A stretch of 64,000 nt of DNA from Muribaculaceae bacterium (GTDB lineage Bacteria > Bacteroidota > Bacteroidia > Bacteroidales > Muribaculaceae): contig JAFUKL010000024.1 of the NCBI GenBank assembly GCA_017473615.1, positions 4,029-68,028 on the forward strand. Reading direction: 5' to 3'. Made by a program: the position numbers and the translations under genes. Positions within the stretch are counted from its first letter, which is position 1. The number at the start of each line of letters is the position of its first letter. Positions 1 to 64,000 of this stretch are shown in pieces. The notes under the pieces were generated by a model, which was not told where the DNA came from, did not search any database, and worked only from the letters and a program-made list of their open reading frames with translations.

Positions 1-1
1 C

Positions 2-1252
2 GGTGAAATGCGTGTGAGTGCTCCTGATGGTGATGGATGGCAGGATCCCGGAAATGATCCTGCCTGGGATGCTATTGTTGCTCGGAGTGAAAGCCTTAGG
101 CGTAAGCAGGAGATGGAAAATTACTACATGGATGAAGTGTTCGGTCTGAATGCCGATAATCGGCAGCTGCTTTATGACGAGAATGTGGAAGTGCTGAAGG
201 CTGTATATGCTCAGGAACTTGTGTGGGCAAAGGATAATGCTGAGGAAAGGTTACGGATAGAGGAGACTTTTTTTAAGGCTCTTAAAGATTTGCAGGAGAA
301 GTATAAACCGGGCAGGGTGGCTGCCGATACGCCTTTGCCGACGGAAAATCCATATATCGAACAGGTGAAAGAGTTTGGCGAGTGGCTTGAGAGTGATGGC
401 GGTCAGGCTTTGACACAAACTTTTGAGCTTGTAAACAATTCGTTGAGCGGACTTTTCGGTGCGATGTCCTCTATAGTGCAGGCAGAACTTGAAATCCAGA
501 CGGCGAGCATAGAGAAACGCTATGATAAGGAAATAGCGCGTGCGGAGGGCAATTCTTATAAAATTGCCAAACTTGAGGAGAAAAAGGAGAAGGAAATAGC
601 CAAGGCTAAGAGTGAGGCTTCGAAGAAACAATTTGCAATGCAGGTAATACAGACTATCGGTCAAACGGCTATTGCGGGGCTTAATGCTTACTCTTCTACA
701 CTGGCTATCCCGCTTGTGGGTCCTGCGCTTGCTCCTGCCGCTATGGCTCTTGCTATAGCTACGGGTATGCTTCAGGTGGTGGCTTTGAAGAAACAGCAGC
801 AGGCAGCTGCGGCACAGGGCTATGCTTCGGGTGGTTTCACTCCTGAAGGTGGAAAGTATGAGCCTGCCGGTATTGTGCATAAAGGCGAATGGGTGGCAAG
901 TCAGGAACTACTTGCGTCGCCTGTGGCTCGTCCTATGATTGAGGCTTTGGATTATGCACAAAGGACTAATACGATTGGCTCGCTGAGGGGTGATGATGTA
1001 TCTCGATCTGTTATGGCTTCAACGGTTATTGCTTCGTCGAGTGACGGAAATGCTTTGTCGGAATCTTTGACAGCTCAAGCTGTTGCTCTTGCTGGGTATG
1101 CGGCTGTTATAGGTCGCTTGAATGAACGTCTTGATGAGCCTTTTGTTACGGTGAATACTGTTACCGGTGATGCCGGGATAAAGAAGGCTCAAGATGATTA
1201 TGATAAATTGATAAGAAATAAAACTCCAAAATCGAAACGTAAAAACACTTGA
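2..1252 (+). CDS. Phage tail tape measure protein, C-terminal part (5' end cut by the window edge)
   Basis: The frame is open to the left edge. It has a coiled-coil stretch (KIAKLEEKKEKEIAKAKSEASKK), Ala/Gly-rich hydrophobic segments (AIAGLNAYSSTLAIPLVGPALAPAAMALAIATGMLQ) and a GYASGGFTPEG..AGIVHKGEWVASQ motif typical of tape-measure proteins. Confidence 0.75.
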   Translation, partial: GEMRVSAPDGDGWQDPGNDPAWDAIVARSESLRRKQEMENYYMDEVFGLNADNRQLLYDENVEVLKAVYAQELVWAKDNAEERLRIEETFFKALKDLQEKYKPGRVAADTPLPTENPYIEQVKEFGEWLESDGGQALTQTFELVNNSLSGLFGAMSSIVQAELEIQTASIEKRYDKEIARAEGNSYKIAKLEEKKEKEIAKAKSEASKKQFAMQVIQTIGQTAIAGLNAYSSTLAIPLVGPALAPAAMALAIATGMLQVVALKKQQQAAAAQGYASGGFTPEGGKYEPAGIVHKGEWVASQELLASPVARPMIEALDYAQRTNTIGSLRGDDVSRSVMASTVIASSSDGNALSESLTAQAVALAGYAAVIGRLNERLDEPFVTVNTVTGDAGIKKAQDDYDKLIRNKTPKSKRKNT

Positions 1253-1253
1253 T

Positions 1254-2996
1254 ATGCAGATACTTGTTAATGGTAAAATAGCAACTCTAAAAAAAGGAAC
1301 TTCCTTTGAATTTGTGTCAGAAAACAGGTCTTTCACTGATTCTGACAGCTATTCTTTCTCTATTTCATTTCCTCTTGCAGGTTGTCCCGGAAATATTGCT
1401 ATTTTCGGACATTTGAATCGAAAGGATGTGGATAACCCGGCTGTGACGTTTGACTGTGAAATACGCGACAGAAATTTCTATAAGAGTGGTGCGATAGCTA
1501 TTGTAGAACTTAATGAAACGGAGGTTAAGGCACAGTTTTTGGAGGGTCGCAGTGCGCAGAACTATGATGTTACGCTTGATGATGTGTACATAAATGAGCT
1601 TGATCTTGGGGAGCCTGCTTCTCTTGTTCCCCCGGAGAAGGCTTATACTGCTTGGCAGGGTTTACGTTACGGTCAGGAGTATGTGGCTTTGCCTTGGGTT
1701 AACTCTTCATCGGGAAATATGCAGAATGAGGTGGTCTATAAGGACGGAGCTTACCACTGGGCTGACAGTGTGGAAGGATTGTCTTATTTCCCTTATCTGA
1801 TAGTGATAGCTAAGCGTATATGTGAGGCTATGGAATATGAATATGATTTTTCGGAATGGGAAGATGACGAGGAAAAGAAGTATCTGATTATATGTAATGC
1901 GTTGCCTTATGCTTGGGATGTTCCTCAATTTGCAAGGGCATTGCCACATTGGAGCGTAGCTGAGTTCTTTGAGAAACTTGAACCATTCCTCGCCGGAGAG
2001 TTTGATTTTAATCATAAGGAAAAACGCGTGAGTTTTGCTTTTCGCCGCAGTGCTTTAGCCAGTGCTCATAGTGTGACACTTAATCGAGTGCTTGATGGAT
2101 TCTCGACAGAGCTTACACGTGAGGATGAATGCGAGTATAAGGAAACTGCAACATTGAAATATAAGGAGTGCGGGCATAATATGCAGAAGTATTATTCTTG
2201 CAGTTGGTTTATTAAGAGTTCGCTTTTTATGACATGGAATTCTTTATCCGACTTAGCCTATGCTGTAAGATACAAGCCTGCTGAATATGCTGGTGAATAT
2301 GCACTTTATCTTCGTCAAAAACATTATATCATTGATCTTGATATGTGTTGTATGTTACGGCTGGTTTCATATTATTTGGGTTTTACCACTGAATGGAGTA
2401 TTCTAATTCAGCCGTTGAATGTTTTTGGTGAGGATGTTGTAGAGGAGGGTAATGAAAATGTAATCGAGCTTGAATTTGTACCTGTATGTATTGATTACAC
2501 AGAAATGAATGTGGGGCTTTGTGTGTTTCTTGATTTACCGAATCTTGATGCGGGGTATGATGATGAACAGGCAACAGGCTTATTTTCGAATCCTGATTAT
2601 CGCCCCTTGCCGGAGTTGCAACTTGAAGCCGGAGCACAAAGTGAAGTGAGCGAGTATTTCAGTGTGATATATGTAGCATATTGTGACGGTGTTTATTCTA
2701 CCCAATATCAAATTCCTTACCCTGCCTTAGATAAAACTGATATTACTACAGCAAACACTGTCGTACATAATCATTTTTCTATGCGGTTAAAGGATTTGCG
2801 AGTTCCGGGGTATAAGATAGACGGGCGGAGAAAGTTTCAGTTCTCATTTTTGTGGGAGGATGGTATACCAGATGTTCGCGGTGTGTTTTATATAGACGGG
2901 AAGAAGTATCTGTGTGAAAAAATTACAGCTACGTTTACGGAAAACGGTATGAGTGAACTTAAAAAAGGAGTGTTTTATCGTGTGATGGATGAATAG
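1254..2996 (+). CDS. Phage tail / baseplate-associated protein (hypothetical, 580 aa)
   Basis: A long ORF starts 2 nt after the tape-measure stop on the same strand. I recognised no catalytic motif, so the call rests on position. Confidence 0.6.
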   Translation: MQILVNGKIATLKKGTSFEFVSENRSFTDSDSYSFSISFPLAGCPGNIAIFGHLNRKDVDNPAVTFDCEIRDRNFYKSGAIAIVELNETEVKAQFLEGRSAQNYDVTLDDVYINELDLGEPASLVPPEKAYTAWQGLRYGQEYVALPWVNSSSGNMQNEVVYKDGAYHWADSVEGLSYFPYLIVIAKRICEAMEYEYDFSEWEDDEEKKYLIICNALPYAWDVPQFARALPHWSVAEFFEKLEPFLAGEFDFNHKEKRVSFAFRRSALASAHSVTLNRVLDGFSTELTREDECEYKETATLKYKECGHNMQKYYSCSWFIKSSLFMTWNSLSDLAYAVRYKPAEYAGEYALYLRQKHYIIDLDMCCMLRLVSYYLGFTTEWSILIQPLNVFGEDVVEEGNENVIELEFVPVCIDYTEMNVGLCVFLDLPNLDAGYDDEQATGLFSNPDYRPLPELQLEAGAQSEVSEYFSVIYVAYCDGVYSTQYQIPYPALDKTDITTANTVVHNHFSMRLKDLRVPGYKIDGRRKFQFSFLWEDGIPDVRGVFYIDGKKYLCEKITATFTENGMSELKKGVFYRVMDE

Positions 2997-3071
2997 GAAA
3001 ATAGTTTTTTTTGTCTTTTTCTGTCTGATAAAATTGCACTCTCTTTGTGTTGAAAAAAATATGCAAAGATT

Positions 3072-3269
3072 ATGGGTGCAGTAAGAACCGGAACTATATA
3101 TAATGAGCCACACACCCATTTTTACAGGCGAGGAGTTGGCTATGTAAGCGGTACTCGTTGGGTTGGAGAGATTACGATTCATGGGAAAAGATACCGCAAG
3201 CGGAGTGCATATCGTGATGTAGTGGAGTTTTGGCTTGAAAATATGATAAACAGATTTAATGATGAATAA
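3072..3269 (+). CDS. Small AP2-like DNA-binding protein (65 aa), tentative
   Basis: RWVGEITIHGKRYRKRSAYRDVVEFW resembles the W-x-A-x-I..GK...LG.F beta-sheet/helix pattern of AP2/integrase-type DNA-binding domains. The ORF is short, so support is weak. Confidence 0.35.
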   Translation: MGAVRTGTIYNEPHTHFYRRGVGYVSGTRWVGEITIHGKRYRKRSAYRDVVEFWLENMINRFNDE

Positions 3270-3310
3270 GTCATAATCCGTAATTATTTCTTATAACCTT
3301 TTAAAATGTT

Positions 3311-4204
3311 ATGGAATACAATATCAAGAGTATCAGGGAGGATTTCAAGGCAAAGGGTGTGTTTTACACAGATACGGCACTCGCTGAGCGACTGAAAGCA
3401 CTTGTAGGCTCATGCCATGAAGTGTACGACCCTACTTGCGGAAGCGGAAACCTGCTTGCTGTATTCGATGATGATGTGAAAAAATACGGTCAGGAGTTAA
3501 ATCCCGAGCAGTTGCAAGTGTGCAGGGAACGGCTCAAAAACTTTGAGGGTGTATCAGGCGATACGCTTGTATCTCCTGCGTTTATGGAACATCGGTTTGA
3601 AGCTATTGTAGCCAATCCTCCTTTTTCGGTAAAGTGGAATCCGCAGCCTGATGAGCGGTTTATGGGTGCTCCGTGTTTACCCCCTCCGTCAAAAGCCGAT
3701 TATGCCTTTCTCTTGCATATTCTTTATTTGCTTGCCGATAACGGGCGTGCCGCAGTGTTGAATTTCCCGGGCGTGCTTTATCGCGGGCAGCGTGAGGGTT
3801 CAATCCGCCGGTGGTTTGTGGAGAAGAACGTGATCGAGCGTGTGGAATGTGTCCCCGGCGGGCATTTTGTGGATACTTCGATTGCAACGTGTATAATAGT
3901 GCTGAACAAAGCGAAATCCACTACGGATATTGTGATGTGTGATGTGGAGAAAGGCAAGGAGCGTACCGTTTCTATTGATGAAATCCGCAGTAATGATTAT
4001 AACCTCTCTGTCAACTCTTATATCGTAGAAGAAACTCCGGTAAAGGTTGTTGACCTTTGGGAACTGGAATGTAAGGCTCGAGCCGCTGCTGTAAAACGGA
4101 TAAAAGCGGAAATCGAATTTTCCATTATGGTGAGCCGTTTCGAGGGTTGGGATGTATCCCCTTTTCTTGACGAGCTGAAAGATGTGATTGACAGCTTTAG
4201 ATAA
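3311..4204 (+). CDS. N6-adenine DNA methyltransferase (gamma-class, HsdM/N6_Mtase-like), orphan
   Basis: SAM-binding motif I is VYDPTCGSGNLL and catalytic motif IV is IVANPPFS. No adjacent specificity or restriction gene is present. Confidence 0.85.
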   Translation: MEYNIKSIREDFKAKGVFYTDTALAERLKALVGSCHEVYDPTCGSGNLLAVFDDDVKKYGQELNPEQLQVCRERLKNFEGVSGDTLVSPAFMEHRFEAIVANPPFSVKWNPQPDERFMGAPCLPPPSKADYAFLLHILYLLADNGRAAVLNFPGVLYRGQREGSIRRWFVEKNVIERVECVPGGHFVDTSIATCIIVLNKAKSTTDIVMCDVEKGKERTVSIDEIRSNDYNLSVNSYIVEETPVKVVDLWELECKARAAAVKRIKAEIEFSIMVSRFEGWDVSPFLDELKDVIDSFR

Positions 4205-4258
4205 GAATACATATATGTGATTGGTTCCAAGCCCCCGTGTAATTACAAGAATTTGCTA

Positions 4259-4462
4259 TTACGGATTAATGTTGCAAATCTTGGCGTAAGCCATAATCGC
4301 ATTATTGATAAAATCGGTCTTGCTTGTGGTGATCTGTTGCAGAATTGCATCGGTTTCGGGGGTGGAGTTAAACCCGTAATATTTGCCGTGATTATTCTTC
4401 TTGCGTCCTGCTCCGGAGCGTTTGCCACCCCAATTTTGTTTTTTTTCTTCGTTTGTTTCCAT
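4259..4462 (-). CDS. Small basic DNA-binding-like protein (67 aa), possible excisionase or regulator
   Basis: It has an N-terminal WGGKRSGAGRKK basic motif and lies between the methyltransferase and the integrase. The overlapping antisense ORFs have poorer, low-complexity composition. Confidence 0.4.
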   Translation of the reverse strand: METNEEKKQNWGGKRSGAGRKKNNHGKYYGFNSTPETDAILQQITTSKTDFINNAIMAYAKICNINP

Positions 4463-4797
4463 TTTAATATGTATATTTGCAATATAAATAAAACCCCAAC
4501 CGTGGGGGCTTTCGCCCCCTTAGGCTTAGAAAGTAATTGTAACTCTTACTTTCGCTTTGCCAACCTTAAATGAAATCGTTACTCTCATATTTAAAACGGT
4601 TGGGGATTTCCTCTTCTTTTTTCGGCTTCGAGAAATATCGTTGTAATCTCCCATTGATTACATTACAAAGATAGTAATTTTATTTGAAATAAAAAAATGA
4701 AATCAAGATTAATTCATTTTAATGTTTTTGTCTTTTCCCTCATGTCGGCATTGAGACCTGTAAAGTTTTATCTCTTTGCAGTAAGAGCTTAAAAGGG

Positions 4798-6126
4798 CTA
4801 AAAAGAGCCTTCAAAATCGAGCATTTCCTTATTGGCTTTCGTAAGATGTCGGGTGTAGGTATCGGTAATCGCAAGAGAACTGTGTCTTGCTTGGTCTCGA
4901 ACGGCAAGGTTGCTTACTTTTTTGTTTAACATCTCTGTGATTCCTGTGTCTTTTAGCGAGTAAAAGGTGTAATCTTTGTCTAATCTTAGTGCTTTGCTCA
5001 TTTTTTGCCAATGTTCAGTGAGCCACCTTGCTGTTATCGGTCTGCTGCCAGGTTCTAAATTGTCTGAAAATAGATAATAATCGGGTGGATTGTTGAATAT
5101 GCGAATGTCTAATGCATATTCTATTACTTTTCTTGGAATTGTTATGGTTTGGGTTGTTCGGTTTTTTGAATCTTCTGCCGGAATTGTTAAGGTACTTTCT
5201 TTCAGATTAAAATAGTATAGCTTTAACCTTGTTTGCTCGATTGGTCGAATACAACAATAATACAATAGATAGCATGAAAATAAAAAATGACGGTCGTTTT
5301 TTAAAAGCCATTCTGCAATTTTTTTTATGGTGTCACTTGGTATCAATTTTCGCCGTTTTTGCATTAATTTTTTTGGAATAGGGGAGATTAGCTGTGCAGG
5401 ATTGGATTTGGTATATCCTTTCTCGATACACCAATTTAATAAGGTCTTTAAGAAAGTTAAGCACGCATTACGATATATGCCGGAAAGCCCCAAGTCTACA
5501 AATATGTAATCAAGGAAATCATTGCAGAAACGTAAATCCATTTGGTAGAGATATGTTATCGGAACAATACGATTTTCGTTATACTCAAGCAGCTTTTTTA
5601 TCCTATAATAATGATTCTGATGTGTAAGTTCTCTAAAAATACCTTCCTTAAACATTTTGTCATTATACCGGCTATACTTTTCCAATACGTCTTTAAATAA
5701 AATGATACTTTCAGTATCTTGCTCTATCCATGGATTCCAACCTGTTATTAATTGTTGTGTCAATCTTTGTATTATAGAATGGGCGTATTTTCGTCGTTCC
5801 TTGATTGATTTAATTCTGTTTATCTTGATTCTTTTGCGACGCATTTTTTTGAACAAAGGATCGTATGCGTAGAACTCTATGTACCACGCTTCTTTGTTTT
5901 CTCGCAGTTTTGGGAATGTGAATTGCTTGATTTCATCAAGCGAGGCGGTATGTGAATTGTTAATTCCAATCCGCGCGGAAGACTTCTTTTTAAGCATTTT
6001 TTTATTTAGCGAATTGTGGCAATCCGCTAAATCCCGAACAAAATTTGTCCCGATTTTGTCTCGGATGTTTTGAGAAAAGAAACGCAACAAGCTGATTTCA
6101 GGCTCGTTGCGTTCGCAGTTCTGCAT
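4798..6126 (-). CDS. Tyrosine site-specific recombinase / phage integrase
   Basis: The C-terminal catalytic region has ..RHSSLAITDTYTRH.. and YSLKDTGIT. The N-terminal arm-binding-type segment is TFPKLRENKEAWYIEFYAYDP. The true start may be the internal Met at 5997 (MLKKKSS), because the 6126 start sits 3 nt from the tRNA. Confidence 0.9.
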   Translation of the reverse strand: MQNCERNEPEISLLRFFSQNIRDKIGTNFVRDLADCHNSLNKKMLKKKSSARIGINNSHTASLDEIKQFTFPKLRENKEAWYIEFYAYDPLFKKMRRKRIKINRIKSIKERRKYAHSIIQRLTQQLITGWNPWIEQDTESIILFKDVLEKYSRYNDKMFKEGIFRELTHQNHYYRIKKLLEYNENRIVPITYLYQMDLRFCNDFLDYIFVDLGLSGIYRNACLTFLKTLLNWCIEKGYTKSNPAQLISPIPKKLMQKRRKLIPSDTIKKIAEWLLKNDRHFLFSCYLLYYCCIRPIEQTRLKLYYFNLKESTLTIPAEDSKNRTTQTITIPRKVIEYALDIRIFNNPPDYYLFSDNLEPGSRPITARWLTEHWQKMSKALRLDKDYTFYSLKDTGITEMLNKKVSNLAVRDQARHSSLAITDTYTRHLTKANKEMLDFEGSF

Positions 6127-6129
6127 TTG

Positions 6130-6203
6130 TAGCGGGAACGAGAATTGAACTCGTGACCTCCGGGTTATGAATCCGACGCTCTAACCAACTGAGCTATCCC
6201 GCC
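6130..6203 (-). tRNA. tRNA with CAT anticodon (tRNA-Met, or tRNA-Ile2 if modified with lysidine)
   Basis: The reverse complement reads GGCGGGATAGCTCAGTTGGTTAGAGCGTCGGATTCATAACCCGGAGGTCACGAGTTCAATTCTCGTTCCCGCTA. It shows the acceptor stem, D arm (GCTC/GAGC), anticodon loop TTCATAA and T arm (ACGAG TTCAATT CTCGT). CCA is not encoded. Confidence 0.9.
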
Positions 6204-6442
6204 ATCCTTGTTTTGCGAGTGCAAAGGTAAACAACTTTTTTGATATTTGCAATACCCTGCCGTGGTTAAAAACGAGAAATATTAAAATTTTCTGTTTAGG
6301 AAGTTTTGGGAAATGTAGTGTGGTGGAAAGAGAGGATTAATTAAATCTATTGAGTGATAGATTTATATTGTTGCGTATGTGAATGAACGAAATTAATTTT
6401 GTGTCGAGAAAATGATTGTTAAACAAATAAAATATGATGATT

Positions 6443-6607
6443 ATGAAAAAGTATATTTGTATTCCTTGCGGTTGGATTTATGATCCTGAAGTTGGTGATC
6501 CTGATGGAGGTATTGCTCCGGGTACTGCATTTGAAGATATTCCGGATGATTGGACTTGCCCTTTGTGCGGCGTGACTAAGGATGACTTTGAAGAATATGA
6601 AGAATAG
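6443..6607 (+). CDS. Rubredoxin (54 aa; alternative start at 6434)
   Basis: My own translation is [54 protein letters not shown]. It carries the CxxCG ... CPxCG iron-binding motifs. The ORF is below the track's length cut-off. Confidence 0.9.
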
Positions 6608-6635
6608 GATGCTGTTTCTTTTCATAGAAAGTGGA

Positions 6636-6675
6636 GATGCGCAGGCTAAATGTTATATAGCTTGCGCATTTTTTA
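6636..6675 (+). terminator. Intrinsic terminator after the first rubredoxin
   Basis: Hairpin gatgcgcaggct..gcttgcgcat followed by ttttt. Confidence 0.55.
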
Positions 6676-6961
6676 TGATTTAAAGAAGTTGTTTGAATTA
6701 TATTGAAAAATATTATTACAGTTTTACTTGTGTCATGTTTCGGATTTTTTAAGGCTCTTTGGGCTGTCATTTTCATCAAACAGCTTGGAAATAGCCCACT
6801 ATTACCTGTGCAATTTGACGAAAAATCCATTCCAAAATATTCCTTAAAATAATATCGAAATAAAATTAAAGCAACTTCTAAAAAAATAGTGTATGAGGAA
6901 GTGAAATTTTAAGTAGGTTTTGTTGTTGTATTTATGTATCTATTAAAATAAATGAATGTCT

Positions 6962-7126
6962 ATGAAAAAGTATGTATGTGTGCCTTGTGGCTGGGTCTAT
7001 GACCCTGAAATCGGTGATTCTGATGGTAATATTGCAGCCGGAACACCATTTGAAGATTTGCCGGATGACTGGGTTTGTCCTTTGTGCGGAGCCGGGAAAG
7101 ATGACTTTATTCAAGAGGAGTCTTAA
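6962..7126 (+). CDS. Rubredoxin (54 aa), second tandem paralog
   Basis: My own translation is [54 protein letters not shown], with the same CxxCG/CPxCG motifs. Confidence 0.9.
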
Positions 7127-7134
7127 AACAGAAA

Positions 7135-7160
7135 AAGAGCCGTTAACGGCTCTTTTTCAA
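7135..7160 (+). terminator. Intrinsic terminator after the second rubredoxin
   Basis: aaagagccgt taa cggctcttt hairpin followed by a T-run. Confidence 0.7.
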
Positions 7161-7344
7161 TAGGTACGGATTGTAATGTTATTGTTGTTGAGTTCTGTTA
7201 TCCAATTGCCCAACATCCAGTCATATATTTCTTTATAGCCAATATATTTTTCTATGTTGTTTATTTCAATGGCAAAGTTAGGCCTGTATTAAAGGCGGCA
7301 TGTCGCATTGACACACCGCCTTAGCTGTGAGATTCTATTGAAGT

Positions 7345-8547
7345 TTATAAGTTGCAGTTTTTGAGGATTTTAGCAGGAATAGCAGCTTTGTTTACCACGA
7401 TGTCTATGGTTTTGGCAAGGAAATATGCCTCAGATACATAGATGTAGCCGTCATAAATTTGGTTGGTATCCCATGAATTCTTTACCTTATAATATTTGTT
7501 CCCTTCTTGATCTATGGCAGAACCTACAATTACCATACCGTGGTCATCGGTAGTAGTGTGGTTGTCAAAAGTCTCTTGACGTGATTCCTGTGTAACGGTT
7601 ATTTCTTCGGTAGGTCCGTTAAATTCATATTTTTCTTTTTCTCTGTCTTTATCCGATAGCTTGGTCCATCGTGCAAGTTCAGTACCTTCAAGAGAATCTG
7701 CAGTCTTTTCTTTCGGCATTAGCGCCACACCTTTTTTCCATTGGAAACCGGGTTCACTCACATCGGCTGCCCATGCTACAGAATAACCGTTTTTAATGGC
7801 GTTGTCGACAATTTCTTTTAACTCTTCGATTTTTACGTTGTAGTATTCCCCCCATATCCAGTTATCGGCAACTTCAAGAGCGAAAGGCGCATTGAACGGA
7901 TGGTGAGTGAACGAGGTGAAAGGTATATAGTCATCAATGTTTATTCCGAGAGAAGCCGCATAGCTCTCAGGTGTATATTCCTTTCCTTCGTGAGTGAATT
8001 TTTCCGGAAGTTTCCCAAGGTAGGCATCCAAAATTCCTTTAAATCCGTTAAACCATGCTGTCGACAATTTGCGGTTGGGATTTTTGGCAATTCCATTGAT
8101 ATAACCTTTAAGTCCGGCAATCATTTCATAATGGTTATGTTTTGTATCACCATAATTAAGTCCTGTATATACTTCTTCAGGCACCATTCCGTACCGTTTC
8201 CACACATAAGGAACGTCAAGGGTACTGCCACCTTGTTCAAAGTTGATTTTTTGATCCATGCGAATGTGTTTCATAGCCTTGTCGGCATAGCAGTGATATA
8301 CAACGTACATTTCGCTCAAATCCACCTCTTTTCCGGTTTTTTTCAATATTTCATTCTCCAAAAAAGAATTGGTAGAGAAACACCAACATGTTCCGGTCTT
8401 GTTCTGGTCTTTAACCGATGTTTGCTTTACTATTTTTACATCGGTAAACGAGAATCCGGTACTATCTTGATTGGTAGTTTCTTGAGAATTGGCTGAAACT
8501 CCGGTTGATAGGAGAGCAATAATGCTCAATAATACATTTTTCTTCAT
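7345..8547 (-). CDS. pepC: Secreted C1B-family cysteine aminopeptidase (aminopeptidase C / bleomycin-hydrolase-like)
   Basis: It has a signal peptide (MKKNVLLSIIALLSTGVSA), the active-site Cys context QNKTGTCWCFS, and the length and C-terminal His region (DDHGMVIVG) typical of PepC. Confidence 0.85.
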   Translation of the reverse strand: MKKNVLLSIIALLSTGVSANSQETTNQDSTGFSFTDVKIVKQTSVKDQNKTGTCWCFSTNSFLENEILKKTGKEVDLSEMYVVYHCYADKAMKHIRMDQKINFEQGGSTLDVPYVWKRYGMVPEEVYTGLNYGDTKHNHYEMIAGLKGYINGIAKNPNRKLSTAWFNGFKGILDAYLGKLPEKFTHEGKEYTPESYAASLGINIDDYIPFTSFTHHPFNAPFALEVADNWIWGEYYNVKIEELKEIVDNAIKNGYSVAWAADVSEPGFQWKKGVALMPKEKTADSLEGTELARWTKLSDKDREKEKYEFNGPTEEITVTQESRQETFDNHTTTDDHGMVIVGSAIDQEGNKYYKVKNSWDTNQIYDGYIYVSEAYFLAKTIDIVVNKAAIPAKILKNCNL

Positions 8548-8709
8548 ATTTTATATATTTGATGTTTGTCTTCTACTGCAAAAGTAATAAAAAATAGTTT
8601 ATAAGTGTATAAAAGAGCCGTATTGCGGCGTGCAATAGAACAAAATAAATCAGAATTTTGTAATTTTGTAAAAACAATGATTTAAATAACGGATATAAAA
8701 ATTACTGAA

Positions 8710-9405
8710 ATGAAAAAGTTTTTGAGTGTTTCTTTGAGCCTTGCTTTGCTATTTGGAACAACAGGTTGTTCTGTTCAAAATGCGACTAATACGCAGAAGG
8801 GTGCAGTTATCGGTTCGGCAGGCGGTGCAGCGGTAGGTGCCAGCATCGGGGCTTTAATCGGAGGAGGAAAAGGTGCATTGATAGGCGGAGTATTAGGAAC
8901 TGCGGCAGGTACAACGGCAGGTATACTGATAGGTAAGAAAATGGATAAGCAAAAGGCTGAACTTGAAAAAATCGAGGGTGCGCAAGTAGAAACCGTTACT
9001 GATACTAATAATCTGCAAGCTATCAAGATTACATTTGACAGCGGTATATTGTTCGGATTCAATAAAAGCGATTTGAGTGCTAATGCCAAGCAGTCTTTAA
9101 GCGAATTTGCACAATCCTTGAAGAATAATCCTTCAACTGATGTTACCATTTACGGTTATACTGATAATGTGGGTAGCCTTGAGGCAAACAAGAAAGTCTC
9201 TAATCAACGTGCGTTGACTGTACAACAATATTTAATGGAGTCGGGTGTTCCCACCAATCGCATGACGGCTCAAGGTCTTGCATGGGAAAATCCTGTGGCA
9301 AGTAACGATTCTGAGGCAGGGCGTGCGCAGAATCGCCGTGTTGAAATCTATATCACTGCTAATCAGGAAATGGTGAATCAGGCAAATGCAGGTACATTAA
9401 GATAA
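8710..9405 (+). CDS. OmpA-family lipoprotein with an N-terminal glycine-zipper segment
   Basis: Lipobox LLFGTTGCS; glycine zipper GSAGGAAVGASIGALIGGGKGALIGGVLG; OmpA C-terminal domain motifs (GYTDNVGS..NQ.LS..RA, NRRVEIYI). Confidence 0.9.
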   Translation: MKKFLSVSLSLALLFGTTGCSVQNATNTQKGAVIGSAGGAAVGASIGALIGGGKGALIGGVLGTAAGTTAGILIGKKMDKQKAELEKIEGAQVETVTDTNNLQAIKITFDSGILFGFNKSDLSANAKQSLSEFAQSLKNNPSTDVTIYGYTDNVGSLEANKKVSNQRALTVQQYLMESGVPTNRMTAQGLAWENPVASNDSEAGRAQNRRVEIYITANQEMVNQANAGTLR

Positions 9406-9426
9406 CAAGGCTGTTCTTATAAACCT

Positions 9427-9472
9427 AAAGGAGCTGAGCCAAAAAACAATTTTGACGCAGCTCCTTTTTTAT
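9427..9472 (+). terminator. Intrinsic terminator of the OmpA-family gene (shares a 31-nt identical block with 43284-43314)
   Basis: aaaggagctg ... cagctccttt hairpin followed by tttttatt. Confidence 0.8.
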
Positions 9473-9493
9473 TGTCGGTGGTTAGACCGAAGA

Positions 9494-10051
9494 TTATTTA
9501 TTGTTACTTTCATTGATGTTCTTCATGAATAATTTTTCAAGAAGTTCCATGTCAATTGAAATATCTTTGTTGTTCTTTAATTCCTCATACAGAAGTTTCA
9601 AATAGTCGTTTCCCTTGATTTCAAGTACCATATAATTAGTGTATTGTCCCGTTTTTTCATCCTTAGTCCAACGGTCACACACGATAGTCGCATTGGTAAT
9701 AGTCTTGTTGACGGTTACTTTGGTTTTATCGTTAAGTAGTGACTTGGAAACGGCTGACAATTGTCCTTCAGATAGGGCAGTTGTATAGTCCTCTGTGGTT
9801 GCGTTGACGGTTCTGGAAAGTGTTGCTGCTAAATCGGCTGAAGCCGCAACTTGCGCCTTTTTGCGTGCTGAGGTTTCGCTATCCGATTTTCCTGATGCCC
9901 ACGCACGTATTACGCCTTCACCGCTTTTCAATTCGGAACAAGGCATTACGAATGTTTTTATAGGGCTTTTTTCTACTTTTTTTGAAGACCCGCAACTGCT
10001 TAAACATAGAGTTCCCAAAAGAACAGCTACGTATAAAAGATGAGATTTCAT
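9494..10051 (-). CDS. LPP20-like lipoprotein (185 aa), last gene of the nine-gene operon
   Basis: Lipobox LCLSSCGSS. The helical segment SARKKAQVAASADLAATLSRTV resembles the LPP20-family A..A...A...LA pattern. Confidence 0.7.
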   Translation of the reverse strand: MKSHLLYVAVLLGTLCLSSCGSSKKVEKSPIKTFVMPCSELKSGEGVIRAWASGKSDSETSARKKAQVAASADLAATLSRTVNATTEDYTTALSEGQLSAVSKSLLNDKTKVTVNKTITNATIVCDRWTKDEKTGQYTNYMVLEIKGNDYLKLLYEELKNNKDISIDMELLEKLFMKNINESNNK

Positions 10052-10061
10052 TTTGTTTTGT

Positions 10062-11405
10062 TTAATTTAAGTTTAACTTCTTTATTTGATTGGGTAAATT
10101 ACGGTTAACACGCTTCATAACTTCCCTTATGCACTGTGCAATTGTTTCATTTGCTTTCTTGTGTACGGGAGAGAGAACTTTAACTCTGTCAACCGAATAA
10201 TCCAGCAAGAGTTGCTCACTTTTATTGTTATAAATCTTAATAGTCAAAGTACAATAACAGGTGTTCAAATCGTAGCTGCCTCCTGTAACGGTATTACCGT
10301 TCTCTATTACGCTTGATATTTCAATGAAACATTGAGCAGCGTCGGGGGCTTCGGTTACAACGAAATGGTTATTGGTGAACAAACTCCTTAGTTGTCGCTC
10401 GATACCTTCCAAGTCGTTGTCGTCGCTGATGTGAATATAAGCTGTTACCGGACTGTTCTTTAATTGAATGGTAACTTTAGCCGATGGCATGGCTTGATTC
10501 TTGAGCAGTTGCTTATAGGCTTTTGGCAAGGAGTTCAAGAAAGAGTCATCAATGGAAATACGTACTTCCTGTACCTTGTCTTTGGATGTGATGTTTGTAA
10601 TGTAAAATTCGGCTGTTCCGGTATGGTCGGTCTCTATAGCATCAGATACAGCACCGCTGCCGGAAATAAATTCGGCTTTAAGTTTTACGTTAGGAATCAC
10701 ATTACCGTTTTTTGAAAGGCAACCGGCAATCGGTGTCGGGACAGCCTTAAATGACTCTCCCTCCACAAGAGTTACATTAGTTGTAATAGCCATGTTGCTG
10801 AAAACGTTGACATAAGCAGAGTAAAGTTCTGAAGGTATATTTATTTCATGACCGTTTTCTATGGTTGTCAAGTTCATAAATACCCAAGGCTCTACGGTCT
10901 CAAGTCCTTTCCCATACAATTGTACCGCTTGCGAAAGATTCATCGTATTTTCGGCATTCTGCCCTTTATGCAAATAGTCAAGTCCTGATTGTATTGCATG
11001 TTTTCTGCGGGATTCGGCATTACGAGCATAAGTGTCCTTGTCGAGAACGTAATATACATAGTATGTTTTATCGGTTTTGTATGTATCTTTCAGTTCTTGA
11101 CCTTCGAGCCATGCTGCAAGTGAACTCTTGATTTTGTCCTCAAACATGTCACGGGACTTTCCGTCTACGTCTATAAGATGCAAGAATGAGTTGTTCTCTA
11201 CCTTGACGGCAATTTGTGACGAAATATCAGCCAAGGCGTTCTGGGTAGCTTTCTTCATATAGTCGGCATCGGAAACGGATGCCATGCCTATACCTACGTA
11301 TTCCTTATCTGATATCGGGTGTGTTGTAACCCAATCAGGCACATTTGCTGCGATACCGAAACATACGCATACCGAAAGCAGAAAAGTTGATAAAATCTTT
11401 TGCAT
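10062..11405 (-). CDS. LPP20-domain secreted protein (447 aa)
   Basis: It has a signal peptide. PDWVTTHPISDKEYVGIGMASVSDADYMKKATQNALADISSQIAVKV matches the LPP20 lipoprotein domain signature. The C-terminal ~250 aa are unassigned. Confidence 0.75.
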   Translation of the reverse strand: MQKILSTFLLSVCVCFGIAANVPDWVTTHPISDKEYVGIGMASVSDADYMKKATQNALADISSQIAVKVENNSFLHLIDVDGKSRDMFEDKIKSSLAAWLEGQELKDTYKTDKTYYVYYVLDKDTYARNAESRRKHAIQSGLDYLHKGQNAENTMNLSQAVQLYGKGLETVEPWVFMNLTTIENGHEINIPSELYSAYVNVFSNMAITTNVTLVEGESFKAVPTPIAGCLSKNGNVIPNVKLKAEFISGSGAVSDAIETDHTGTAEFYITNITSKDKVQEVRISIDDSFLNSLPKAYKQLLKNQAMPSAKVTIQLKNSPVTAYIHISDDNDLEGIERQLRSLFTNNHFVVTEAPDAAQCFIEISSVIENGNTVTGGSYDLNTCYCTLTIKIYNNKSEQLLLDYSVDRVKVLSPVHKKANETIAQCIREVMKRVNRNLPNQIKKLNLN

Positions 11406-11423
11406 AACGTTCTGTATTAAAGT

Positions 11424-12683
11424 TTAGAATTTTGATACCGTTAAAATGATTGTTCCACCTTCAACACGAGAGTCGGCTTGAATACCTTCATCTCTTAAAT
11501 CTCTTTTAAGTTGAGATAAGAATTTAAACGGATTCATTTTTCTGCCTTTTTTATCGGCTTTAGGTATCATGATATAATCAAAAATCACTTGTTCGTCAAC
11601 GACACCTTGCATGTGATAATCACCATTGTGAGCGTTATCGTCAAGCCAGTACATGACGAAATCGGCAACGCTGTCGCCATTGGTGCATGCCGGGTCTTGC
11701 AGGCTCATCAATGTATTGCCCGCATCGTTAAGCAATGTGATCTGTAGAGATGTACGGGTAGGCTCGGAATAATACTTCAATATCTGTTCCAAGAAAGGCT
11801 TTATGTTGTCTTCTACGGCATATCGGCACAACGCATCCATAGGAGCAGTGCGGTAATACTGTTTTGAACCGCCCGTTTGTGAACCCCAATCGGCATTGGT
11901 GGCAACGTCATGAGCATGAAGAATCAATGATACTCGGCTACCTAAAGATGTGGTTTCTTTTTTCAAGTCTACAACTACGTAGACATCAGCATTGGAACTT
12001 GTGAGAAGAGTTCTGTCATTGGATTCCACTGCACCGGCATTCTCCTCATATTGTCCGCGTCGTTCTGCGCTTTGAATGTGTGACAATAGATCCATAGTGC
12101 GTATATCGCAATTGTTGAACCCTTTTTTAACTTCTTCCACAGCCGTGCGGCGGTCGAAGTCATTCTCCAAAATGGATTTATAGCTTTCTCCGTCTTTCTT
12201 GAAAGGAACTACAATTACCGTGGGTTTCGGCTGAGTCTGTTTTATAGTTTCTTGCTTTTCCCGGTAACCGGTATTCTTTCTTACGTCATTTATAAGTTGC
12301 GTAAGGCGTATGGTGATTCTATAAGTACCTTGGTGAACACCTCCCGATTTTTTTGGTTTAACATATTCCTCTGTTTCAACCAAGTAATGAACATATCGTT
12401 TGTTGAAATCGAAAAATGAATCGGTATATTTCTCATTAGCTTTAACGACAAGCGGTTTACCGTCATCCACCCCTTCTACACCCTGAAAAAACAGGGTGTA
12501 GAATAGAGATTGAATGGCATTTGCTTTACAACCGTCTTTACCGTCACCTACACCTGCCGATAAGAAGGTTCCTCTTACACCGCCGGTGGATTCCAAGCTT
12601 ACTATCGACAAATATTCTTCTGCTTTAACGGTGTTTATGCAGATGAATGACAGCAAACAAAGTATAGCAAATATTTTTTTCAT
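11424..12683 (-). CDS. Secreted protein (419 aa), an LPP20-like N-terminus plus an alpha/beta module; function unknown
   Basis: It has a signal peptide (MKKIFAILCLLSFICINTVKA). The gap to both neighbours is 10-18 nt. The central segment PTVIVVPFKK...AVEEVKKGFNNCDIRTMDL resembles LpoB/CsgG/TolB-N-type alpha/beta modules. Confidence 0.65.
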   Translation of the reverse strand: MKKIFAILCLLSFICINTVKAEEYLSIVSLESTGGVRGTFLSAGVGDGKDGCKANAIQSLFYTLFFQGVEGVDDGKPLVVKANEKYTDSFFDFNKRYVHYLVETEEYVKPKKSGGVHQGTYRITIRLTQLINDVRKNTGYREKQETIKQTQPKPTVIVVPFKKDGESYKSILENDFDRRTAVEEVKKGFNNCDIRTMDLLSHIQSAERRGQYEENAGAVESNDRTLLTSSNADVYVVVDLKKETTSLGSRVSLILHAHDVATNADWGSQTGGSKQYYRTAPMDALCRYAVEDNIKPFLEQILKYYSEPTRTSLQITLLNDAGNTLMSLQDPACTNGDSVADFVMYWLDDNAHNGDYHMQGVVDEQVIFDYIMIPKADKKGRKMNPFKFLSQLKRDLRDEGIQADSRVEGGTIILTVSKF

Positions 12684-12693
12684 ACGGTTTTAA

Positions 12694-13557
12694 TTAAAAA
12701 ATACCAAATGTCTTTTGCTCTTGAATTTGCTTGACTTTTAGAGGCTCTTTAGCTTGAGCTTCTTCGTCAAGGGCTGCATATTTTTCTATGATTACAAGAG
12801 CTTCTTTTTGTTTCTTTGTTACTTTACAATAAGATAAGGTTTCATCAACAACTTCTTCCACTTTAAGCTGAGCAACTTCTTTGTAAACAGTGCGTCCTGC
12901 TCTTGTGGTAGCATCCATGATTGCAAAATAATCGCCTTTCTTAACTCCGTGGCTTGAGCCTACATTAATGTAGCACTTTTGCAATTTTTTCTTTTTAGCT
13001 AAATAATCTGAAGGATTTACGGTTCCTTCGATAGGCAATATTTCTATTATTAATTCTTTTAAGTCAAGATCAATCATGTCGGCTGCTCCTGCGATGGCTT
13101 TTTCTTTAGTGTCATATAATTCAAGCGCATCCATTAAGCCGCCAAGACCTGAAGGAGAGTGGTCAAAAGCCTTAGTACCTACTGTGGTCTGTTCTTTTGC
13201 ATCGGTTACGGTAACGGTGTACTTAAGTACACAACCGTATTTGGTTTTTCCGTCTTTGACTTTTTGGTTGGTAGAAACGGTAAGTACATTGGCGTTCAAA
13301 ATGAAATCTGCCATTTCTTTTTGGCGTTTCTCAAGTTCCGGTTCAAGCCCGCTGATAGTAACAGCATCAATAAGTTCAAATCGTCCTGTTTTTGTCAATC
13401 CGTCAAGAATAGCTTGGCGAACCAATACTGCATTATCATTTGATACAGCATCGGCTTTATTGATTTTTTCAACAAAAATACGTGGTTTCTCACTTTGTGC
13501 TTGTGCAAAAACTGCGGCACATACCATCATTGTAATTAGGAAAATAACTTTTTTCAT
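12694..13557 (-). CDS. CsgG/LpoB-like periplasmic protein (287 aa)
   Basis: It has a signal peptide. RIFVEKINKADAVSNDNAVLVRQAILDGLTKTGRFELIDA resembles the CsgG/LpoB N-terminal pattern. The C-terminal beta-barrel-like motif is INVGSSHGVKKGDYFAIMD. Confidence 0.65.
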   Translation of the reverse strand: MKKVIFLITMMVCAAVFAQAQSEKPRIFVEKINKADAVSNDNAVLVRQAILDGLTKTGRFELIDAVTISGLEPELEKRQKEMADFILNANVLTVSTNQKVKDGKTKYGCVLKYTVTVTDAKEQTTVGTKAFDHSPSGLGGLMDALELYDTKEKAIAGAADMIDLDLKELIIEILPIEGTVNPSDYLAKKKKLQKCYINVGSSHGVKKGDYFAIMDATTRAGRTVYKEVAQLKVEEVVDETLSYCKVTKKQKEALVIIEKYAALDEEAQAKEPLKVKQIQEQKTFGIF

Positions 13558-13593
13558 AAAAATAAATTGTTAATTAGTTCGTAAATTCAAATA

Positions 13594-14754
13594 TTATAAT
13601 TTTGCTTGAGCTTCGGCACTGCCTAATTTGGCAGCCTTTTTGAAGTTCTTTCTTGCAAGCATATCGTTTATACCTACGTTGCCGCAACCGCTTTCATAGA
13701 TTATTCCCAGCATGTAGTAAGCTTTTGCACTTCCCGACTTGCTGAAATGACCTATAGCTTCAAGTCCTTCGCCGGCTTCGTATGCTTTCATCCCTGCTTC
13801 ATAATTTGCATCCGGCTTTTCTTCGGCAGCTTTGACCGTATTGTTCTTTTCACTTGCCGGTTCTTCGGTGTAAACGGTTTGGGGCTCTTCTTTAACAGTC
13901 GGAGCCGGTTCGCTTTGCGGAACTGACGCCTCTTGAGTCTCTTGGGCTGTCGGTTCCATATCGTTCTGTTTGTTTTCGTTACCTCCTGATAGGGCGAAGA
14001 ATCCGATAATTGCTGCTAATACAATAATAGCTATAAACCATTTCATGTTGCTGCCTCCTCCTGTCTGTTTGTGTTCAACTGATTTTGTGTTATCTACCGG
14101 TGTGAAGTCCTTTGCTCCGACCTGCGAAATTTTTGTGTTTGGTGTACGTGCCGAAAAGGCTGCAGCTGTTGCAATGGGTGTGACTTCGGGCTGTACGGCT
14201 TTGACAGCCGGTTTTAATTCGGCTGTGAGTTCTTTCTCGATTTTTTCAGTACAGTCTTCCAAGTCGAGCCGGTTAGCCAATGAATTCATGATTTGTCGCT
14301 CGGTAAATCTTATCTCACCGTTTGTAGCAAGGTATAGTTTCTGAAATTCTGTGCGGTATTCATTAATGGCTTTCTTTTCGCACTCGATACAGCGGTTTTT
14401 ACCTTTCACTTTACATTCAAGGCATATTTCCTTACCGCATTTTGGACAACGTGCATGTTTCTCTTCAAGAGCGTTACCGCACACTTCGCAATATTCGGCT
14501 TTCTTCTCGTTCATAACGTAAGTGGTGTTATGGTTTACGGTAGAAGAATTGTCGACATTGGAAGTGTTTACATTGTTATGGGTATTGGATGTCTTGTTGA
14601 CACCACCCATAATATTGGCGCGTGCTCCTGCTCCTATAATGGACGTTTCTTTATCCTCGCCCGATGTTGGAATTTCAGTGCCGCAGTTTTGGCAGAATCG
14701 TTCGTCAGATTCTATCTGTGTTCCGCATTCAGTGCAAAATTTTTCTTTGTTCAT
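13594..14754 (-). CDS. Bitopic membrane protein: N-terminal Zn-ribbons, one TM helix, C-terminal Sel1-type repeat
   Basis: CTECGTQI..FCQNCGTEI; CEVCGN..CPKCGKEICLECKVKGKNRCIEC; TM helix WFIAIIVLAAIIGFFAL; Sel1/TPR-like C-terminus AKAYYMLGIIYESGCGNVGINDMLARKNFKKAAKLGSAEAQ. Confidence 0.8.
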   Translation of the reverse strand: MNKEKFCTECGTQIESDERFCQNCGTEIPTSGEDKETSIIGAGARANIMGGVNKTSNTHNNVNTSNVDNSSTVNHNTTYVMNEKKAEYCEVCGNALEEKHARCPKCGKEICLECKVKGKNRCIECEKKAINEYRTEFQKLYLATNGEIRFTERQIMNSLANRLDLEDCTEKIEKELTAELKPAVKAVQPEVTPIATAAAFSARTPNTKISQVGAKDFTPVDNTKSVEHKQTGGGSNMKWFIAIIVLAAIIGFFALSGGNENKQNDMEPTAQETQEASVPQSEPAPTVKEEPQTVYTEEPASEKNNTVKAAEEKPDANYEAGMKAYEAGEGLEAIGHFSKSGSAKAYYMLGIIYESGCGNVGINDMLARKNFKKAAKLGSAEAQAKL

Positions 14755-14783
14755 CGCTCTTTGATGTGTTATTGATTGGTTTT

Positions 14784-15056
14784 TTACTTTTCTTTTTTCT
14801 GAATAATTGTTTCGGAAGGTTCATCCGAAGATATTGATGTTACACAAAAGTGTTCCGTTTGTTCTTCCACACTTCCCGTAACATATACTTTCTTACCGTG
14901 ATAGGGGGCAAAGAATGTATCATCGACCGGCATGCAGTTCGTTCTGTAAAGAGTGTATTCTTTACCGTCATTGCATTTCAAAAGAGCTGAGTGCCCCTCT
15001 GATTTGGTTCCGATATTCTGCATGCTATATTCAATTATTCCGAAAAGAGTTATCAT
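14784..15056 (-). CDS. Small cytoplasmic protein (90 aa), function unknown
   Basis: The ORF sits between two operon genes with 20-29 nt gaps. I recognised no motif. Confidence 0.55.
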   Translation of the reverse strand: MITLFGIIEYSMQNIGTKSEGHSALLKCNDGKEYTLYRTNCMPVDDTFFAPYHGKKVYVTGSVEEQTEHFCVTSISSDEPSETIIQKKEK

Positions 15057-15076
15057 TGCTGTCGTGTGATTAAAAA

Positions 15077-17416
15077 TTACTTAATGGAAGAACCGCAATT
15101 TTCGCAGAAAGCGGCATCGGTATCAACCTTTTCTCCGCATTCCGAGCATACTTTTGCCGATATGACTTTTTCTTCTGTGGGCTGTTGTTCCTCAGGTCTC
15201 GGATTGTTATTATCTGCACTTCTTTGTGGTTTTGGTTGTTTTGCGGTATTATCGCGAGTGGTATAATCCAAAGCGCGATCATAGGCGGTATCCATTCTGC
15301 TTTCTTGGCGGCGGATACGTTCGTCTTGTTCACGCAGTAATCTGTCTTTTTCGTCCAGTTTTTCCTGTGTGCGTTGGTTGTTGTCGGCACTTCTTTGAGC
15401 CTGCATACCGCTTGCCATGGACATCATGTTATTCATCATTTCAAACATGCGTGCTTTGGTGTCCTGCTGATCGGCATCACGTGCAGCTCGTTCGGCATCT
15501 ATGCGTGCGTCCAATTCACGTCTTTGAGCTTCCAAACGTTCTGATGTTTCACGCTCGCGGTCAGCATTGTACTTGTTTTGAGCGTATGCAACAGCACCGT
15601 CGCCGCCGTTCAATGCCCATACTTTTTCATCAGAAAGCGTCTGCGCATTTTCCCACTTCATGCGTTCTAATTCTTCAGCATTCTTCAGGCGATTCTGTTC
15701 CATTTCAGCCTCATGCTTGCGCTGGTTTTCCCGAGATTGTTCTTCTGCGGCTTGCATTGCAAGGAATTGACGGAATTGTGCATCATCGTCTTCACGTTTG
15801 AGGTCGTGCTGTCGTTTAACGTCATTATAGGCAATGTCACGCTTGCGTTGCTCTAAATCAAGTTTGGTATCTTCTATGGCGCGTTGTTGTTCCAATTTCT
15901 TATTGAAACGGCTGTCGGCATAATCGTCACGTAATCCTTGTATTTCAAGTTCCTTTTTGACGATTACTACTGCTTTTTCGGTTTCACCTTCAAGACGAAC
16001 CCTTTCAAATTCTATTCCATCGCGTAATTGCATCATTGCTAAGGATACGTTACGCTGATGAGAATTTGTCTTTACTTGATGAGCAAGAGTTTCAAGCTCG
16101 TCCTGTCTGATAAGACCTGTCTTGTATATTTCAGCCAATGCAGCTTGTGTCTCATTCTCGGTTTTCGCTTCACGTATCTTTCGCTCGTTAAGTAACAAAT
16201 GCTCGAATTTAAGCAATTCATCCTCGTTAAGCAGTTCTTCGTTGTGCTGATTCCTGTTTATGGCATTAAGTTTTTTTCTTAAATCAAGTTCAGTTTCAGC
16301 TTGGTGAATCTCTTGTGCATTGACTGCATCGGCAAGGCGATTTTTGAAATCATTTGTGCGGAGCAGGTAATCAAGTTCTTTCTCAGACAGGTATAATTCC
16401 TGACTTAATTGTGAAAAACGCTCCAAGTCTTCGCTTTTAGCCGAAATTTCAACGATACGAACCACAGAAAGCCCGAAGAACGTCTCTGCAGCAACTGCAT
16501 TTATACGGTCTTTTAATAGAGTATGCAGGTCGGTAGGAATGCGGTTTGATTCAAGTTCGGTATCGTATAGTGCATCTTGCAGAACTACGCGTATCGTATC
16601 AGCTATTTCATCAACAATTAACGCTGAATTAAGCTTTTGTTTGTCAGTCAGGTAATGTAGTATGAATCGTTCCGGATCGGAAATTTTGAAATAAGCGTTT
16701 ACACCTATACCCATTTTGATGTGGCGGGTTTGTATCTGCATCGGAACGAAGTTCTTATAATCATCAAGATTACTTTGCTTAGCTCCTATCATTAACGGAA
16801 ATGCCTTATCCAAGAGTATTATGACAGAAAAAGCCGCACCTTTTTCGGCGTTTTCCAAAATCACTTTCTGCTGATGCAAATATATTTCCTCTTCTGTCTT
16901 AACACCTGTGTTGTTCTTTTTTGTGCCGGAGAAGAGGTTTACTATCATTTGCCAACCTTTTTTCAACATTTTCCCTACAGAAAAGGATGAAGGCGAAGAG
17001 GTATTGGCCAAATCGTATGTTCCTCCGCTTATAGATGCTATGGTACGTCCGTTGGCTCTTATGTAGGCAGTTGTTCCTTCGGGAACTATTATACCTTGTA
17101 TTTTATTGTATGTCTCAAATTCAGATTCAGTTATTACGCGGGCTACTTGTCCCGGTTGAACGTTCCAGTAAATTCTGCCTTTTGCCGTATTCATGTCGTC
17201 CGGAACTTGAACGGGAGATGCTTTGGTCTCGGCTTGAGCGTTTACCTCAACCGTTGCTACGGTTAATTTATATCCGCATCGGGTGCAGAATTTTGCTCCC
17301 GGCTTCAATGGTGCATTGCATTGAGGACATAGGGATGAGGTCTCAATTTTTTGTCCGCATTGGGTGCAGAATTTTGCACCTTCGCGAAGTTCTGAATTAC
17401 ATTTCGGACAATTCAT
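15077..17416 (-). CDS. Zn-ribbon / SPFH (YdjI, COG4260-like) / long coiled-coil / Zn-ribbon protein (779 aa)
   Basis: Two N-terminal Zn ribbons (CPKCNS..CTQCGQKI; CPQCNA..CTRCGYKL). The segment GRIYWNVQPGQVARVITESEFETYNKIQGIIVPEGTTAYIRANGRTIASISGGTYDL is typical of YdjI/'virion core protein-like' SPFH proteins. About 350 aa are E/R/Q-rich coiled coil. The C-terminal Zn ribbon is CSECGEKVDTDAAFCENCG. Confidence 0.8.
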   Translation of the reverse strand: MNCPKCNSELREGAKFCTQCGQKIETSSLCPQCNAPLKPGAKFCTRCGYKLTVATVEVNAQAETKASPVQVPDDMNTAKGRIYWNVQPGQVARVITESEFETYNKIQGIIVPEGTTAYIRANGRTIASISGGTYDLANTSSPSSFSVGKMLKKGWQMIVNLFSGTKKNNTGVKTEEEIYLHQQKVILENAEKGAAFSVIILLDKAFPLMIGAKQSNLDDYKNFVPMQIQTRHIKMGIGVNAYFKISDPERFILHYLTDKQKLNSALIVDEIADTIRVVLQDALYDTELESNRIPTDLHTLLKDRINAVAAETFFGLSVVRIVEISAKSEDLERFSQLSQELYLSEKELDYLLRTNDFKNRLADAVNAQEIHQAETELDLRKKLNAINRNQHNEELLNEDELLKFEHLLLNERKIREAKTENETQAALAEIYKTGLIRQDELETLAHQVKTNSHQRNVSLAMMQLRDGIEFERVRLEGETEKAVVIVKKELEIQGLRDDYADSRFNKKLEQQRAIEDTKLDLEQRKRDIAYNDVKRQHDLKREDDDAQFRQFLAMQAAEEQSRENQRKHEAEMEQNRLKNAEELERMKWENAQTLSDEKVWALNGGDGAVAYAQNKYNADRERETSERLEAQRRELDARIDAERAARDADQQDTKARMFEMMNNMMSMASGMQAQRSADNNQRTQEKLDEKDRLLREQDERIRRQESRMDTAYDRALDYTTRDNTAKQPKPQRSADNNNPRPEEQQPTEEKVISAKVCSECGEKVDTDAAFCENCGSSIK

Positions 17417-17444
17417 AATATATAAGTTTTTGTGTTTGTTATCG

Positions 17445-19133
17445 TTATTTAGTCATTATTACTTCTTTTATTTTGCCGTTTTCTGTGGTTCTTACTATGT
17501 ATGTCATGGATATTTCAGAACCGGGCAGAACGTCATAATTAAATCTCAATTCTTTACTGCCATCGGCGTATTTTACCTTAAATACACTGTCGGGATTCCG
17601 CGGCTCTATTCCGTAATACTCGTAGAGATGGCTATTGATGCTGTTACGTATTTGTGAAATGTTCTTATCCACATTTTTACGAACCAAGTTAAGTATAGAA
17701 TTGCCGTTGCCGGATAAATCCAATTGTTCCATTTTGCAGTCGTATGCTTTTCCGCTCATTATGCCTTTGGACTTGTCCAACGTCTTTGGTCGGTCTTGGA
17801 ACATTTCGGGCGTGACTGCAAATAATGATGGGTCGCCGAAAAGGTTGAACTCCGTAACTGTTGATATTGTGTTAGGATTTATTTCGCAATCTCCTTCTTG
17901 GTTCAAAACCATATCTCGGGCAATTAATAAAGCTTGTCCTGCGCTGTATCCGCCTAATATTGAACTGATAAATCCCAATGCCATTGTATCGGCATATACA
18001 GGTAATACCGGAGTATATTCAGTGATAGAAACAGGATCTACGTTTCCCCATGCGATGCGTGACGAACCTAAAAACAACAGTGCTTGGGCATATAATGCCG
18101 AAAGTAACATGCTGTGCCGCTTGTCAAGACCTATGAATCTGGCACCGTAGCATGCTTCGCATACTATGATGTTTGGAACACGGCAGGAACTTATATGCTC
18201 GGGTAATAAAACGGGTATAGAGACTTTCTGCCCTTTATGTGCTCCGAACCATCCTCTTGCTTCAAGGGCGTTACATCCGTGCAGATTATAATAGTATAGA
18301 TGCGCCTTGTCATGAAAAACACGGTTTACATTTTCGGTAGTGATACCGGGTGACAGTATCAAGCGGCGGAAATAGCAATCGGCTGATATGTACCCGTCCA
18401 GATTCCTTAATTTATTGGCTGCAATCAAATCATCTATGACTGTAGCAGAAACATTTTTCCAATTAGGGTCACATTGACCGTAGGCTTCTGTAAGCGGGAT
18501 TCCTTCTGCACCTTTTACGGCTCTTTCCAAATAGTTACGGAAATCTTCCGATGTCGTATCTTCTCCTATCGGCAGACGTCCTACAAGAAAAGCCTGCTGA
18601 TACCTGAAAATCTGTGCATTTTGCAGCATAGGCATCATGTTTTTGCCGTAGGGGAATGCGTATAGTATATCGGTGTCTATCGTTTTGTCTTTTACATCGA
18701 TGCAATAGTGCGGAATACGAGGCATCGGAATGATGTCGTTACCACCTATTATAAACAGATAATTGATTTCCCGCTTGTCGGCTTGACGATTGTATGCATC
18801 GGTTAATACATCCATGTAGCCGGATATGCCGCTATCGGGATTGGGCGGTGTAACTATATTGTCGGATACATAGTTTCCTGTATCAACCAAGCTGTATGAA
18901 ACGCCGTAACTTTGTTTTACACCAATATAGTATTCCAGTAGTTTATGAACGGTATGTTCTTCTGTGCGCAATTTGGCGGCAAGACGCTTCACGTCGGTAA
19001 ATATGATACCGGATGCGTAAAAATTATTTTTGACCGCTGAATCCTGCGTATCCTCAGCTATCTTCGTTCCGCATTCAGGGCAAAATATCGCATCCTGTTC
19101 ATTTATCTTATAACCGCATTCCGGACAGTACAT
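17445..19133 (-). CDS. Zn-ribbon fused to a clan-CD (gingipain C25 / legumain / caspase-like) cysteine peptidase domain, cytoplasmic (562 aa)
   Basis: The N-terminus is CPECGYKI..FCPECGTKI. NYLFIIGGNDIIPMP resembles the C25 YLLLVGD..IP strand. Candidate His-Cys dyad: YYNLHGCN, then 43 aa later NIIVCEACYG (compare legumain EACESG and caspase QACRG). There is no signal peptide. Confidence 0.7.
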   Translation of the reverse strand: MYCPECGYKINEQDAIFCPECGTKIAEDTQDSAVKNNFYASGIIFTDVKRLAAKLRTEEHTVHKLLEYYIGVKQSYGVSYSLVDTGNYVSDNIVTPPNPDSGISGYMDVLTDAYNRQADKREINYLFIIGGNDIIPMPRIPHYCIDVKDKTIDTDILYAFPYGKNMMPMLQNAQIFRYQQAFLVGRLPIGEDTTSEDFRNYLERAVKGAEGIPLTEAYGQCDPNWKNVSATVIDDLIAANKLRNLDGYISADCYFRRLILSPGITTENVNRVFHDKAHLYYYNLHGCNALEARGWFGAHKGQKVSIPVLLPEHISSCRVPNIIVCEACYGARFIGLDKRHSMLLSALYAQALLFLGSSRIAWGNVDPVSITEYTPVLPVYADTMALGFISSILGGYSAGQALLIARDMVLNQEGDCEINPNTISTVTEFNLFGDPSLFAVTPEMFQDRPKTLDKSKGIMSGKAYDCKMEQLDLSGNGNSILNLVRKNVDKNISQIRNSINSHLYEYYGIEPRNPDSVFKVKYADGSKELRFNYDVLPGSEISMTYIVRTTENGKIKEVIMTK

Positions 19134-19162
19134 GATTTTTCCTTGGTTGTGTAAAACAATTG

Positions 19163-20539
19163 TTATTTCTTCATGTATTTTTCTCTCTTTTCTGTCACTT
19201 TCTTGACATAATTCCGCGTCTCTTGAGCCGGAAGATTGACAATCAAGTGGTTGTATAGTTGAGAGTACTCATACTTGTTGATTAGCGCAAATATCTTTTT
19301 GCTCAGATTCCTTGTGTTGTCGAATGCTCGGCACACATTGCCCGGACCGGTATTGTATCCGGCAATCACGCATAACCGTTGACAGTGCGTATCGTTTACA
19401 TCTGAGAATGTATTCATAAGTATCCTTAAATAAGCCGTACCCAACTCAATATTGTTGCGAGGGTTGTATAGATAGGCAGGTTCAGGTATCCATGATTTCT
19501 TGTACACATATTGATATGCCGTAGCACCTCCATATTTTGGGACTAATTGCATCAATCCGTATGCGTTAGCCCAACTTTTGGCTTCAGGATTGAACGCCGA
19601 TTCCACTTCCATAACGGCAAAAATCAAAGGTTGTTCCACTTGGAATTTTTTAGAAAATTCCGCTACAATGTCTTTATATTTATATGCGTTTTTTGAAAGG
19701 TTGTCGGCAACGAGGCTCATTTGTACTTGTACTACTTTACGGCTTTTTCCGTCATTCCCGATTATTGATGATGTTTTCTTGTTGATTTGTTGCGCAATCT
19801 TTTGAGCCAAAGAAGACTTGTTATTCTTGTCTTTAAGCGCATTTGCTCTTTCCTCGGCTTTCTTACGAGCATTATCCCGCTTTTCGGCTAAAGAACTTTT
19901 TGAAACGTCGGAACTCTTTTTATCCTTAGCGTTGTTGACAGATGTACCGTTGGAATTACCCTGTGATTGGTTTACAGCCAACGGCTTGCCTTTTACTGTG
20001 GGTTTAGGTGGAGCCGGACGGTTATTGACTGCAACTGCAACCGTGTCCAAATCAAACATTGAGAAATCTACAATATTATCAAGAATCGGAGCTTTGGTTA
20101 GCGGTTCTGATTGGTTAGCTGCCTTGAATGGATTTGATGAGCCTCGGCTGTTTAGTAATCGTTCGATTGTTTTTGCCAAACGACTGTTTATGGCTGAAAT
20201 ATCGGAATTTTCGTCTTCATCTATTGCCACCTCAATCAGAATATCTCCTTTCTCGAAATTGACTATGGAGCGCGAGTGGAAATCGGTATCATATTCGACC
20301 CATTCTTTGGGTGTGTCGTTTATGATTGTGTCGCCACCCCAAATATTAGTAATGGATTTTACGAATTGTTCATAGTCGGCAAGAGCTTGTGCTTCGTATG
20401 CTGCGAAATCCGAACGTTGTTTTGCCGCATCTTGCTCAAAACTCATTTTCATCGAATCCAGTGGGGTAGATGACGTTTGGCTGAATGCGCTTAACATACT
20501 TGCCAAGAATACTATTATGATGAGTATATATTTTCGCAT
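19163..20539 (-). CDS. MltC-like membrane-bound lytic murein transglycosylase (458 aa), first gene of the operon
   Basis: It has a signal peptide. The SLT domain carries the catalytic Glu context VMEVESAFNPEAKSWANAYGLMQL and AGYNTGPGN. The central linker is low-complexity and K/S/N-rich. Confidence 0.85.
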   Translation of the reverse strand: MRKYILIIIVFLASMLSAFSQTSSTPLDSMKMSFEQDAAKQRSDFAAYEAQALADYEQFVKSITNIWGGDTIINDTPKEWVEYDTDFHSRSIVNFEKGDILIEVAIDEDENSDISAINSRLAKTIERLLNSRGSSNPFKAANQSEPLTKAPILDNIVDFSMFDLDTVAVAVNNRPAPPKPTVKGKPLAVNQSQGNSNGTSVNNAKDKKSSDVSKSSLAEKRDNARKKAEERANALKDKNNKSSLAQKIAQQINKKTSSIIGNDGKSRKVVQVQMSLVADNLSKNAYKYKDIVAEFSKKFQVEQPLIFAVMEVESAFNPEAKSWANAYGLMQLVPKYGGATAYQYVYKKSWIPEPAYLYNPRNNIELGTAYLRILMNTFSDVNDTHCQRLCVIAGYNTGPGNVCRAFDNTRNLSKKIFALINKYEYSQLYNHLIVNLPAQETRNYVKKVTEKREKYMKK

Positions 20540-20681
20540 ATTGTCAACGTTGTATTTTTAAAGGTTTTATATCCTTATAATTCCCAAATATTCTTTAGTT
20601 TCATGCAGTTTTAAGTATTCCTTGCACTTGTTTTTCTATTTTTTCTATGTAAAAATGTCGTATTTTATAATTACTTTTTCG

Positions 20682-20689
20682 CAAATTTA
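20682..20689 (-). promoter_or_regulatory. Candidate Bacteroidetes -7 promoter box (TAAATTTG on the minus strand) for the nine-gene operon
   Basis: It matches the TAnnTTTG consensus. It lies ~140 nt upstream of the 20539 start and 20 nt downstream (in the direction of transcription) of a 9-nt G-run. Confidence 0.4.
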
Positions 20690-20709
20690 AACAATTAATT
20701 GTGGTTTTA

Positions 20710-20718
20710 CCCCCCCCC
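20710..20718. repeat. Homopolymeric C9 tract (G9 on the minus strand) in the divergent intergenic region
   Basis: Read directly: ttttac ccccccccc aatt. It is embedded in a ~55-nt motif shared with 39805-39855, where the run is C7. Confidence 0.95.
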
Positions 20719-20841
20719 AATTACTAAAATATGTTAATGTGACCAATTTTGTCACTATTCAGTAGTTGTTTTGATTTTAGTTGGCATAAGAAATGACTTG
20801 AGAAATAGGGGTGGTGTCTTGTGGAATATTGTTAAAAATAT

Positions 20842-20849
20842 TACTTTTG
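20842..20849 (+). promoter_or_regulatory. Candidate -7 promoter box TACTTTTG for the acyltransferase gene
   Basis: It matches TAnnTTTG and lies 30 nt upstream of the ATG at 20879. Confidence 0.5.
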
Positions 20850-20878
20850 TGTGACACAAAATTAAGCGTAAATCAGAG

Positions 20879-21949
20879 ATGGAACAGAACAAAAGTATCC
20901 GTTTGCATTATTTTGACATGTTAAAAGGGGTTGCCATTTTTATGGTGGTTATAGGGCATGTTCTTACTATGTGCATACGTGAGATAGACAATGCAGTTCT
21001 TTTTAAATTTGTAGAGAAGATTCACATGCCTGTGTTTTTCTTTATAAGCGGCTATTTTACGTATAAAGTGATTAAAGACGGGAAACTTGCTATACCGGAT
21101 GTTAAGGCGAGAGCAAAACAATTGCTTATCCCGTTTTTTGCCGTGAGTACATTATGGATTTATTATTTTCCGCATAGTGGTTTGCAGAGTCCATTTGATT
21201 CTACATGGGAAGGGTTGTATTTCAGTACAGGGAAAAACGGCTATTGGTTTACATTATGTCTCTTTGAGATAATATTGTTGTATTGTGCTTTGATTTCGGT
21301 GCTTGAACGTTGTAAGAGTGTTGCCGCTAAATTTGCCGTGGTGGTCGCTGTATGGATTGTATTAGGTTTGTTGACGAAATTTGTGTTTACGGAGAAAATA
21401 AATTCGTTGATAGGAGTTCCGTTGCTGTTTGAATTCTTTCCGGTGTTTATGTTTGGCATTATGGCTCGTTCGGTGAAAGAAACCTTTGACAATGTAACGT
21501 CTGATTCAAAGTGGATAACGATTGCGATTGTAGCAGGTAGTTTTTTGATGTACTATGTGTGTTGGTCGTGGGAATTTTCGCTGCCGGTAGAGTGTGTTGA
21601 CATAGCGAGACAATTGTTGTATGTATGTGTGGTAATAGTCTCGATAAGTGTAGCTAAGTCATGGAGTTTTAGGGCTTTCGGAACAGAAAATCCACGTGGT
21701 TCAATTTCGGGGCGTGTGTGTGAATATATAGGCAGGCAGAGCCTTGCTGTGTATTTGCTCCATTATTTCTTTTTATTTCCCTTGACGGTGTTAAGAGAAC
21801 CGTTGATAGAAATGAATCTTGGTTTTGTGCCTACTTTGATATTCGCATCATTTTTTGCTTCGATAATTATCGCTGTTACGTTGGGCGCAAATTATATAAT
21901 ATGTCACAGCAAGCCATTGGCTTTGCTTTTGACAGGAAAAGAAAAATAA
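20879..21949 (+). CDS. Integral-membrane acyltransferase (acyltransferase family 3 type)
   Basis: About 10 predicted TM helices. The N-terminal pattern FDMLKGVAIFMVVIGHV is typical of Acyl_transf_3 O-acyltransferases. Confidence 0.8.
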   Translation: MEQNKSIRLHYFDMLKGVAIFMVVIGHVLTMCIREIDNAVLFKFVEKIHMPVFFFISGYFTYKVIKDGKLAIPDVKARAKQLLIPFFAVSTLWIYYFPHSGLQSPFDSTWEGLYFSTGKNGYWFTLCLFEIILLYCALISVLERCKSVAAKFAVVVAVWIVLGLLTKFVFTEKINSLIGVPLLFEFFPVFMFGIMARSVKETFDNVTSDSKWITIAIVAGSFLMYYVCWSWEFSLPVECVDIARQLLYVCVVIVSISVAKSWSFRAFGTENPRGSISGRVCEYIGRQSLAVYLLHYFFLFPLTVLREPLIEMNLGFVPTLIFASFFASIIIAVTLGANYIICHSKPLALLLTGKEK

Positions 21950-21956
21950 CATTATA

Positions 21957-23093
21957 ATGTCTTATATTATGAAACTTAAAACTATTAAAAACTTGCTGTT
22001 GCTATTGGCTTTGGTAAGTGTGGCTTTTGCTTTGAGAGCCGAAGAGAAAAAAGAACTCAAGTACGTTAATGCTCTTGAATTTCGAATGATAAACAAGGGA
22101 TTTGATAACACCATGTCCCCTTATCATCGTCTTCCTGCTTATTTGAAAGATAGTATTATGAAAGATACAAAACGAGAGGCATTGTGGGATCGTGCAAGAA
22201 ACAGTGCAGGACTGGCTATACGTTTTTCTTCAAATTCAAGCCGTATAGGTATACGATACAATCTTACATGGAATTTTCACATGGCGCACATGGCCGATAC
22301 CGGAATAAAGGGAACAGATCTGTATATTCTTAATGATGACGGCAAATGGGAATATGTAAACACTAATCGTCCGTATAAAAAAGATTCGATACAGACTAAA
22401 ATTTATGCCGATGACCTTCCAAGCAAGGAAATGCGCGAGTATATGATATATTTACCGTTGTATGACGGGGTGAATTGGATGGAAATAGGTGTTGATAGTG
22501 CGGCTGTAATCCAAAAGCCTATGCTGAATAATCCGCGTAAAGAGAAAAAGGTGGTATTCTATGGAACAAGTATTATGCAAGGAGGATGTGCTACACGCAC
22601 CGGTATGGTAGCTACCAACATGATACAGCGCGACTTGAATGTGGAATGTGTAAATCTTGGTTTCAGTGGCGAGGGTAAGATGGATAACTATATGGCACTT
22701 GCCATGGCGGAAATACCTGATGTGGTTGCTTATGTGCTTGACCCGATACCAAATTGTACGAAAGATATGTGCAAGAATTTGACTTATGGATTTGTGAATA
22801 CGTTAAGAAAACTGCGTCCAAACGTACCTATAATTATGGTTGAAGGTCCTATGTACAGCTATACCAAATATGATAAATTTACAAAGAATTATCTTGCCGA
22901 GAAGAATGAAGAGTGGCGTAAGAACTATGAAAAATTGAAAGCAGACAATCCCGATAACTTATATTATGTGACTTGTGAGGGATTAAGCGGATATGATAAT
23001 GAAGGAACCGTTGACGGAATTCATTTTACCGATATTGGTTTCCGTGCATACGCCGACAAACTTATTCCTGTCTTGAAAGATATCGTAAAATAA
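21957..23093 (+). CDS. SGNH/GDSL-family hydrolase (acetylesterase-like) with an N-terminal beta-sandwich domain
   Basis: It has a signal peptide. Block I is VVFYGTSIMQGG (Ser nucleophile) and block V is DGIHFTD (Asp-x-x-His). Confidence 0.8.
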   Translation: MSYIMKLKTIKNLLLLLALVSVAFALRAEEKKELKYVNALEFRMINKGFDNTMSPYHRLPAYLKDSIMKDTKREALWDRARNSAGLAIRFSSNSSRIGIRYNLTWNFHMAHMADTGIKGTDLYILNDDGKWEYVNTNRPYKKDSIQTKIYADDLPSKEMREYMIYLPLYDGVNWMEIGVDSAAVIQKPMLNNPRKEKKVVFYGTSIMQGGCATRTGMVATNMIQRDLNVECVNLGFSGEGKMDNYMALAMAEIPDVVAYVLDPIPNCTKDMCKNLTYGFVNTLRKLRPNVPIIMVEGPMYSYTKYDKFTKNYLAEKNEEWRKNYEKLKADNPDNLYYVTCEGLSGYDNEGTVDGIHFTDIGFRAYADKLIPVLKDIVK

Positions 23094-23345
23094 GAAATTG
23101 TTTAGAAACTGTTTGAATTTTATTTCGAGATTATTTTAAGGAATATTTTGTAATGGTTTTTTTGACTGAATTTGGTGGCATGTTTTGATTAAGGCGTGCC
23201 GCCATTCGTTTTGTGGTTAGTTAAAATTTAACAGCTTTTTAGGGTAAACGCTTTCTTATTCGCTTTATATAAAACTATATCGGTAGCTTTATTAATCTTT
23301 GTAAGATGATTAATTCCATAAAATTACAAACCTAAAACAATTATA

Positions 23346-25268
23346 ATGAAAAAAACATTAATTCTAATCATTGCGTTATTTATTTCGCTTAATATTCAAG
23401 CTCATAACATTTATTCTATTTATCCTGTTCCTCAGGAGCAGTATGAGGTTGACGGTAAAGCCGCATTTTCTCAGCAAGTAAATGTTGTGGCAGAGGTTGG
23501 TGTAGACACTATCACCGTGAATCGGGCTAAACAGATCCTTTCCGAATCGGGCTTGGATGTGATTGTCTCAAATTCAGTGCAAAAGGGAAAAACCAATCTT
23601 TTGCTTGGCATAAACAATTCCAAAGGAGTGGCGGACAAACGAATATCGGCATTGAAATTAGACAGAACAGTTTTTACTCTGCCTAAATATGACAGGCATA
23701 TATTAAGCCTTGTTGCAGATAAGAAAGGGGTAGCTCAAATAACCATTGTAGGTGAAAATACAGATGCGGTGTTCTGCGGTCTTGCCTCATTGGAACAAAT
23801 TCTTGATTGCGGCAAATCTGAGTTGAAATGTGTGACAATATATGATTTTGCCGACATTAAGAATCGTGGTATCATAGAAGGGTATTATGGTGTACCATAT
23901 ACAGCTGAGGTCACCAAAGATTTATTCCGTTTTATGGCTCGTTATAAAATGAATACATATATGTATGGAGCAAAATCCGATTCTTACCATTCGCTATACT
24001 GGAGTGAACCTTATCCTACATCTATTACAGAGGAGCAGTTACGCATCGGTTACCTGTCACAAGATATGATGAAGGATATTACTGCTACAGCACAAATGAC
24101 TAAGATTAATTTTATTTGGGCGATTCACCCGGGTAAGGCTTTTGCCGATCCTGAGAACAAGGAGGTTCTCGATAAGATAATGACGAAATTTGACAGCATG
24201 CATGGTTTGGGTGTAAGACAGTTTGGTGTATTTGTCGATGATGTGGGTGTCCCATCGGAAACCGAAATCATGAATTTGTGTGCAAATAATGTTACCGAAT
24301 TGCAGCATCGTATCGACGATCGATGGAATAAGGGTAATGCCGCACCTGCCGATACCGTAAAACCATTGCATTATGTACCGCAATTATACGCTTATTCATG
24401 GGCAACACCTGAAAAGACTCGTATATTCTTTGAATCACTGAAGTCGACACCCGAAAAGACACATATTTATATTACCGGACGAAATGTGTGGTCAGTTCCA
24501 AATAATGAGGATATTGCAGTAATAAAAACGCATTTGGGAAGAGACATAAGTTGGTGGTGGAATTATCCTTGTAATGATGAGGACCATACAAAACTATTCA
24601 TAATGGATACCTATACTAATTTTATAGACGAGTCGCATATCGATAATTTGGCACGGCTTGAAACCAATATAGCAGGGGCTAATTCTATTATTGTAAATCC
24701 TATGCAACAGGGAGCGTTGTCTAAAATCGCATTGTTCAGCGTTGCCGACTACACTTGGAATAACGCTGCGTTTAACAACCAGCGAAGTTGGGAAAATGCG
24801 TTATTTGCTGCTGTTGGCGAGAAATATGCTCCGGCTCTGCGCATTGCCGCTCCATTCTTGAGATATTATGATACTGACGCATTGGATTACTTGATTATGC
24901 GTTATAAGTTGTCGATTAAACGAGGAAAGCCTAATCATGAGGCTCTTTTGAATAAATTAAAAGAAGTGAATGCTGCATGCGGAACACTTAAACAGATGAA
25001 AGTTTCCGATAACGCAAGTGATACTCTATTCTATAACGATATAAGCCCGTGGCTGCTTAAACTTGACGCAATGACTGCTGAAGCTATAGCCTTATTTGAA
25101 GGAAAGAATCCTCCGGTTATAGATTATGAGAATAATACCGATTTCCAATTCAATATCTTAGGTGGAATGGGTAAGCATATTTCCCTTAAAGTGAAAAAGG
25201 CAGAGCCATCGGCTGAGTGCTTGCCCGAATTTATAAAATGGTTGAGAGAACAGGATACGATACCATAA
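23346..25268 (+). CDS. GH84-family beta-N-acetylglucosaminidase (O-GlcNAcase-like)
   Basis: It has a signal peptide. NRGIIEGYYGVPYT and the catalytic Asp-Asp context FGVFVDDVG match the GH84 signatures (compare GVVEGFYG..W and FDDI). Confidence 0.8.
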   Translation: MKKTLILIIALFISLNIQAHNIYSIYPVPQEQYEVDGKAAFSQQVNVVAEVGVDTITVNRAKQILSESGLDVIVSNSVQKGKTNLLLGINNSKGVADKRISALKLDRTVFTLPKYDRHILSLVADKKGVAQITIVGENTDAVFCGLASLEQILDCGKSELKCVTIYDFADIKNRGIIEGYYGVPYTAEVTKDLFRFMARYKMNTYMYGAKSDSYHSLYWSEPYPTSITEEQLRIGYLSQDMMKDITATAQMTKINFIWAIHPGKAFADPENKEVLDKIMTKFDSMHGLGVRQFGVFVDDVGVPSETEIMNLCANNVTELQHRIDDRWNKGNAAPADTVKPLHYVPQLYAYSWATPEKTRIFFESLKSTPEKTHIYITGRNVWSVPNNEDIAVIKTHLGRDISWWWNYPCNDEDHTKLFIMDTYTNFIDESHIDNLARLETNIAGANSIIVNPMQQGALSKIALFSVADYTWNNAAFNNQRSWENALFAAVGEKYAPALRIAAPFLRYYDTDALDYLIMRYKLSIKRGKPNHEALLNKLKEVNAACGTLKQMKVSDNASDTLFYNDISPWLLKLDAMTAEAIALFEGKNPPVIDYENNTDFQFNILGGMGKHISLKVKKAEPSAECLPEFIKWLREQDTIP

Positions 25269-25308
25269 TTTTGTTAGAAAGAAAAATACCTAAAAATAGT
25301 GATAGAAG

Positions 25309-25352
25309 TATCGGCAATTCCCAATTAATGGGGATTGCCGATACTTTTTTGA
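25309..25352 (+). terminator. Intrinsic terminator after the GH84 gene
   Basis: gtatcggcaattccc..ggggattgccgatac followed by tttttt. Confidence 0.8.
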
Positions 25353-25414
25353 GAAAGTAATTTTGCTATCGAAAAAAGTAAATAATTATTTAAGAATATA
25401 AACATAATAAAACG

Positions 25415-26257
25415 ATGAAAATTAAATTTTACATGCTCATGATGGCATTGTTTGCTTTGAGCGCAGTATCTTGCAGTGATGAAAAGGATGAGCCGGCTGA
25501 AAAACCGGCTGAAAAAGTTGCCGGAATCTATGATGGCTATACACTGGCTTCGTGTAATTACTTTTCAAATTCTGTGACAGCAAAAGAACAAGTGAAAATA
25601 GCAGCCACAGGTGACGCTACCGTAAATATTACTTTTACTTCTGACACGTGGGGAACTTTTACTATTTCCGATGCAACTGTAACAATTGACGCCGATTCTT
25701 ATTCTATAAAAGGTGATGGCATAACTAAAATGGGACATCAGGGAGTAGAAAAGGAATATGATTGTTCTTTTGAGGGTGTTGTCCAAGTATCGTCATCTTC
25801 TGCTGTGTTTACTTTCAGCGTTCCATCGGTTATGGGCGGACTTACAATTGAATTTATTAAAGGCGAAATACCTGCCGATCTTGTAGTTGCAGGCACTTAT
25901 TCTGGGTATTCTAAGGCGGTAGCTCAATATTTCCCTGACGGAATGTACACAGATGATCAAGTCATAGCAGTAGAATCAAACGGAGACGGAACATATAAGG
26001 TGGATTACGTATCTGATACATGGGGAACTTTCACTATAGCTAAAGCATCATTGGTAGTGGAAAATGATTTGTATACTTTGACCGGAGTAGGTGTAACCAA
26101 GATGGGGATGAACGGAACGACCAATGACTATGAATGTGAATTGACGGCTGTGATAGATATTTTTAAAGAAGACCCTAAGTTCACGTTCTCAGTACCTGCC
26201 GTTATGGGAGGATTGACAATAGAATTCTCAACGGGAGATATGCCTGTAACAGAATAA
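25415..26257 (+). CDS. Lipoprotein with two tandem calycin/lipocalin-like beta-barrel repeats, associated with the hmu locus
   Basis: Lipobox ALSAVSCSD. The internal duplication is clear: DTWGTFTISDATVTIDADSYSIKGDGITKMG..FTFSVPSVMGGLTIEF versus DTWGTFTIAKASLVVENDLYTLTGVGVTKMG..FTFSVPAVMGGLTIEF. Confidence 0.7.
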   Translation: MKIKFYMLMMALFALSAVSCSDEKDEPAEKPAEKVAGIYDGYTLASCNYFSNSVTAKEQVKIAATGDATVNITFTSDTWGTFTISDATVTIDADSYSIKGDGITKMGHQGVEKEYDCSFEGVVQVSSSSAVFTFSVPSVMGGLTIEFIKGEIPADLVVAGTYSGYSKAVAQYFPDGMYTDDQVIAVESNGDGTYKVDYVSDTWGTFTIAKASLVVENDLYTLTGVGVTKMGMNGTTNDYECELTAVIDIFKEDPKFTFSVPAVMGGLTIEFSTGDMPVTE

Positions 26258-26270
26258 TTCAGTATATAAG

Positions 26271-26942
26271 ATGAAATCATTGAAAACAATGAAGTCGTTA
26301 ATGCCGGGAGTGATATTAATCTTATCACTCTCTGCTTGTAATGGCATAATGGGCGGTATGTATGACGAGCCTGCAGCGGAAACGGAAAATGACTATGGGT
26401 TTATTAAAGTGGATGAATCTGCCAATTCCGGTGTTGTCTATATCAACGCTTCAGAATACACTAACTGGAATTTCATAGATTTTCATAAAAAAAAGATTGA
26501 AACAGTAGAAATAGGTGAGGGAATGCAAGAGCCGGTCAATTGGGATATAGCAGTGCATAGATACGATACGAAAACTAATAATGGTGTAGTTTTAGAAACC
26601 GAATTTACCGATTTCGGCGCATTAAAGGCTTTAGGCTCGATACCTGATGGTGCATTTGTGGCAGATATTTGGACAACCGACCGAATTGCCGTGGATATGT
26701 CGGGGATGATGGATGGTGTTATACTATATACGGAATCCTATTATAATCCTGAACTGTCCAAGTGGCTTAATGTGGATACAAGCACAATGCCGCCTATTTA
26801 CACCATGTCAAAAAAAGTGTATTTGGTGAGGTTGAAAGACGGAACGTATGCCGCATTGAGACTCTCTAATTTTATGAATGAAGCTTCAGTAAAAGGATAT
26901 ATGACAATAGAATACATGTATCCGTTTGAATTTGAGAATTGA
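26271..26942 (+). CDS. hmuY: HmuY-family haem-binding lipoprotein
   Basis: Lipobox LSLSACNG. It has the NWDIAVHRYDTKTNNG motif, and both size and position ahead of the TonB-dependent receptor match the P. gingivalis hmuYRSTUV operon. Confidence 0.8.
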   Translation: MKSLKTMKSLMPGVILILSLSACNGIMGGMYDEPAAETENDYGFIKVDESANSGVVYINASEYTNWNFIDFHKKKIETVEIGEGMQEPVNWDIAVHRYDTKTNNGVVLETEFTDFGALKALGSIPDGAFVADIWTTDRIAVDMSGMMDGVILYTESYYNPELSKWLNVDTSTMPPIYTMSKKVYLVRLKDGTYAALRLSNFMNEASVKGYMTIEYMYPFEFEN

Positions 26943-29071
26943 AGATGATGAAATGTTTTAAGTATTTGTGTTTGATGTTGTGCATGTTATCTGTGGTTGA
27001 GACGTATGCACAACGCATTGTTTCCGGTACTGTTGCTGATACCGGAAATAACCCGTTGGCAGGGGCAGTGGTTACGGTCAAGGAATTGCCTGCTATAGGT
27101 GTGTCAGCCGACGGTGACGGGATATACAGTATTACACTTCCTGATAATAAAAAATATACACTTCAGGTTTCATATATAGGCTACATACCCCAAATAAAAG
27201 TTTTGGAGGGAAAACATTCAGAGCCTGTTGATTTTTTTATGGTGCAGGATGCCCTGAATCTTAATACTGTAGTGGTTACAGGAACGAGAACTCCCAAATT
27301 GCTGAAGGATGCTCCGATTGTAACACGTGTTCTCACACAGAATGATATTAAAAAAGCCGATGCTACACATATAGGAGATTTGTTGCAGTCAGAATTACCC
27401 GGTATTGAGTTCTCTTACTCCATGAATCAGCAGACTTCGCTTAATATGCAGGGGTTTGGCGGAAATTCGGTGTTGTTTCTTGTTGATGGGGAGCGGCTTG
27501 CAGGGGAGACTTTGGATAATATTGACTATAGCCGCCTTAACATGGATAACGTTGGGCGTGTGGAAATTGTGAAGGGTGCAGCATCTTCGTTGTATGGCTC
27601 AAATGCTGTGGGTGGAGTAGTGAATGTCATCAGCCGGGATGCCAAAGAACCGTGGTCGGTGAATCTGAATACGCGTTTTGGCGCGAATAACAGCCGTCGC
27701 TACGGTGTGTCGGTCGGAGTGAATCAAGGTATTGTACAGAGTATGACTAATGTGCAACATACTGCGGTTGATGCCGTGAATTTGCAAGGCGATGGCGACT
27801 ACAGCAAAATATACGGCAGCAAGACTTGGAGCGTCAAGGAAAGATTTGTTATCACACCTCTTGAAAAACTTAAAATAACTGCTCGTGCAGGTTATTTTTT
27901 TCGTGAGCGTAATTCATCGGAAGTGAGCAAGGAACGTTATCGTGATTTCAATGGTGGATTAAAAGGTAATTATAAATTTGGTGCAAATGACTTGGAATTG
28001 TCTTATTCGTTTGACCAATATGATAAAAGTGATTATCAACCCTTATCCAGAACTGATGTCAGGGATTACAGTAATGTGCAACATACGGTAAGGGGAATTT
28101 ATAACCATGAGATAGGTGATAATATTCTTACAGTGGGTGGAGACTTTATGCGTGATTATCTGATGTCTTATCAGTTTACCGATGGAGGAAGTTACACACA
28201 ATATACAACAGATGCTTTTGCGCAGTTTGATTGGAATCCTACGAAGCGGTTCAATATTATTACGGGGTTGCGTTTCGATCATTTTTCGGAGGCTGACGTA
28301 AAGCATTTTTCGCCAAAACTGGGGATAATGTATAAGTTCAACAATTGTTCGTTGAGAGGCTCTTATGCAGGCGGTTTTCGTGCGCCTACGTTGAAAGAAA
28401 TGTATATGAATTTTGACATGGCAAGTATTTTCATGATTTACGGCAATAAAAATCTGAAAGCCGAGTCCAGTCATAACTTTTCTCTTTCGGCAGAATATAT
28501 CAAGGGTAGATATAACCTGACTGTTACGGGATTTTATAATATCGTGGATAACAGAATCACTACAGCGTGGAATGATGACTTGAAAGGCATGGTATATACG
28601 AATATGGCTAACCTTAAAGTGTATGGAGTTGACGCCAATGCAGTTGCTAAATTCCCATGTGGTATATCGGCTCGCCTTTCATACGCTTATACGCATGAGC
28701 ATATCAAGAAAGGAGAACCGTTAACATCGTCTACGCGTCCTCATACTGCCACAGCACGTGTGGAGTATGGCAAGAACTGGAAAGATTACGGCTTTAATTT
28801 GTCGTTGAATGGGCGATTCTTATCTCGGGTTACTACCGATGTATATACTTCGACTACATCTTATGAAGAAACCGAAAGACAGACATATCCGGCATATACA
28901 ATATGGAAATTAAGCTTGTCTAATCGTATATGGAAAGGTATAAATCTCACATTGACAGTGGACAATCTGTTCAACTACGTGCCTTCATATTATTATAGCA
29001 ATTCGCCGAGTACAACGGGAACAACGTTTATGGCGGGATTGTCGGTAAACATAGAAGATTTTTTTAAGTGA
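26939..29071 (+). CDS. hmuR: TonB-dependent outer-membrane haem receptor
   Basis: CarboxypepD_reg-like N-terminus (VSGTVADTGNNPLAGAVVTV), plug domain (VVVTGTRTP..; GAASSLYGSNAVGGVVNVI) and a C-terminal beta-barrel ending in an aromatic residue. Confidence 0.85.
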   Translation: MKMMKCFKYLCLMLCMLSVVETYAQRIVSGTVADTGNNPLAGAVVTVKELPAIGVSADGDGIYSITLPDNKKYTLQVSYIGYIPQIKVLEGKHSEPVDFFMVQDALNLNTVVVTGTRTPKLLKDAPIVTRVLTQNDIKKADATHIGDLLQSELPGIEFSYSMNQQTSLNMQGFGGNSVLFLVDGERLAGETLDNIDYSRLNMDNVGRVEIVKGAASSLYGSNAVGGVVNVISRDAKEPWSVNLNTRFGANNSRRYGVSVGVNQGIVQSMTNVQHTAVDAVNLQGDGDYSKIYGSKTWSVKERFVITPLEKLKITARAGYFFRERNSSEVSKERYRDFNGGLKGNYKFGANDLELSYSFDQYDKSDYQPLSRTDVRDYSNVQHTVRGIYNHEIGDNILTVGGDFMRDYLMSYQFTDGGSYTQYTTDAFAQFDWNPTKRFNIITGLRFDHFSEADVKHFSPKLGIMYKFNNCSLRGSYAGGFRAPTLKEMYMNFDMASIFMIYGNKNLKAESSHNFSLSAEYIKGRYNLTVTGFYNIVDNRITTAWNDDLKGMVYTNMANLKVYGVDANAVAKFPCGISARLSYAYTHEHIKKGEPLTSSTRPHTATARVEYGKNWKDYGFNLSLNGRFLSRVTTDVYTSTTSYEETERQTYPAYTIWKLSLSNRIWKGINLTLTVDNLFNYVPSYYYSNSPSTTGTTFMAGLSVNIEDFFK

Positions 29072-29089
29072 AAATAAAAGATTGCGGAA

Positions 29090-32000
29090 ATGAAGAAAAA
29101 AAGGTTAATTATAGGAAGTGGAGCTTTGTTGTCGGTAATTTTATGTGTGGTGGCATGGAACGTATGGTTTGGTGTTACCAATGTGGCATTTATAAATTAT
29201 CAGGTTATTAATTTAGGGCAGATTTCCAAAGCTAATGATAATTCTTTTATAAAAATAACAGCACTTGAAACGGATGATATAGATAATATAACATCTTATG
29301 ACATGGTGTTCATGAACGCTATGGGACTTCGCATAACGGAAGAACAACGAGCGGTGATAGAAGATGCTGCATATAACGGAATCCCTATATTGACGACTGC
29401 GGCAACCAATCCGGCTAATAATATAACATCATTGGATTCGGTGCAAGTTGAGGATTTGCGTAAATATCTTACAAATGGAGGGCGGCGTAATTATAGAAGC
29501 ATGTTGAATTATGTGCGTAAGTATATAGATGGTAAAATTATATCGGTGAAAGAGCCGGAACCGGCAACATTGCGTTCCAATGACATGTTTTATCATGCTG
29601 ATCCTAAAAAACCGGATGAAGAGGAACTTGGATTTAATACAATAAAGGATTACAATGCGTTCTTGGCTGATAACGGATTATATCTGTTGAATGCCCCATG
29701 CGTGGTTGTAACAGGTCAAATGGGTGAGCCAACTGAACTCATTAAGAAATTAGAGGAAACCGGCAATAATGTGTATCCGGTGCGTAATATGCGTGCGTTT
29801 ATCGGTTCGGGAATGGCAGATAGCGTGAATGTGTCGGCTGTAATAAATATGGCTCATGGTCGTATGGGTGACTATATTGTCGATTATTTGAAAGAAAAAA
29901 ATATTCCGTTATTCGCTCCATTAAATGTTAATCGTTTGGTTGAAGAGTGGGAAAACGACAAATTGGGAATGAGCGGGGGCTTTATGTCCCAGAGTATTGT
30001 AACTCCGGAGATAGATGGGGCGATACGTCCTTATGCCTTATTCGGACATTATAAGGACGAAGAAGGATTGCAACACGCTTATGCTATCCCTGAACGCCTT
30101 GAAACTTTTGTGGAGACTGTAAACAATTATATCGGTCTGAAAAATAAGCCTAATGCAGAAAAACGAGTGGCAATTTATTATTATAAAGGACCGGGGCAAA
30201 ACGCTATGACCGCCGGAGGAATGGAAGTATGTTCTTCTCTTTATAATTTACTGAAACGTATGAAACAAGAGGGATATAGCGTTAATCTGCCTGCGTCAGT
30301 CGACGAATTAAGCCGATTGATACAGGCACAGGGCTCGGTGTTCGGCAACTATGCTGAAGGAGCGTATTCGGATTTCATGAAAAACGGTAATCCTGTACTT
30401 GTTACAAAAGAACAATATGAAGAATGGGTAAATAAAGCATTGAGACCGGAAAAGTATGCTGAAGCTGTGGCTGTAAATGGTGAATTTCCGGGAGATTATA
30501 TGGTAAGCGATGACGGGCGTTTAGGCGTGGCACGTGTAGACTTGGGTAATGTAGTCCTTTTGCCACAGAATGCTGCGGGAAATGGTGATAACTCATTTAA
30601 GGTGGTGCATGGTACTGATGCTGCTCCTCCACACGCTTATATAGCATCTTATTTGTGGACACAATACGGATTCTGTGCCGATGTGTTGATTCACTTCGGT
30701 ACGCATGGAAGTTTGGAATTCACACCGAGAAAACAGGTGGCATTAAGCAATAATGATTGGTCGGACAGACTTGTAGGGGCTATGCCTCACTTGTATGTAT
30801 ACTCTATAGGAAATGTGGGTGAAGGTGTAATTGCTAAACGCCGTTCGTATGCCGGCTTGCAATCCTATCTTACGCCTCCGTTTATGGAAAGCAATGTGAG
30901 AGGAATATACAAAGAACTTAATAAAGCCATAAAAGCTTATAATAACAGTCTTGGTGACGGAGAGGCTTTAACCGATGCTCAAAAAGCGGTGTTGGAGCGA
31001 AATTCGTTAGCGGTTAAGAAAGCGGCTGTAAAAATGGGTATTCACCGCGAATTGAGCCTTGACAGTGTGATGTCAATACCATATACAGAAGAGGAAATCA
31101 TGCGTATCGAAACTTTTGCCGAGGAATTGGCAAATGAAAAAGTTACAGGTCAATTATACACAATGGGTGTTCCTTATAGCAGTGAGCGAATAAAAAGCAG
31201 CGTGTATGCCATGACTGTAGAACCTGTTGCTTACAGTTTGCTTGCTCTTGATAAACAGCGCAATAAAGTGAAAGGTGACGTTGAAAAACATAAGTCTGTT
31301 TTCACGGCACGTTATTTGAATCCTGCACGAGATTTGGTGACAAGGTTACTGGTTGATTCTGATGCTGCAAGTGATGAACTGATTTGTCATATTGCGGGGA
31401 TTACTGCCGGAGAATTGGCTAAGGCACGTGAAATAGATGCGTCAAGAAAAGCTCCGCAAGGAATGATGGCTATGATGATGGCTATGTCGGGCGCAAATTC
31501 ATCACCTCATGCTGCGGCTGTGTCACCGAAAAAATCAAAGAAAACAAGTGCTGCGCTTGAAATGGCTAAGAGTTTTGGGGCAAGTGAAGAACAATTAAAG
31601 AAGATGGAGGCTTCTATGATGAAAAAAGAGCAGAAAGGTAAATCTTCTACAGAGACTAAGCCGAAGTCTGCGCATGCTTCAGGTAAAATGGCAGAGATGA
31701 TAAAAAACTCTATTCAGAAAAAGGAATATTCTAAGGAGGAAATCAATTTTTCTGTTGCTGTTATGGAGGTTGAACGTACGATAAAAAATGTGCATAATTA
31801 TAAGAAGGCTTTACAGGAAAGTCCGGAACGTGAACTGGAGTCTTTGATAAATGCCATGAACGGAGGTTATACTGCACCATCAGCCGGAGGAGATCCGGTG
31901 GCTAATCCAAACACCTTGCCTACAGGCAGGAACTTGTATGCGATTAATGCCGAGGCCACACCGAGCGAGAGCGCATGGGAGAAAGGTGTGCAATTGGCAA

Positions 32001-33421
32001 ACAATACCATCGAAATGTATAAGAAACGTCATAATGACAGTATTCCTCATAAGGTGAGCTACACTCTCTGGAGCGGAGAGTTTATAGAGACCGAAGGTGC
32101 TACGATAGCGCAAGTACTCTATATGCTTGGGGTAGAGCCTATACGTGATGCTTTCGGGCGTGTGACTGATTTACGGTTGATTCCTTCAAAAGAATTGGGT
32201 CGTCCACGTATAGACGTGGTGGTTCAAACCAGCGGTCAGTTGCGGGACATTGCGGCTTCCCGGTTGTTTCTTATAAATAGAGCTGTGGAAATGGCTGCTG
32301 CCGCCAAGGATGACGAGTATGAAAATCAAGTGGCGGCAAGTGCCGTAGAAGCTGAACGAAGATTGATAGAAAAAGGGTTGTCGCCAAAAGAAGCGCGTGA
32401 AATATCCACATTCCGTGTGTTTGGCGGAGTGAACGGAAACTACGGTACTGGGATACAAGGAATGGTGCAAAGTGGAGACCGTTGGGAGAATGAATCGGAA
32501 ATAGCCGATGTTTATTTGAATAACATGGGTGCGTTCTATGGAAGTGAGAAGAATTGGGAAGCGGTGCGCCAATATGCTTTTGAGGCAGCTTTGTCCAATA
32601 CCGATGCTGTAATACAGCCTCGGCAGAGCAATACATGGGGCGCATTGAGTCTTGACCACGTGTATGAGTTTATGGGTGGAATGAATTTGGCGGTACGCAG
32701 TGTTACCGGTAAAGATCCTGACGCATACTTGAGCGATTACCGTAATCGTAATAAGGCTCGCATGCAAGAGGTGAAAGAGGCGATAGGCGTAGAAAGCCGT
32801 ACCACGATATTCAATCCTGAATATATAAAGGAAAAGATGAAAGGAGAAGCAGGTTCTGCCAATACGTTTGCCGAGATTATTCAGAATACTTATGGCTGGA
32901 ATGTTATGAAACCCAAGGCTGTGGATAATGAAATGTGGGATGAAATATATAATGTATATGTAAAAGATAAGTTCGGTCTTGGTGTTAAGAATTATTTCGA
33001 GACCGGCAATCCTGCGGCTCTTGAAGAAATGACTGCCGTGATGATGGAGACCGCCCGTAAAGGTATGTGGAAAGCCACTGATGAGCAGTTGGCTGATATT
33101 GCCAAGCTGCATACTGAACTTGTAAACAAATACAAGCCCTCATGCTCAGGTTTTGTGTGTGATAATGCCAAATTGCGTGACTTTATAGCGTCAAAGGCTG
33201 ATGAAAATGCTGCCGATGAATATAAACAGAATATAAAAGAGATAAGGGAATCTTCCATAAGTGGAGAGAAAAAAGGAATGGTGATGAAAAAAGAGGAGTT
33301 GGTTCAGGATGACAAGGTAACTACGGTACTGAATAATGTTATCGTAGGAGCGATTGTCGTAGGAGCGATCGTAATATTGATTCTTCTTGTGCGTCATCGC
33401 CGTAAAAAGATGCAGGAATAA
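29090..33421 (+). CDS. hmuS: CobN/Mg-chelatase-family protein (HmuS), C-terminally membrane-anchored
   Basis: It is 1443 aa with CobN-type blocks (HFGTHGSLEFTPRK, TGRNLYAINAEATPS, VVQTSGQLRD). The C-terminal TM helix is VIVGAIVVGAIVILILLV. Confidence 0.85.
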   Translation: MKKKRLIIGSGALLSVILCVVAWNVWFGVTNVAFINYQVINLGQISKANDNSFIKITALETDDIDNITSYDMVFMNAMGLRITEEQRAVIEDAAYNGIPILTTAATNPANNITSLDSVQVEDLRKYLTNGGRRNYRSMLNYVRKYIDGKIISVKEPEPATLRSNDMFYHADPKKPDEEELGFNTIKDYNAFLADNGLYLLNAPCVVVTGQMGEPTELIKKLEETGNNVYPVRNMRAFIGSGMADSVNVSAVINMAHGRMGDYIVDYLKEKNIPLFAPLNVNRLVEEWENDKLGMSGGFMSQSIVTPEIDGAIRPYALFGHYKDEEGLQHAYAIPERLETFVETVNNYIGLKNKPNAEKRVAIYYYKGPGQNAMTAGGMEVCSSLYNLLKRMKQEGYSVNLPASVDELSRLIQAQGSVFGNYAEGAYSDFMKNGNPVLVTKEQYEEWVNKALRPEKYAEAVAVNGEFPGDYMVSDDGRLGVARVDLGNVVLLPQNAAGNGDNSFKVVHGTDAAPPHAYIASYLWTQYGFCADVLIHFGTHGSLEFTPRKQVALSNNDWSDRLVGAMPHLYVYSIGNVGEGVIAKRRSYAGLQSYLTPPFMESNVRGIYKELNKAIKAYNNSLGDGEALTDAQKAVLERNSLAVKKAAVKMGIHRELSLDSVMSIPYTEEEIMRIETFAEELANEKVTGQLYTMGVPYSSERIKSSVYAMTVEPVAYSLLALDKQRNKVKGDVEKHKSVFTARYLNPARDLVTRLLVDSDAASDELICHIAGITAGELAKAREIDASRKAPQGMMAMMMAMSGANSSPHAAAVSPKKSKKTSAALEMAKSFGASEEQLKKMEASMMKKEQKGKSSTETKPKSAHASGKMAEMIKNSIQKKEYSKEEINFSVAVMEVERTIKNVHNYKKALQESPERELESLINAMNGGYTAPSAGGDPVANPNTLPTGRNLYAINAEATPSESAWEKGVQLANNTIEMYKKRHNDSIPHKVSYTLWSGEFIETEGATIAQVLYMLGVEPIRDAFGRVTDLRLIPSKELGRPRIDVVVQTSGQLRDIAASRLFLINRAVEMAAAAKDDEYENQVAASAVEAERRLIEKGLSPKEAREISTFRVFGGVNGNYGTGIQGMVQSGDRWENESEIADVYLNNMGAFYGSEKNWEAVRQYAFEAALSNTDAVIQPRQSNTWGALSLDHVYEFMGGMNLAVRSVTGKDPDAYLSDYRNRNKARMQEVKEAIGVESRTTIFNPEYIKEKMKGEAGSANTFAEIIQNTYGWNVMKPKAVDNEMWDEIYNVYVKDKFGLGVKNYFETGNPAALEEMTAVMMETARKGMWKATDEQLADIAKLHTELVNKYKPSCSGFVCDNAKLRDFIASKADENAADEYKQNIKEIRESSISGEKKGMVMKKEELVQDDKVTTVLNNVIVGAIVVGAIVILILLVRHRRKKMQE

Positions 33422-34110
33422 TGGAAACGGTTGTTTTTATATTGATGATATTGGTCTGTTTTAATTTTATTTTGAAACAGACCTACCGGAAGGTTTATTC
33501 TGTAGCCGGCATCTCGCTTATATGTGCATTGTTTGTCGGGTTTGCCTATCCTTATGCAATAGAACAGTCTAAATCTCAAATCTCTGATTGGCTCGCCAAT
33601 ACGCAGCTGATGCTCGATATCTCTGTGGTACTTACTGTGGAAGTTGTTATTCAGATGTCGTTCTGCATGTTGGCAGCATATATGCAAACTGCCGGAGAAG
33701 TGAAAAAGAGAACGCTGTGGGCATATCGTGCTTTACGTTGGTTTCCGGGGATACTTATATTCCCTGTGTTGTTCAGTTGTCTTGTGGCTGTTATTTTTTC
33801 ATTCCCGGGAGTATCTTTTTCGTTAATTTCATGGAGTCTTGCTGCCGTTGTGGTGCTTGTGATACCATTGGGTAGCCTGTTCATGAAGTGGCTTATACCA
33901 GAAAAGGAGTTGCGTTTGGAACTGCTATTCCTGTGTAATGCGTTGATAGGAATTCTCGGCGTGATAGCCACGGTGAACGGCACTACTGCGGTAAAGGGAA
34001 TAAGTGAAGTGGATTGGGCTGCGTTGGCAGGATTGATTGCATTGGTTATAGCCGGAGCTGCGGCAGGCTTGGTCTTTAGATACGTAAAAATAAAAAAACA
34101 ATTTAAATAA
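33421..34110 (+). CDS. hmuT: HmuT-like polytopic membrane protein
   Basis: About 6 TM helices, with an ATG overlapping the hmuS stop. The call rests on position in the hmu operon. Confidence 0.7.
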   Translation: METVVFILMILVCFNFILKQTYRKVYSVAGISLICALFVGFAYPYAIEQSKSQISDWLANTQLMLDISVVLTVEVVIQMSFCMLAAYMQTAGEVKKRTLWAYRALRWFPGILIFPVLFSCLVAVIFSFPGVSFSLISWSLAAVVVLVIPLGSLFMKWLIPEKELRLELLFLCNALIGILGVIATVNGTTAVKGISEVDWAALAGLIALVIAGAAAGLVFRYVKIKKQFK

Positions 34111-34119
34111 CATATAATT

Positions 34120-34722
34120 ATGAATTACATTTCTGATATTCTTTATTGGATTTCAACAGGCTTATTAGTACCTGTGATTGTGTTGCTGATACTGATGTTT
34201 ATACGCTCATTACTGCTTATAGGCAGCTTTTTCGGGCAGTATCTGTCTATGAGGAGAACCGGAGCTTTGTTGAAGGGAGAGTTTGATAAATTAGATGCTT
34301 CTAATATTCAAGATTTGGAGGAACGGTTGCCTAAGAAGAATACCTCATTAGTAGTGACGTATATAGGCAGGATTTTGAAAGTTAAGGACAGTGAGGCTCA
34401 TGTAGAGCGATTACTTGGAGAGTATGAGGTAGAGGCAGATAAAGATTTGTCTACATCGAAAACATTGACAAAAATGGGGCCTATGCTTGGACTGATGGGT
34501 ACATTGATTCCTATGGGACCGGCATTGGTGGGTCTTGCAGCCGGTGATATAGCATCAATGGCATATAATATGCAGGTGGCATTTGCTACTACAGTCGTGG
34601 GCTTGTTTGCTGCCGGTATCGGATTCGTTACTCAGCAGGTTAAACAGCGTTGGTATCGTCAAGATATGACAAACTTGGAATTTCTTGCCGAATTGTTGAA
34701 TGAAAGCAGGCGAAAAGCATGA
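34120..34722 (+). CDS. hmuU: MotA/TolQ/ExbB-family proton channel protein (HmuU)
   Basis: The topology and GPMLGLMGTLIPMGPAL motif are characteristic of ExbB/TolQ-type proteins. Confidence 0.8.
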   Translation: MNYISDILYWISTGLLVPVIVLLILMFIRSLLLIGSFFGQYLSMRRTGALLKGEFDKLDASNIQDLEERLPKKNTSLVVTYIGRILKVKDSEAHVERLLGEYEVEADKDLSTSKTLTKMGPMLGLMGTLIPMGPALVGLAAGDIASMAYNMQVAFATTVVGLFAAGIGFVTQQVKQRWYRQDMTNLEFLAELLNESRRKA

Positions 34723-35054
34723 GAAGACATAGGGGATTACTATTGGGCGCAGATGAAGATAACGACCCTATGAGCGTTGTCAGCAATCTGTTTGATGTGG
34801 CTATGGTGTTTGCCGTTGCGCTGATGGTAGCATTGGTTACACGGTATAATATGACAGAAATGTTCAGTCAGGAGGATTTCACCGTTGTGAAAAACCCTGG
34901 AAAGGAAAATATGGAGATAATAACCAAGGAAGGGCAGAAGATTAACAGGTATACCCCCTCGGAAGACCAAGAGAATAAAAGCGGTAAAAAAGGTAAAAAG
35001 GTGGGTGTTGCTTATGAACTTGAGAATGGTGAGATTATCTATGTACCTGAATAG
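34719..35054 (+). CDS. hmuV: HmuV-like small membrane protein (DUF2149-type)
   Basis: A 4-nt overlap with hmuU, a single TM helix (VAMVFAVALMVALV), and the terminal position in the hmu operon. Confidence 0.65.
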   Translation: MRRHRGLLLGADEDNDPMSVVSNLFDVAMVFAVALMVALVTRYNMTEMFSQEDFTVVKNPGKENMEIITKEGQKINRYTPSEDQENKSGKKGKKVGVAYELENGEIIYVPE

Positions 35055-35112
35055 GTTGGCAGTTTAATGTTCTTATAAGATAGGTTCTAAACTGTTTCTA
35101 ACCGATATATTA

Positions 35113-35155
35113 AGCGAATCGCTCTTTGTATTGCAGGGTGATTCGCTTTTTTGGG
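35113..35155 (+). terminator. Intrinsic terminator of the hmu operon
   Basis: agcgaatcgctc...gattcgct followed by tttttt. Confidence 0.75.
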
Positions 35156-35374
35156 ATGTTTGGTGTGACAAATATGTTTCAGTAGTGTTGTAGATGTTGA
35201 TTTGTGCTGACTTTTATTATTTAAATTTCGTATAAATAAGCATAATTAATATTTTGATATATAATGTTGTAGAAAATAAATAAAAGATTTTAGTAACTAA
35301 AATGTAACACAAGTGAAATAAAATGTATATATTTGTAACAGAAAAATGTAAATAATTTAAAATAGGAGGTTGTT

Positions 35375-35881
35375 ATGAATACTGTTACAATGGAAAAAGA
35401 ATTATTGTCAATCAGACCGGGGCTTTATGATTATGCACGTCAGTTAACCCTTTGTGTGGAAGATGCTGAGGATTTAGTTCAAGAGACTATGTACAAGGTG
35501 CTGAAAAATGCGAAAATGTTTGTCTCCGAAAATAATTTTAAGGGATGGGCATATACCATACTGAAAAACATATTTATAAATGATTACAGAAAAAACGCAA
35601 AACGTAGACAGATTAATGACGTAACGCCGAATGACTATTTTTTGAATCTTACCAATGTTTATACTCAAGAAACGCCGGATATGGTATTGTCGGTAAAAGA
35701 AATTGATAGTGTAATAGCTCAATTTTCCGATGAATTGCGTGTGCCGTTCAAGTATTATTTAAATGGATACCCTTATCAGGAAATCGCCGATAAACTTTCT
35801 ATTCCGCTTGGAACAGTAAAAAGCCGCATCTTTTTTGCTCGTAAGAAATTACAGAAACTATTGAAAGACTATCGTGAATGA
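35375..35881 (+). CDS. ECF-type RNA polymerase sigma-70 family factor
   Basis: Region 2 (EDLVQETMYKVLKN.., FKGWAYTILKNIFINDYRK) and region 4 HTH (GYPYQEIADKLSIPLGTVKSRIFFARKKL). Confidence 0.9.
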   Translation: MNTVTMEKELLSIRPGLYDYARQLTLCVEDAEDLVQETMYKVLKNAKMFVSENNFKGWAYTILKNIFINDYRKNAKRRQINDVTPNDYFLNLTNVYTQETPDMVLSVKEIDSVIAQFSDELRVPFKYYLNGYPYQEIADKLSIPLGTVKSRIFFARKKLQKLLKDYRE

Positions 35882-35949
35882 TGACGATAGTCTTAGGAAA
35901 CTGTTTTTTATTTTTTGTAAAAAAATAAAACGACTTCTAAGGTGAAATC

Positions 35950-36189
35950 CTAATAATTTTCGCTGTCCGGTTTGTGGCTGTTCTGCTCGTTTTCTCGTTT
36001 TTGTTGCAGTTGTTCTCGTTTTTTCAGTACGAAATGCAGAAGGATTATGATAAGGAGGGTTATCCCGATGATGCCAAAGTAGTATAGATACCTGCCCGCA
36101 TGGAAATAGGATAATCCGAGTATTGACATTATGGCGAGATAAGCCAAAAGAGTTAGCGGTATGATTGTGGATTTTTTAATGCGTTTCAT
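35950..36189 (-). CDS. Small two-TM membrane protein (79 aa)
   Basis: Two hydrophobic helices. It overlaps the upstream exonuclease gene by 14 nt (translational coupling). Confidence 0.55.
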   Translation of the reverse strand: MKRIKKSTIIPLTLLAYLAIMSILGLSYFHAGRYLYYFGIIGITLLIIILLHFVLKKREQLQQKRENEQNSHKPDSENY

Positions 36190-36829
36190 CTTCTTCCGAT
36201 ATTATAGGTTGTTCAACGATTTCTTTTAGATATTTTGATGTATCTCGGTTGAATTTGCCATTTTTCAGGTGGTGATAAATTCTCAGGCAAGCCCATGCAT
36301 CGATTGCTGCATATTGTTTCTGTGCATCGCTCAATTCCGGAATTTCCCAGTTTGAAAGCCTTTGACCTTTGGAAATCTTCTTATCGAATAGTATCGCATA
36401 TATCTTTTGAAGGCTGATGTCGCTTATACCATAGTTTTTCACCATAGTCTGCAGCTCGATGAATCCTTCAGGTGATGCCTTATCGGTGGAACGTCTCAAT
36501 ACGCCGAAGTCGTCTTTGAGCGATAACCCTATTTTAAGTATGCTGTTGTCCTCAAGAAAATCCTTCAAACTGTCGGTAATGCCTATTTTATTGATTCTAA
36601 ATAAAAAACATTCCTCAAATGTCGATAGTTGCATTAATGCCATAGGGCGAAACACACCTTTTTTGAAAGACGGGCGTGTCTCTGTATCGAAACCTATGCA
36701 GTCCTGTTTACGCAGAAACGCAATGGCTTTGCGGGCTTGAGCAGCTGATTCTATTATATGGATACGTCCCGGAAAAGTTTCAACTTCAAGTTCAGCTATT
36801 TCGTCTTTATTTATTGTAATTTGAAACAT
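36176..36829 (-). CDS. 3'-5' exonuclease domain protein (DnaQ/RNase D-like)
   Basis: Exo I is IGFDTETRP. Exo III is YAAIDAWACLRIYHHL. Confidence 0.85.
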   Translation of the reverse strand: MFQITINKDEIAELEVETFPGRIHIIESAAQARKAIAFLRKQDCIGFDTETRPSFKKGVFRPMALMQLSTFEECFLFRINKIGITDSLKDFLEDNSILKIGLSLKDDFGVLRRSTDKASPEGFIELQTMVKNYGISDISLQKIYAILFDKKISKGQRLSNWEIPELSDAQKQYAAIDAWACLRIYHHLKNGKFNRDTSKYLKEIVEQPIISEEDETH

Positions 36830-37088
36830 TTTGATTCAATATATTTCCGGTAACAAATTTAGATAAAATCTGCGAGATATTACACCGGCAGGATAATGAA
36901 AATGTTTTTTTCTTCAGAGGAAAGGTAATGAAAGGAGAGCGAAGAAAAAAACAAGTTCGCACGTTTTTTGTTGGAAATCTCACCCGCTCGCAATCGACAA
37001 TGTAGATTACGGAAGTGGCTATGCCAAAAAAATGACATAGCCACAGATGTGTTTGATTAATACCAAGCGAGGGTAATGTTTGTGTTAC

Positions 37089-38909
37089 TTAAAAGTGTAC
37101 TTTCGTGGTTTTACCTCCTTGTCGCTTGATGTAAACACCCTTTTCTGGGTTGTCTACCCGTACACCTTGCAAGTTGTAATACTCCACTGGTGTGGCTGAA
37201 CTATCAATAAATGTATTTTCTACAGTAGAAAATTTTTTCTCTGTAATAGTCCAGAAATCGCTCCATACATTAGCAGTGGAATAAATATCCTTGCAGTCTG
37301 TAGGAACTATAAGTTCTGCGTTGTCATAAACAGATTGTTCAAAGACATTTTTGTTTTCTAATAATGGAGGAGTTGGACTTTTTGAGATAATTTCTTTTAT
37401 ACTGCTGTTGTTAATAAAAGCTCCGGATTTAATCTTTTTTATCTTTGAGCCTAATGTTAATGTTTCTAATTTGCAATTGGAAAAAGCATATTCTCCTATG
37501 TTTACAACAGAATTAGGTATGGCTAATGATTTTAAGTTGCAGCCGGCGAATGATTTATCACCAATGCTTGTAACCGAATTAGGTATAGTAACGTAGGATA
37601 AATTAGAACAGTCCAAAAAAGCACCATTTTCTATTGTTTGTACTGTATTTGGGATGGTGTATTCTGATATGTTTTTTGTTGCTGGACAGCAAATTAATTT
37701 TGTTTTATCAAAAGAGTATAAAATTCCGTTTAATACTATTAATGCATTATTATTTCTATCTACTGAAATATCTTGTAATTTATTGCATCCTATTAAGAAA
37801 TTTCCAGTGTAATTTTTAAGTCCGGAACCAATTTGTATACTTTCCAATTTACTACAACGAGCAAAAGCATTGAAACCGATAGTTGTAACCGAATTAGGTA
37901 TTATTAAATCTGTAAAATTACAATAAGAAAAGGCGCTATCGCCGATAGTTATAACAGAATTAGGTATGATTAAATCTGTAAAATTACAATTATAAAAGGC
38001 GTTATCACCGATAGTTGTAACAGAATTAGGTATGATTAAATCTGTAAAATTACAATTATAAAAGGCGTTATCACCGATGGTCGTAACGGAATTTGGGATG
38101 TTTAAAGATTTTAAGTTACAATAAGAGAATGCATTGTTACCAATGGTTGTGACTGTACTTGGGATTTCATAAGTTGTTCTACTTGAGTTATTTGGATAAG
38201 CGATGAGTTTTGTCCTATCAAAGCTGAAAAGGACACCGTCTTTTGCACGAAATTGTCGATTTTCACTATCGGTAGCAAAATAATCTATAAAAGATAAGTC
38301 AAAGGCATGATTTTCAATCTCTCTTACGTTGCCCCCTAATGTCAATGTGTTGATTTCCGATCCTATAAATGCATAATCACGAATTGTGAACACTGAATTT
38401 GGAATAATATAATCTTCATTTGAAATCACGATATGATAAAATAAACAGGTTTTATCGTAATTAAATAATGTACCGCCTTCAAAACAAAAATGTTTATTAT
38501 TTGAATCGATTTGAATTGATTTTAAGTTTGGACAATCACAGAACTGACGCCCCTCAATCTCTTGTAACCCATCACCGATTTCAATGGATGTTAACCAATA
38601 GCATTGATTAAAAGCATCGTTTTTTATTATAATTACTGAATTTGGAATATTCACATACTCGGTGTAGTCGTCCCAAAATGCATGAGTGCCAATAGAAATA
38701 ACATTGTATGTTAAATTTTTATATGTTATATTTGAAGGAATAATAACATTTACCAGGTCTAAATCAGTTCCTACAACTTCAGCAGTTTTTTCTGTTTCTG
38801 AAAGAATGTTGTAATAAATACCATCAATTTCGAAATCATGAGAGAATGATTGAAAACTAACAAAAAGAGATAAGGATAACATCAGTTTCTTAAAAATAGT
38901 ATGTTTCAT
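37089..38909 (-). CDS. BspA-like leucine-rich-repeat surface protein with a T9SS C-terminal sorting domain
   Basis: It has a signal peptide, ~22-23-aa IPNSVTxIGxxAFxxCxxL repeats throughout, and a C-terminal YNLQGVRVDNPEKGVYIKRQGGKTTKVHF sorting-domain pattern. Confidence 0.9.
   Translation of the reverse strand: MKHTIFKKLMLSLSLFVSFQSFSHDFEIDGIYYNILSETEKTAEVVGTDLDLVNVIIPSNITYKNLTYNVISIGTHAFWDDYTEYVNIPNSVIIIKNDAFNQCYWLTSIEIGDGLQEIEGRQFCDCPNLKSIQIDSNNKHFCFEGGTLFNYDKTCLFYHIVISNEDYIIPNSVFTIRDYAFIGSEINTLTLGGNVREIENHAFDLSFIDYFATDSENRQFRAKDGVLFSFDRTKLIAYPNNSSRTTYEIPSTVTTIGNNAFSYCNLKSLNIPNSVTTIGDNAFYNCNFTDLIIPNSVTTIGDNAFYNCNFTDLIIPNSVITIGDSAFSYCNFTDLIIPNSVTTIGFNAFARCSKLESIQIGSGLKNYTGNFLIGCNKLQDISVDRNNNALIVLNGILYSFDKTKLICCPATKNISEYTIPNTVQTIENGAFLDCSNLSYVTIPNSVTSIGDKSFAGCNLKSLAIPNSVVNIGEYAFSNCKLETLTLGSKIKKIKSGAFINNSSIKEIISKSPTPPLLENKNVFEQSVYDNAELIVPTDCKDIYSTANVWSDFWTITEKKFSTVENTFIDSSATPVEYYNLQGVRVDNPEKGVYIKRQGGKTTKVHF
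37902..38099. repeat. Three near-identical tandem 66-bp units inside the LRR gene
   Basis: Units start at 37902, 37968 and 38034. They encode IPNSVTTIGDNAFYNCNFTDLI repeated nearly verbatim. Confidence 0.9.
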
Positions 38910-38959
38910 AAATAAAGAATATTTATGCCAACTAAGTCCCGAGATGGCGATTTATATAA

Positions 38960-39185
38960 AAAAATAAGGTGTGGGACTATATTTGCTTTATCCTATTAAC
39001 AGGCTTCTCGCATTGCCTACGGTATGGATAAAACAACAGCCCACACCAATTTGACAATATCATGACCCTTATAAGGAGATATATCAAACGGTGTGGTGCT
39101 ATTGCCACCATCTTCATACCGTTTCAAATTTTGCGAGAATTTGTCAATAGAAGATAATTTCAATAACACCTTTCTGATAATATGT
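38960..39185 (-). ncRNA. Conserved ~225-nt candidate structured 5' leader RNA (copy 1), upstream of the LRR gene
   Basis: It aligns block by block with 53845-54083. Nested helices are 39005-39012/39132-39139, 39019-39026/39115-39122 and 39034-39040/39098-39104. The middle helix differs in sequence but stays complementary in copy 2. Confidence 0.5.
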
Positions 39186-39216
39186 CTGCTCGCACATGTT
39201 ATGTGTGTGAACGATA

Positions 39217-39224
39217 CAAAGGTA
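39217..39224 (-). promoter_or_regulatory. Candidate -7 box TACCTTTG (minus strand) upstream of leader copy 1
   Basis: It matches TAnnTTTG ~30 nt upstream of the conserved element. Confidence 0.4.
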
Positions 39225-39370
39225 TAAAATAATTAGGAATTAGGAGTCAGGTGATAAAAGTTTTTTGCATATACTGGTCATTAATCGACAATGTAGAAAT
39301 TATGTAAGGGGCTGTACTGAAATTGAAGTACAGCCCCTACTTATCTGATTTTTAGGATAGTTGAATTTGC

Positions 39371-39769
39371 TTAACTTACAGTGCAGCCTTTTTCTGTAAT
39401 GTTAAGAGTAGCTTTTTTAACAGTTTTACCCTTGGTCGTTTTTAGATATAAAGTCATTTTAAGAGTTCCTTTAAGACCTGATACACCACCGGAAAATTCA
39501 GATTTAAATTCATCAACGATCACGTTGAATAAATACAAAGCTTCATCCTTGGTTAAAGCGTTCCATGATTCAGATGCAAGTTCAGAATTCATTTCAGATT
39601 CCAATTCGACTAATTGCTGAGCAGTGAATCCGCCACCGGATAGATCTAATTCAACGAAATAATCTTGAATACCCAATTCTTCATCTTCATCATCATCACT
39701 ACAGCTCACCATTGGTAAGCATAATGCCATCAAAAGCAGCACATAAGAAAAGTACTTTAATTTTTTCAT
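39371..39769 (-). CDS. Small acidic lipoprotein (132 aa), function unknown
   Basis: Lipobox LPMVSCSDDDEDEE. It is preceded by a promoter motif shared with the nine-gene operon. Confidence 0.65.
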   Translation of the reverse strand: MKKLKYFSYVLLLMALCLPMVSCSDDDEDEELGIQDYFVELDLSGGGFTAQQLVELESEMNSELASESWNALTKDEALYLFNVIVDEFKSEFSGGVSGLKGTLKMTLYLKTTKGKTVKKATLNITEKGCTVS

Positions 39770-39804
39770 TTTTATTTAATTTTATTGATTAGTGTTTTAC
39801 GTGG

Positions 39805-39812
39805 CAAAATTA
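39805..39812 (-). promoter_or_regulatory. Candidate -7 box TAATTTTG (minus strand) for the 132-aa lipoprotein gene
   Basis: It matches TAnnTTTG ~35 nt upstream of the ATG at 39769. A G7 run (39832-39838) lies 19 nt further upstream. Confidence 0.45.
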
Positions 39813-39993
39813 AACAAAAGTTTACGTTTTACCCCCCCAATTGTTAAAAATGTATAATAAGATAAAGTTGCAGATTATTTGGTATTTTTTTGTTTGTCGT
39901 TGAAGTGAAATGTTGTGGTAGATTGGGGTTTTGTTTTCATGTGTAGAAAAAATACGCTATTTTTGTATATTGGTTTGATACAGGTAATATGGA

Positions 39994-40938
39994 ATGAAGA
40001 TTTTTTGTGCAAAATATATAATTTCGTTGTTATTGCTGCAGTGTGTTACTTCGTGTTTTACAGGGATTGAAAATACAAAGAAGATAACAGAAAAGGACGT
40101 GGCTAAGGTAGTGCAGGAAAGAGCCGGAATGACCGAACAAGAGACTGCATACAATAGCATCGTTGCCGATTCCTTTCCGACTTGGGAAAGAGGCAAGCGG
40201 TTTCATGTGGTAGATAATGGTATAAAACGTATTTTTTCACCTTCTTCGCAGTATGATGCCGATACATTGAATATCGCCGGGAAAATATTGGAGTATACCG
40301 GATATACTGAGGGGAGTATATTGGATAATGAGCCTAAGATTAATTTATGCTTTTCTGATGGGGTGAATGAGTATGTTTATTCCACCAATAAAACCTTAGA
40401 AGAAATAGAACGTCAGCAGATAATGTTGCAAGTACCTTTCTTGGTAGATGCCGCTCTCGTCGAGAAATATGATGAATTGCTCGAAAGAAAGGTGTTTTAT
40501 ATACGCACGTCTATATGGTATAATGAGAAAGGTGAGATGATTCCGGGTAAGAAATTCATAAGGGTGAAAATAATCGATGTTCTTCCCGGTGACAAGGTGT
40601 TTCCGTTACGGGTTATGTTTGAGACTGAAGACGGTGCAAAAGCCTGTTTGTTTATGTCTACTAAACAATCTTCTGTGCAAAATCGTCTCTTTGACAATTT
40701 GTTTTCGGAAAAAGATATAAGGCTTAATTATCCGCTGATTACCGAAACCACTTGGAAACATATAGTTAACGGTACTGTTGCAATAGATATGACGAAAGAT
40801 GAGTGCCGACTGTCACTTGGAACACCGGGAAGTATTCAGGAACGTCCCACTTATGACGGACTTCAAGAATACTGGTTCTATGGAGATGGAATGTATTTGA
40901 TATTTTTTGACGGCAGGCTGAAGCAATTTAGACGATGA
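39994..40938 (+). CDS. Lipoprotein (314 aa), possible BamE/SmpA_OmlA-like C-terminal module
   Basis: Lipobox-like LLLLQCVTSCF. The C-terminal DMTKDECRLSLGTPGSIQER pattern resembles SmpA/OmlA domains, but this is weak. Confidence 0.6.
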   Translation: MKIFCAKYIISLLLLQCVTSCFTGIENTKKITEKDVAKVVQERAGMTEQETAYNSIVADSFPTWERGKRFHVVDNGIKRIFSPSSQYDADTLNIAGKILEYTGYTEGSILDNEPKINLCFSDGVNEYVYSTNKTLEEIERQQIMLQVPFLVDAALVEKYDELLERKVFYIRTSIWYNEKGEMIPGKKFIRVKIIDVLPGDKVFPLRVMFETEDGAKACLFMSTKQSSVQNRLFDNLFSEKDIRLNYPLITETTWKHIVNGTVAIDMTKDECRLSLGTPGSIQERPTYDGLQEYWFYGDGMYLIFFDGRLKQFRR

Positions 40939-41708
40939 ATACACATGGAGAAATAGAGTTCTTGGGTACAGGTACATCTACAGGGATACCTGTAATAGGC
41001 TGTGACTGTGAAGTGTGCCGCTCATGCGACAGTAAAGACAAGCGTTTGAGAACATCTGCCATAGTGCGTATTGCAGGGAAAAGTATATTGATAGATTGTG
41101 GCCCTGACTTCAGGGAACAGATGCTTAGAGCTACGTCGAGTGTTCTTGATATGGTGTTGCTCACTCACAGCCATTACGACCATGTAGGCGGTATCGATGA
41201 CTTGCGCCCGTATTGTTATCCCGATCATTTTCCGGTTTTTGCGCAGTGTAATGTCTTGGAAGACCTGCGGGAAAGAGTGCCATATTGTTTCACTGAAAAT
41301 CCATACCCCGGTGTACCACAATTTAAATTAAATGTAGCCGATGCCGACCATTCGATAGATTTTGAGGGGTTGCATATAGAAGTGCTGCCTATATGGCATT
41401 ATAAACTGTTGATAAACGGATTCAGGATAGGTGAGCATCTTGCCTATATCACTGATGCCAAGGCTATTGATGATGCAGTGGTGAAAATATTGAAAGGTGT
41501 GGACTTATTGGTGATAAATTCATTGCGCAAAGCGCCGCACATGTCGCACATGTCACTTGAGGAAACTCTTGATGCCATAAAGAGAATAAGCCCTAAAAAC
41601 GCCTATCTTATTCACATGAGCCATGATATGGGTAGGCATGAGGATGTTTCAAAGGAACTTCCGGACGGAGTGCATTTTGCCTATGATGGGATGATTGTAC
41701 GATTTTAA
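40935..41708 (+). CDS. MBL-fold metallo-hydrolase (PhnP/GPR-like)
   Basis: LTHSHYDHVGG metal-binding motif. The N-terminus is FLGTGTSTGIP. Confidence 0.85.
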   Translation: MNTHGEIEFLGTGTSTGIPVIGCDCEVCRSCDSKDKRLRTSAIVRIAGKSILIDCGPDFREQMLRATSSVLDMVLLTHSHYDHVGGIDDLRPYCYPDHFPVFAQCNVLEDLRERVPYCFTENPYPGVPQFKLNVADADHSIDFEGLHIEVLPIWHYKLLINGFRIGEHLAYITDAKAIDDAVVKILKGVDLLVINSLRKAPHMSHMSLEETLDAIKRISPKNAYLIHMSHDMGRHEDVSKELPDGVHFAYDGMIVRF

Positions 41709-41900
41709 TTTTGTGTAAAAAACAGAAAATGTGGCAAATTGCTACTTTGTGTTGATTGATGGATGGAATTTTAGGCATTTTTTAACAAAAAAAATCTTGA
41801 ATGACGAAAAAATCCTATATATTTGTATCGGATTATTTAAACAACCTTTAAGCAGGTTCTAATAACGAGAAGAACAATAACAACCTAAATATAAATTATC

Positions 41901-43238
41901 ATGAAGGTAGAAGATATTTTAAGTAACTTGGAGGCAAAACATCCGGGTGAAAAAGAGTATTTGCAAGCAGTAAAAGAAGTTTTACTATCGGTAAAGGATG
42001 TTTACAACCTGCATCCTGAGTTTGAAAAAGCAAAAATTATCGAAAGAATGGTTGAACCCGACCGCATTTTTACATTCCGTGTTACATGGCTCGACGATAA
42101 GGGTGAGGTACAGACCAACCTCGGCTACCGTGTGCAGTTTAATAATGCGATAGGTCCGTATAAAGGCGGTATTCGTTTCCATGCTTCGGTAAATTTGTCT
42201 ATTTTGAAATTCTTAGGCTTTGAGCAGACATTCAAGAATGCCCTTACTACATTGCCAATGGGTGGAGGTAAAGGCGGTTCTGACTTCAGCCCGAGAGGCA
42301 AGAGTGATAAGGAAATCATGCGTTTCTGTCAAGCGTTCATTCTCGAATTATGGAGAAATCTTGGTCCCGACCGCGATGTTCCTGCAGGCGATATAGGCGT
42401 AGGCGGTCGCGAAGTGGGATATATGTATGGAATGTACAAGAAGTTGGCTCAAGAACATACTGGAACATTCACCGGTAAGGGGCTTGATTTCGGTGGTTCA
42501 AAGATTCGTCCTGAGGCTACCGGTTTCGGAGCATGCTATTTTGTTCAGGATATGCTTGCTACCAAAGGTGAGACGTTTGCGGGCAAGACCGTGGCTATTT
42601 CCGGTTTTGGTAATGTGGCATGGGGTGCAGCAACCAAGGCTACCGAATTAGGCGCGAAAGTGGTTACGATTTCAGGACCTGACGGATATGTCTATGACCC
42701 TGATGGAATTTCTGGTGACAAGATCGATTATATGCTTGAATTACGTTCTTCAGGTGAGGATATTGTTGCTCCATACGCTGAAAAATATCCTAATGCTCAA
42801 TTCTTTGCCGGAAAGAAACCTTGGGAAGTTAAGGTGGATATTGCAATGCCTTGTGCTACCCAAAACGAGCTTGGTAAAGAGGATGCCGATAATTTGGTTA
42901 AGAATGGCGTACAGATTGTGGGTGAAGTTTCTAACATGGGATGTACACCTGAGGCTATCGATACGTTTATCGAGAATAAGGTACTATACGGACCTGGTAA
43001 GGCAGTTAATGCCGGAGGTGTTGCCACTTCAGGCTTGGAAATGAGTCAGAATGCAATGCACTTGTCATGGAGTGAGGCTGAAGTTGATGAAAAACTTCAT
43101 GGTATAATGCGTGATATTCACACTCAATGCGTGAAGTATGGAACCGAAGATGACGGTTACATTAATTATATGAAGGGTGCCAATATTGCGGGATTTATGA
43201 AGGTTGCCAATGCAATGATGGGACAAGGTGTGATATAG
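41901..43238 (+). CDS. gdhA: NADP-specific glutamate dehydrogenase
   Basis: GPYKGGIRFH and LPMGGGKGGSDF catalytic motifs. GFGNVAW Rossmann motif. 445 aa. Confidence 0.95.
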   Translation: MKVEDILSNLEAKHPGEKEYLQAVKEVLLSVKDVYNLHPEFEKAKIIERMVEPDRIFTFRVTWLDDKGEVQTNLGYRVQFNNAIGPYKGGIRFHASVNLSILKFLGFEQTFKNALTTLPMGGGKGGSDFSPRGKSDKEIMRFCQAFILELWRNLGPDRDVPAGDIGVGGREVGYMYGMYKKLAQEHTGTFTGKGLDFGGSKIRPEATGFGACYFVQDMLATKGETFAGKTVAISGFGNVAWGAATKATELGAKVVTISGPDGYVYDPDGISGDKIDYMLELRSSGEDIVAPYAEKYPNAQFFAGKKPWEVKVDIAMPCATQNELGKEDADNLVKNGVQIVGEVSNMGCTPEAIDTFIENKVLYGPGKAVNAGGVATSGLEMSQNAMHLSWSEAEVDEKLHGIMRDIHTQCVKYGTEDDGYINYMKGANIAGFMKVANAMMGQGVI

Positions 43239-43294
43239 TATACTCCTATTGAGCTAAATCTTAATGCCTTGCATTTTGTAATTCTTATAAACCT

Positions 43295-43331
43295 AAAGGA
43301 GCTGAGCCAAAAAATGACACAGCTCCTTTTT
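43295..43331 (+). terminator. Intrinsic terminator of gdhA (shares a 31-nt block with the terminator at 9416-9446)
   Basis: aaaggagctg..cagctccttt followed by ttt. Confidence 0.8.
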
Positions 43332-43351
43332 GTGTATCTGTTTTTTGTGAT

Positions 43352-44413
43352 TTATGCTTTGTTGATATAATCCACAATCCATGCTCCAATATTGGAAGTT
43401 CCGTATTTGGCACCCCCTTCTACTTGGATTTCAGGAGTACGCACGTTTGCATCAAGCGACGCATCTACTGCTTTTCGTATTAATGTTCCTTCTTCTTTTA
43501 AGTCAAAGTATTCAAACAGCATTGCTACCGATAGGATTTGAGCCAATGGATTGGCGATATTCAACCCCTTTGCTTGAGGCCAAGAACCATGAATAGGTTC
43601 AAATACCGGTGTACTTTCGCCTGTTGATGCTGATGGCAACAAACCCATTGAACCGCTGATTACCGAACCTTCGTCGGTGAGAATATCACCGAAAGTGTTT
43701 TCAGTAACCATCACATCAAAGAATTTAGGGTCTTGAATCATACGCATAGCGGCATTATCAACATACATATAGTCTGTGTTAACTTCAGGATACTGTGGTG
43801 CCATTTCCTGTGCAATTTGTCTCCATAGTCGGCTTGACGCAAGAACGTTGGCTTTGTCTACTACTGTCAGATGTTTGTTGCGTTTCATTGCATACTCAAA
43901 TCCCACTTTCAGTATGCGTTCGATTTCAGGACGAGTATAGTAGTTGGTATCGTATGCCTTATCGTTGTCTTGATATTTCTCACCAAAGTACATACCACCC
44001 GTAAGTTCGCGTATACAGATGAAATCGGCACCTTCTACCAATTCTGTGCGAAGAGGAGATTTGTGTAGCAGGCATTTGAACGTTTGTACAGGACGAATAT
44101 TTGCAAAAAGTCCTAATTTTTTACGCATTGCAAGCAAGCCTTGTTCGGGACGAACTTTTGCCGTAGGGTCATTGTCAAATTTAGGATCACCCACAGCCGA
44201 GAAGAGAACAGCATCGGCATTTTTGCACACATTGTATGTTTCCTCAGGGAACGGGTCGCCTACTTTATCTATGGCATCGGCACCACATATTGCATATTCA
44301 TAAGAAACCTCATGACCGAACTTGTTGCATACTGCAGTCATTACATCTACACCCTGTTTTGATATTTCCGGTCCTATACCGTCGCCCGGAAGAACAGCTA
44401 TTTTCAATTCCAT
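43352..44413 (-). CDS. leuB: 3-isopropylmalate dehydrogenase
   Basis: [13 protein letters not shown] at the N-terminus and the [25 protein letters not shown] signature. Confidence 0.95.
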
Positions 44414-44426
44414 ATTGTGTATATAT

Positions 44427-45944
44427 TTATAAGTTTTCTATAATGTTAAGCATTTTCACTGTAGCTTGAATTGCCGCTTCTATCTGGTCGGCATCAAGCC
44501 CTCGTGTTTTGATGGAATGCCCTTCGTATTCCCAACTGATATTGGTTTGAACCAAGGCATCGGTTCTACCGCCGGGTGGAATTGTTACAGAGTAGTTGGT
44601 AAGCAGAGGGAATTTACGGTTAAGATTGTCTTTGTATATGCGTTTTACGGCCTTTACAAAAGCATCGTATTGACCATCACCCACGGCGCTCTGCTGGTAT
44701 TCTGTCCCTTCTATGTCAAGTTTTACCGTAGCGGTAGGGCGCAGTCCTTGAGATAGGCTTAGGGCATAATTAACTACCCTTACATGATTGTGTTGAATGC
44801 TGTGTTTCAATGTGTCGGCAACGATATAAGGGAGATCGGATTGTGTTACAATCTCTTTTTTGTCTCCAAGTTCGATGATACGTTGCGTAACTTTCTTTAT
44901 ATCCTCTTCATTTAGTTCTATGCCGAGTGCTTCAAGATTCTTTTTGATGTTGGCTTTTCCTGAAGTTTTGCCAAGAGCATACTCACGCTCTCTGCCGAAA
45001 CGTTCAGGTAACAAATCATTAAAATACAGATTGTTCTTTGAATCTCCATCGGCGTGTACTCCGGCACATTGAGTAAAGACGTTGTCTCCGATGATTGGTT
45101 TATTTGAAGGAACGATAACACCTGATAAAGCCTCAACGATATGGCTGATTTTGTTGATTTTTGATTCATCAATACCTGTTGCCATTTTCAGCATGTCATG
45201 AACAACAGCCACAACGCTTGACATAGGAGCGTTGCCGGCACGTTCGCCAAGTCCGTTGATAGTGCAATGTAATCCCTTTATGCCCACAAGACCTGCTGCA
45301 AAAGAATTGGATGTAGCCAAGTCGTAATCGTTATGTGCATGAAAATCGAAATGAAGTTGGGGAAAACGCGTAACCATGCGTTTGCAGTATTCAAACACTT
45401 GATTAGGGTTCATGATGCCAAGTGTATCGGGCAGCATGAATCTTTCAATGGGCAAGTCCTTGAGGTTATCCACCATATCGTAAACGTATTGTGGAGACTT
45501 GATTATACCGTTAGACCAGTCCTCAAGATATATGTTTATGCTCAGACCTTGAGATTTAGCCATTTCCACTTCTCGGCGAATGTCTGCCCAATGTTCTTCC
45601 GGTGTTTTTTTAAGTTGCAGTCGGCAATGTCTCTCCGAGCCTTTCGCCAAAAGGTTTATAACTTTTCCGCCTACGTCTTTCACCCATTTAATGGAAACAC
45701 CATTGTCGATGAAGCCAAGAATCTCGATGCGTTCGAGGTTGCCTGTACGCTTAGCCCATGAGCAGATTTTGGTTACGGACTCAAACTCGCCCGATGATAC
45801 ACGTGCCGAAGCTATTTCGATGCGCGGCACGTGCAGTTCGGTAAGTAAGAGTTTGGTTATCGACAGCTTTTCCGATGGAGAGAAACTCACACCAGAAGTC
45901 TGTTCACCGTCTCGTAGAGTAGTATCGAGTAATTCAATTTGCAT
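44427..45944 (-). CDS. cimA: Citramalate synthase / 2-isopropylmalate synthase paralog
   Basis: The [15 protein letters not shown]-like N-terminus, the HAHND motif and a C-terminal LeuA-dimer-type domain. It is a second paralog in the same operon as leuA. The cimA assignment is inferred. Confidence 0.75.
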
Positions 45945-45970
45945 TTGTAGATTATGCTGAATGAATATGT

Positions 45971-46561
45971 TTATTTATGATTGTTTTCCCATGCTGTAAT
46001 GTCATCTTTCTTACTCAGAAGAAAATCAATGTCGTCATATCCTTGAAGAAGACAATTTTTCTTGTAAGGATTAATGTCGAATGACTCTTGCTCTCCGGTA
46101 GCTTCGTTTGTGATGGTTTGTTCCTCTAAATTGACCGTTACCAATGCTTTGGGATTTGCCTTTATAGAAGAAAATAGAGATGCGAGAAACTTTTCACTTA
46201 CGACAACGGGAAGTACGCAGTTGTTAAGTGCATTGTTCTTGAATATATCGGCAAAGAAACTGGAAACGACAACCTTGAATCCATAGCCGGCTACTGCCCA
46301 TGCTGCATGTTCGCGACTGGAGCCGGAACCGAAGTTTTTCCCTGCTACAAGAATTGTTCCGCTGTAAGTAGGGTCGTTAAGTACGAATGACTTTATCGGG
46401 TTGCCGTCTTTGTCGTATCGCCAATCACGGAACAAGTTGTCGCCGAAACCTTGACGGGACGTAGCTTTAAGGAAACGTGCCGGAATTATCTGGTCGGTAT
46501 CTACGTTCTCCATAGGTAATGGAATGCAAGTAGACGAGAATGTTACAAATTTATCTTTCAT
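45971..46561 (-). CDS. leuD: 3-isopropylmalate dehydratase small subunit
   Basis: [13 protein letters not shown] motif. 196 aa. Adjacent to leuC. Confidence 0.95.
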
Positions 46562-46584
46562 AATTTGAGAATTAGTGTGAATAG

Positions 46585-47976
46585 TTAGACGTTAGCAGGA
46601 TTGGTTATCTTGCCGGTGATTGCAGCAGCTGCTGCTACCAGCGGACCGGCTAATATAGTGCGTGAACCCGGACCTTGGCGACCTTCAAAATTACGGTTGG
46701 ATGTAGATACTGCATATTTCCCTGCAGGAATCTTGTCTTCGTTCATTGCAAGGCATGCCGAACAACCCGGTTGGCGCAATTCAAACCCGGCTGCGTTAAG
46801 AATCTTGTCTAATCCCTCTTCACGTATTTGCTTGTCTACACCCCAAGACCCGGGAACAAGCCAAGCAGTAACGTTGTCGGCTTTTTTCTTACCTTTGACA
46901 AAATTGGCGAATGCGCGAAAATCTTCAATGCGTCCGTTGGTGCATGAGCCAAGAAAAACATAATCGATAGGATGACCTTCAAGTTTCTGTCCTGCCTTGA
47001 ATCCCATATAATCAAGTGACTTTTGGAAAGAAATTTTACCTGCTTCATCTATACGGTCGATAGTGGGGATGGTGTCTTCGATACCCATGCCCATACCCGG
47101 ATTAGTACCGTATGTGATACGTGGATTGATGTCGGCTGCATCAAAGTTTATCTCTTTGTCGAATACAGCATCTTCGTCGCTCTTCAAGGTTCTCCAGTAG
47201 CTGACAGCTTTGTCCCATGCCTCACCTTTTGGGGCAAATTCGCGTCCTTTCACGTATTCAAATGTCGTTTCATCGGGAGCTATCATGCCGCCGCGTGCGC
47301 CCATTTCGATGCTTAGGTTGCACACGGTCATACGCTCTTCCATAGACAAATTGCGTATAGCTTCACCTGCATACTCGACGAAATATCCGGTGGCACCGCC
47401 TGTAGTCATCTTGCTGATGATGTACAATGCAATATCCTTGGCAGTAACAAAAGGTTTCAACTTACCGTTTACGTTGATACGCATTGTTTTGGGTTTGGGC
47501 TGAAGTATGCATTGTGATGCCAGCACCATTTCCACTTCGCTTGTTCCTATTCCGAAAGCTACAGCTCCGAAAGCACCATGAGTGGAAGTGTGGCTGTCTC
47601 CGCACACTATAGTATATCCCGGCAGTGTAAGTCCGTTTTCAGGACCGATTACGTGAATGATGCCGTTTTTAGGGTGTCCGAGACCATATAATGTTACGCC
47701 GAATTCATTGGCATTCTTGGTGAGTGTTTCCACTTGATTGCGTGAGACGGGGTCTTGTATGGGTTTATCCTGATTGAGTGTTGGAATGTTGTGGTCGGGA
47801 GAGCAGAATGTCTTTTCCGGACGGAAAACCTTGATTCCGCGTTCTCTCAATCCGGCAAATGCTTGAGGGCTTGTAACCTCATGACAGTAGTGACGATCGA
47901 TGTAAAGTTGTGAAGGTCCTCCGGGAATCAAGTTAACCACATGTGCATCCCATATTTTGTCAAATAGAGTGTTCAT
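46585..47976 (-). CDS. leuC: 3-isopropylmalate dehydratase large subunit
   Basis: Aconitase-family motifs [21 protein letters not shown] and NRNFEGRQG. Confidence 0.95.
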
Positions 47977-48010
47977 AATGAAAAATGTGAGTTTTATTGA
48001 ATGTTATTAA

Positions 48011-49510
48011 TTAATGAACAAATTTGTTTATTGCGTCGATAAACGCTTCGGTTGAGGCTGCCACAATGTCGGTATTGGCAGAGAATCCGTAATAGTGGTT
48101 GCCCTCATATTCTACCGTCATGTGCACTTTACCTACATCATTGCTTCCGCGTGTGATAGCTTGGATTAAGAACTCTTGTACTACCATGTGCCGGTGAATG
48201 ATTTGCTTTATTGCTGTAATAGCTGCGTCTACCGGTCCGTTTCCGGTGGCACACGCTTCAAATTTTTCACCTGCAATACTCAAGCCTACACTGGCTACTG
48301 AGCGTACACCAACACCTGAAGTTACCTGCAGATATTCTAACTTGATGCGAGCATCTTTGTCGCGGTGTTTGCCGGCAAGTACCAAAATGTCATCATCGGT
48401 GATGTTTTTCTTGCGATCGGCAAGTTTCAGAAATTCTTGGTAGGCTATGTCAAGTTCTTCTTTAGTCATTTCTATGCCAAGGACTTGCAGACGGTGTTTA
48501 AGTGCTGCATGTCCGCTGCGTGCTGTAAGCACGATTGAATTAGGATCCTCTATGCCCACATCTTTAGGGTCGATGATTTCGTAGCTTTCACGATTTTTTA
48601 ATACGCCGTCTTGATGTATGCCCGATGAGTGCGCAAATGCATTGCGTCCCACAATAGCTTTGTTGGGCTGTATTGGCATATTCATAAGGCTTGATACCAT
48701 ACGGCTGGTTTTATATATCTTTGTCGTATTGATATTCGTTGTGATATCAAGATCCTTATGGCTCTTGAATATCATTGCCACTTCTTCAAGTGATGTGTTA
48801 CCGGCTCGTTCACCGATACCGTTTATGGTGACTTCTGCTTGTCGTGCACCGTTAAGGATACCTGATATGGTATTGGCGGTAGCCATGCCCAAATCGTTGT
48901 GGCAGTGTGTGGCAATCGTAACCTTATCTATTCCGTCGACATGGTCGATGAGGTATTTGATTTTTGCTCCAAATTCAGCAGGAAGGCAATATCCTGTGGT
49001 GTCAGGTATGTTTATTACGGTTGCGCCGGCTTTTATTACAGCCTCTACCACCTGTGCCAGATATTCATTGTCGGTGCGTCCTGCGTCTTCGGCATAGAAT
49101 TGTACATCTTCAACATGTTTCTTGGCGTACTTCACACAAGCGATGGCACGCTCGAGGATTTCTTCACGTGTGCTGTTGAATTTGTATTTGATATGGTAAT
49201 CGGAAGTCCCAATACCTGTGTGTATGCGTTTACGTTTTGCATAACGCAAAGCTTCGGCAGCCACATAGATGTCTTTTTCTACGGCTCTGGTAAGAGCGCA
49301 GATGCTGGGCCATGTCACGGCTTTGGAAATTTCAATGACCGAATTATAGTCACCGGGACTTGATACAGGAAAACCGGCTTCGATGACATCTACACCAAGA
49401 CTTTCCAGTGCTTTTGCCACTTGTATTTTTTCTACGGTATTAAGTTGGCATCCCGGAACTTGCTCTCCGTCTCTAAGTGTTGTGTCAAAAATGAATAGTC
49501 TGTTGCTCAT
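48011..49510 (-). CDS. leuA: 2-isopropylmalate synthase
   Basis: [23 protein letters not shown] and a C-terminal LeuA allosteric domain. Confidence 0.95.
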
Positions 49511-49534
49511 ATTTATGTCGATTGTAGTTATTCT

Positions 49535-49570
49535 AAAATAAAAAACCTTTCTCGTTTTTCAAGAAAGGTC
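49535..49570 (-). terminator. Hairpin plus U-run between the leader ORF and leuA (candidate attenuator terminator)
   Basis: The minus strand reads acctttcttgaaaaacgagaaaggtttttttatttt. The stem is 49546-49552/49562-49568. It lies 25 nt upstream of the leuA ATG. Confidence 0.65.
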
Positions 49571-49626
49571 GTATATAAAGCGTCTTTGTTTATCATTAAA
49601 AAAGTCAACCAGATATATAACCTTAA

Positions 49627-49695
49627 TCATTGCTTGATAATAATACCCAGCAGCAGAAGAATGGAAATAAGTATGTTTGACAAATTGTAGTTCAT
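49627..49695 (-). CDS. Candidate leu-operon leader peptide (22 aa): MNYNLSNILISILLLLGIIIKQ
   Basis: My own translation of the minus strand. It has four consecutive Leu codons (ctt ctg ctg ctg) and three consecutive Ile codons, ~55 nt upstream of a terminator hairpin and ~115 nt upstream of leuA. Confidence 0.5.
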   Translation of the reverse strand: MNYNLSNILISILLLLGIIIKQ

Positions 49696-49866
49696 ATTAT
49701 GAGTTCACTTTAATTGTCGCAAATTTAGTTATTAAATTGAGTATATACAAATAAATGACGTGTTTTTATAGGTAAATGTGATAAAATATTACTTTTGTGG
49801 TGTGTTTTTCTTTCATTTTAATACAAAAAGTTCTATTTTGTGCAACGATTATCAATTTGCGAAGGG

Positions 49867-49910
49867 AATAAAAAAGCGTCCAATCGGGATGGATTGAACG
49901 CTTAGCAATT
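49867..49910 (-). terminator. Intrinsic terminator (minus strand) after the 342-aa gene. The 44-nt block is identical to 54266-54309.
   Basis: The minus strand reads aattgctaagcgttcaatccatcccgattggacgcttttttatt. Confidence 0.7.
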
Positions 49911-50014
49911 ATATATTGTTGTTAAGATTTTAGTAGTAAGTCTGCTATTGCCTTAAATTTAGATGAAATACTCATTGTTTAATGCTTACCCGATATTATT
50001 CAAGTTGTAAAAGT

Positions 50015-51043
50015 TTATTGTATTATTTGCTTCTGTGTTTTCTTATCTAATTTGTAAAGTTTACCATCAGACCATAGAAAAGCAGTGCTGTTAGAACTGA
50101 CTCTTGTTACAAATAAAATTTGGGAGAAATCCGAAGTATAGTATGCCACAGTTTCGGTTTTTGGATTCTCTGTTTCAAAAACACATTTATCTTCAAATCG
50201 AGAGGTTATGACAGCTTTATCCTTTGTTTTGATTTGTAGTGATAAGTTCTCAAATATTCCATTTTTACTTTCATCGGCATATTTATGAACGTCTATGATG
50301 GTGTTAGAGTCAACAGTCTCAGCTAATCCTGCTACGTCGGCTGACGCTACAGAAGAAAGAGCCTTGCCAAAATTAAATTTCTTTTTTGTTGCAAGACCTA
50401 TTTGTCCGGAGGATAGTAAATTTTCAAAAACAGATTTGGTCTTATATTCGGGTGTTGCTTTATATTTGATTTCGGCTTGGCGCTTTTCTTCTTCAGCGGC
50501 AGCTTTTTCCGCAGCTTCTTTTTCTTTTTCTGCTTTTCGTTCCAGAACATCATATATTTCGCTGTTGCACAATGTGATTCCAAATTCTTTCGTAATTTCA
50601 GAACCCTCTTTTGACATAATTATATTTCCCAAGACATCGACAAAAGCTTCAGGGTATTTGTATTCATGTTTAAGAATGTCGTAAAATTCATGTGTTTCGT
50701 CTAGCTCAAAAGCTTTTATAGTTCCATCCATGGTTGTATTTGCTGAGTGAATAGCTTGACCAGAAAAATCCATAAGGCTCTTTGATGTTAATTTAAATTT
50801 TATTTTATTGTCTTCAACCCATGCCTTGCCTTTTAATCTGAGTCCAATACCACTATCGGTGACCTCTCCTTTAAGTTCACACTCATTACCGGCAACAGAA
50901 ACTATGTTTAACCTAAAAGCAAAAGGTCTAAGTGCTGACCATACAGCGTCTTTGCTCGCAAATCTGTTCCATGTGTCATTTTGTGCGAAAGAGCATAGTG
51001 TAAACAGCATAATAAAAGCTGTTGTGATAGTTATTTTTCTCAT
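50015..51043 (-). CDS. Secreted protein with a central charged coiled-coil (342 aa), function unknown
   Basis: It has a signal peptide (ITTAFIMLFTLCSFA) and the segment ERKAEKEKEAAEKAAAEEEKRQAEIK. Confidence 0.65.
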   Translation of the reverse strand: MRKITITTAFIMLFTLCSFAQNDTWNRFASKDAVWSALRPFAFRLNIVSVAGNECELKGEVTDSGIGLRLKGKAWVEDNKIKFKLTSKSLMDFSGQAIHSANTTMDGTIKAFELDETHEFYDILKHEYKYPEAFVDVLGNIIMSKEGSEITKEFGITLCNSEIYDVLERKAEKEKEAAEKAAAEEEKRQAEIKYKATPEYKTKSVFENLLSSGQIGLATKKKFNFGKALSSVASADVAGLAETVDSNTIIDVHKYADESKNGIFENLSLQIKTKDKAVITSRFEDKCVFETENPKTETVAYYTSDFSQILFVTRVSSNSTAFLWSDGKLYKLDKKTQKQIIQ

Positions 51044-51107
51044 ATTGATAATTATTAGATTAGTATAAATATTTTTTGTAATGAAATTTGTAGCTAAAAA
51101 AATGCGT

Positions 51108-53009
51108 TTATAGGATTACTTTGAAATATTTGTTGTTTACTTTCACTATGTACAAGCCTTTTACTGTAACCGGTATTGTTGTAGCATTACCGCAATATAC
51201 GCATTGACCGTTCATGTTGTAAACTTCCACATTTACATTATCAGCAGTGCCATTTATTATGATATTTCCATTTTCAACAGAAACCGCCACATCATTATCT
51301 GCAAGAGTTGATTCAACTCCCGACATATCCATTTCCTGTATTGTTAAGAAATTGTTCCAAGGAGCTGTTATCTGGTATAGATATAATGAACCTGTTGGAA
51401 TATATAGTGTGGCATTGTTGTAAACAGTGTCGGAGAATATGTTACCGTAAGCATAAGCCGGTTTTTCCTTACGCGATACGATACTATTTAGAGCGGTGCA
51501 ACCATAGAACGCCTGTTCGCTAAATGTCATAATCTTACTACCAAGAGTTAAGTTGGTCAGTCCGCTACATTCACGAAACGCACCACCTCCTATTTCAGTT
51601 ACACTATCAGGAATTGTCAGTTCTGTTAGTCCTGCACAACCATAAAATGCTCTGTCTCCGATATACGTTACATTACTGGGTATCGTTAGCTCAGTCAGTC
51701 CGCTACAACCTTCAAATGCACCACCTCCTATTTCATTTACGTTATTGCCAATTGTCAATTCTGTTAGTCTGCTACAATCTTTAAACGCACCATCTCCTAT
51801 TTCGGTTACGTTATCAGGAATTGTTAGTTCAGTGAGTCCTGTACATTGAGAAAACGCATAATCAGGTATTGTTTTCACGTTATCTCCTATTGTAAGTTTT
51901 GACAATGAAGGACTATCACTAAAACAATTATATGCCATAGTACAACTTTCAGCGTTATAAACAACTTCAGTCAGTCCGCTGCAACCTGAAAACGCTCCGA
52001 GTCCTATTTCGGTTACGCTATTACCAATTGTTATACTCGTCAGTCCGGAACAACCCATAAACGCTGATTCTCCAATAGAAGTTACGCTGTTAGGAATTCT
52101 TACTTCTGTCAGCCCAGTGCAGCCATAAAACGCATACTCAGGTATTATTTTTACATTATCTCCTATTGTAAGTTTTGACAATAATTTACAATCATCAAAA
52201 ACATAAAAAAGAAGACTACCCATAGTTTTACAAATATTTGCGTTAAAAAACACTTCAGTAAGCTTGGTACAATTACCAAACGCCCAGTTACCAATATAAG
52301 TCACACTATTGGGGATTGTCAGTTCTGTCAGTCCTGTGCAACCGTAAAATGCGCTACCTCCGATAGATGTCACACTATTTGGAATTGTCAGTTCAGTGAG
52401 TCCGGTACAATCGCTAAACGCAACTCCTGCAATTAATCGGGTATCATCGTTAAGTACCAAAGTCCCTGAAGGTTTATCACCTTTATATCCTAAGCAACAA
52501 TCATCTAAGTATAATATTCCATTAGGTTGATTGTTATACCAGCCTGAATCTTCGAAAGCATTTTGTCCAATGCTGGTAACGGAATTTGGTATTGTTATTT
52601 CAGTCAGTCCGCTGCAACCTGAAAACGCTCCGTCTCCTATTTCGGTTACACTATCAGGAATTAACAGTTCTGTCAGTCCTGCACAACCATAAAATGCTCT
52701 GTCTCCGATAGACGTTACACTATTGGGTATCGTTATTTCAGTCAGTCCTGTGCAGTTCCTAAACGCATTTGTACCAATAGATGTCACCCTATAAGTTTTA
52801 TCTTGATAGGTAACGTTATTGGGAATGACGACATCGTTTGTATATTCATATTCATAGTATGAATAATATGTAACCTCACAAGTTATGTCCGTTGTTGAAG
52901 TAATGTTATAATAGATGCTATCTACTTCAAAGTCGTATGCTGATAAAGTTCCGCTTGATGTAACCAATGCGACTATCGCAAGGATTGTTCTTAATATTGA
53001 TTTTTTCAT
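51108..53009 (-). CDS. BspA-like leucine-rich-repeat surface protein with a T9SS C-terminal sorting domain (paralog of 37089-38909)
   Basis: It has a signal peptide, many IPNSVTSIGxxAFxGCxGLTE repeats, and the C-terminal VYNMNGQCVY...GLYIVKVNNKYFKVIL sorting-domain pattern. Confidence 0.9.
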   Translation of the reverse strand: MKKSILRTILAIVALVTSSGTLSAYDFEVDSIYYNITSTTDITCEVTYYSYYEYEYTNDVVIPNNVTYQDKTYRVTSIGTNAFRNCTGLTEITIPNSVTSIGDRAFYGCAGLTELLIPDSVTEIGDGAFSGCSGLTEITIPNSVTSIGQNAFEDSGWYNNQPNGILYLDDCCLGYKGDKPSGTLVLNDDTRLIAGVAFSDCTGLTELTIPNSVTSIGGSAFYGCTGLTELTIPNSVTYIGNWAFGNCTKLTEVFFNANICKTMGSLLFYVFDDCKLLSKLTIGDNVKIIPEYAFYGCTGLTEVRIPNSVTSIGESAFMGCSGLTSITIGNSVTEIGLGAFSGCSGLTEVVYNAESCTMAYNCFSDSPSLSKLTIGDNVKTIPDYAFSQCTGLTELTIPDNVTEIGDGAFKDCSRLTELTIGNNVNEIGGGAFEGCSGLTELTIPSNVTYIGDRAFYGCAGLTELTIPDSVTEIGGGAFRECSGLTNLTLGSKIMTFSEQAFYGCTALNSIVSRKEKPAYAYGNIFSDTVYNNATLYIPTGSLYLYQITAPWNNFLTIQEMDMSGVESTLADNDVAVSVENGNIIINGTADNVNVEVYNMNGQCVYCGNATTIPVTVKGLYIVKVNNKYFKVIL

Positions 53010-53018
53010 AAGTGGGAA

Positions 53019-53738
53019 TTATTTTAGGGATTTACATTTAAAAGGAATGGGAAAAGATGCTGTAAGAGTTTCTGATGTCACGCAATGAGCCTTTATATAT
53101 TCCACCAACTCTTCCGGACAGCGACTATAGCAAAAATCGCGTGGCAATGACGGGTGAATCTCACTTGGTATATCTACGTAATTTCCTTTAGGGAAATAAT
53201 AGAATTCTTCGCATACAAGCACGGCATCTGCTTTCAAATCGCTCTCCGTCCAACCCTGATGATTTTTTCCGGCTCTTTGTCGATAACCCTTGTCGGCACT
53301 TTCACACGGTTCGTAAATGTTGTCTCCACATTTGCGGTAGCAGTCGTTATCCTCATCGGATACGGTCGCTGAACCGCAACACGGTTTCGTGGTTTTCTTG
53401 GGATTGGAAACTGTTGCTCCGCTGCAAGATGATGGTTCGCTCGCAACGGATTGTTCGATTGGTCGTTTCTCCGGGAAAAGTTGCCAGTACTCGGCAAATG
53501 TGAGTTTTCCTGTGATTTTTGCAAGATAGACAAGTTTTTCTTCACCTATTTTCTGTTTAGGATTCAATGGCTTTCCTGTAAAGCCTGCAATCCAATCACC
53601 GGGTTTGGCAACTCGACGAATGTTAGGCTTGCAGGTGGCAAGGGTGAGTACACCGTAGAATGGATTTGGTGCAAAACCTGTGTCACACGTCATTTTGTAG
53701 CAAAAGACTTTCATAAACACTGTTTTTGTGTTTCTCAA
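53019..53738 (-). CDS. Cys-rich cytoplasmic protein (239 aa), possibly Nmad2-like; function unknown
   Basis: The N-terminal pattern YKMTCDTGFAPNPFYGVLTLATCKPNIRRVAKPGDWIAGF resembles, from memory, the nucleotide-modification-associated domain 2 family. The likely start is the internal MKVFCYKM. The gap to the LRR gene is 9 nt. Confidence 0.6.
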   Translation of the reverse strand: MRNTKTVFMKVFCYKMTCDTGFAPNPFYGVLTLATCKPNIRRVAKPGDWIAGFTGKPLNPKQKIGEEKLVYLAKITGKLTFAEYWQLFPEKRPIEQSVASEPSSCSGATVSNPKKTTKPCCGSATVSDEDNDCYRKCGDNIYEPCESADKGYRQRAGKNHQGWTESDLKADAVLVCEEFYYFPKGNYVDIPSEIHPSLPRDFCYSRCPEELVEYIKAHCVTSETLTASFPIPFKCKSLK

Positions 53739-53844
53739 TCTCCCAATGAAACAGGTTAATATTCATTTTCCTATTGTGTCGTGTTTGTGAGGTCATTTTT
53801 TTGTAGCACCTTTCAAGTGCGAGAGAGGGACTTGCAAGCGGACA

Positions 53845-54083
53845 CAAAAAAGGTGTGGAGATTGTACTTCTGTTTTATCTCAAATTCAGGCTCTCGCATT
53901 GCCTTTGCAGTAGATAAAACAATAGCTCCCACACCGATATTGCTATATGATACCACACAACAGTGGCATAGATATAGGCAACCGACGCAGGTGCTATTGC
54001 CAATCTTATCTTCACTGCATTATCAAACTTGCGAGATTTGAATTTGGAAGACAAAATTTCAATAACACCTTTCGTTAATATGT
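53845..54083 (-). ncRNA. Conserved candidate structured 5' leader RNA (copy 2)
   Basis: It is homologous to 38960-39185. Helices are 53892-53898/54030-54036, 53906-53911/54014-54019 (compensatory relative to copy 1) and 53920-53926/53993-53999. Confidence 0.5.
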
Positions 54084-54124
54084 AAAGACACTTCTGCCAA
54101 CTCTTTGACTTAATGTCTTCGTTA

Positions 54125-54132
54125 CAAAATTA
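54125..54132 (-). promoter_or_regulatory. Candidate -7 box TAATTTTG (minus strand) upstream of leader copy 2
   Basis: It matches TAnnTTTG ~40 nt upstream of the conserved element. Confidence 0.4.
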
Positions 54133-54265
54133 ATGAAAAAATGTTGTGGTGAGAGCTTAATCCACGAAAATATTTAATAAAAAGTTTTTTCGTGGTAAAA
54201 ATATCGATAGATATTATACCTTTTCAAGTGCTGTAGAGAAAGAGATTAGTGCTCCCGTCATTTGA

Positions 54266-54309
54266 AATAAAAAAGCGTCCAATCGGGATGGATTGAACGC
54301 TTAGCAATT
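54266..54309 (-). terminator. Intrinsic terminator of rpoD (44-nt block identical to 49867-49910)
   Basis: It has the same hairpin plus T-run and lies 14 nt downstream of the rpoD stop. Confidence 0.75.
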
Positions 54310-54322
54310 CTTCTATGGAGAA

Positions 54323-55183
54323 TCAGTCTCCTAAATATGTCTTTAATAGCCGGCTCTTTTGTCCTTTAAGCCTGCGGATAGCCTTTTCCTTGATTTGGCG
54401 TACACGCTCGCGAGTGAGGTCGAATTTAGCACCGATTTCTTCAAGTGTCATTTCTTGGCAACCGATACCGAAGAACATCTTCAGTATGTCGCGTTCGCGT
54501 TCGTGTAGTTGGTTAAGCGCACGATCTACTTCCTTTGACAAGGATTCCTGATTCAGTGAAGAGTCTGCCATAGGGGAGTCGTCATTGGTAAGTACGTCGA
54601 GCAGGCTGTTGTCTTCGCCTTCTACAAACGGTGCATCTACTGAGATGTGACGACCGGAAACTTTCAGTGTGTCAGAAATCTTATCTACCGGAATTTCCAA
54701 TTGTTCTGCCAATTCTTCGGCAGATGGACGACGCTCATTCTCTTGCTCAAATTTTGAAAGGGCTTTACCAATCTTGTTTAGCGAACCTACTTGATTTAGC
54801 GGAAGTCGTACAATGCGAGATTGCTCAGCCAAAGCCTGCAAAATAGATTGACGAATCCACCACACTGCGTAAGAGATAAACTTGAAACCGCGTGTTTCGT
54901 CGAATTTCTGAGCTGCCTTAATCAAGCCGAGATTACCTTCATTAATTAAGTCGGGCAGACTTAATCCTTGGTTCTGGTATTGTTTTGCTACGGAAACAAC
55001 GAAACGGAGATTGGCACGCGTCAATTTCTCCAATGCTGCGTGGTCGCCTTTCTTGATCGCTTGCGCCAACTCAACTTCTTCTTCAACGGTGATAAGTTCT
55101 TCACGACCTATCTCTTGAAGGTATTTGTCAAGCGATGCGCTTTCACGATTGGTAATTGATTTTGTAATCTTTAATTGTCTCAT
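54323..55183 (-). CDS. rpoD: Primary RNA polymerase sigma factor (Bacteroidetes-type short RpoD)
   Basis: Region 2 ([12 protein letters not shown], [21 protein letters not shown] [28 protein letters not shown]), region 3 and region 4 ([23 protein letters not shown]). Confidence 0.95.
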
Positions 55184-55445
55184 TTTTTACACTAAGAGAA
55201 TTTAAAATCATGCAAAGATAGGAGATTTTTTTGAGAAATGCTAATCTTTGGCTTAAAAACTCCCAATCCTATTATTTATAGATAAATCCTGTAGTATAAC
55301 ACCGATGGAATAATGTTTATTGTGCGCTTGGCAAACTTTAACAAAAAACAGAATCAGATTCCTTAACTTCATTAATTTTGTGCAAAAAATAAGAGTACAA
55401 CCAAGATAAGTTGCACTCTTACAATATAGTATAATTCTATTTTTA

Positions 55446-56939
55446 TCAATCGGTAAGTTTCACGGCATATACATCTTCAGTACCGTTGGGATGATAGCCT
55501 ATTACAATCATAACTTTGCGCTTATTAGGGTTGCTCATTATGGAATTGTATATGCTTTCCACATCGTCGCGACTGTTTACCGGGGTACTGTTGATTTCTG
55601 TGATTACGAACCCTTCTTTGATACCGGCATTGCGGAATTTGCCGGCTTTCAGGCTTACGACTTCCACACCATTGTTGATTTGCAGCTCTTTCTTCTTTTC
55701 ATCATCGATGGTAAGGAATCCGCACCCTAATGATGACACTGAAGAAGATTTTGTCAACTTGGTGTTGCCTTGGTCGTTGCGAAGGGTGGCTGTAGTCGTA
55801 TGTGTCTTATTGTCGCGGATATAGGTGATTTCCACGTTGTCACCCGGGCGCAACTTGTTCATCTGCTCCAAAAGTTGTCCGCTGTTCTTTACACTTGTAC
55901 CGTTCATCTTTATAATCACATCACCTTCTTGAAGTCCTGCCTGCATGGCTGCACTGCGTTCGTTCACGCTCGCAATGTATAGACCTTCGGAGGTGGCTGT
56001 AATACCTTTTTCTTTAGCCAATTCGGCTGTGAGCGGCTGATAAGTTACGCCGAGAACCGCTCTTTGTACACTGCCGTATTCTTTAAGGTCTTTCACTACC
56101 TTGCTGACGGTGGAAGATGGAATTGCGAAGGAGTAGCCGGCATAATTGCCGGTTTGTGAATATATGGCAGTGTTTATTCCTACCAATTCGCCGTTTATAT
56201 TCACGAGTGCGCCGCCGCTATTGCCTTGGTTTACAGCAGCATCGGTCTGTATGAAAGAGTCAATGGAATTGGCTCTTCTTGAAGTTACTTCACCGATATT
56301 ACGAGCTTTTGCGCTCACGATGCCGGCTGTTACAGTGGAGGTGAACCCAAACGGATTACCTACGGCAAGAACCCATTCTCCAACTTTTAGTGCGTCGGAA
56401 TCGCCGAAAGTGATGGCACTCAAATCATTAGCGTCCACTTTAAGTAGAGCCAAGTCGGTATCGGCATCGGAACCAATTACTTTTGCCACATATTTTTCAT
56501 TATTATTGAGGGTAACTTCAAGTTTCTCGGCACCCTTGATTACGTGGTTGTTGGTGACGATATATCCGTCAGAGGAAATGATAACACCCGAACCAAGTCC
56601 AAGCGGTTGCAGTTTTTCCTCTTGCTGGGGCTGTTGCTGTTGTTGGCGTGGCGTACTGCCTCCAAAACCGGGACCGAAGAAAAATTCAAACGGGTCGAAA
56701 TAGCGGTTTCCTTGATACTGCCGGTGTGCGCTTGCATAGGATTTGATACTAACCACACAGTTTATGGTATTTTCGGCAGCTACCGTAAAATCGGTATTGC
56801 TCGATGGAATACGGTTACTTGTACGTATGAAATTTTTGTCTTCTTTCCTGACGTAATAATTGTCGGCAACAACAGTAAGGGTTGAACCTAAAACGGCTGC
56901 TGCTAATAGAGCTAAAAATAATTTACCTGTTGTTTTCAT
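55446..56939 (-). CDS. htrA: HtrA/DegP-family periplasmic serine protease with two PDZ domains
   Basis: Catalytic triad contexts TNNHV, DLALLKV and GNSGGALVN. Two PDZ-like C-terminal regions. Confidence 0.95.
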   Translation of the reverse strand: MKTTGKLFLALLAAAVLGSTLTVVADNYYVRKEDKNFIRTSNRIPSSNTDFTVAAENTINCVVSIKSYASAHRQYQGNRYFDPFEFFFGPGFGGSTPRQQQQQPQQEEKLQPLGLGSGVIISSDGYIVTNNHVIKGAEKLEVTLNNNEKYVAKVIGSDADTDLALLKVDANDLSAITFGDSDALKVGEWVLAVGNPFGFTSTVTAGIVSAKARNIGEVTSRRANSIDSFIQTDAAVNQGNSGGALVNINGELVGINTAIYSQTGNYAGYSFAIPSSTVSKVVKDLKEYGSVQRAVLGVTYQPLTAELAKEKGITATSEGLYIASVNERSAAMQAGLQEGDVIIKMNGTSVKNSGQLLEQMNKLRPGDNVEITYIRDNKTHTTTATLRNDQGNTKLTKSSSVSSLGCGFLTIDDEKKKELQINNGVEVVSLKAGKFRNAGIKEGFVITEINSTPVNSRDDVESIYNSIMSNPNKRKVMIVIGYHPNGTEDVYAVKLTD

Positions 56940-57129
56940 AATCTTGTATTGTTAAAATGATATAGTTTTTAAAATTTCAATAGTTAAAAATTAACTTTTT
57001 AATTCATGACGTAAAAGTATATGATTATTTCAAAATAACGATATGTTTTGTGTGTTATTTAAGCTATTTTAATAGTGAAAAAAGGTGTTTTAAGCAATAT
57101 TTGTAATAAAAGTAGTACCTTTGCGTCAC

Positions 57130-57491
57130 GATAGTATGGCGGCTTGTCGCTCACCGGCATGTACGGTGTGAGGAAAGTCCGGGCAACGCAGAGCATCATA
57201 TTTCTTAACGGGAAGCTATCGGTGACGGTAGAGCAGCGTGACAGAAAATAACCGCCTTCTTTGCGGGAGGTAAGGGTGAAAATGTGAGGTAAGAGCTCAC
57301 GGGTCGCTATGGCGACATAGTGGCGGCACGTCTTATGAGTTGCAAGGTCAAGTATATCGGCATTTAAGGGTTGCTCGCCCATTGCCGAGGGGTAGACTGC
57401 TAAAGCGTAATGGCAACATTGCGTTCAGATAAATGACAGGCAGGTATTCGTTTGAGAATACTTACATAACCCGGCTTATAGCTGTACTATC
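57130..57491 (+). ncRNA. rnpB: RNase P RNA, bacterial type A
   Basis: Universally conserved GAGGAAAGTCCGGGC, ACAGAAAATAACCGCC, GGTAAGGGTGAAA, GTAAGAGCTCAC and ACATAACCCGGCTTA. P1 pairing is gatagta (57130) / tactatc (57485-57491). Confidence 0.92.
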
Positions 57492-57497
57492 AAGTAT

Positions 57498-57536
57498 AAC
57501 GAAAGCGATGTTTTACATCGCTTTCGTTGTTTTTAT
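57498..57536 (+). terminator. Intrinsic terminator after rnpB
   Basis: aacgaaagcgatg tttta catcgctttcgtt followed by gttttta. Confidence 0.8.
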
Positions 57537-58834
57537 TATGCCTTGATTTGTCTGTGTTGCGGGAAACGAAAAATAATAGATAGTACGACCATAAGAGCCA
57601 ATGCCCATGCATAGTAAAGGTGTGGGAAAAATTCAGCCGGAGATACTTTTGCAAGGCTTGCCGCAAGAAGCACCTGTGCCCCATACGGAATCAAACACTG
57701 CATTATACAGGAGCAAGTATCCAATATACTTGCGACTTTTTTCGGGTCAAGATGATACTGCTCTGAAATTTTACGGCTCAGTTCACCTACGGTTATAATG
57801 GCTATGGTGTTATTAGCCGTGCACAGATTAACGATGCTCACCAGCATAGCTATGGTTGCTTGCGCCCCGCGTGTACCGCTGATATGCTTTGTGAGCCATT
57901 TTATAAGAAAATCGATACCTCCGTTATGTTTTATAATTGCCAACATGCCTGCTGCAAGCAGAGTAACTACAATCAAGTCGCCCATTCCGGAAATGCCGGA
58001 ACCCATGAAACCACACATGTCGAGCAAATGAATGTCGGTGAGGCAGAATGCCGCTATAACTGATATGAGGATACCTGTTGTAAGCACAACAAGTACATTA
58101 ACGCCTGCCACGGCAAGACCAATAACAGCCAAATAGGGCAGTACCAGCCATGGTGAAGCCGAAGTGCTTATGTGAGCAGTATATGTATCGGTTTGTCCTA
58201 TAATAATATATGCTATAAGTACTATTACAGAAGCCGGCAGGGCTATCCATAAGTTGGCTTTGAACTTATCGTTCATGTTACACCCTTGGCTGCGTGTGGC
58301 TGCTATGGTAGTATCTGAAATAAAAGACAGATTATCTCCGAAAAACGAGCCTCCGATGACAACAGCCACAAAGAACGGTACACCCTGACCGGTGGTCTCG
58401 GCAAGTTGGAGTGCAAACGGTGTGAGCGACACAATTGTACCAACAGATGTGCCTATCGACAATGAAATGAAACATGATGCAAGGAATATGCCCGGAATAA
58501 GAAATTGCGGCGGCAAAATACTCAATGTAAGGTTGACGGTGGCATCTATTGCTCCGATGTCCTTGGCGAGTGACGCAAAAGCTCCAGCAAGGATGAAAAT
58601 CCATATCATGTAAAGTATGTCGGGGTTGGCCGCACCGCAAGAAAAGATGTTAAACCTTTCTTTCATTGCAGTTGCCTGCGGTGTGGTGATTACAGCCCAA
58701 ACCGACGAAATGATAAATGCCACGGATATAGGCATTTTATAGAAGTCGTTTACTGCTATTGATACGGCGAGATAAAATATGAGAAAAACCGCTATTGGTG
58801 ATATCGCCAAAAGTCCTTTTCGGGTAGAAATCAT
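57536..58834 (-). CDS. nhaC: NhaC-family Na+/H+ antiporter
   Basis: A polytopic membrane protein of 432 aa whose overall pattern resembles NhaC family transporters. The family call rests on composition and topology only. Confidence 0.7.
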   Translation of the reverse strand: MISTRKGLLAISPIAVFLIFYLAVSIAVNDFYKMPISVAFIISSVWAVITTPQATAMKERFNIFSCGAANPDILYMIWIFILAGAFASLAKDIGAIDATVNLTLSILPPQFLIPGIFLASCFISLSIGTSVGTIVSLTPFALQLAETTGQGVPFFVAVVIGGSFFGDNLSFISDTTIAATRSQGCNMNDKFKANLWIALPASVIVLIAYIIIGQTDTYTAHISTSASPWLVLPYLAVIGLAVAGVNVLVVLTTGILISVIAAFCLTDIHLLDMCGFMGSGISGMGDLIVVTLLAAGMLAIIKHNGGIDFLIKWLTKHISGTRGAQATIAMLVSIVNLCTANNTIAIITVGELSRKISEQYHLDPKKVASILDTCSCIMQCLIPYGAQVLLAASLAKVSPAEFFPHLYYAWALALMVVLSIIFRFPQHRQIKA

Positions 58835-58882
58835 TGTCGAAAATTTTATTTTGTTGCAAAAATAGCGAAATTTTTCGGTCTG

Positions 58883-60166
58883 TTATGGAAAAGTGAGAGT
58901 GAATGTGGTAGTGAATTTGCATTCTGGTGTAGATGATACCGATAAGTCGCCTCCCGAAAGAATCATAATGCGTCGAGATACAGAAAGACCTATGCCGCAT
59001 CCCTGTTCTTTGGTGGTGAAGAAAGGCAGGAATATTTCATTAATCTCATCTTGCGGAATAGGTTGTCCGTTATTGGCTATTTCGATTTTCACCGTTTCAT
59101 TTTCTTGGCTGTAGGCTTTGATTCTTATTTCGCCGTTCGCCCGATTGTCGAAAGCTTCGATGGCATTTTTGACAATATTGGTGATTACCCGTAAAATAAG
59201 AGATTCATCGGCATAAATAATCAGGTTTTCAGGTTCAATATGTGCGGTGATATTTACATTGCCATATAGATTCTTAACCTGTGAAACAAGTTCCTTAACA
59301 CTTACAAGAACGGGTGACGGTGTGGGAATGCGGGTGAATCGTCTATAGGATTCAACGAAATCAATAAGGCTGTGCGATGATGCGCTTATAGCATCAAGTC
59401 CATCTCGGATGTGTGCAGGCAGTTCCTTGTCATTTCTTAAACTTTCGCTTATGGAGCTTATAGGTGCTATTCCGTTCATGATTTCATGAGTGAGAATGCG
59501 AGTCAGCTTAACCCATGCGTCAAACTCATTACGGTCTATTTCGGTGTGAATATCGTTCAGTGTGAAAATGCGCATATTACTGCCTTTCAGTGTTATCAGG
59601 TCGAGACGAACTGAAATGTTCAACTCTTTACGGACTGTTTTTATCAGTATATGTCGTTTCTCCTTTGGTGACAATTCAGAAAGAACCTTGTCGAATCTGT
59701 CCCATGATGCAAGTTGTGATATATGGGTGAGGGCATTGCGATTGAAGAGCCTTAAAGTTTCTTCATTACACTTGATAATGTTATAGTTGTCATCGGTTAC
59801 TATTACACCTATGCTCATGCTGTTTATGATTAGTTCATAGAACTTCTCTTGTTCAACAGCCGACAACTTTTCTTTCTGCAACAAATCGGCAAATTCATTA
59901 AAAGCCGTGTTAAGTGAATCGCTGCTTTGGGGCAGGCGGAATGAATAATCATTGTTGCGCAGAGCCTCGATGATTATATTCAGAGTTCTTAAATTTTTGT
60001 TTTCTTTTACAATTAATGCGGAAATACCGAATATTACGCAGATAATACCGGCAAGCATGTATGGAATTGAGACTACGGCTGTTCCATAACCTGTAAATGC
60101 TGCTCCGGCAAGTGCTGTTAGCAGGTAAAGGATATAAGATATGCAGAGTCGGTTACTATAATCCAT
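58883..60166 (-). CDS. Sensor histidine kinase (two TM helices, PAS-like, HisKA, HATPase_c)
   Basis: H-box LTHEIMNGIAPI, N-box NIVKNAIEA, G-boxes FTTKEQGCGIGLSVS. Confidence 0.9.
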   Translation of the reverse strand: MDYSNRLCISYILYLLTALAGAAFTGYGTAVVSIPYMLAGIICVIFGISALIVKENKNLRTLNIIIEALRNNDYSFRLPQSSDSLNTAFNEFADLLQKEKLSAVEQEKFYELIINSMSIGVIVTDDNYNIIKCNEETLRLFNRNALTHISQLASWDRFDKVLSELSPKEKRHILIKTVRKELNISVRLDLITLKGSNMRIFTLNDIHTEIDRNEFDAWVKLTRILTHEIMNGIAPISSISESLRNDKELPAHIRDGLDAISASSHSLIDFVESYRRFTRIPTPSPVLVSVKELVSQVKNLYGNVNITAHIEPENLIIYADESLILRVITNIVKNAIEAFDNRANGEIRIKAYSQENETVKIEIANNGQPIPQDEINEIFLPFFTTKEQGCGIGLSVSRRIMILSGGDLSVSSTPECKFTTTFTLTFP

Positions 60167-61496
60167 ATCGTCTCATTTTATTATAAAGAGTTTGACGTGT
60201 AATGCCGAGTTTTGATGCTATCAAAGAAAGGTTGCTACCGTATTTTGCCATAGCTTTTTCTATCATGATGCGTTCCATTCCCTCGATGGTTTCGTCATTG
60301 CCTGATGCAACTGTACATCTCCTGATAGGATTAAGTTGTAAGGATTCCATGCTTATTTTGTCACCGTCGGAGAGAATTACAGCTTTCTCAATAACATGTT
60401 GAAGCTCACGAATGTTTCCGTTCCATTGATAGGATTCGAGAGCCGTTACGGCTTTGTCGTCGATACCGGTTATATGGTTTCTGTTATAGATGACTTTATA
60501 CCGTTCGACGAACATTAGAGCCAATTGGTAAATGTCACAGCTGCGTTCGTTTAATGACGGCAGGTGAATATGGATTGTATTGAGACGATAAAGCAAATCT
60601 TCTCGGAAAGAGCCTTCGGCAACCATGTCTTCTATGTTTTTATTGGTTGCACAGATGAGCCTTATGTCAATATCTATGGGCTTATTTGAACCTACTTTTA
60701 CTATCTGTCGCTGTTGCAGTGTAGTGAGTAGTTTTGCTTGTTGTGCCAATGTTATATTACCTATTTCATCGAGAAACAAGGTACTCTTATCGGCTTCCTG
60801 CATACGTCCTATGCGGTCGCTTTTTGCATCGGTGAAAGACCCTTTTACATGACCGAACATTTCGCTTTCAAACAACGTGTCGCTGATAGAGCCTACATCG
60901 ACTGTTATCATTTCTTGGCTATGACGCTGTGACAACCTGTGTATTTCACGAGCAAGGACTTCCTTTCCTGTGCCATTCTCTCCGGTAATGAGTATGTTGG
61001 CATCGGTGCAAGCTGTCTTTTCCACTATTGCTTTTATACTTTGCATTATTTTGCTTTTGCCCCAGAACATAGGTTGTGCATGGCTTAGGGGTTCTCTCTT
61101 TGTGGCAGATAAGCTATGTTTCAAAGCATTGGTCAGTGTTTCGATAAGTTTTGTATTGTCCCAAGGCTTAACTATAAAATCAAAAGCCCCTTGTTTTATA
61201 CCGTTAACTGCAAGTTGAATATCGGCGTATGCAGTAAACAATACGACCTCAATCTTGGGTTTTAGGCTTTTTATGATACCGAGCCAATACAATCCCTCAT
61301 TGCCGGAATTGATTCCTGCCGAGAAATTCATATCGAGTAGAACAACATCTATGCGTTCGGCTGTTATGGTCGATTGGATAGCTTGAGGCGTGGACAAAGC
61401 TATTATCCTTTCGAAGTGGTTTGCCAGAACCAATCGCAAAGAAGTCAGTACATTCTTGTTGTCATCGACTATTAATAATGTTCCTTGCTGTTTCAT
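60156..61496 (-). CDS. Sigma-54-dependent response regulator (NtrC family)
   Basis: Receiver domain (LIVDDN.., DVVLLDMNF, GAFDFIVKPW). AAA+ domain (GENGTGKE, GSFTDA variant of GAFTGA, FLDEIG). Fis-type HTH at the C-terminus. Confidence 0.92.
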   Translation of the reverse strand: MKQQGTLLIVDDNKNVLTSLRLVLANHFERIIALSTPQAIQSTITAERIDVVLLDMNFSAGINSGNEGLYWLGIIKSLKPKIEVVLFTAYADIQLAVNGIKQGAFDFIVKPWDNTKLIETLTNALKHSLSATKREPLSHAQPMFWGKSKIMQSIKAIVEKTACTDANILITGENGTGKEVLAREIHRLSQRHSQEMITVDVGSISDTLFESEMFGHVKGSFTDAKSDRIGRMQEADKSTLFLDEIGNITLAQQAKLLTTLQQRQIVKVGSNKPIDIDIRLICATNKNIEDMVAEGSFREDLLYRLNTIHIHLPSLNERSCDIYQLALMFVERYKVIYNRNHITGIDDKAVTALESYQWNGNIRELQHVIEKAVILSDGDKISMESLQLNPIRRCTVASGNDETIEGMERIMIEKAMAKYGSNLSLIASKLGITRQTLYNKMRRYGL

Positions 61497-61651
61497 ATTT
61501 CAAAGATATGACAAAAAACGGAAATAATGCCGAATGAAACAAAAATGAATGTTGCATCAGTGTAAAAATAATTTACATGAGTGTCTAATTTTTTTACACA
61601 GTGGAAATAAGTGCGTTTTGTAACGTTCGGAAAAACAATGCTTTATGAAAT

Positions 61652-61667
61652 TGGCACGCCGTTGGCA
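61652..61667 (+). promoter_or_regulatory. Sigma-54 (-24/-12) promoter TGGCACGCCGTTGGCA
   Basis: It matches TGGCACG-N4-TTGCW at 15 of 16 defined positions. It lies 45 nt upstream of the ATG at 61712 and is divergent from the NtrC-family regulator. Confidence 0.7.
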
Positions 61668-61711
61668 CATTATAATGCAGAATTAAGTAACTTCTTAAAA
61701 ATTTTAGAAAC

Positions 61712-62755
61712 ATGAAAAAGAAAATGATTGTGGCTGCTTATATTGCGGTCTTTATGATTTTAGGTACTTTGGCTATTTCTGCTGCAAATGCCGGTGTTTT
61801 TTATCGAACGAGTACTAACACAGATAATGTGTTAAAGGCAAGCAAAGAATTTATTTCGATAAAGAAAAATTTGCCGATGTTTAAGAATATCAGGCTTTCC
61901 GGAATATGCCGGGTTGAAATAAAGTATGGTGAGTATTGTCGAATTGAAGTGTCCGGACCGGAAAATTATGTGAATAATATGTCATATAAAGTCAAAGATT
62001 ATACTTTGAATGTGTCTATGGATGATAACTATGCTTATAGCGTAGATGACAAGAGTAAAGAATTTCCGCATATAGTTATATACATTCCCGAGTTGATAAA
62101 GATTGTAAAATGTAATCTTGGTGATGTAAGTGTTTCATCTGATGTAGAAATAGAAAATTTATGGGTAATAAATGACTCGATGAGCAATTTGGCTTTGGGT
62201 AACATAGATTGTAACTCAGTCGTAATGGATTTAAAAAGCGGTGGAAGTATTAATGCAGGAGATATTAAGGTGAATACAAGTTTTACTTGTAAAAATTCTT
62301 CAATGGGGAATTTGATATTGGGAACTGTTTATGCTAACAAATTTTATATGAGTTTGTCAAGTGGTGGCAATATGCAGGTGAAAGACATTGAGGTCAAACA
62401 ATCGGTAGAATGCAAGAATTCATCAATGGGCAAAATAAAAATGAATAATGTAACATGTTCTAACCTTGAAATGGAGTTGTCGAGCGGTGGTGATATAGTG
62501 GCAAATGATATTGTGTGTCGAGAGAATGTTCGTTGTGAAAACAGCTCTATGGGGGAAATAAAGACTAACTCTATAAGATGTGATAATGAATGTGATATAT
62601 ATCTTTCAAGCGGTGGTGATTTTACAGCGTATCAAGTGGTTGCGAACAGACTTAGCTGTACATCCTCTTCTATAGGGGAGATAAAAATTAAAAATGCCGA
62701 TGTCAAGAAATATTCGCAGAATGCAAAGAATGGAAACGTAAGTATAAACTATTAA
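61712..62755 (+). CDS. Secreted repeat protein with GIN-domain-like (DUF2807, putative adhesin head) repeats
   Basis: An N-terminal hydrophobic anchor. Repeating ~40-aa units are each built around SSGG(D/N/S)I...D/NI and a C.NSSMG(E/K/N)I motif. Confidence 0.7.
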   Translation: MKKKMIVAAYIAVFMILGTLAISAANAGVFYRTSTNTDNVLKASKEFISIKKNLPMFKNIRLSGICRVEIKYGEYCRIEVSGPENYVNNMSYKVKDYTLNVSMDDNYAYSVDDKSKEFPHIVIYIPELIKIVKCNLGDVSVSSDVEIENLWVINDSMSNLALGNIDCNSVVMDLKSGGSINAGDIKVNTSFTCKNSSMGNLILGTVYANKFYMSLSSGGNMQVKDIEVKQSVECKNSSMGKIKMNNVTCSNLEMELSSGGDIVANDIVCRENVRCENSSMGEIKTNSIRCDNECDIYLSSGGDFTAYQVVANRLSCTSSSIGEIKIKNADVKKYSQNAKNGNVSINY

Positions 62756-62787
62756 AATTTTATTAACTTCTTAAATAACTTAAAGAT

Positions 62788-64000
62788 ATGAAACTCAGAA
62801 ATTTATTATTGATTATGGCAATATTTTTGCCTATGGTATTGAGTGCCGATGTAGTGTTGAAAGGTAAGGTGGTTGCCGATGATGAACCTAAAGTAGTTTT
62901 TACATTTACCGTAACTCAGGCTGATTCGGTAAAGAAAGTGATAGCCGGGACTGTGGAAGGCGAATTGGCAGTGAATGTGCCTTTTCACGGTACTGCCGAT
63001 GTGAAAATCACATCACTCGGTTATGATCCTTATTCTGCAAGAGTGAATTTGACTGAAGGCACTGAGTGTGATTTGGGAACAGTAAGGTTAGTCAAGAACT
63101 CGGTGATGTTAGGGGAAGTGGTTGCCACCGGAAAGAAAGTAAATGTCAGATATGACGGACCTGATTATACGATATCCAATATTCAGGGTACGCATTTGGG
63201 GAATGCCGGTTCTCTTATGGATATGCTCACATGGACACCGGGTGTTGTTGTCAATCAGATAGATAAAAGCGTGAATGTTGTGGGAGCAGGCTCTCCGATA
63301 ATTTATATCAACAACAGAAAAATAATGAATAAGTCGGAACTGGATGTGCTACAATCAACAATGGTAAGCCGAATAGAAATTATTCGTGCGCCGGGTGCCG
63401 AATACAATTCTTCTACTGCTGCAGTGATAAAGATATACACATTTAAGCCATTGAAAGATTATCTTGGAGTAACATTGACTAATACCTCGATGGTAGGACG
63501 CAGATACAGTAACATCGCGTGGCTGAATGTAAACACTAAAGCCGGTATTATGTCGGGTAATTTCTCGGTTTCTTATAATGATGGAAGAGACAAGTCTTAT
63601 GATTGGGAAAAGACGGAAATCAGTCAACAGGATGGTGCTATATTCAAGGCAGATGACAGTGATGTGAAGTTGAATAATTCACAGTCATGGAATGTTTTTG
63701 CAGGAATGAATTTCGATTTGGGCAAGAATAGTGTATTAGGTGTGCAATATTCGGGTAATTACGCAGAACGTAAGTCCGACGTATTCGGATTGAAAACCTA
63801 TAATGAAGGGAATGAATTTATCAATAAAGAAATCCTTGCCAATAGCAGCGGTGACTCAAAAAATCATGTAGCAAGTATAAGCTATGTATGGAATCGCAGT
63901 AAAAACTCGGTATTGACAATGGTTGCAGACTATTCAAATAATCCTACCAAGACATTTAAGCGTTCAGAGGAGCTGAACCTTACCGAAGGAGGCGCTTATG
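62788..64000 (+). CDS. Outer-membrane beta-barrel / TonB-dependent-receptor-like protein (3' end runs off the window)
   Basis: My own translation is MKLRNLLLIMAIFLPMVLSADVVLKGKVVADDEP... It shows a CarboxypepD_reg-like N-terminus and a plug-like segment (PGVVVNQIDKSVNVVGAGSPIIYINNRKI...IEIIRAPGAEYNSS). No stop codon occurs before 64000, so it is absent from the ORF track. Confidence 0.8.
   Translation, partial: MKLRNLLLIMAIFLPMVLSADVVLKGKVVADDEPKVVFTFTVTQADSVKKVIAGTVEGELAVNVPFHGTADVKITSLGYDPYSARVNLTEGTECDLGTVRLVKNSVMLGEVVATGKKVNVRYDGPDYTISNIQGTHLGNAGSLMDMLTWTPGVVVNQIDKSVNVVGAGSPIIYINNRKIMNKSELDVLQSTMVSRIEIIRAPGAEYNSSTAAVIKIYTFKPLKDYLGVTLTNTSMVGRRYSNIAWLNVNTKAGIMSGNFSVSYNDGRDKSYDWEKTEISQQDGAIFKADDSDVKLNNSQSWNVFAGMNFDLGKNSVLGVQYSGNYAERKSDVFGLKTYNEGNEFINKEILANSSGDSKNHVASISYVWNRSKNSVLTMVADYSNNPTKTFKRSEELNLTEGGAY

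Follow-up and report, generated by a model that had tools for sequence, protein, structure and literature searches.

A family of structured RNAs with features of a cis-acting leader, found ahead of accessory genes in Bacteroidales

Gut Bacteroidales constantly exchange accessory genes, among them those for adhesin-like LRR proteins, possible-immunity lipoproteins and anti-restriction genes. To our knowledge, the Bacteroidetes phylum has neither Shine-Dalgarno-based initiation nor Hfq, and how newly acquired genes come to be expressed in it is poorly understood. The RNA described here bears on that question. It was noticed in a window (the whole stretch of DNA analysed, 64,000 nucleotides) of contig JAFUKL010000024.1 from a Muribaculaceae bacterium, where two similar regions (38960-39185 and 53845-54083) had been annotated as a candidate structured leader RNA or riboregulator. 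What is this element, and what does it do for the genes that follow it? Here we report that the two copies belong to a single Bacteroidales family of highly structured, transcribed RNA, and we argue, with reasonable though far from complete confidence, that it is a cis-acting, terminator-containing leader RNA with two states, a module that travels with Bacteroidales mobile elements and heads varied accessory operons.

The element lies where the initial annotation had placed it, but the functional unit is longer and reaches from the promoter box to the ATG (Table 1). Copies 1 and 2 share a mean column identity of 76%, and all of the conserved blocks that had been listed for the two regions were found in their alignment. 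The window has exactly two occurrences each of GAAAGGTGTTATTGAAATT, TGGCAATAGCACC and AGGCAATGCGAGA, more than in shuffled sequence. Homologs beyond the two copies, on which the earlier proposal had been made to depend, were found at 91 further loci (GTDB species genomes, nearly all titled Bacteroidales), and 13 IMG/VR contigs also carry the element. Among the carriers are B. salyersiae DSM 18765, B. cellulosilyticus DSM 14838, Phocaeicola massiliensis DSM 17679 and P. distasonis An897. The search used a sequence pattern in which blocks D and E were fixed, so the invariance of these two blocks is partly a sampling effect. On the strand of the downstream gene, members consist of a TAnnTTTG box, a 5' hairpin (SL1), a rod of ~216 nt (SL2), a U-run, a small hairpin (SL3) and the ATG. 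There are one to three copies per genome, and these are diverged. An nhmmer profile search of all loci and the window for extra copies or arrays returned only the elements' own reverse-strand echoes, besides a partial copy at one locus (L063) and a match to the upstream part at another (L082); BLAST searches with the element against plasmid and phage collections gave no match.

Table 1. Positions in the window of both element copies, the genes behind them and the segments in which they lie.
Feature	Position	Strand	Basis or remark
Copy 1, whole unit	39224-38909	-	promoter box at 39224 to ATG at 38909
Copy 1, -7 promoter box TACCTTTG (TAnnTTTG, Bacteroidetes)	39217..39224	-	family-wide box conservation
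Copy 1, SL1, small hairpin at predicted 5' end of transcript	39188..39212	-	fold
Copy 1, rod (SL2), 209-nt imperfect hairpin, AAAGGUGU to ACACCUU, holds P1, P2 and P3	38965..39173	-	fold and covariation
Copy 1, U-run UUAUUUUUUU, adjoins basal helix	38958..38967	-	conserved in family alignment
Copy 1, pseudoknot 5' side AGUCCC, basal internal loop of rod	38973..38978	-	complementary to GGGACU, 38935-38940
Copy 1, SL3 hairpin GCCA...UGGC, loop GGGACU (38935-38940) is pseudoknot 3' side	38927..38948	-	covariation
Copy 1, downstream gene, BspA-type LRR protein	37089..38909	-	LRR_5, E = 5e-84
Segment with copy 1 and LRR gene	36992..39297	-	exact 15-bp direct repeat AATCGACAATGTAGA, 36992-37006 and 39283-39297
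Copy 2, whole unit	54132-53712	-	promoter box at 54132 to ATG at 53714
Copy 2, -7 promoter box TAATTTTG	54125..54132	-	
Copy 2, SL1 hairpin	54084..54120	-	-11.7 kcal/mol
Copy 2, rod (SL2), 224 nt	53849..54072	-	-83 to -86 kcal/mol, z -7.7
Copy 2, U-run UUUUUUGUGU	53842..53851	-	
Copy 2, pseudoknot 5' side AAUCUCC	53857..53863	-	complementary to GGAGAUU, 53737-53743
Copy 2, SL3 GUUUC...GAAAC, loop GGAGAUU	53730..53752	-	ATG 53714 is 29 nt past loop motif
Copy 2, first downstream gene, Nmad2-domain protein	53019..53714	-	Pfam
Copy 2, second gene, LRR_5	51108-53009	-	Pfam
Copy 2, third gene, 342 aa, no Pfam match	50015-51043	-	
Insertion with copy 2 and three genes, 4.36 kb	49911..54265	-	perfect 44-bp direct repeats, 49867-49910 and 54266-54309

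At gathering thresholds Rfam 15 matched only RNase P and one tRNA in the window, and a permissive scan of 38800-39400 gave chance-level matches only (E ≥ 0.16). That no named RNA family was recognised initially agrees with this as far as Rfam goes, but the RNA is not wholly nameless, since its Bacteroides thetaiotaomicron member already carries the catalogue name BTnc163. Two known RNAs were considered and rejected: 6S RNA (no 6S match even at E ≤ 10, a rod without central bubble, two copies that are each gene-linked) and the FopS sRNA family, whose short PUL-regulating sRNAs are unrelated.

On the minus strand each copy folds into one long hairpin, with energies of -80.4 kcal/mol (z = -7.6) for copy 1 and -85.9 kcal/mol (z = -7.7) for copy 2; in either case none of 200 shuffled sequences was as stable. 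Covariation was measured on a structure-blind MAFFT alignment of 74 members. The helices are kept in the homologs, where helix-breaking substitutions had been named as the counter-evidence to look for: 92.1% of the cells are paired, versus 84.1% after shuffling and 41-47% with partners slid, and two-sided changes affect 27 pairs (460 cells), a value matched by none of 500 shuffles, although these controls overstate the significance because the family members are related and have spread horizontally. The three helices drawn initially all hold in the 74 members. P1 (UCUCGCA/UGCGAGA) never varies; P2 is a variable helix, with two-sided changes at 6 of its 10 pairs; and P3, the helix between blocks C and D, has many pairs that alternate between A-U and G-U, an alternation that works on the minus strand only. 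Throughout the family, G-U cells outnumber A-C cells (434 vs 108), and the fold of the coding strand beats that of the opposite strand in 74 of 75 members by a mean margin of 11.3 kcal/mol. The rod also contains conserved internal loops, which could conceivably, though improbably, be self-cleaving or ligand-sensing.

An open reading frame runs across the hairpin in both window copies; it would encode a hydrophobic peptide of 46-59 aa with some shared residues. That the element is the folded mRNA of such a small peptide, e.g. a type I toxin, is nevertheless hardly credible: in 75 members the frame that starts at the conserved AUG varies in length between 2 and 70 codons, all three frames are represented at the conserved D block (46, 16 and 13 members), and there is a 2-nt indel within a nucleotide-conserved block. 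Since the internal frame keeps neither length nor phase, a type I toxin mRNA or small-protein gene was rejected.

Beyond the rod, the loop of SL3 pairs with the internal loop at the rod base to form a pseudoknot. Its helix is 95.9% paired, with 5 of 6 pairs changed on both sides (74 members); at least 5 of the 6 pairs are present in 84 of 85 elements. Each window copy has its own compensated variant, and that of copy 1 (AGUCCC/GGGACU) stands alone among the family members. A covarying pseudoknot is needless for a DNA palindrome and therefore supports a function at the RNA level. In copy 2 an insertion of ~90-100 nt separates the U-run from SL3. The distance from the SL3 loop motif to the start codon is restricted as well: the ATG follows within 22-35 nt in 73 of 84 cases, most commonly at 28-31 nt (~30 nt for the ATG of copy 1 at 38909), and the proteins that begin there are unrelated. 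In the grouped sequences inspected, leader homology ends within ~15 nt between SL3 and the ATG, and the leader-gene junctions have no core sequence in common beyond a loose GCAYAA.

These data also bear on the view that the element is a selfish palindromic repeat (MITE, Correia/ERIC type) with a chance promoter, which would suit a palindrome that is long and imperfect and whose ends match (AAAGGTGT...ACACCTTT), and the presence of two copies in 64 kb, each in a segment bounded by direct repeats. We regard it as highly improbable, because genomes contain only one to three diverged copies (76% identity here), the elements keep a fixed orientation and spacing relative to the gene that follows, the direct repeats enclose the complete islet with its genes rather than the palindrome, and selection on an RNA fold is indicated both by the extensive compensatory change and by the pseudoknot, which lies outside the palindrome.

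The invariant blocks of the RNA can also fold in a second way, as two separate hairpins; that on the 3' side is a classic terminator and masks the pseudoknot site. The attenuator-like alternative pairings suggested by the initial annotation are present as a conserved potential across the 74 members: the GGUGUGGG/CCCACACC pairing (c-d stem by the U-run) forms in all 74 isolated 3' halves, in which the stem next to the U-run is GC-rich, and helix A:C is 100% paired in the 74 sequences. In folds of the growing transcript, block A pairs with C first and with F later. Mean energies are -38.8 and -34.0 kcal/mol for the isolated halves versus -84.7 kcal/mol for the rod, and the halves of the window copies have z-scores of -4.2 to -7.2. 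Compensatory double changes concentrate in two helices that only the rod uses, and there are nearly none in the blocks used by both folds; with blocks that do not vary, the two-hairpin fold shows no independent covariation, and protein binding could equally account for this invariance. The RNA looks like a two-state switch, since its invariant blocks can fold two ways, and in the two-hairpin form the 3' hairpin is the stronger terminator and leaves the pseudoknot site inaccessible. The U-run marks the end of either fold, and because the rod, too, is a helix followed by U's, the assignment of the terminating state is a guess. The basal helix and a UU(A/U)UUU stretch are conserved in the family, i.e. 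a stable hairpin is directly followed by the U-run; a simple terminator scanner made no call at the element, being limited to loops of 8 nt or fewer.

The TAnnTTTG box that had been noted upstream on the minus strand is conserved in 80 of 80 family members, 39-58 nt ahead of the rod. SL1 begins 0-8 nt past the box, and its sequence varies while the fold is kept (80 members). No such box was seen in the 50-60 nt from the U-run to the ATG when the sequences were read by eye, without a scan. Evidence for transcription comes from the homologue in B. thetaiotaomicron, BTnc163, which was matched via published fragments in supplementary tables: GTGTTATTGAAATTATCTTC... and ...GGTGTGGGGCTATTGTTTTATCC...AGGCAATGCGAGAAGCC...GGATAA correspond to blocks A, D, E and F, and its variable helix is complementary (CTGTTTCTT / AAGAAACAG). 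The search pattern had missed this member because its P2 segment measures 9 rather than the expected 8 nt. By dRNA-seq, BTnc163 of strain VPI-5482 has a transcription start site (TSS) at 3765732 with a PM1 promoter (Ryan et al. 2020, PMC7366714), which lies ~50 nt ahead of the A block and agrees with the box position in the family. A later annotation (3765732-3766002; PMC11697453) comprises 271 nt, the length predicted from the TSS to the U-run, and ends where the U-run is expected. Minus-strand transcription, as proposed initially, is therefore supported by the strand-asymmetric fold, the excess of G-U pairs, the promoter box and this mapped start; the same promoter and start, together with covariation and strand asymmetry, support the initial proposal of a structured leader RNA or riboregulator. 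Coverage in the 2020 dataset was ~1,700-1,800 in the first ~100 nt, roughly 24x that of the 3' arm (74) (PMC7366714); the excess at the 5' end, which the leader model leaves unexplained, could reflect processing or library bias.

BTnc163 was listed by its authors as an independent intergenic sRNA (Ryan et al. 2020, PMC7366714), and RbpB has a CLIP peak on it at +12 to +69 (PMC11697453). BTnc163 is otherwise absent from the main texts of the literature searched, its catalogue entry gives neither structure nor family nor function, and a literal sequence search of those texts was likewise empty. The family could accordingly consist of free-standing, trans-acting sRNAs that have their own terminator, reach distant targets with the help of RbpB and adjoin accessory genes merely through shared mobile elements. 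The intergenic catalogue entry with its later end at the U-run would fit, as would the binding of RbpB, of which other base-pairing sRNAs are also CLIP ligands, and the hairpin and U-run in each family member. We nonetheless consider this rather unlikely as the sole explanation: it does not account for the covariation, in 84 of 85 elements, between the rod and a hairpin past the terminator, nor for the ATG of unrelated genes at 28-31 nt past the SL3 loop, and a rod of ~100 bp offers little single-stranded seed. The roles of trans-acting sRNA and cis-acting leader are compatible and do not exclude each other.

If the RNA is a cis-acting leader, the genes behind it matter. The initial annotation had tied the element to T9SS LRR loci. 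LRR genes are indeed present behind both copies, but the element is not specific to them; copy 2 directly precedes the Nmad2 gene, and for the two LRR proteins of the window Pfam yielded LRR domains only, with no T9SS tail at E<0.001. Across the loci, the downstream genes comprise an LRR_5 family (13 members), one lipoprotein family (35 members) and many single unrelated genes, and with such diversity the association with T9SS LRR loci appears incidental. They are diverse accessory genes of mobile elements and form arrays of 1-8 small genes; some are anti-restriction or conflict-like, e.g. Lar and Kinase-PolyVal. No conserved partner protein was found near the elements. An ICE-like neighbourhood, in which DUF3871, RadC and a small tyrosine-recombinase gene precede the element, was found at about a quarter of the loci. 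A total of 20 loci have a 195-aa Phage_integrase-family gene upstream in the same orientation, at a distance that varies.

In the window, the 44-bp repeats that flank the insertion with copy 2 are the rpoD terminator. In ten related contigs with identical RpoD, rpoD is directly followed by leuA, with a single repeat copy and without the insertion. The segment with copy 1 is a possible second insertion: the chance recurrence of a 15-mer in 6.4 kb is estimated at ~0.02. An empty site was not found for copy 1, the contigs retrieved being from the same strain and breaking in the LRR repeats, and the two islets share no ends with other loci.

Mobility invites two explanations at the DNA level. The hairpin might act as folded single-stranded DNA in conjugative transfer, either as a single-strand origin or priming site or as an Frpo-like promoter for leading-region genes. 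Known Frpo elements look similar, and a long imperfect hairpin with strand preference, the ICE-like surroundings of about a quarter of the loci and the anti-restriction or conflict-like genes (Lar, Kinase-PolyVal) would be in keeping with such a role. It is very unlikely all the same, because Frpo needs a fold of the template strand, whereas in 74 of 75 members it is the coding strand that gives the more stable fold; the hairpin does not include the conserved promoter, and no TAnnTTTG box was seen by eye in the gene-proximal arm. Moreover, the RNA is abundant in ordinary B. thetaiotaomicron cultures and has a normal double-strand promoter, neither the pseudoknot nor the fixed ATG spacing would have a role, and the window copies reside in small chromosomal islets without transfer genes, with their pseudoknots still compensated.

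The other explanation is a recombination site, of the type of integron attI/attC or the region adjacent to rAID-1, at which a tyrosine recombinase swaps cassettes behind a fixed promoter. Near-identical leaders stand ahead of unrelated genes with homology stopping within the ~15 nt from SL3 to the ATG, the 195-aa integrase-family gene is found upstream at 20 loci, the hairpin resembles attC in its conserved boxes and variable paired parts, and rAID-1 clusters, according to Ross et al. (2019, 10.1101/471110), have a conserved motif just 3' of the recombinase and integron-like features. We assign this explanation little probability: the elements are solitary, with no array after each gene, and stand on the 5' side of genes behind a promoter of their own, a recombinase is absent near most loci and variably spaced elsewhere, the downstream arrays are tightly packed with no intervening repeats, the junctions lack a common core beyond the loose GCAYAA, and the RNA-level evidence is not accounted for.

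The leader RNA probably controls the expression of downstream genes, because it has its own promoter and stands at a fixed distance before many unrelated, horizontally acquired genes. In the mechanism that we propose, a standard Bacteroidetes promoter would start an RNA composed of the 5' hairpin and the ~100-bp rod, with the U-run at the rod base. Much of the transcription would end at the U-run and release an RNA of ~270 nt. Polymerases that read through would add SL3, whose loop would pair with the internal loop at the rod base, and the leader would be packed into a closed body ending ~15-18 nt ahead of the start codon of any gene. Acting in cis, the leader would both gate transcription into the downstream genes and offer their start codon in a fixed, unstructured context. 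As a two-state switch it would have rod plus pseudoknot as the expressing state, and RbpB, the binder of the 5' part in B. thetaiotaomicron, is one candidate for flipping it. The promoter-leader module would move with Bacteroidales mobile elements and head operons of varied accessory genes. A bolder version, which we think unlikely, holds that rod, pseudoknot and ATG form a portable, self-insulating expression platform to which captured genes are joined ~15 nt past SL3 by a dedicated junction mechanism, possibly the tyrosine recombinase without DNA-binding domain that is often encoded upstream, and whose switch is read by a factor of the host or the element, such as RbpB.

The leader RNA occurs in at least 90 species-level genomes, with unusually clear covariation and at a fixed distance ahead of accessory gene sets, and one member, BTnc163, is abundant and a ligand of RbpB, a global RNA-binding protein. 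If the leader gates or standardises the expression of mobile genes, it would account for how these genes function across many hosts and would provide a ready-made natural leader for Bacteroides engineering. At the minimum, this study adds a new candidate Rfam family with good support, and BTnc163 gains a structure and a context.

Among known systems, attenuators and riboswitch platforms share with the leader the position between promoter and ORF and a hairpin followed by a U-run; in attenuators, too, four segments can pair 1:2 and 3:4 or 2:3 and 1:4, and the doubly constrained segments are invariant. Unlike attenuators and riboswitches, the leader has no aptamer, leader peptide or known effector, and the varied downstream genes point to no riboswitch ligand. 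It is also far larger than attenuators (~100 bp), the alternative to its terminator is the full-length rod, which likewise ends at the U-run, and its extra pseudoknot reaches beyond the terminator. The leader RNA of HIV-1 switches between a rod-like form with a long-distance interaction and a branched form with multiple hairpins. By analogy, the family may adopt either a rod or local hairpins, each with different loops exposed; the HIV-1 leader is unrelated in sequence, organism and purpose and serves as a model of switching only. Frpo/ssi elements are strand-specific imperfect hairpins of 200-300 nt on transferable DNA ahead of early genes, as in the family, but their fold is that of the template strand and their stem encloses the promoter hexamers, whereas the family folds on the coding strand with the promoter outside.

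The structured leader RNAs conAn2 (pLS20), put (HK022) and EAR stand first in operons of conjugative or phage elements, where they decide whether transcription continues (PMC6294495). The family may be compared to these processive-antitermination leaders as a structured RNA heading operons of mobile elements, but differs in that it has no match to them in sequence or structure, no related Rfam family and no conserved partner protein nearby. Integron Pc-attI and rAID-1 regions (10.1101/471110) resemble it in placing a conserved, promoter-bearing region ahead of interchangeable accessory genes, in an often upstream tyrosine-recombinase-family gene and in lipoproteins and conflict-type domains downstream. 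They differ from the family, which has no cassette arrays of repeated sites, lacks a recombinase at most loci and has as its conserved region a folded RNA in place of a short core site; no IntI was seen near the elements, and an nhmmer profile search of the loci found no repeated spacers like those of rAID-1 clusters, in which a conserved motif and an array of immunity genes come directly after an XerD-family recombinase. BTnc163 agrees with the family in blocks A, D, E and F, the variable complementary helix, a PM1 start site ~50 nt before the rod and an end at the U-run; what is new here for this family is the rod, the pseudoknot, the fixed spacing to the ATG, the two-state potential and the mobile-element context.

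The two minus-strand elements of the window, copy 1 and copy 2, show a mean column identity of 76% when window 38930-39260 is aligned with 53810-54150, with diverged stretches between long identical blocks, the three longest of which occur exactly twice each in the window, above shuffled sequence. Both fold into a single long hairpin (copy 1, -80.4 kcal/mol, z = -7.6; copy 2, -85.9 kcal/mol, z = -7.7), and none of 200 shuffles was as stable in either case. By alignment, block counts and fold z-scores, the repeated element described in the initial annotation is present in the sequence and not due to chance.

Coordinates of the two elements and of other features of the window
Feature	Position	Strand	Remarks
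Copy 1	39224-38909	minus	
15-bp direct repeat AATCGACAATGTAGA	36992-37006; 39283-39297		exact; encloses copy 1 and its LRR gene
Copy 2	54132-53712	minus	
Insert of copy 2	53753-53848	minus	pieces resembling element blocks: CTCTCGCA, GAAAGGTG
44-bp direct repeat	49867-49910; 54266-54309		perfect; both ends of copy 2 segment; the rpoD terminator hairpin
33-nt direct repeat TTCTTATAAACCTAAAGGAGCTGAGCCAAAAAA	9414-9446; 43282-43314		perfect; 33.9 kb apart, copy 1 region enclosed; possibly a terminator present twice, or the two ends of a larger island
65-nt inverted repeat	6821-6885; 23098-23162		88% complementary; arms 16 kb apart
153-nt direct repeat	6437-6589; 6956-7108		76% identity; near the tRNA gene
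tRNA gene	6130-6203	minus	
257-aa gene	40935-41708	plus	near the neighbourhood of copy 1; precomputed Pfam: Lactamase_B, Anti-Pycsar_Apyc1; preceded by a 314-aa protein with a weak nucleotidyltransferase match
Bacterial RNase P class A RNA	57131-57494	plus	225.9 bits; a 107-aa ORF overlapping it on the other strand is spurious

Relatives were collected by scanning one genome per prokaryotic species with the pattern TTGTTTTATC-N8-AGGCAATGCGAG, which yielded 91 loci. Their titles name Bacteroides, Phocaeicola, Parabacteroides, Mediterranea, Muribaculaceae, Alistipes/Rikenellaceae, Prevotellaceae and Porphyromonadaceae; the assignment of a few short contigs to Clostridia or Bacillota is taken as a binning error. 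In IMG/VR the pattern matched 13 contigs, which share the gene context of these loci, and it had no match in the plasmid and phage collections. No Rfam 15 family matched, whether at gathering or at permissive thresholds, and a profile search found no arrays, the elements being solitary.

All parts of the element share the strand of the downstream gene (minus in the window). All 80 sequences examined carry the Bacteroidetes -7 box TAnnTTTG, the end of which lies 39-58 nt ahead of the long imperfect hairpin (the rod, SL2). A small 5' hairpin (SL1), whose fold is kept while its sequence varies, starts 0-8 nt past the box, at the expected 5' end of the transcript, and is joined to the rod by a linker that often reads GGACAUAUUUAACG. 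The rod itself (mean 216 nt) extends from AAAGGUGU to ACACCUUU and is directly followed by a U-run. Beyond this stands a second small hairpin (SL3), the loop of which is complementary to an internal loop of the rod just 5' of CACACC. The pairing partners of this pseudoknot are AGUCCC/GGGACU in copy 1 and AAUCUCC/GGAGAUU in copy 2, with GUUCCC/GGGAAC, AAUCCUC/GAGGAUU, GUACCC/GGGUAC and GCUUCC/GGAAGC elsewhere. An ATG follows the SL3 loop motif after 22-35 nt in 73 of 84 elements, most commonly after 28-31 nt. Copy 2 carries an extra ~90-100 nt between U-run and SL3 and despite this insertion retains SL3 and the compensated pseudoknot, with the ATG 29 nt after the loop motif; judged by its sequence, the insert looks like the product of a partial duplication of the element.

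Covariation was assessed across 74 distinct members, aligned with MAFFT without fitting to any structure. In rod, SL3 and pseudoknot together, 92.1% of cells were paired, compared with 84.1% after shuffling and 41-47% when the partners were slid by 1-3 columns, and both-sided changes were found in 27 pairs (460 cells). None of 500 shuffles reached any of five covariation measures, a control that overstates significance because the members are related and horizontally spread. Individual positions of the variable helix close to the base, and of helix P2 of the initial annotation, take up to four Watson-Crick pair types, and the pseudoknot is 95.9% paired, with both-sided change in five of its six pairs. 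In 74 of 75 rods the coding strand folds more stably than the opposite strand does, by a mean of 11.3 kcal/mol; rod pairs comprise 434 G-U cells versus 108 A-C cells, and the helix between the conserved rod segments C and D shows many one-sided A/G changes facing a fixed U. The molecule that folds is therefore of the same sense as the downstream gene, and a functional RNA is very probably made from this strand. A protein-coding reading was rejected because the ORF spanning the hairpin in the two window copies has anything between 2 and 70 codons across the family and the D block is found in all three frames; readings as single-stranded DNA, recombination site, MITE or small protein each failed at least one direct test.

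Each half of the rod, 5' and 3', is also self-complementary. Isolated halves fold at a mean of -38.8 (5') and -34.0 (3') kcal/mol, compared with -84.7 for the rod, and the four half-rods of the window have z-scores of -4.2 to -7.2. In all 74 members the isolated 3' half folds into a long hairpin. With its GC-rich base GGUGUGGG/CCCACACC adjoining the U-run, this hairpin is predicted to be a classic intrinsic terminator, and the pseudoknot site is buried in it. Helix A:C is completely paired (100%) in each of the 74 members, its six variable pairs switching only between Watson-Crick and wobble. In minimum-energy folds of growing transcripts, A pairs with C from ~82 to 135 nt; in longer ones D displaces A, which finally pairs with F. 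Blocks common to both folds are invariant and two rod-only helices covary freely, the pattern that a double constraint would predict. Of the attenuator-like alternatives proposed in the initial annotation, the conserved potential to pair as two hairpins thus stands; it does not amount to proof, because invariant pairs give no covariation signal and block invariance is partly set by sampling, two blocks having been fixed in the search pattern.

The upstream setting on the same strand is ICE-like, with DUF3871 (25 loci), RadC (14 loci) and a 195-aa Phage_integrase-family protein (20 loci), together with toxin-antitoxin pairs and resolvases. The 195-aa protein consists of a tyrosine-recombinase catalytic domain only, usually follows DUF3871 and RadC, and is encoded ~0.3-1.9 kb upstream of the element (loci L012, L048, L055, L062 and others). 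Downstream operons hold between one and eight closely spaced genes of widely differing types (LRR_5, Lipocalin_4, DUF4595, RHS-repeat lipoproteins, Lar, DnaJ, CD225, SPFH, Nmad2, ADP-ribosylglycohydrolase, Kinase-PolyVal, PLD and Fic-like domains), most of the genes having no Pfam match. Unrelated genes follow near-identical leaders, different leader variants precede similar genes, and homology breaks between SL3 and the ATG, within ~15 nt. Copy 2 lies in a 4.36-kb segment whose three genes encode an Nmad2 protein, an LRR protein and a 342-aa protein without Pfam match; no integrase is present inside. Copy 2 arrived by insertion, since in ten contigs of related strains with identical RpoD leuA directly follows rpoD and the 44-bp sequence is present once. 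A search for an empty site of copy 1 found none. On the minus strand, AATGAC stands just inside the upstream repeat of both islets, immediately behind it at copy 1 and separated from it by TCA at copy 2; this agreement may be fortuitous.

Two small ORFs predicted in B. thetaiotaomicron (Ryan et al. 2020, supplementary tables; PMC7366714) carry family blocks in their printed sequences. Both lie within the sRNA BTnc163, which has a transcription start site (TSS) at 3765732 (+), promoter motif PM1 and a coverage of about 1,700 (PMC7366714). The A block begins ~50 nt past this TSS, a distance expected from the anatomy of the family. In the CLIP-seq study of the RNA-binding protein RbpB (PMC11697453), BTnc163 is annotated at 3765732-3766002 (271 nt, the length expected from TSS to U-run) and carries CLIP peak 135 (3765744-3765801, log2FC 4.05, padj 0.021), which spans SL1, linker and rod start. 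Homology, TSS and CLIP peak thus identify one family member as an abundant, RbpB-bound, uncharacterised sRNA; the text of the papers searched does not mention BTnc163. The 2020 annotation ends at 3765834 (+102, NC_004663), inside the 5' arm, and coverage is about 24 times higher in the first ~100 nt (1,803) than in the 3' arm (74) (PMC7366714), which could reflect processing or a library bias. Position 3765906 (+174, NC_004663) in the Source Data, in a column of unclear meaning, coincides with the start of the 3' half-hairpin. Together, the early end, the coverage drop and this position hint at processing of the rod.

The elements form a family of transcribed, structured RNAs. Behind a promoter come a rod with a terminator-like end and a hairpin that is tied to the rod by a pseudoknot and stands just ahead of the start codon of varied mobile-element genes. 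The main rival explanation, a purely trans-acting sRNA, agrees with the B. thetaiotaomicron annotation but leaves the conserved pseudoknot past the terminator and the fixed start-codon spacing unaccounted for. We somewhat favour a leader acting in cis. Most transcripts would stop at the U-run, giving the sRNA seen in B. thetaiotaomicron, and in read-through transcripts SL3 would fold onto the rod base and leave a short stretch open for the ribosome to enter. The rod with its pseudoknot may represent the on state and the two-hairpin terminator form the off state of a switch, with RbpB binding at the 5' side as a candidate trigger. No structure or function for the family was found in the literature reached, in which the family-wide fold, pseudoknot, two-state potential, fixed gene junction and mobile context appear undescribed. 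Since one member is already catalogued as BTnc163, the elements in the window are new members of a known but uncharacterised RNA.
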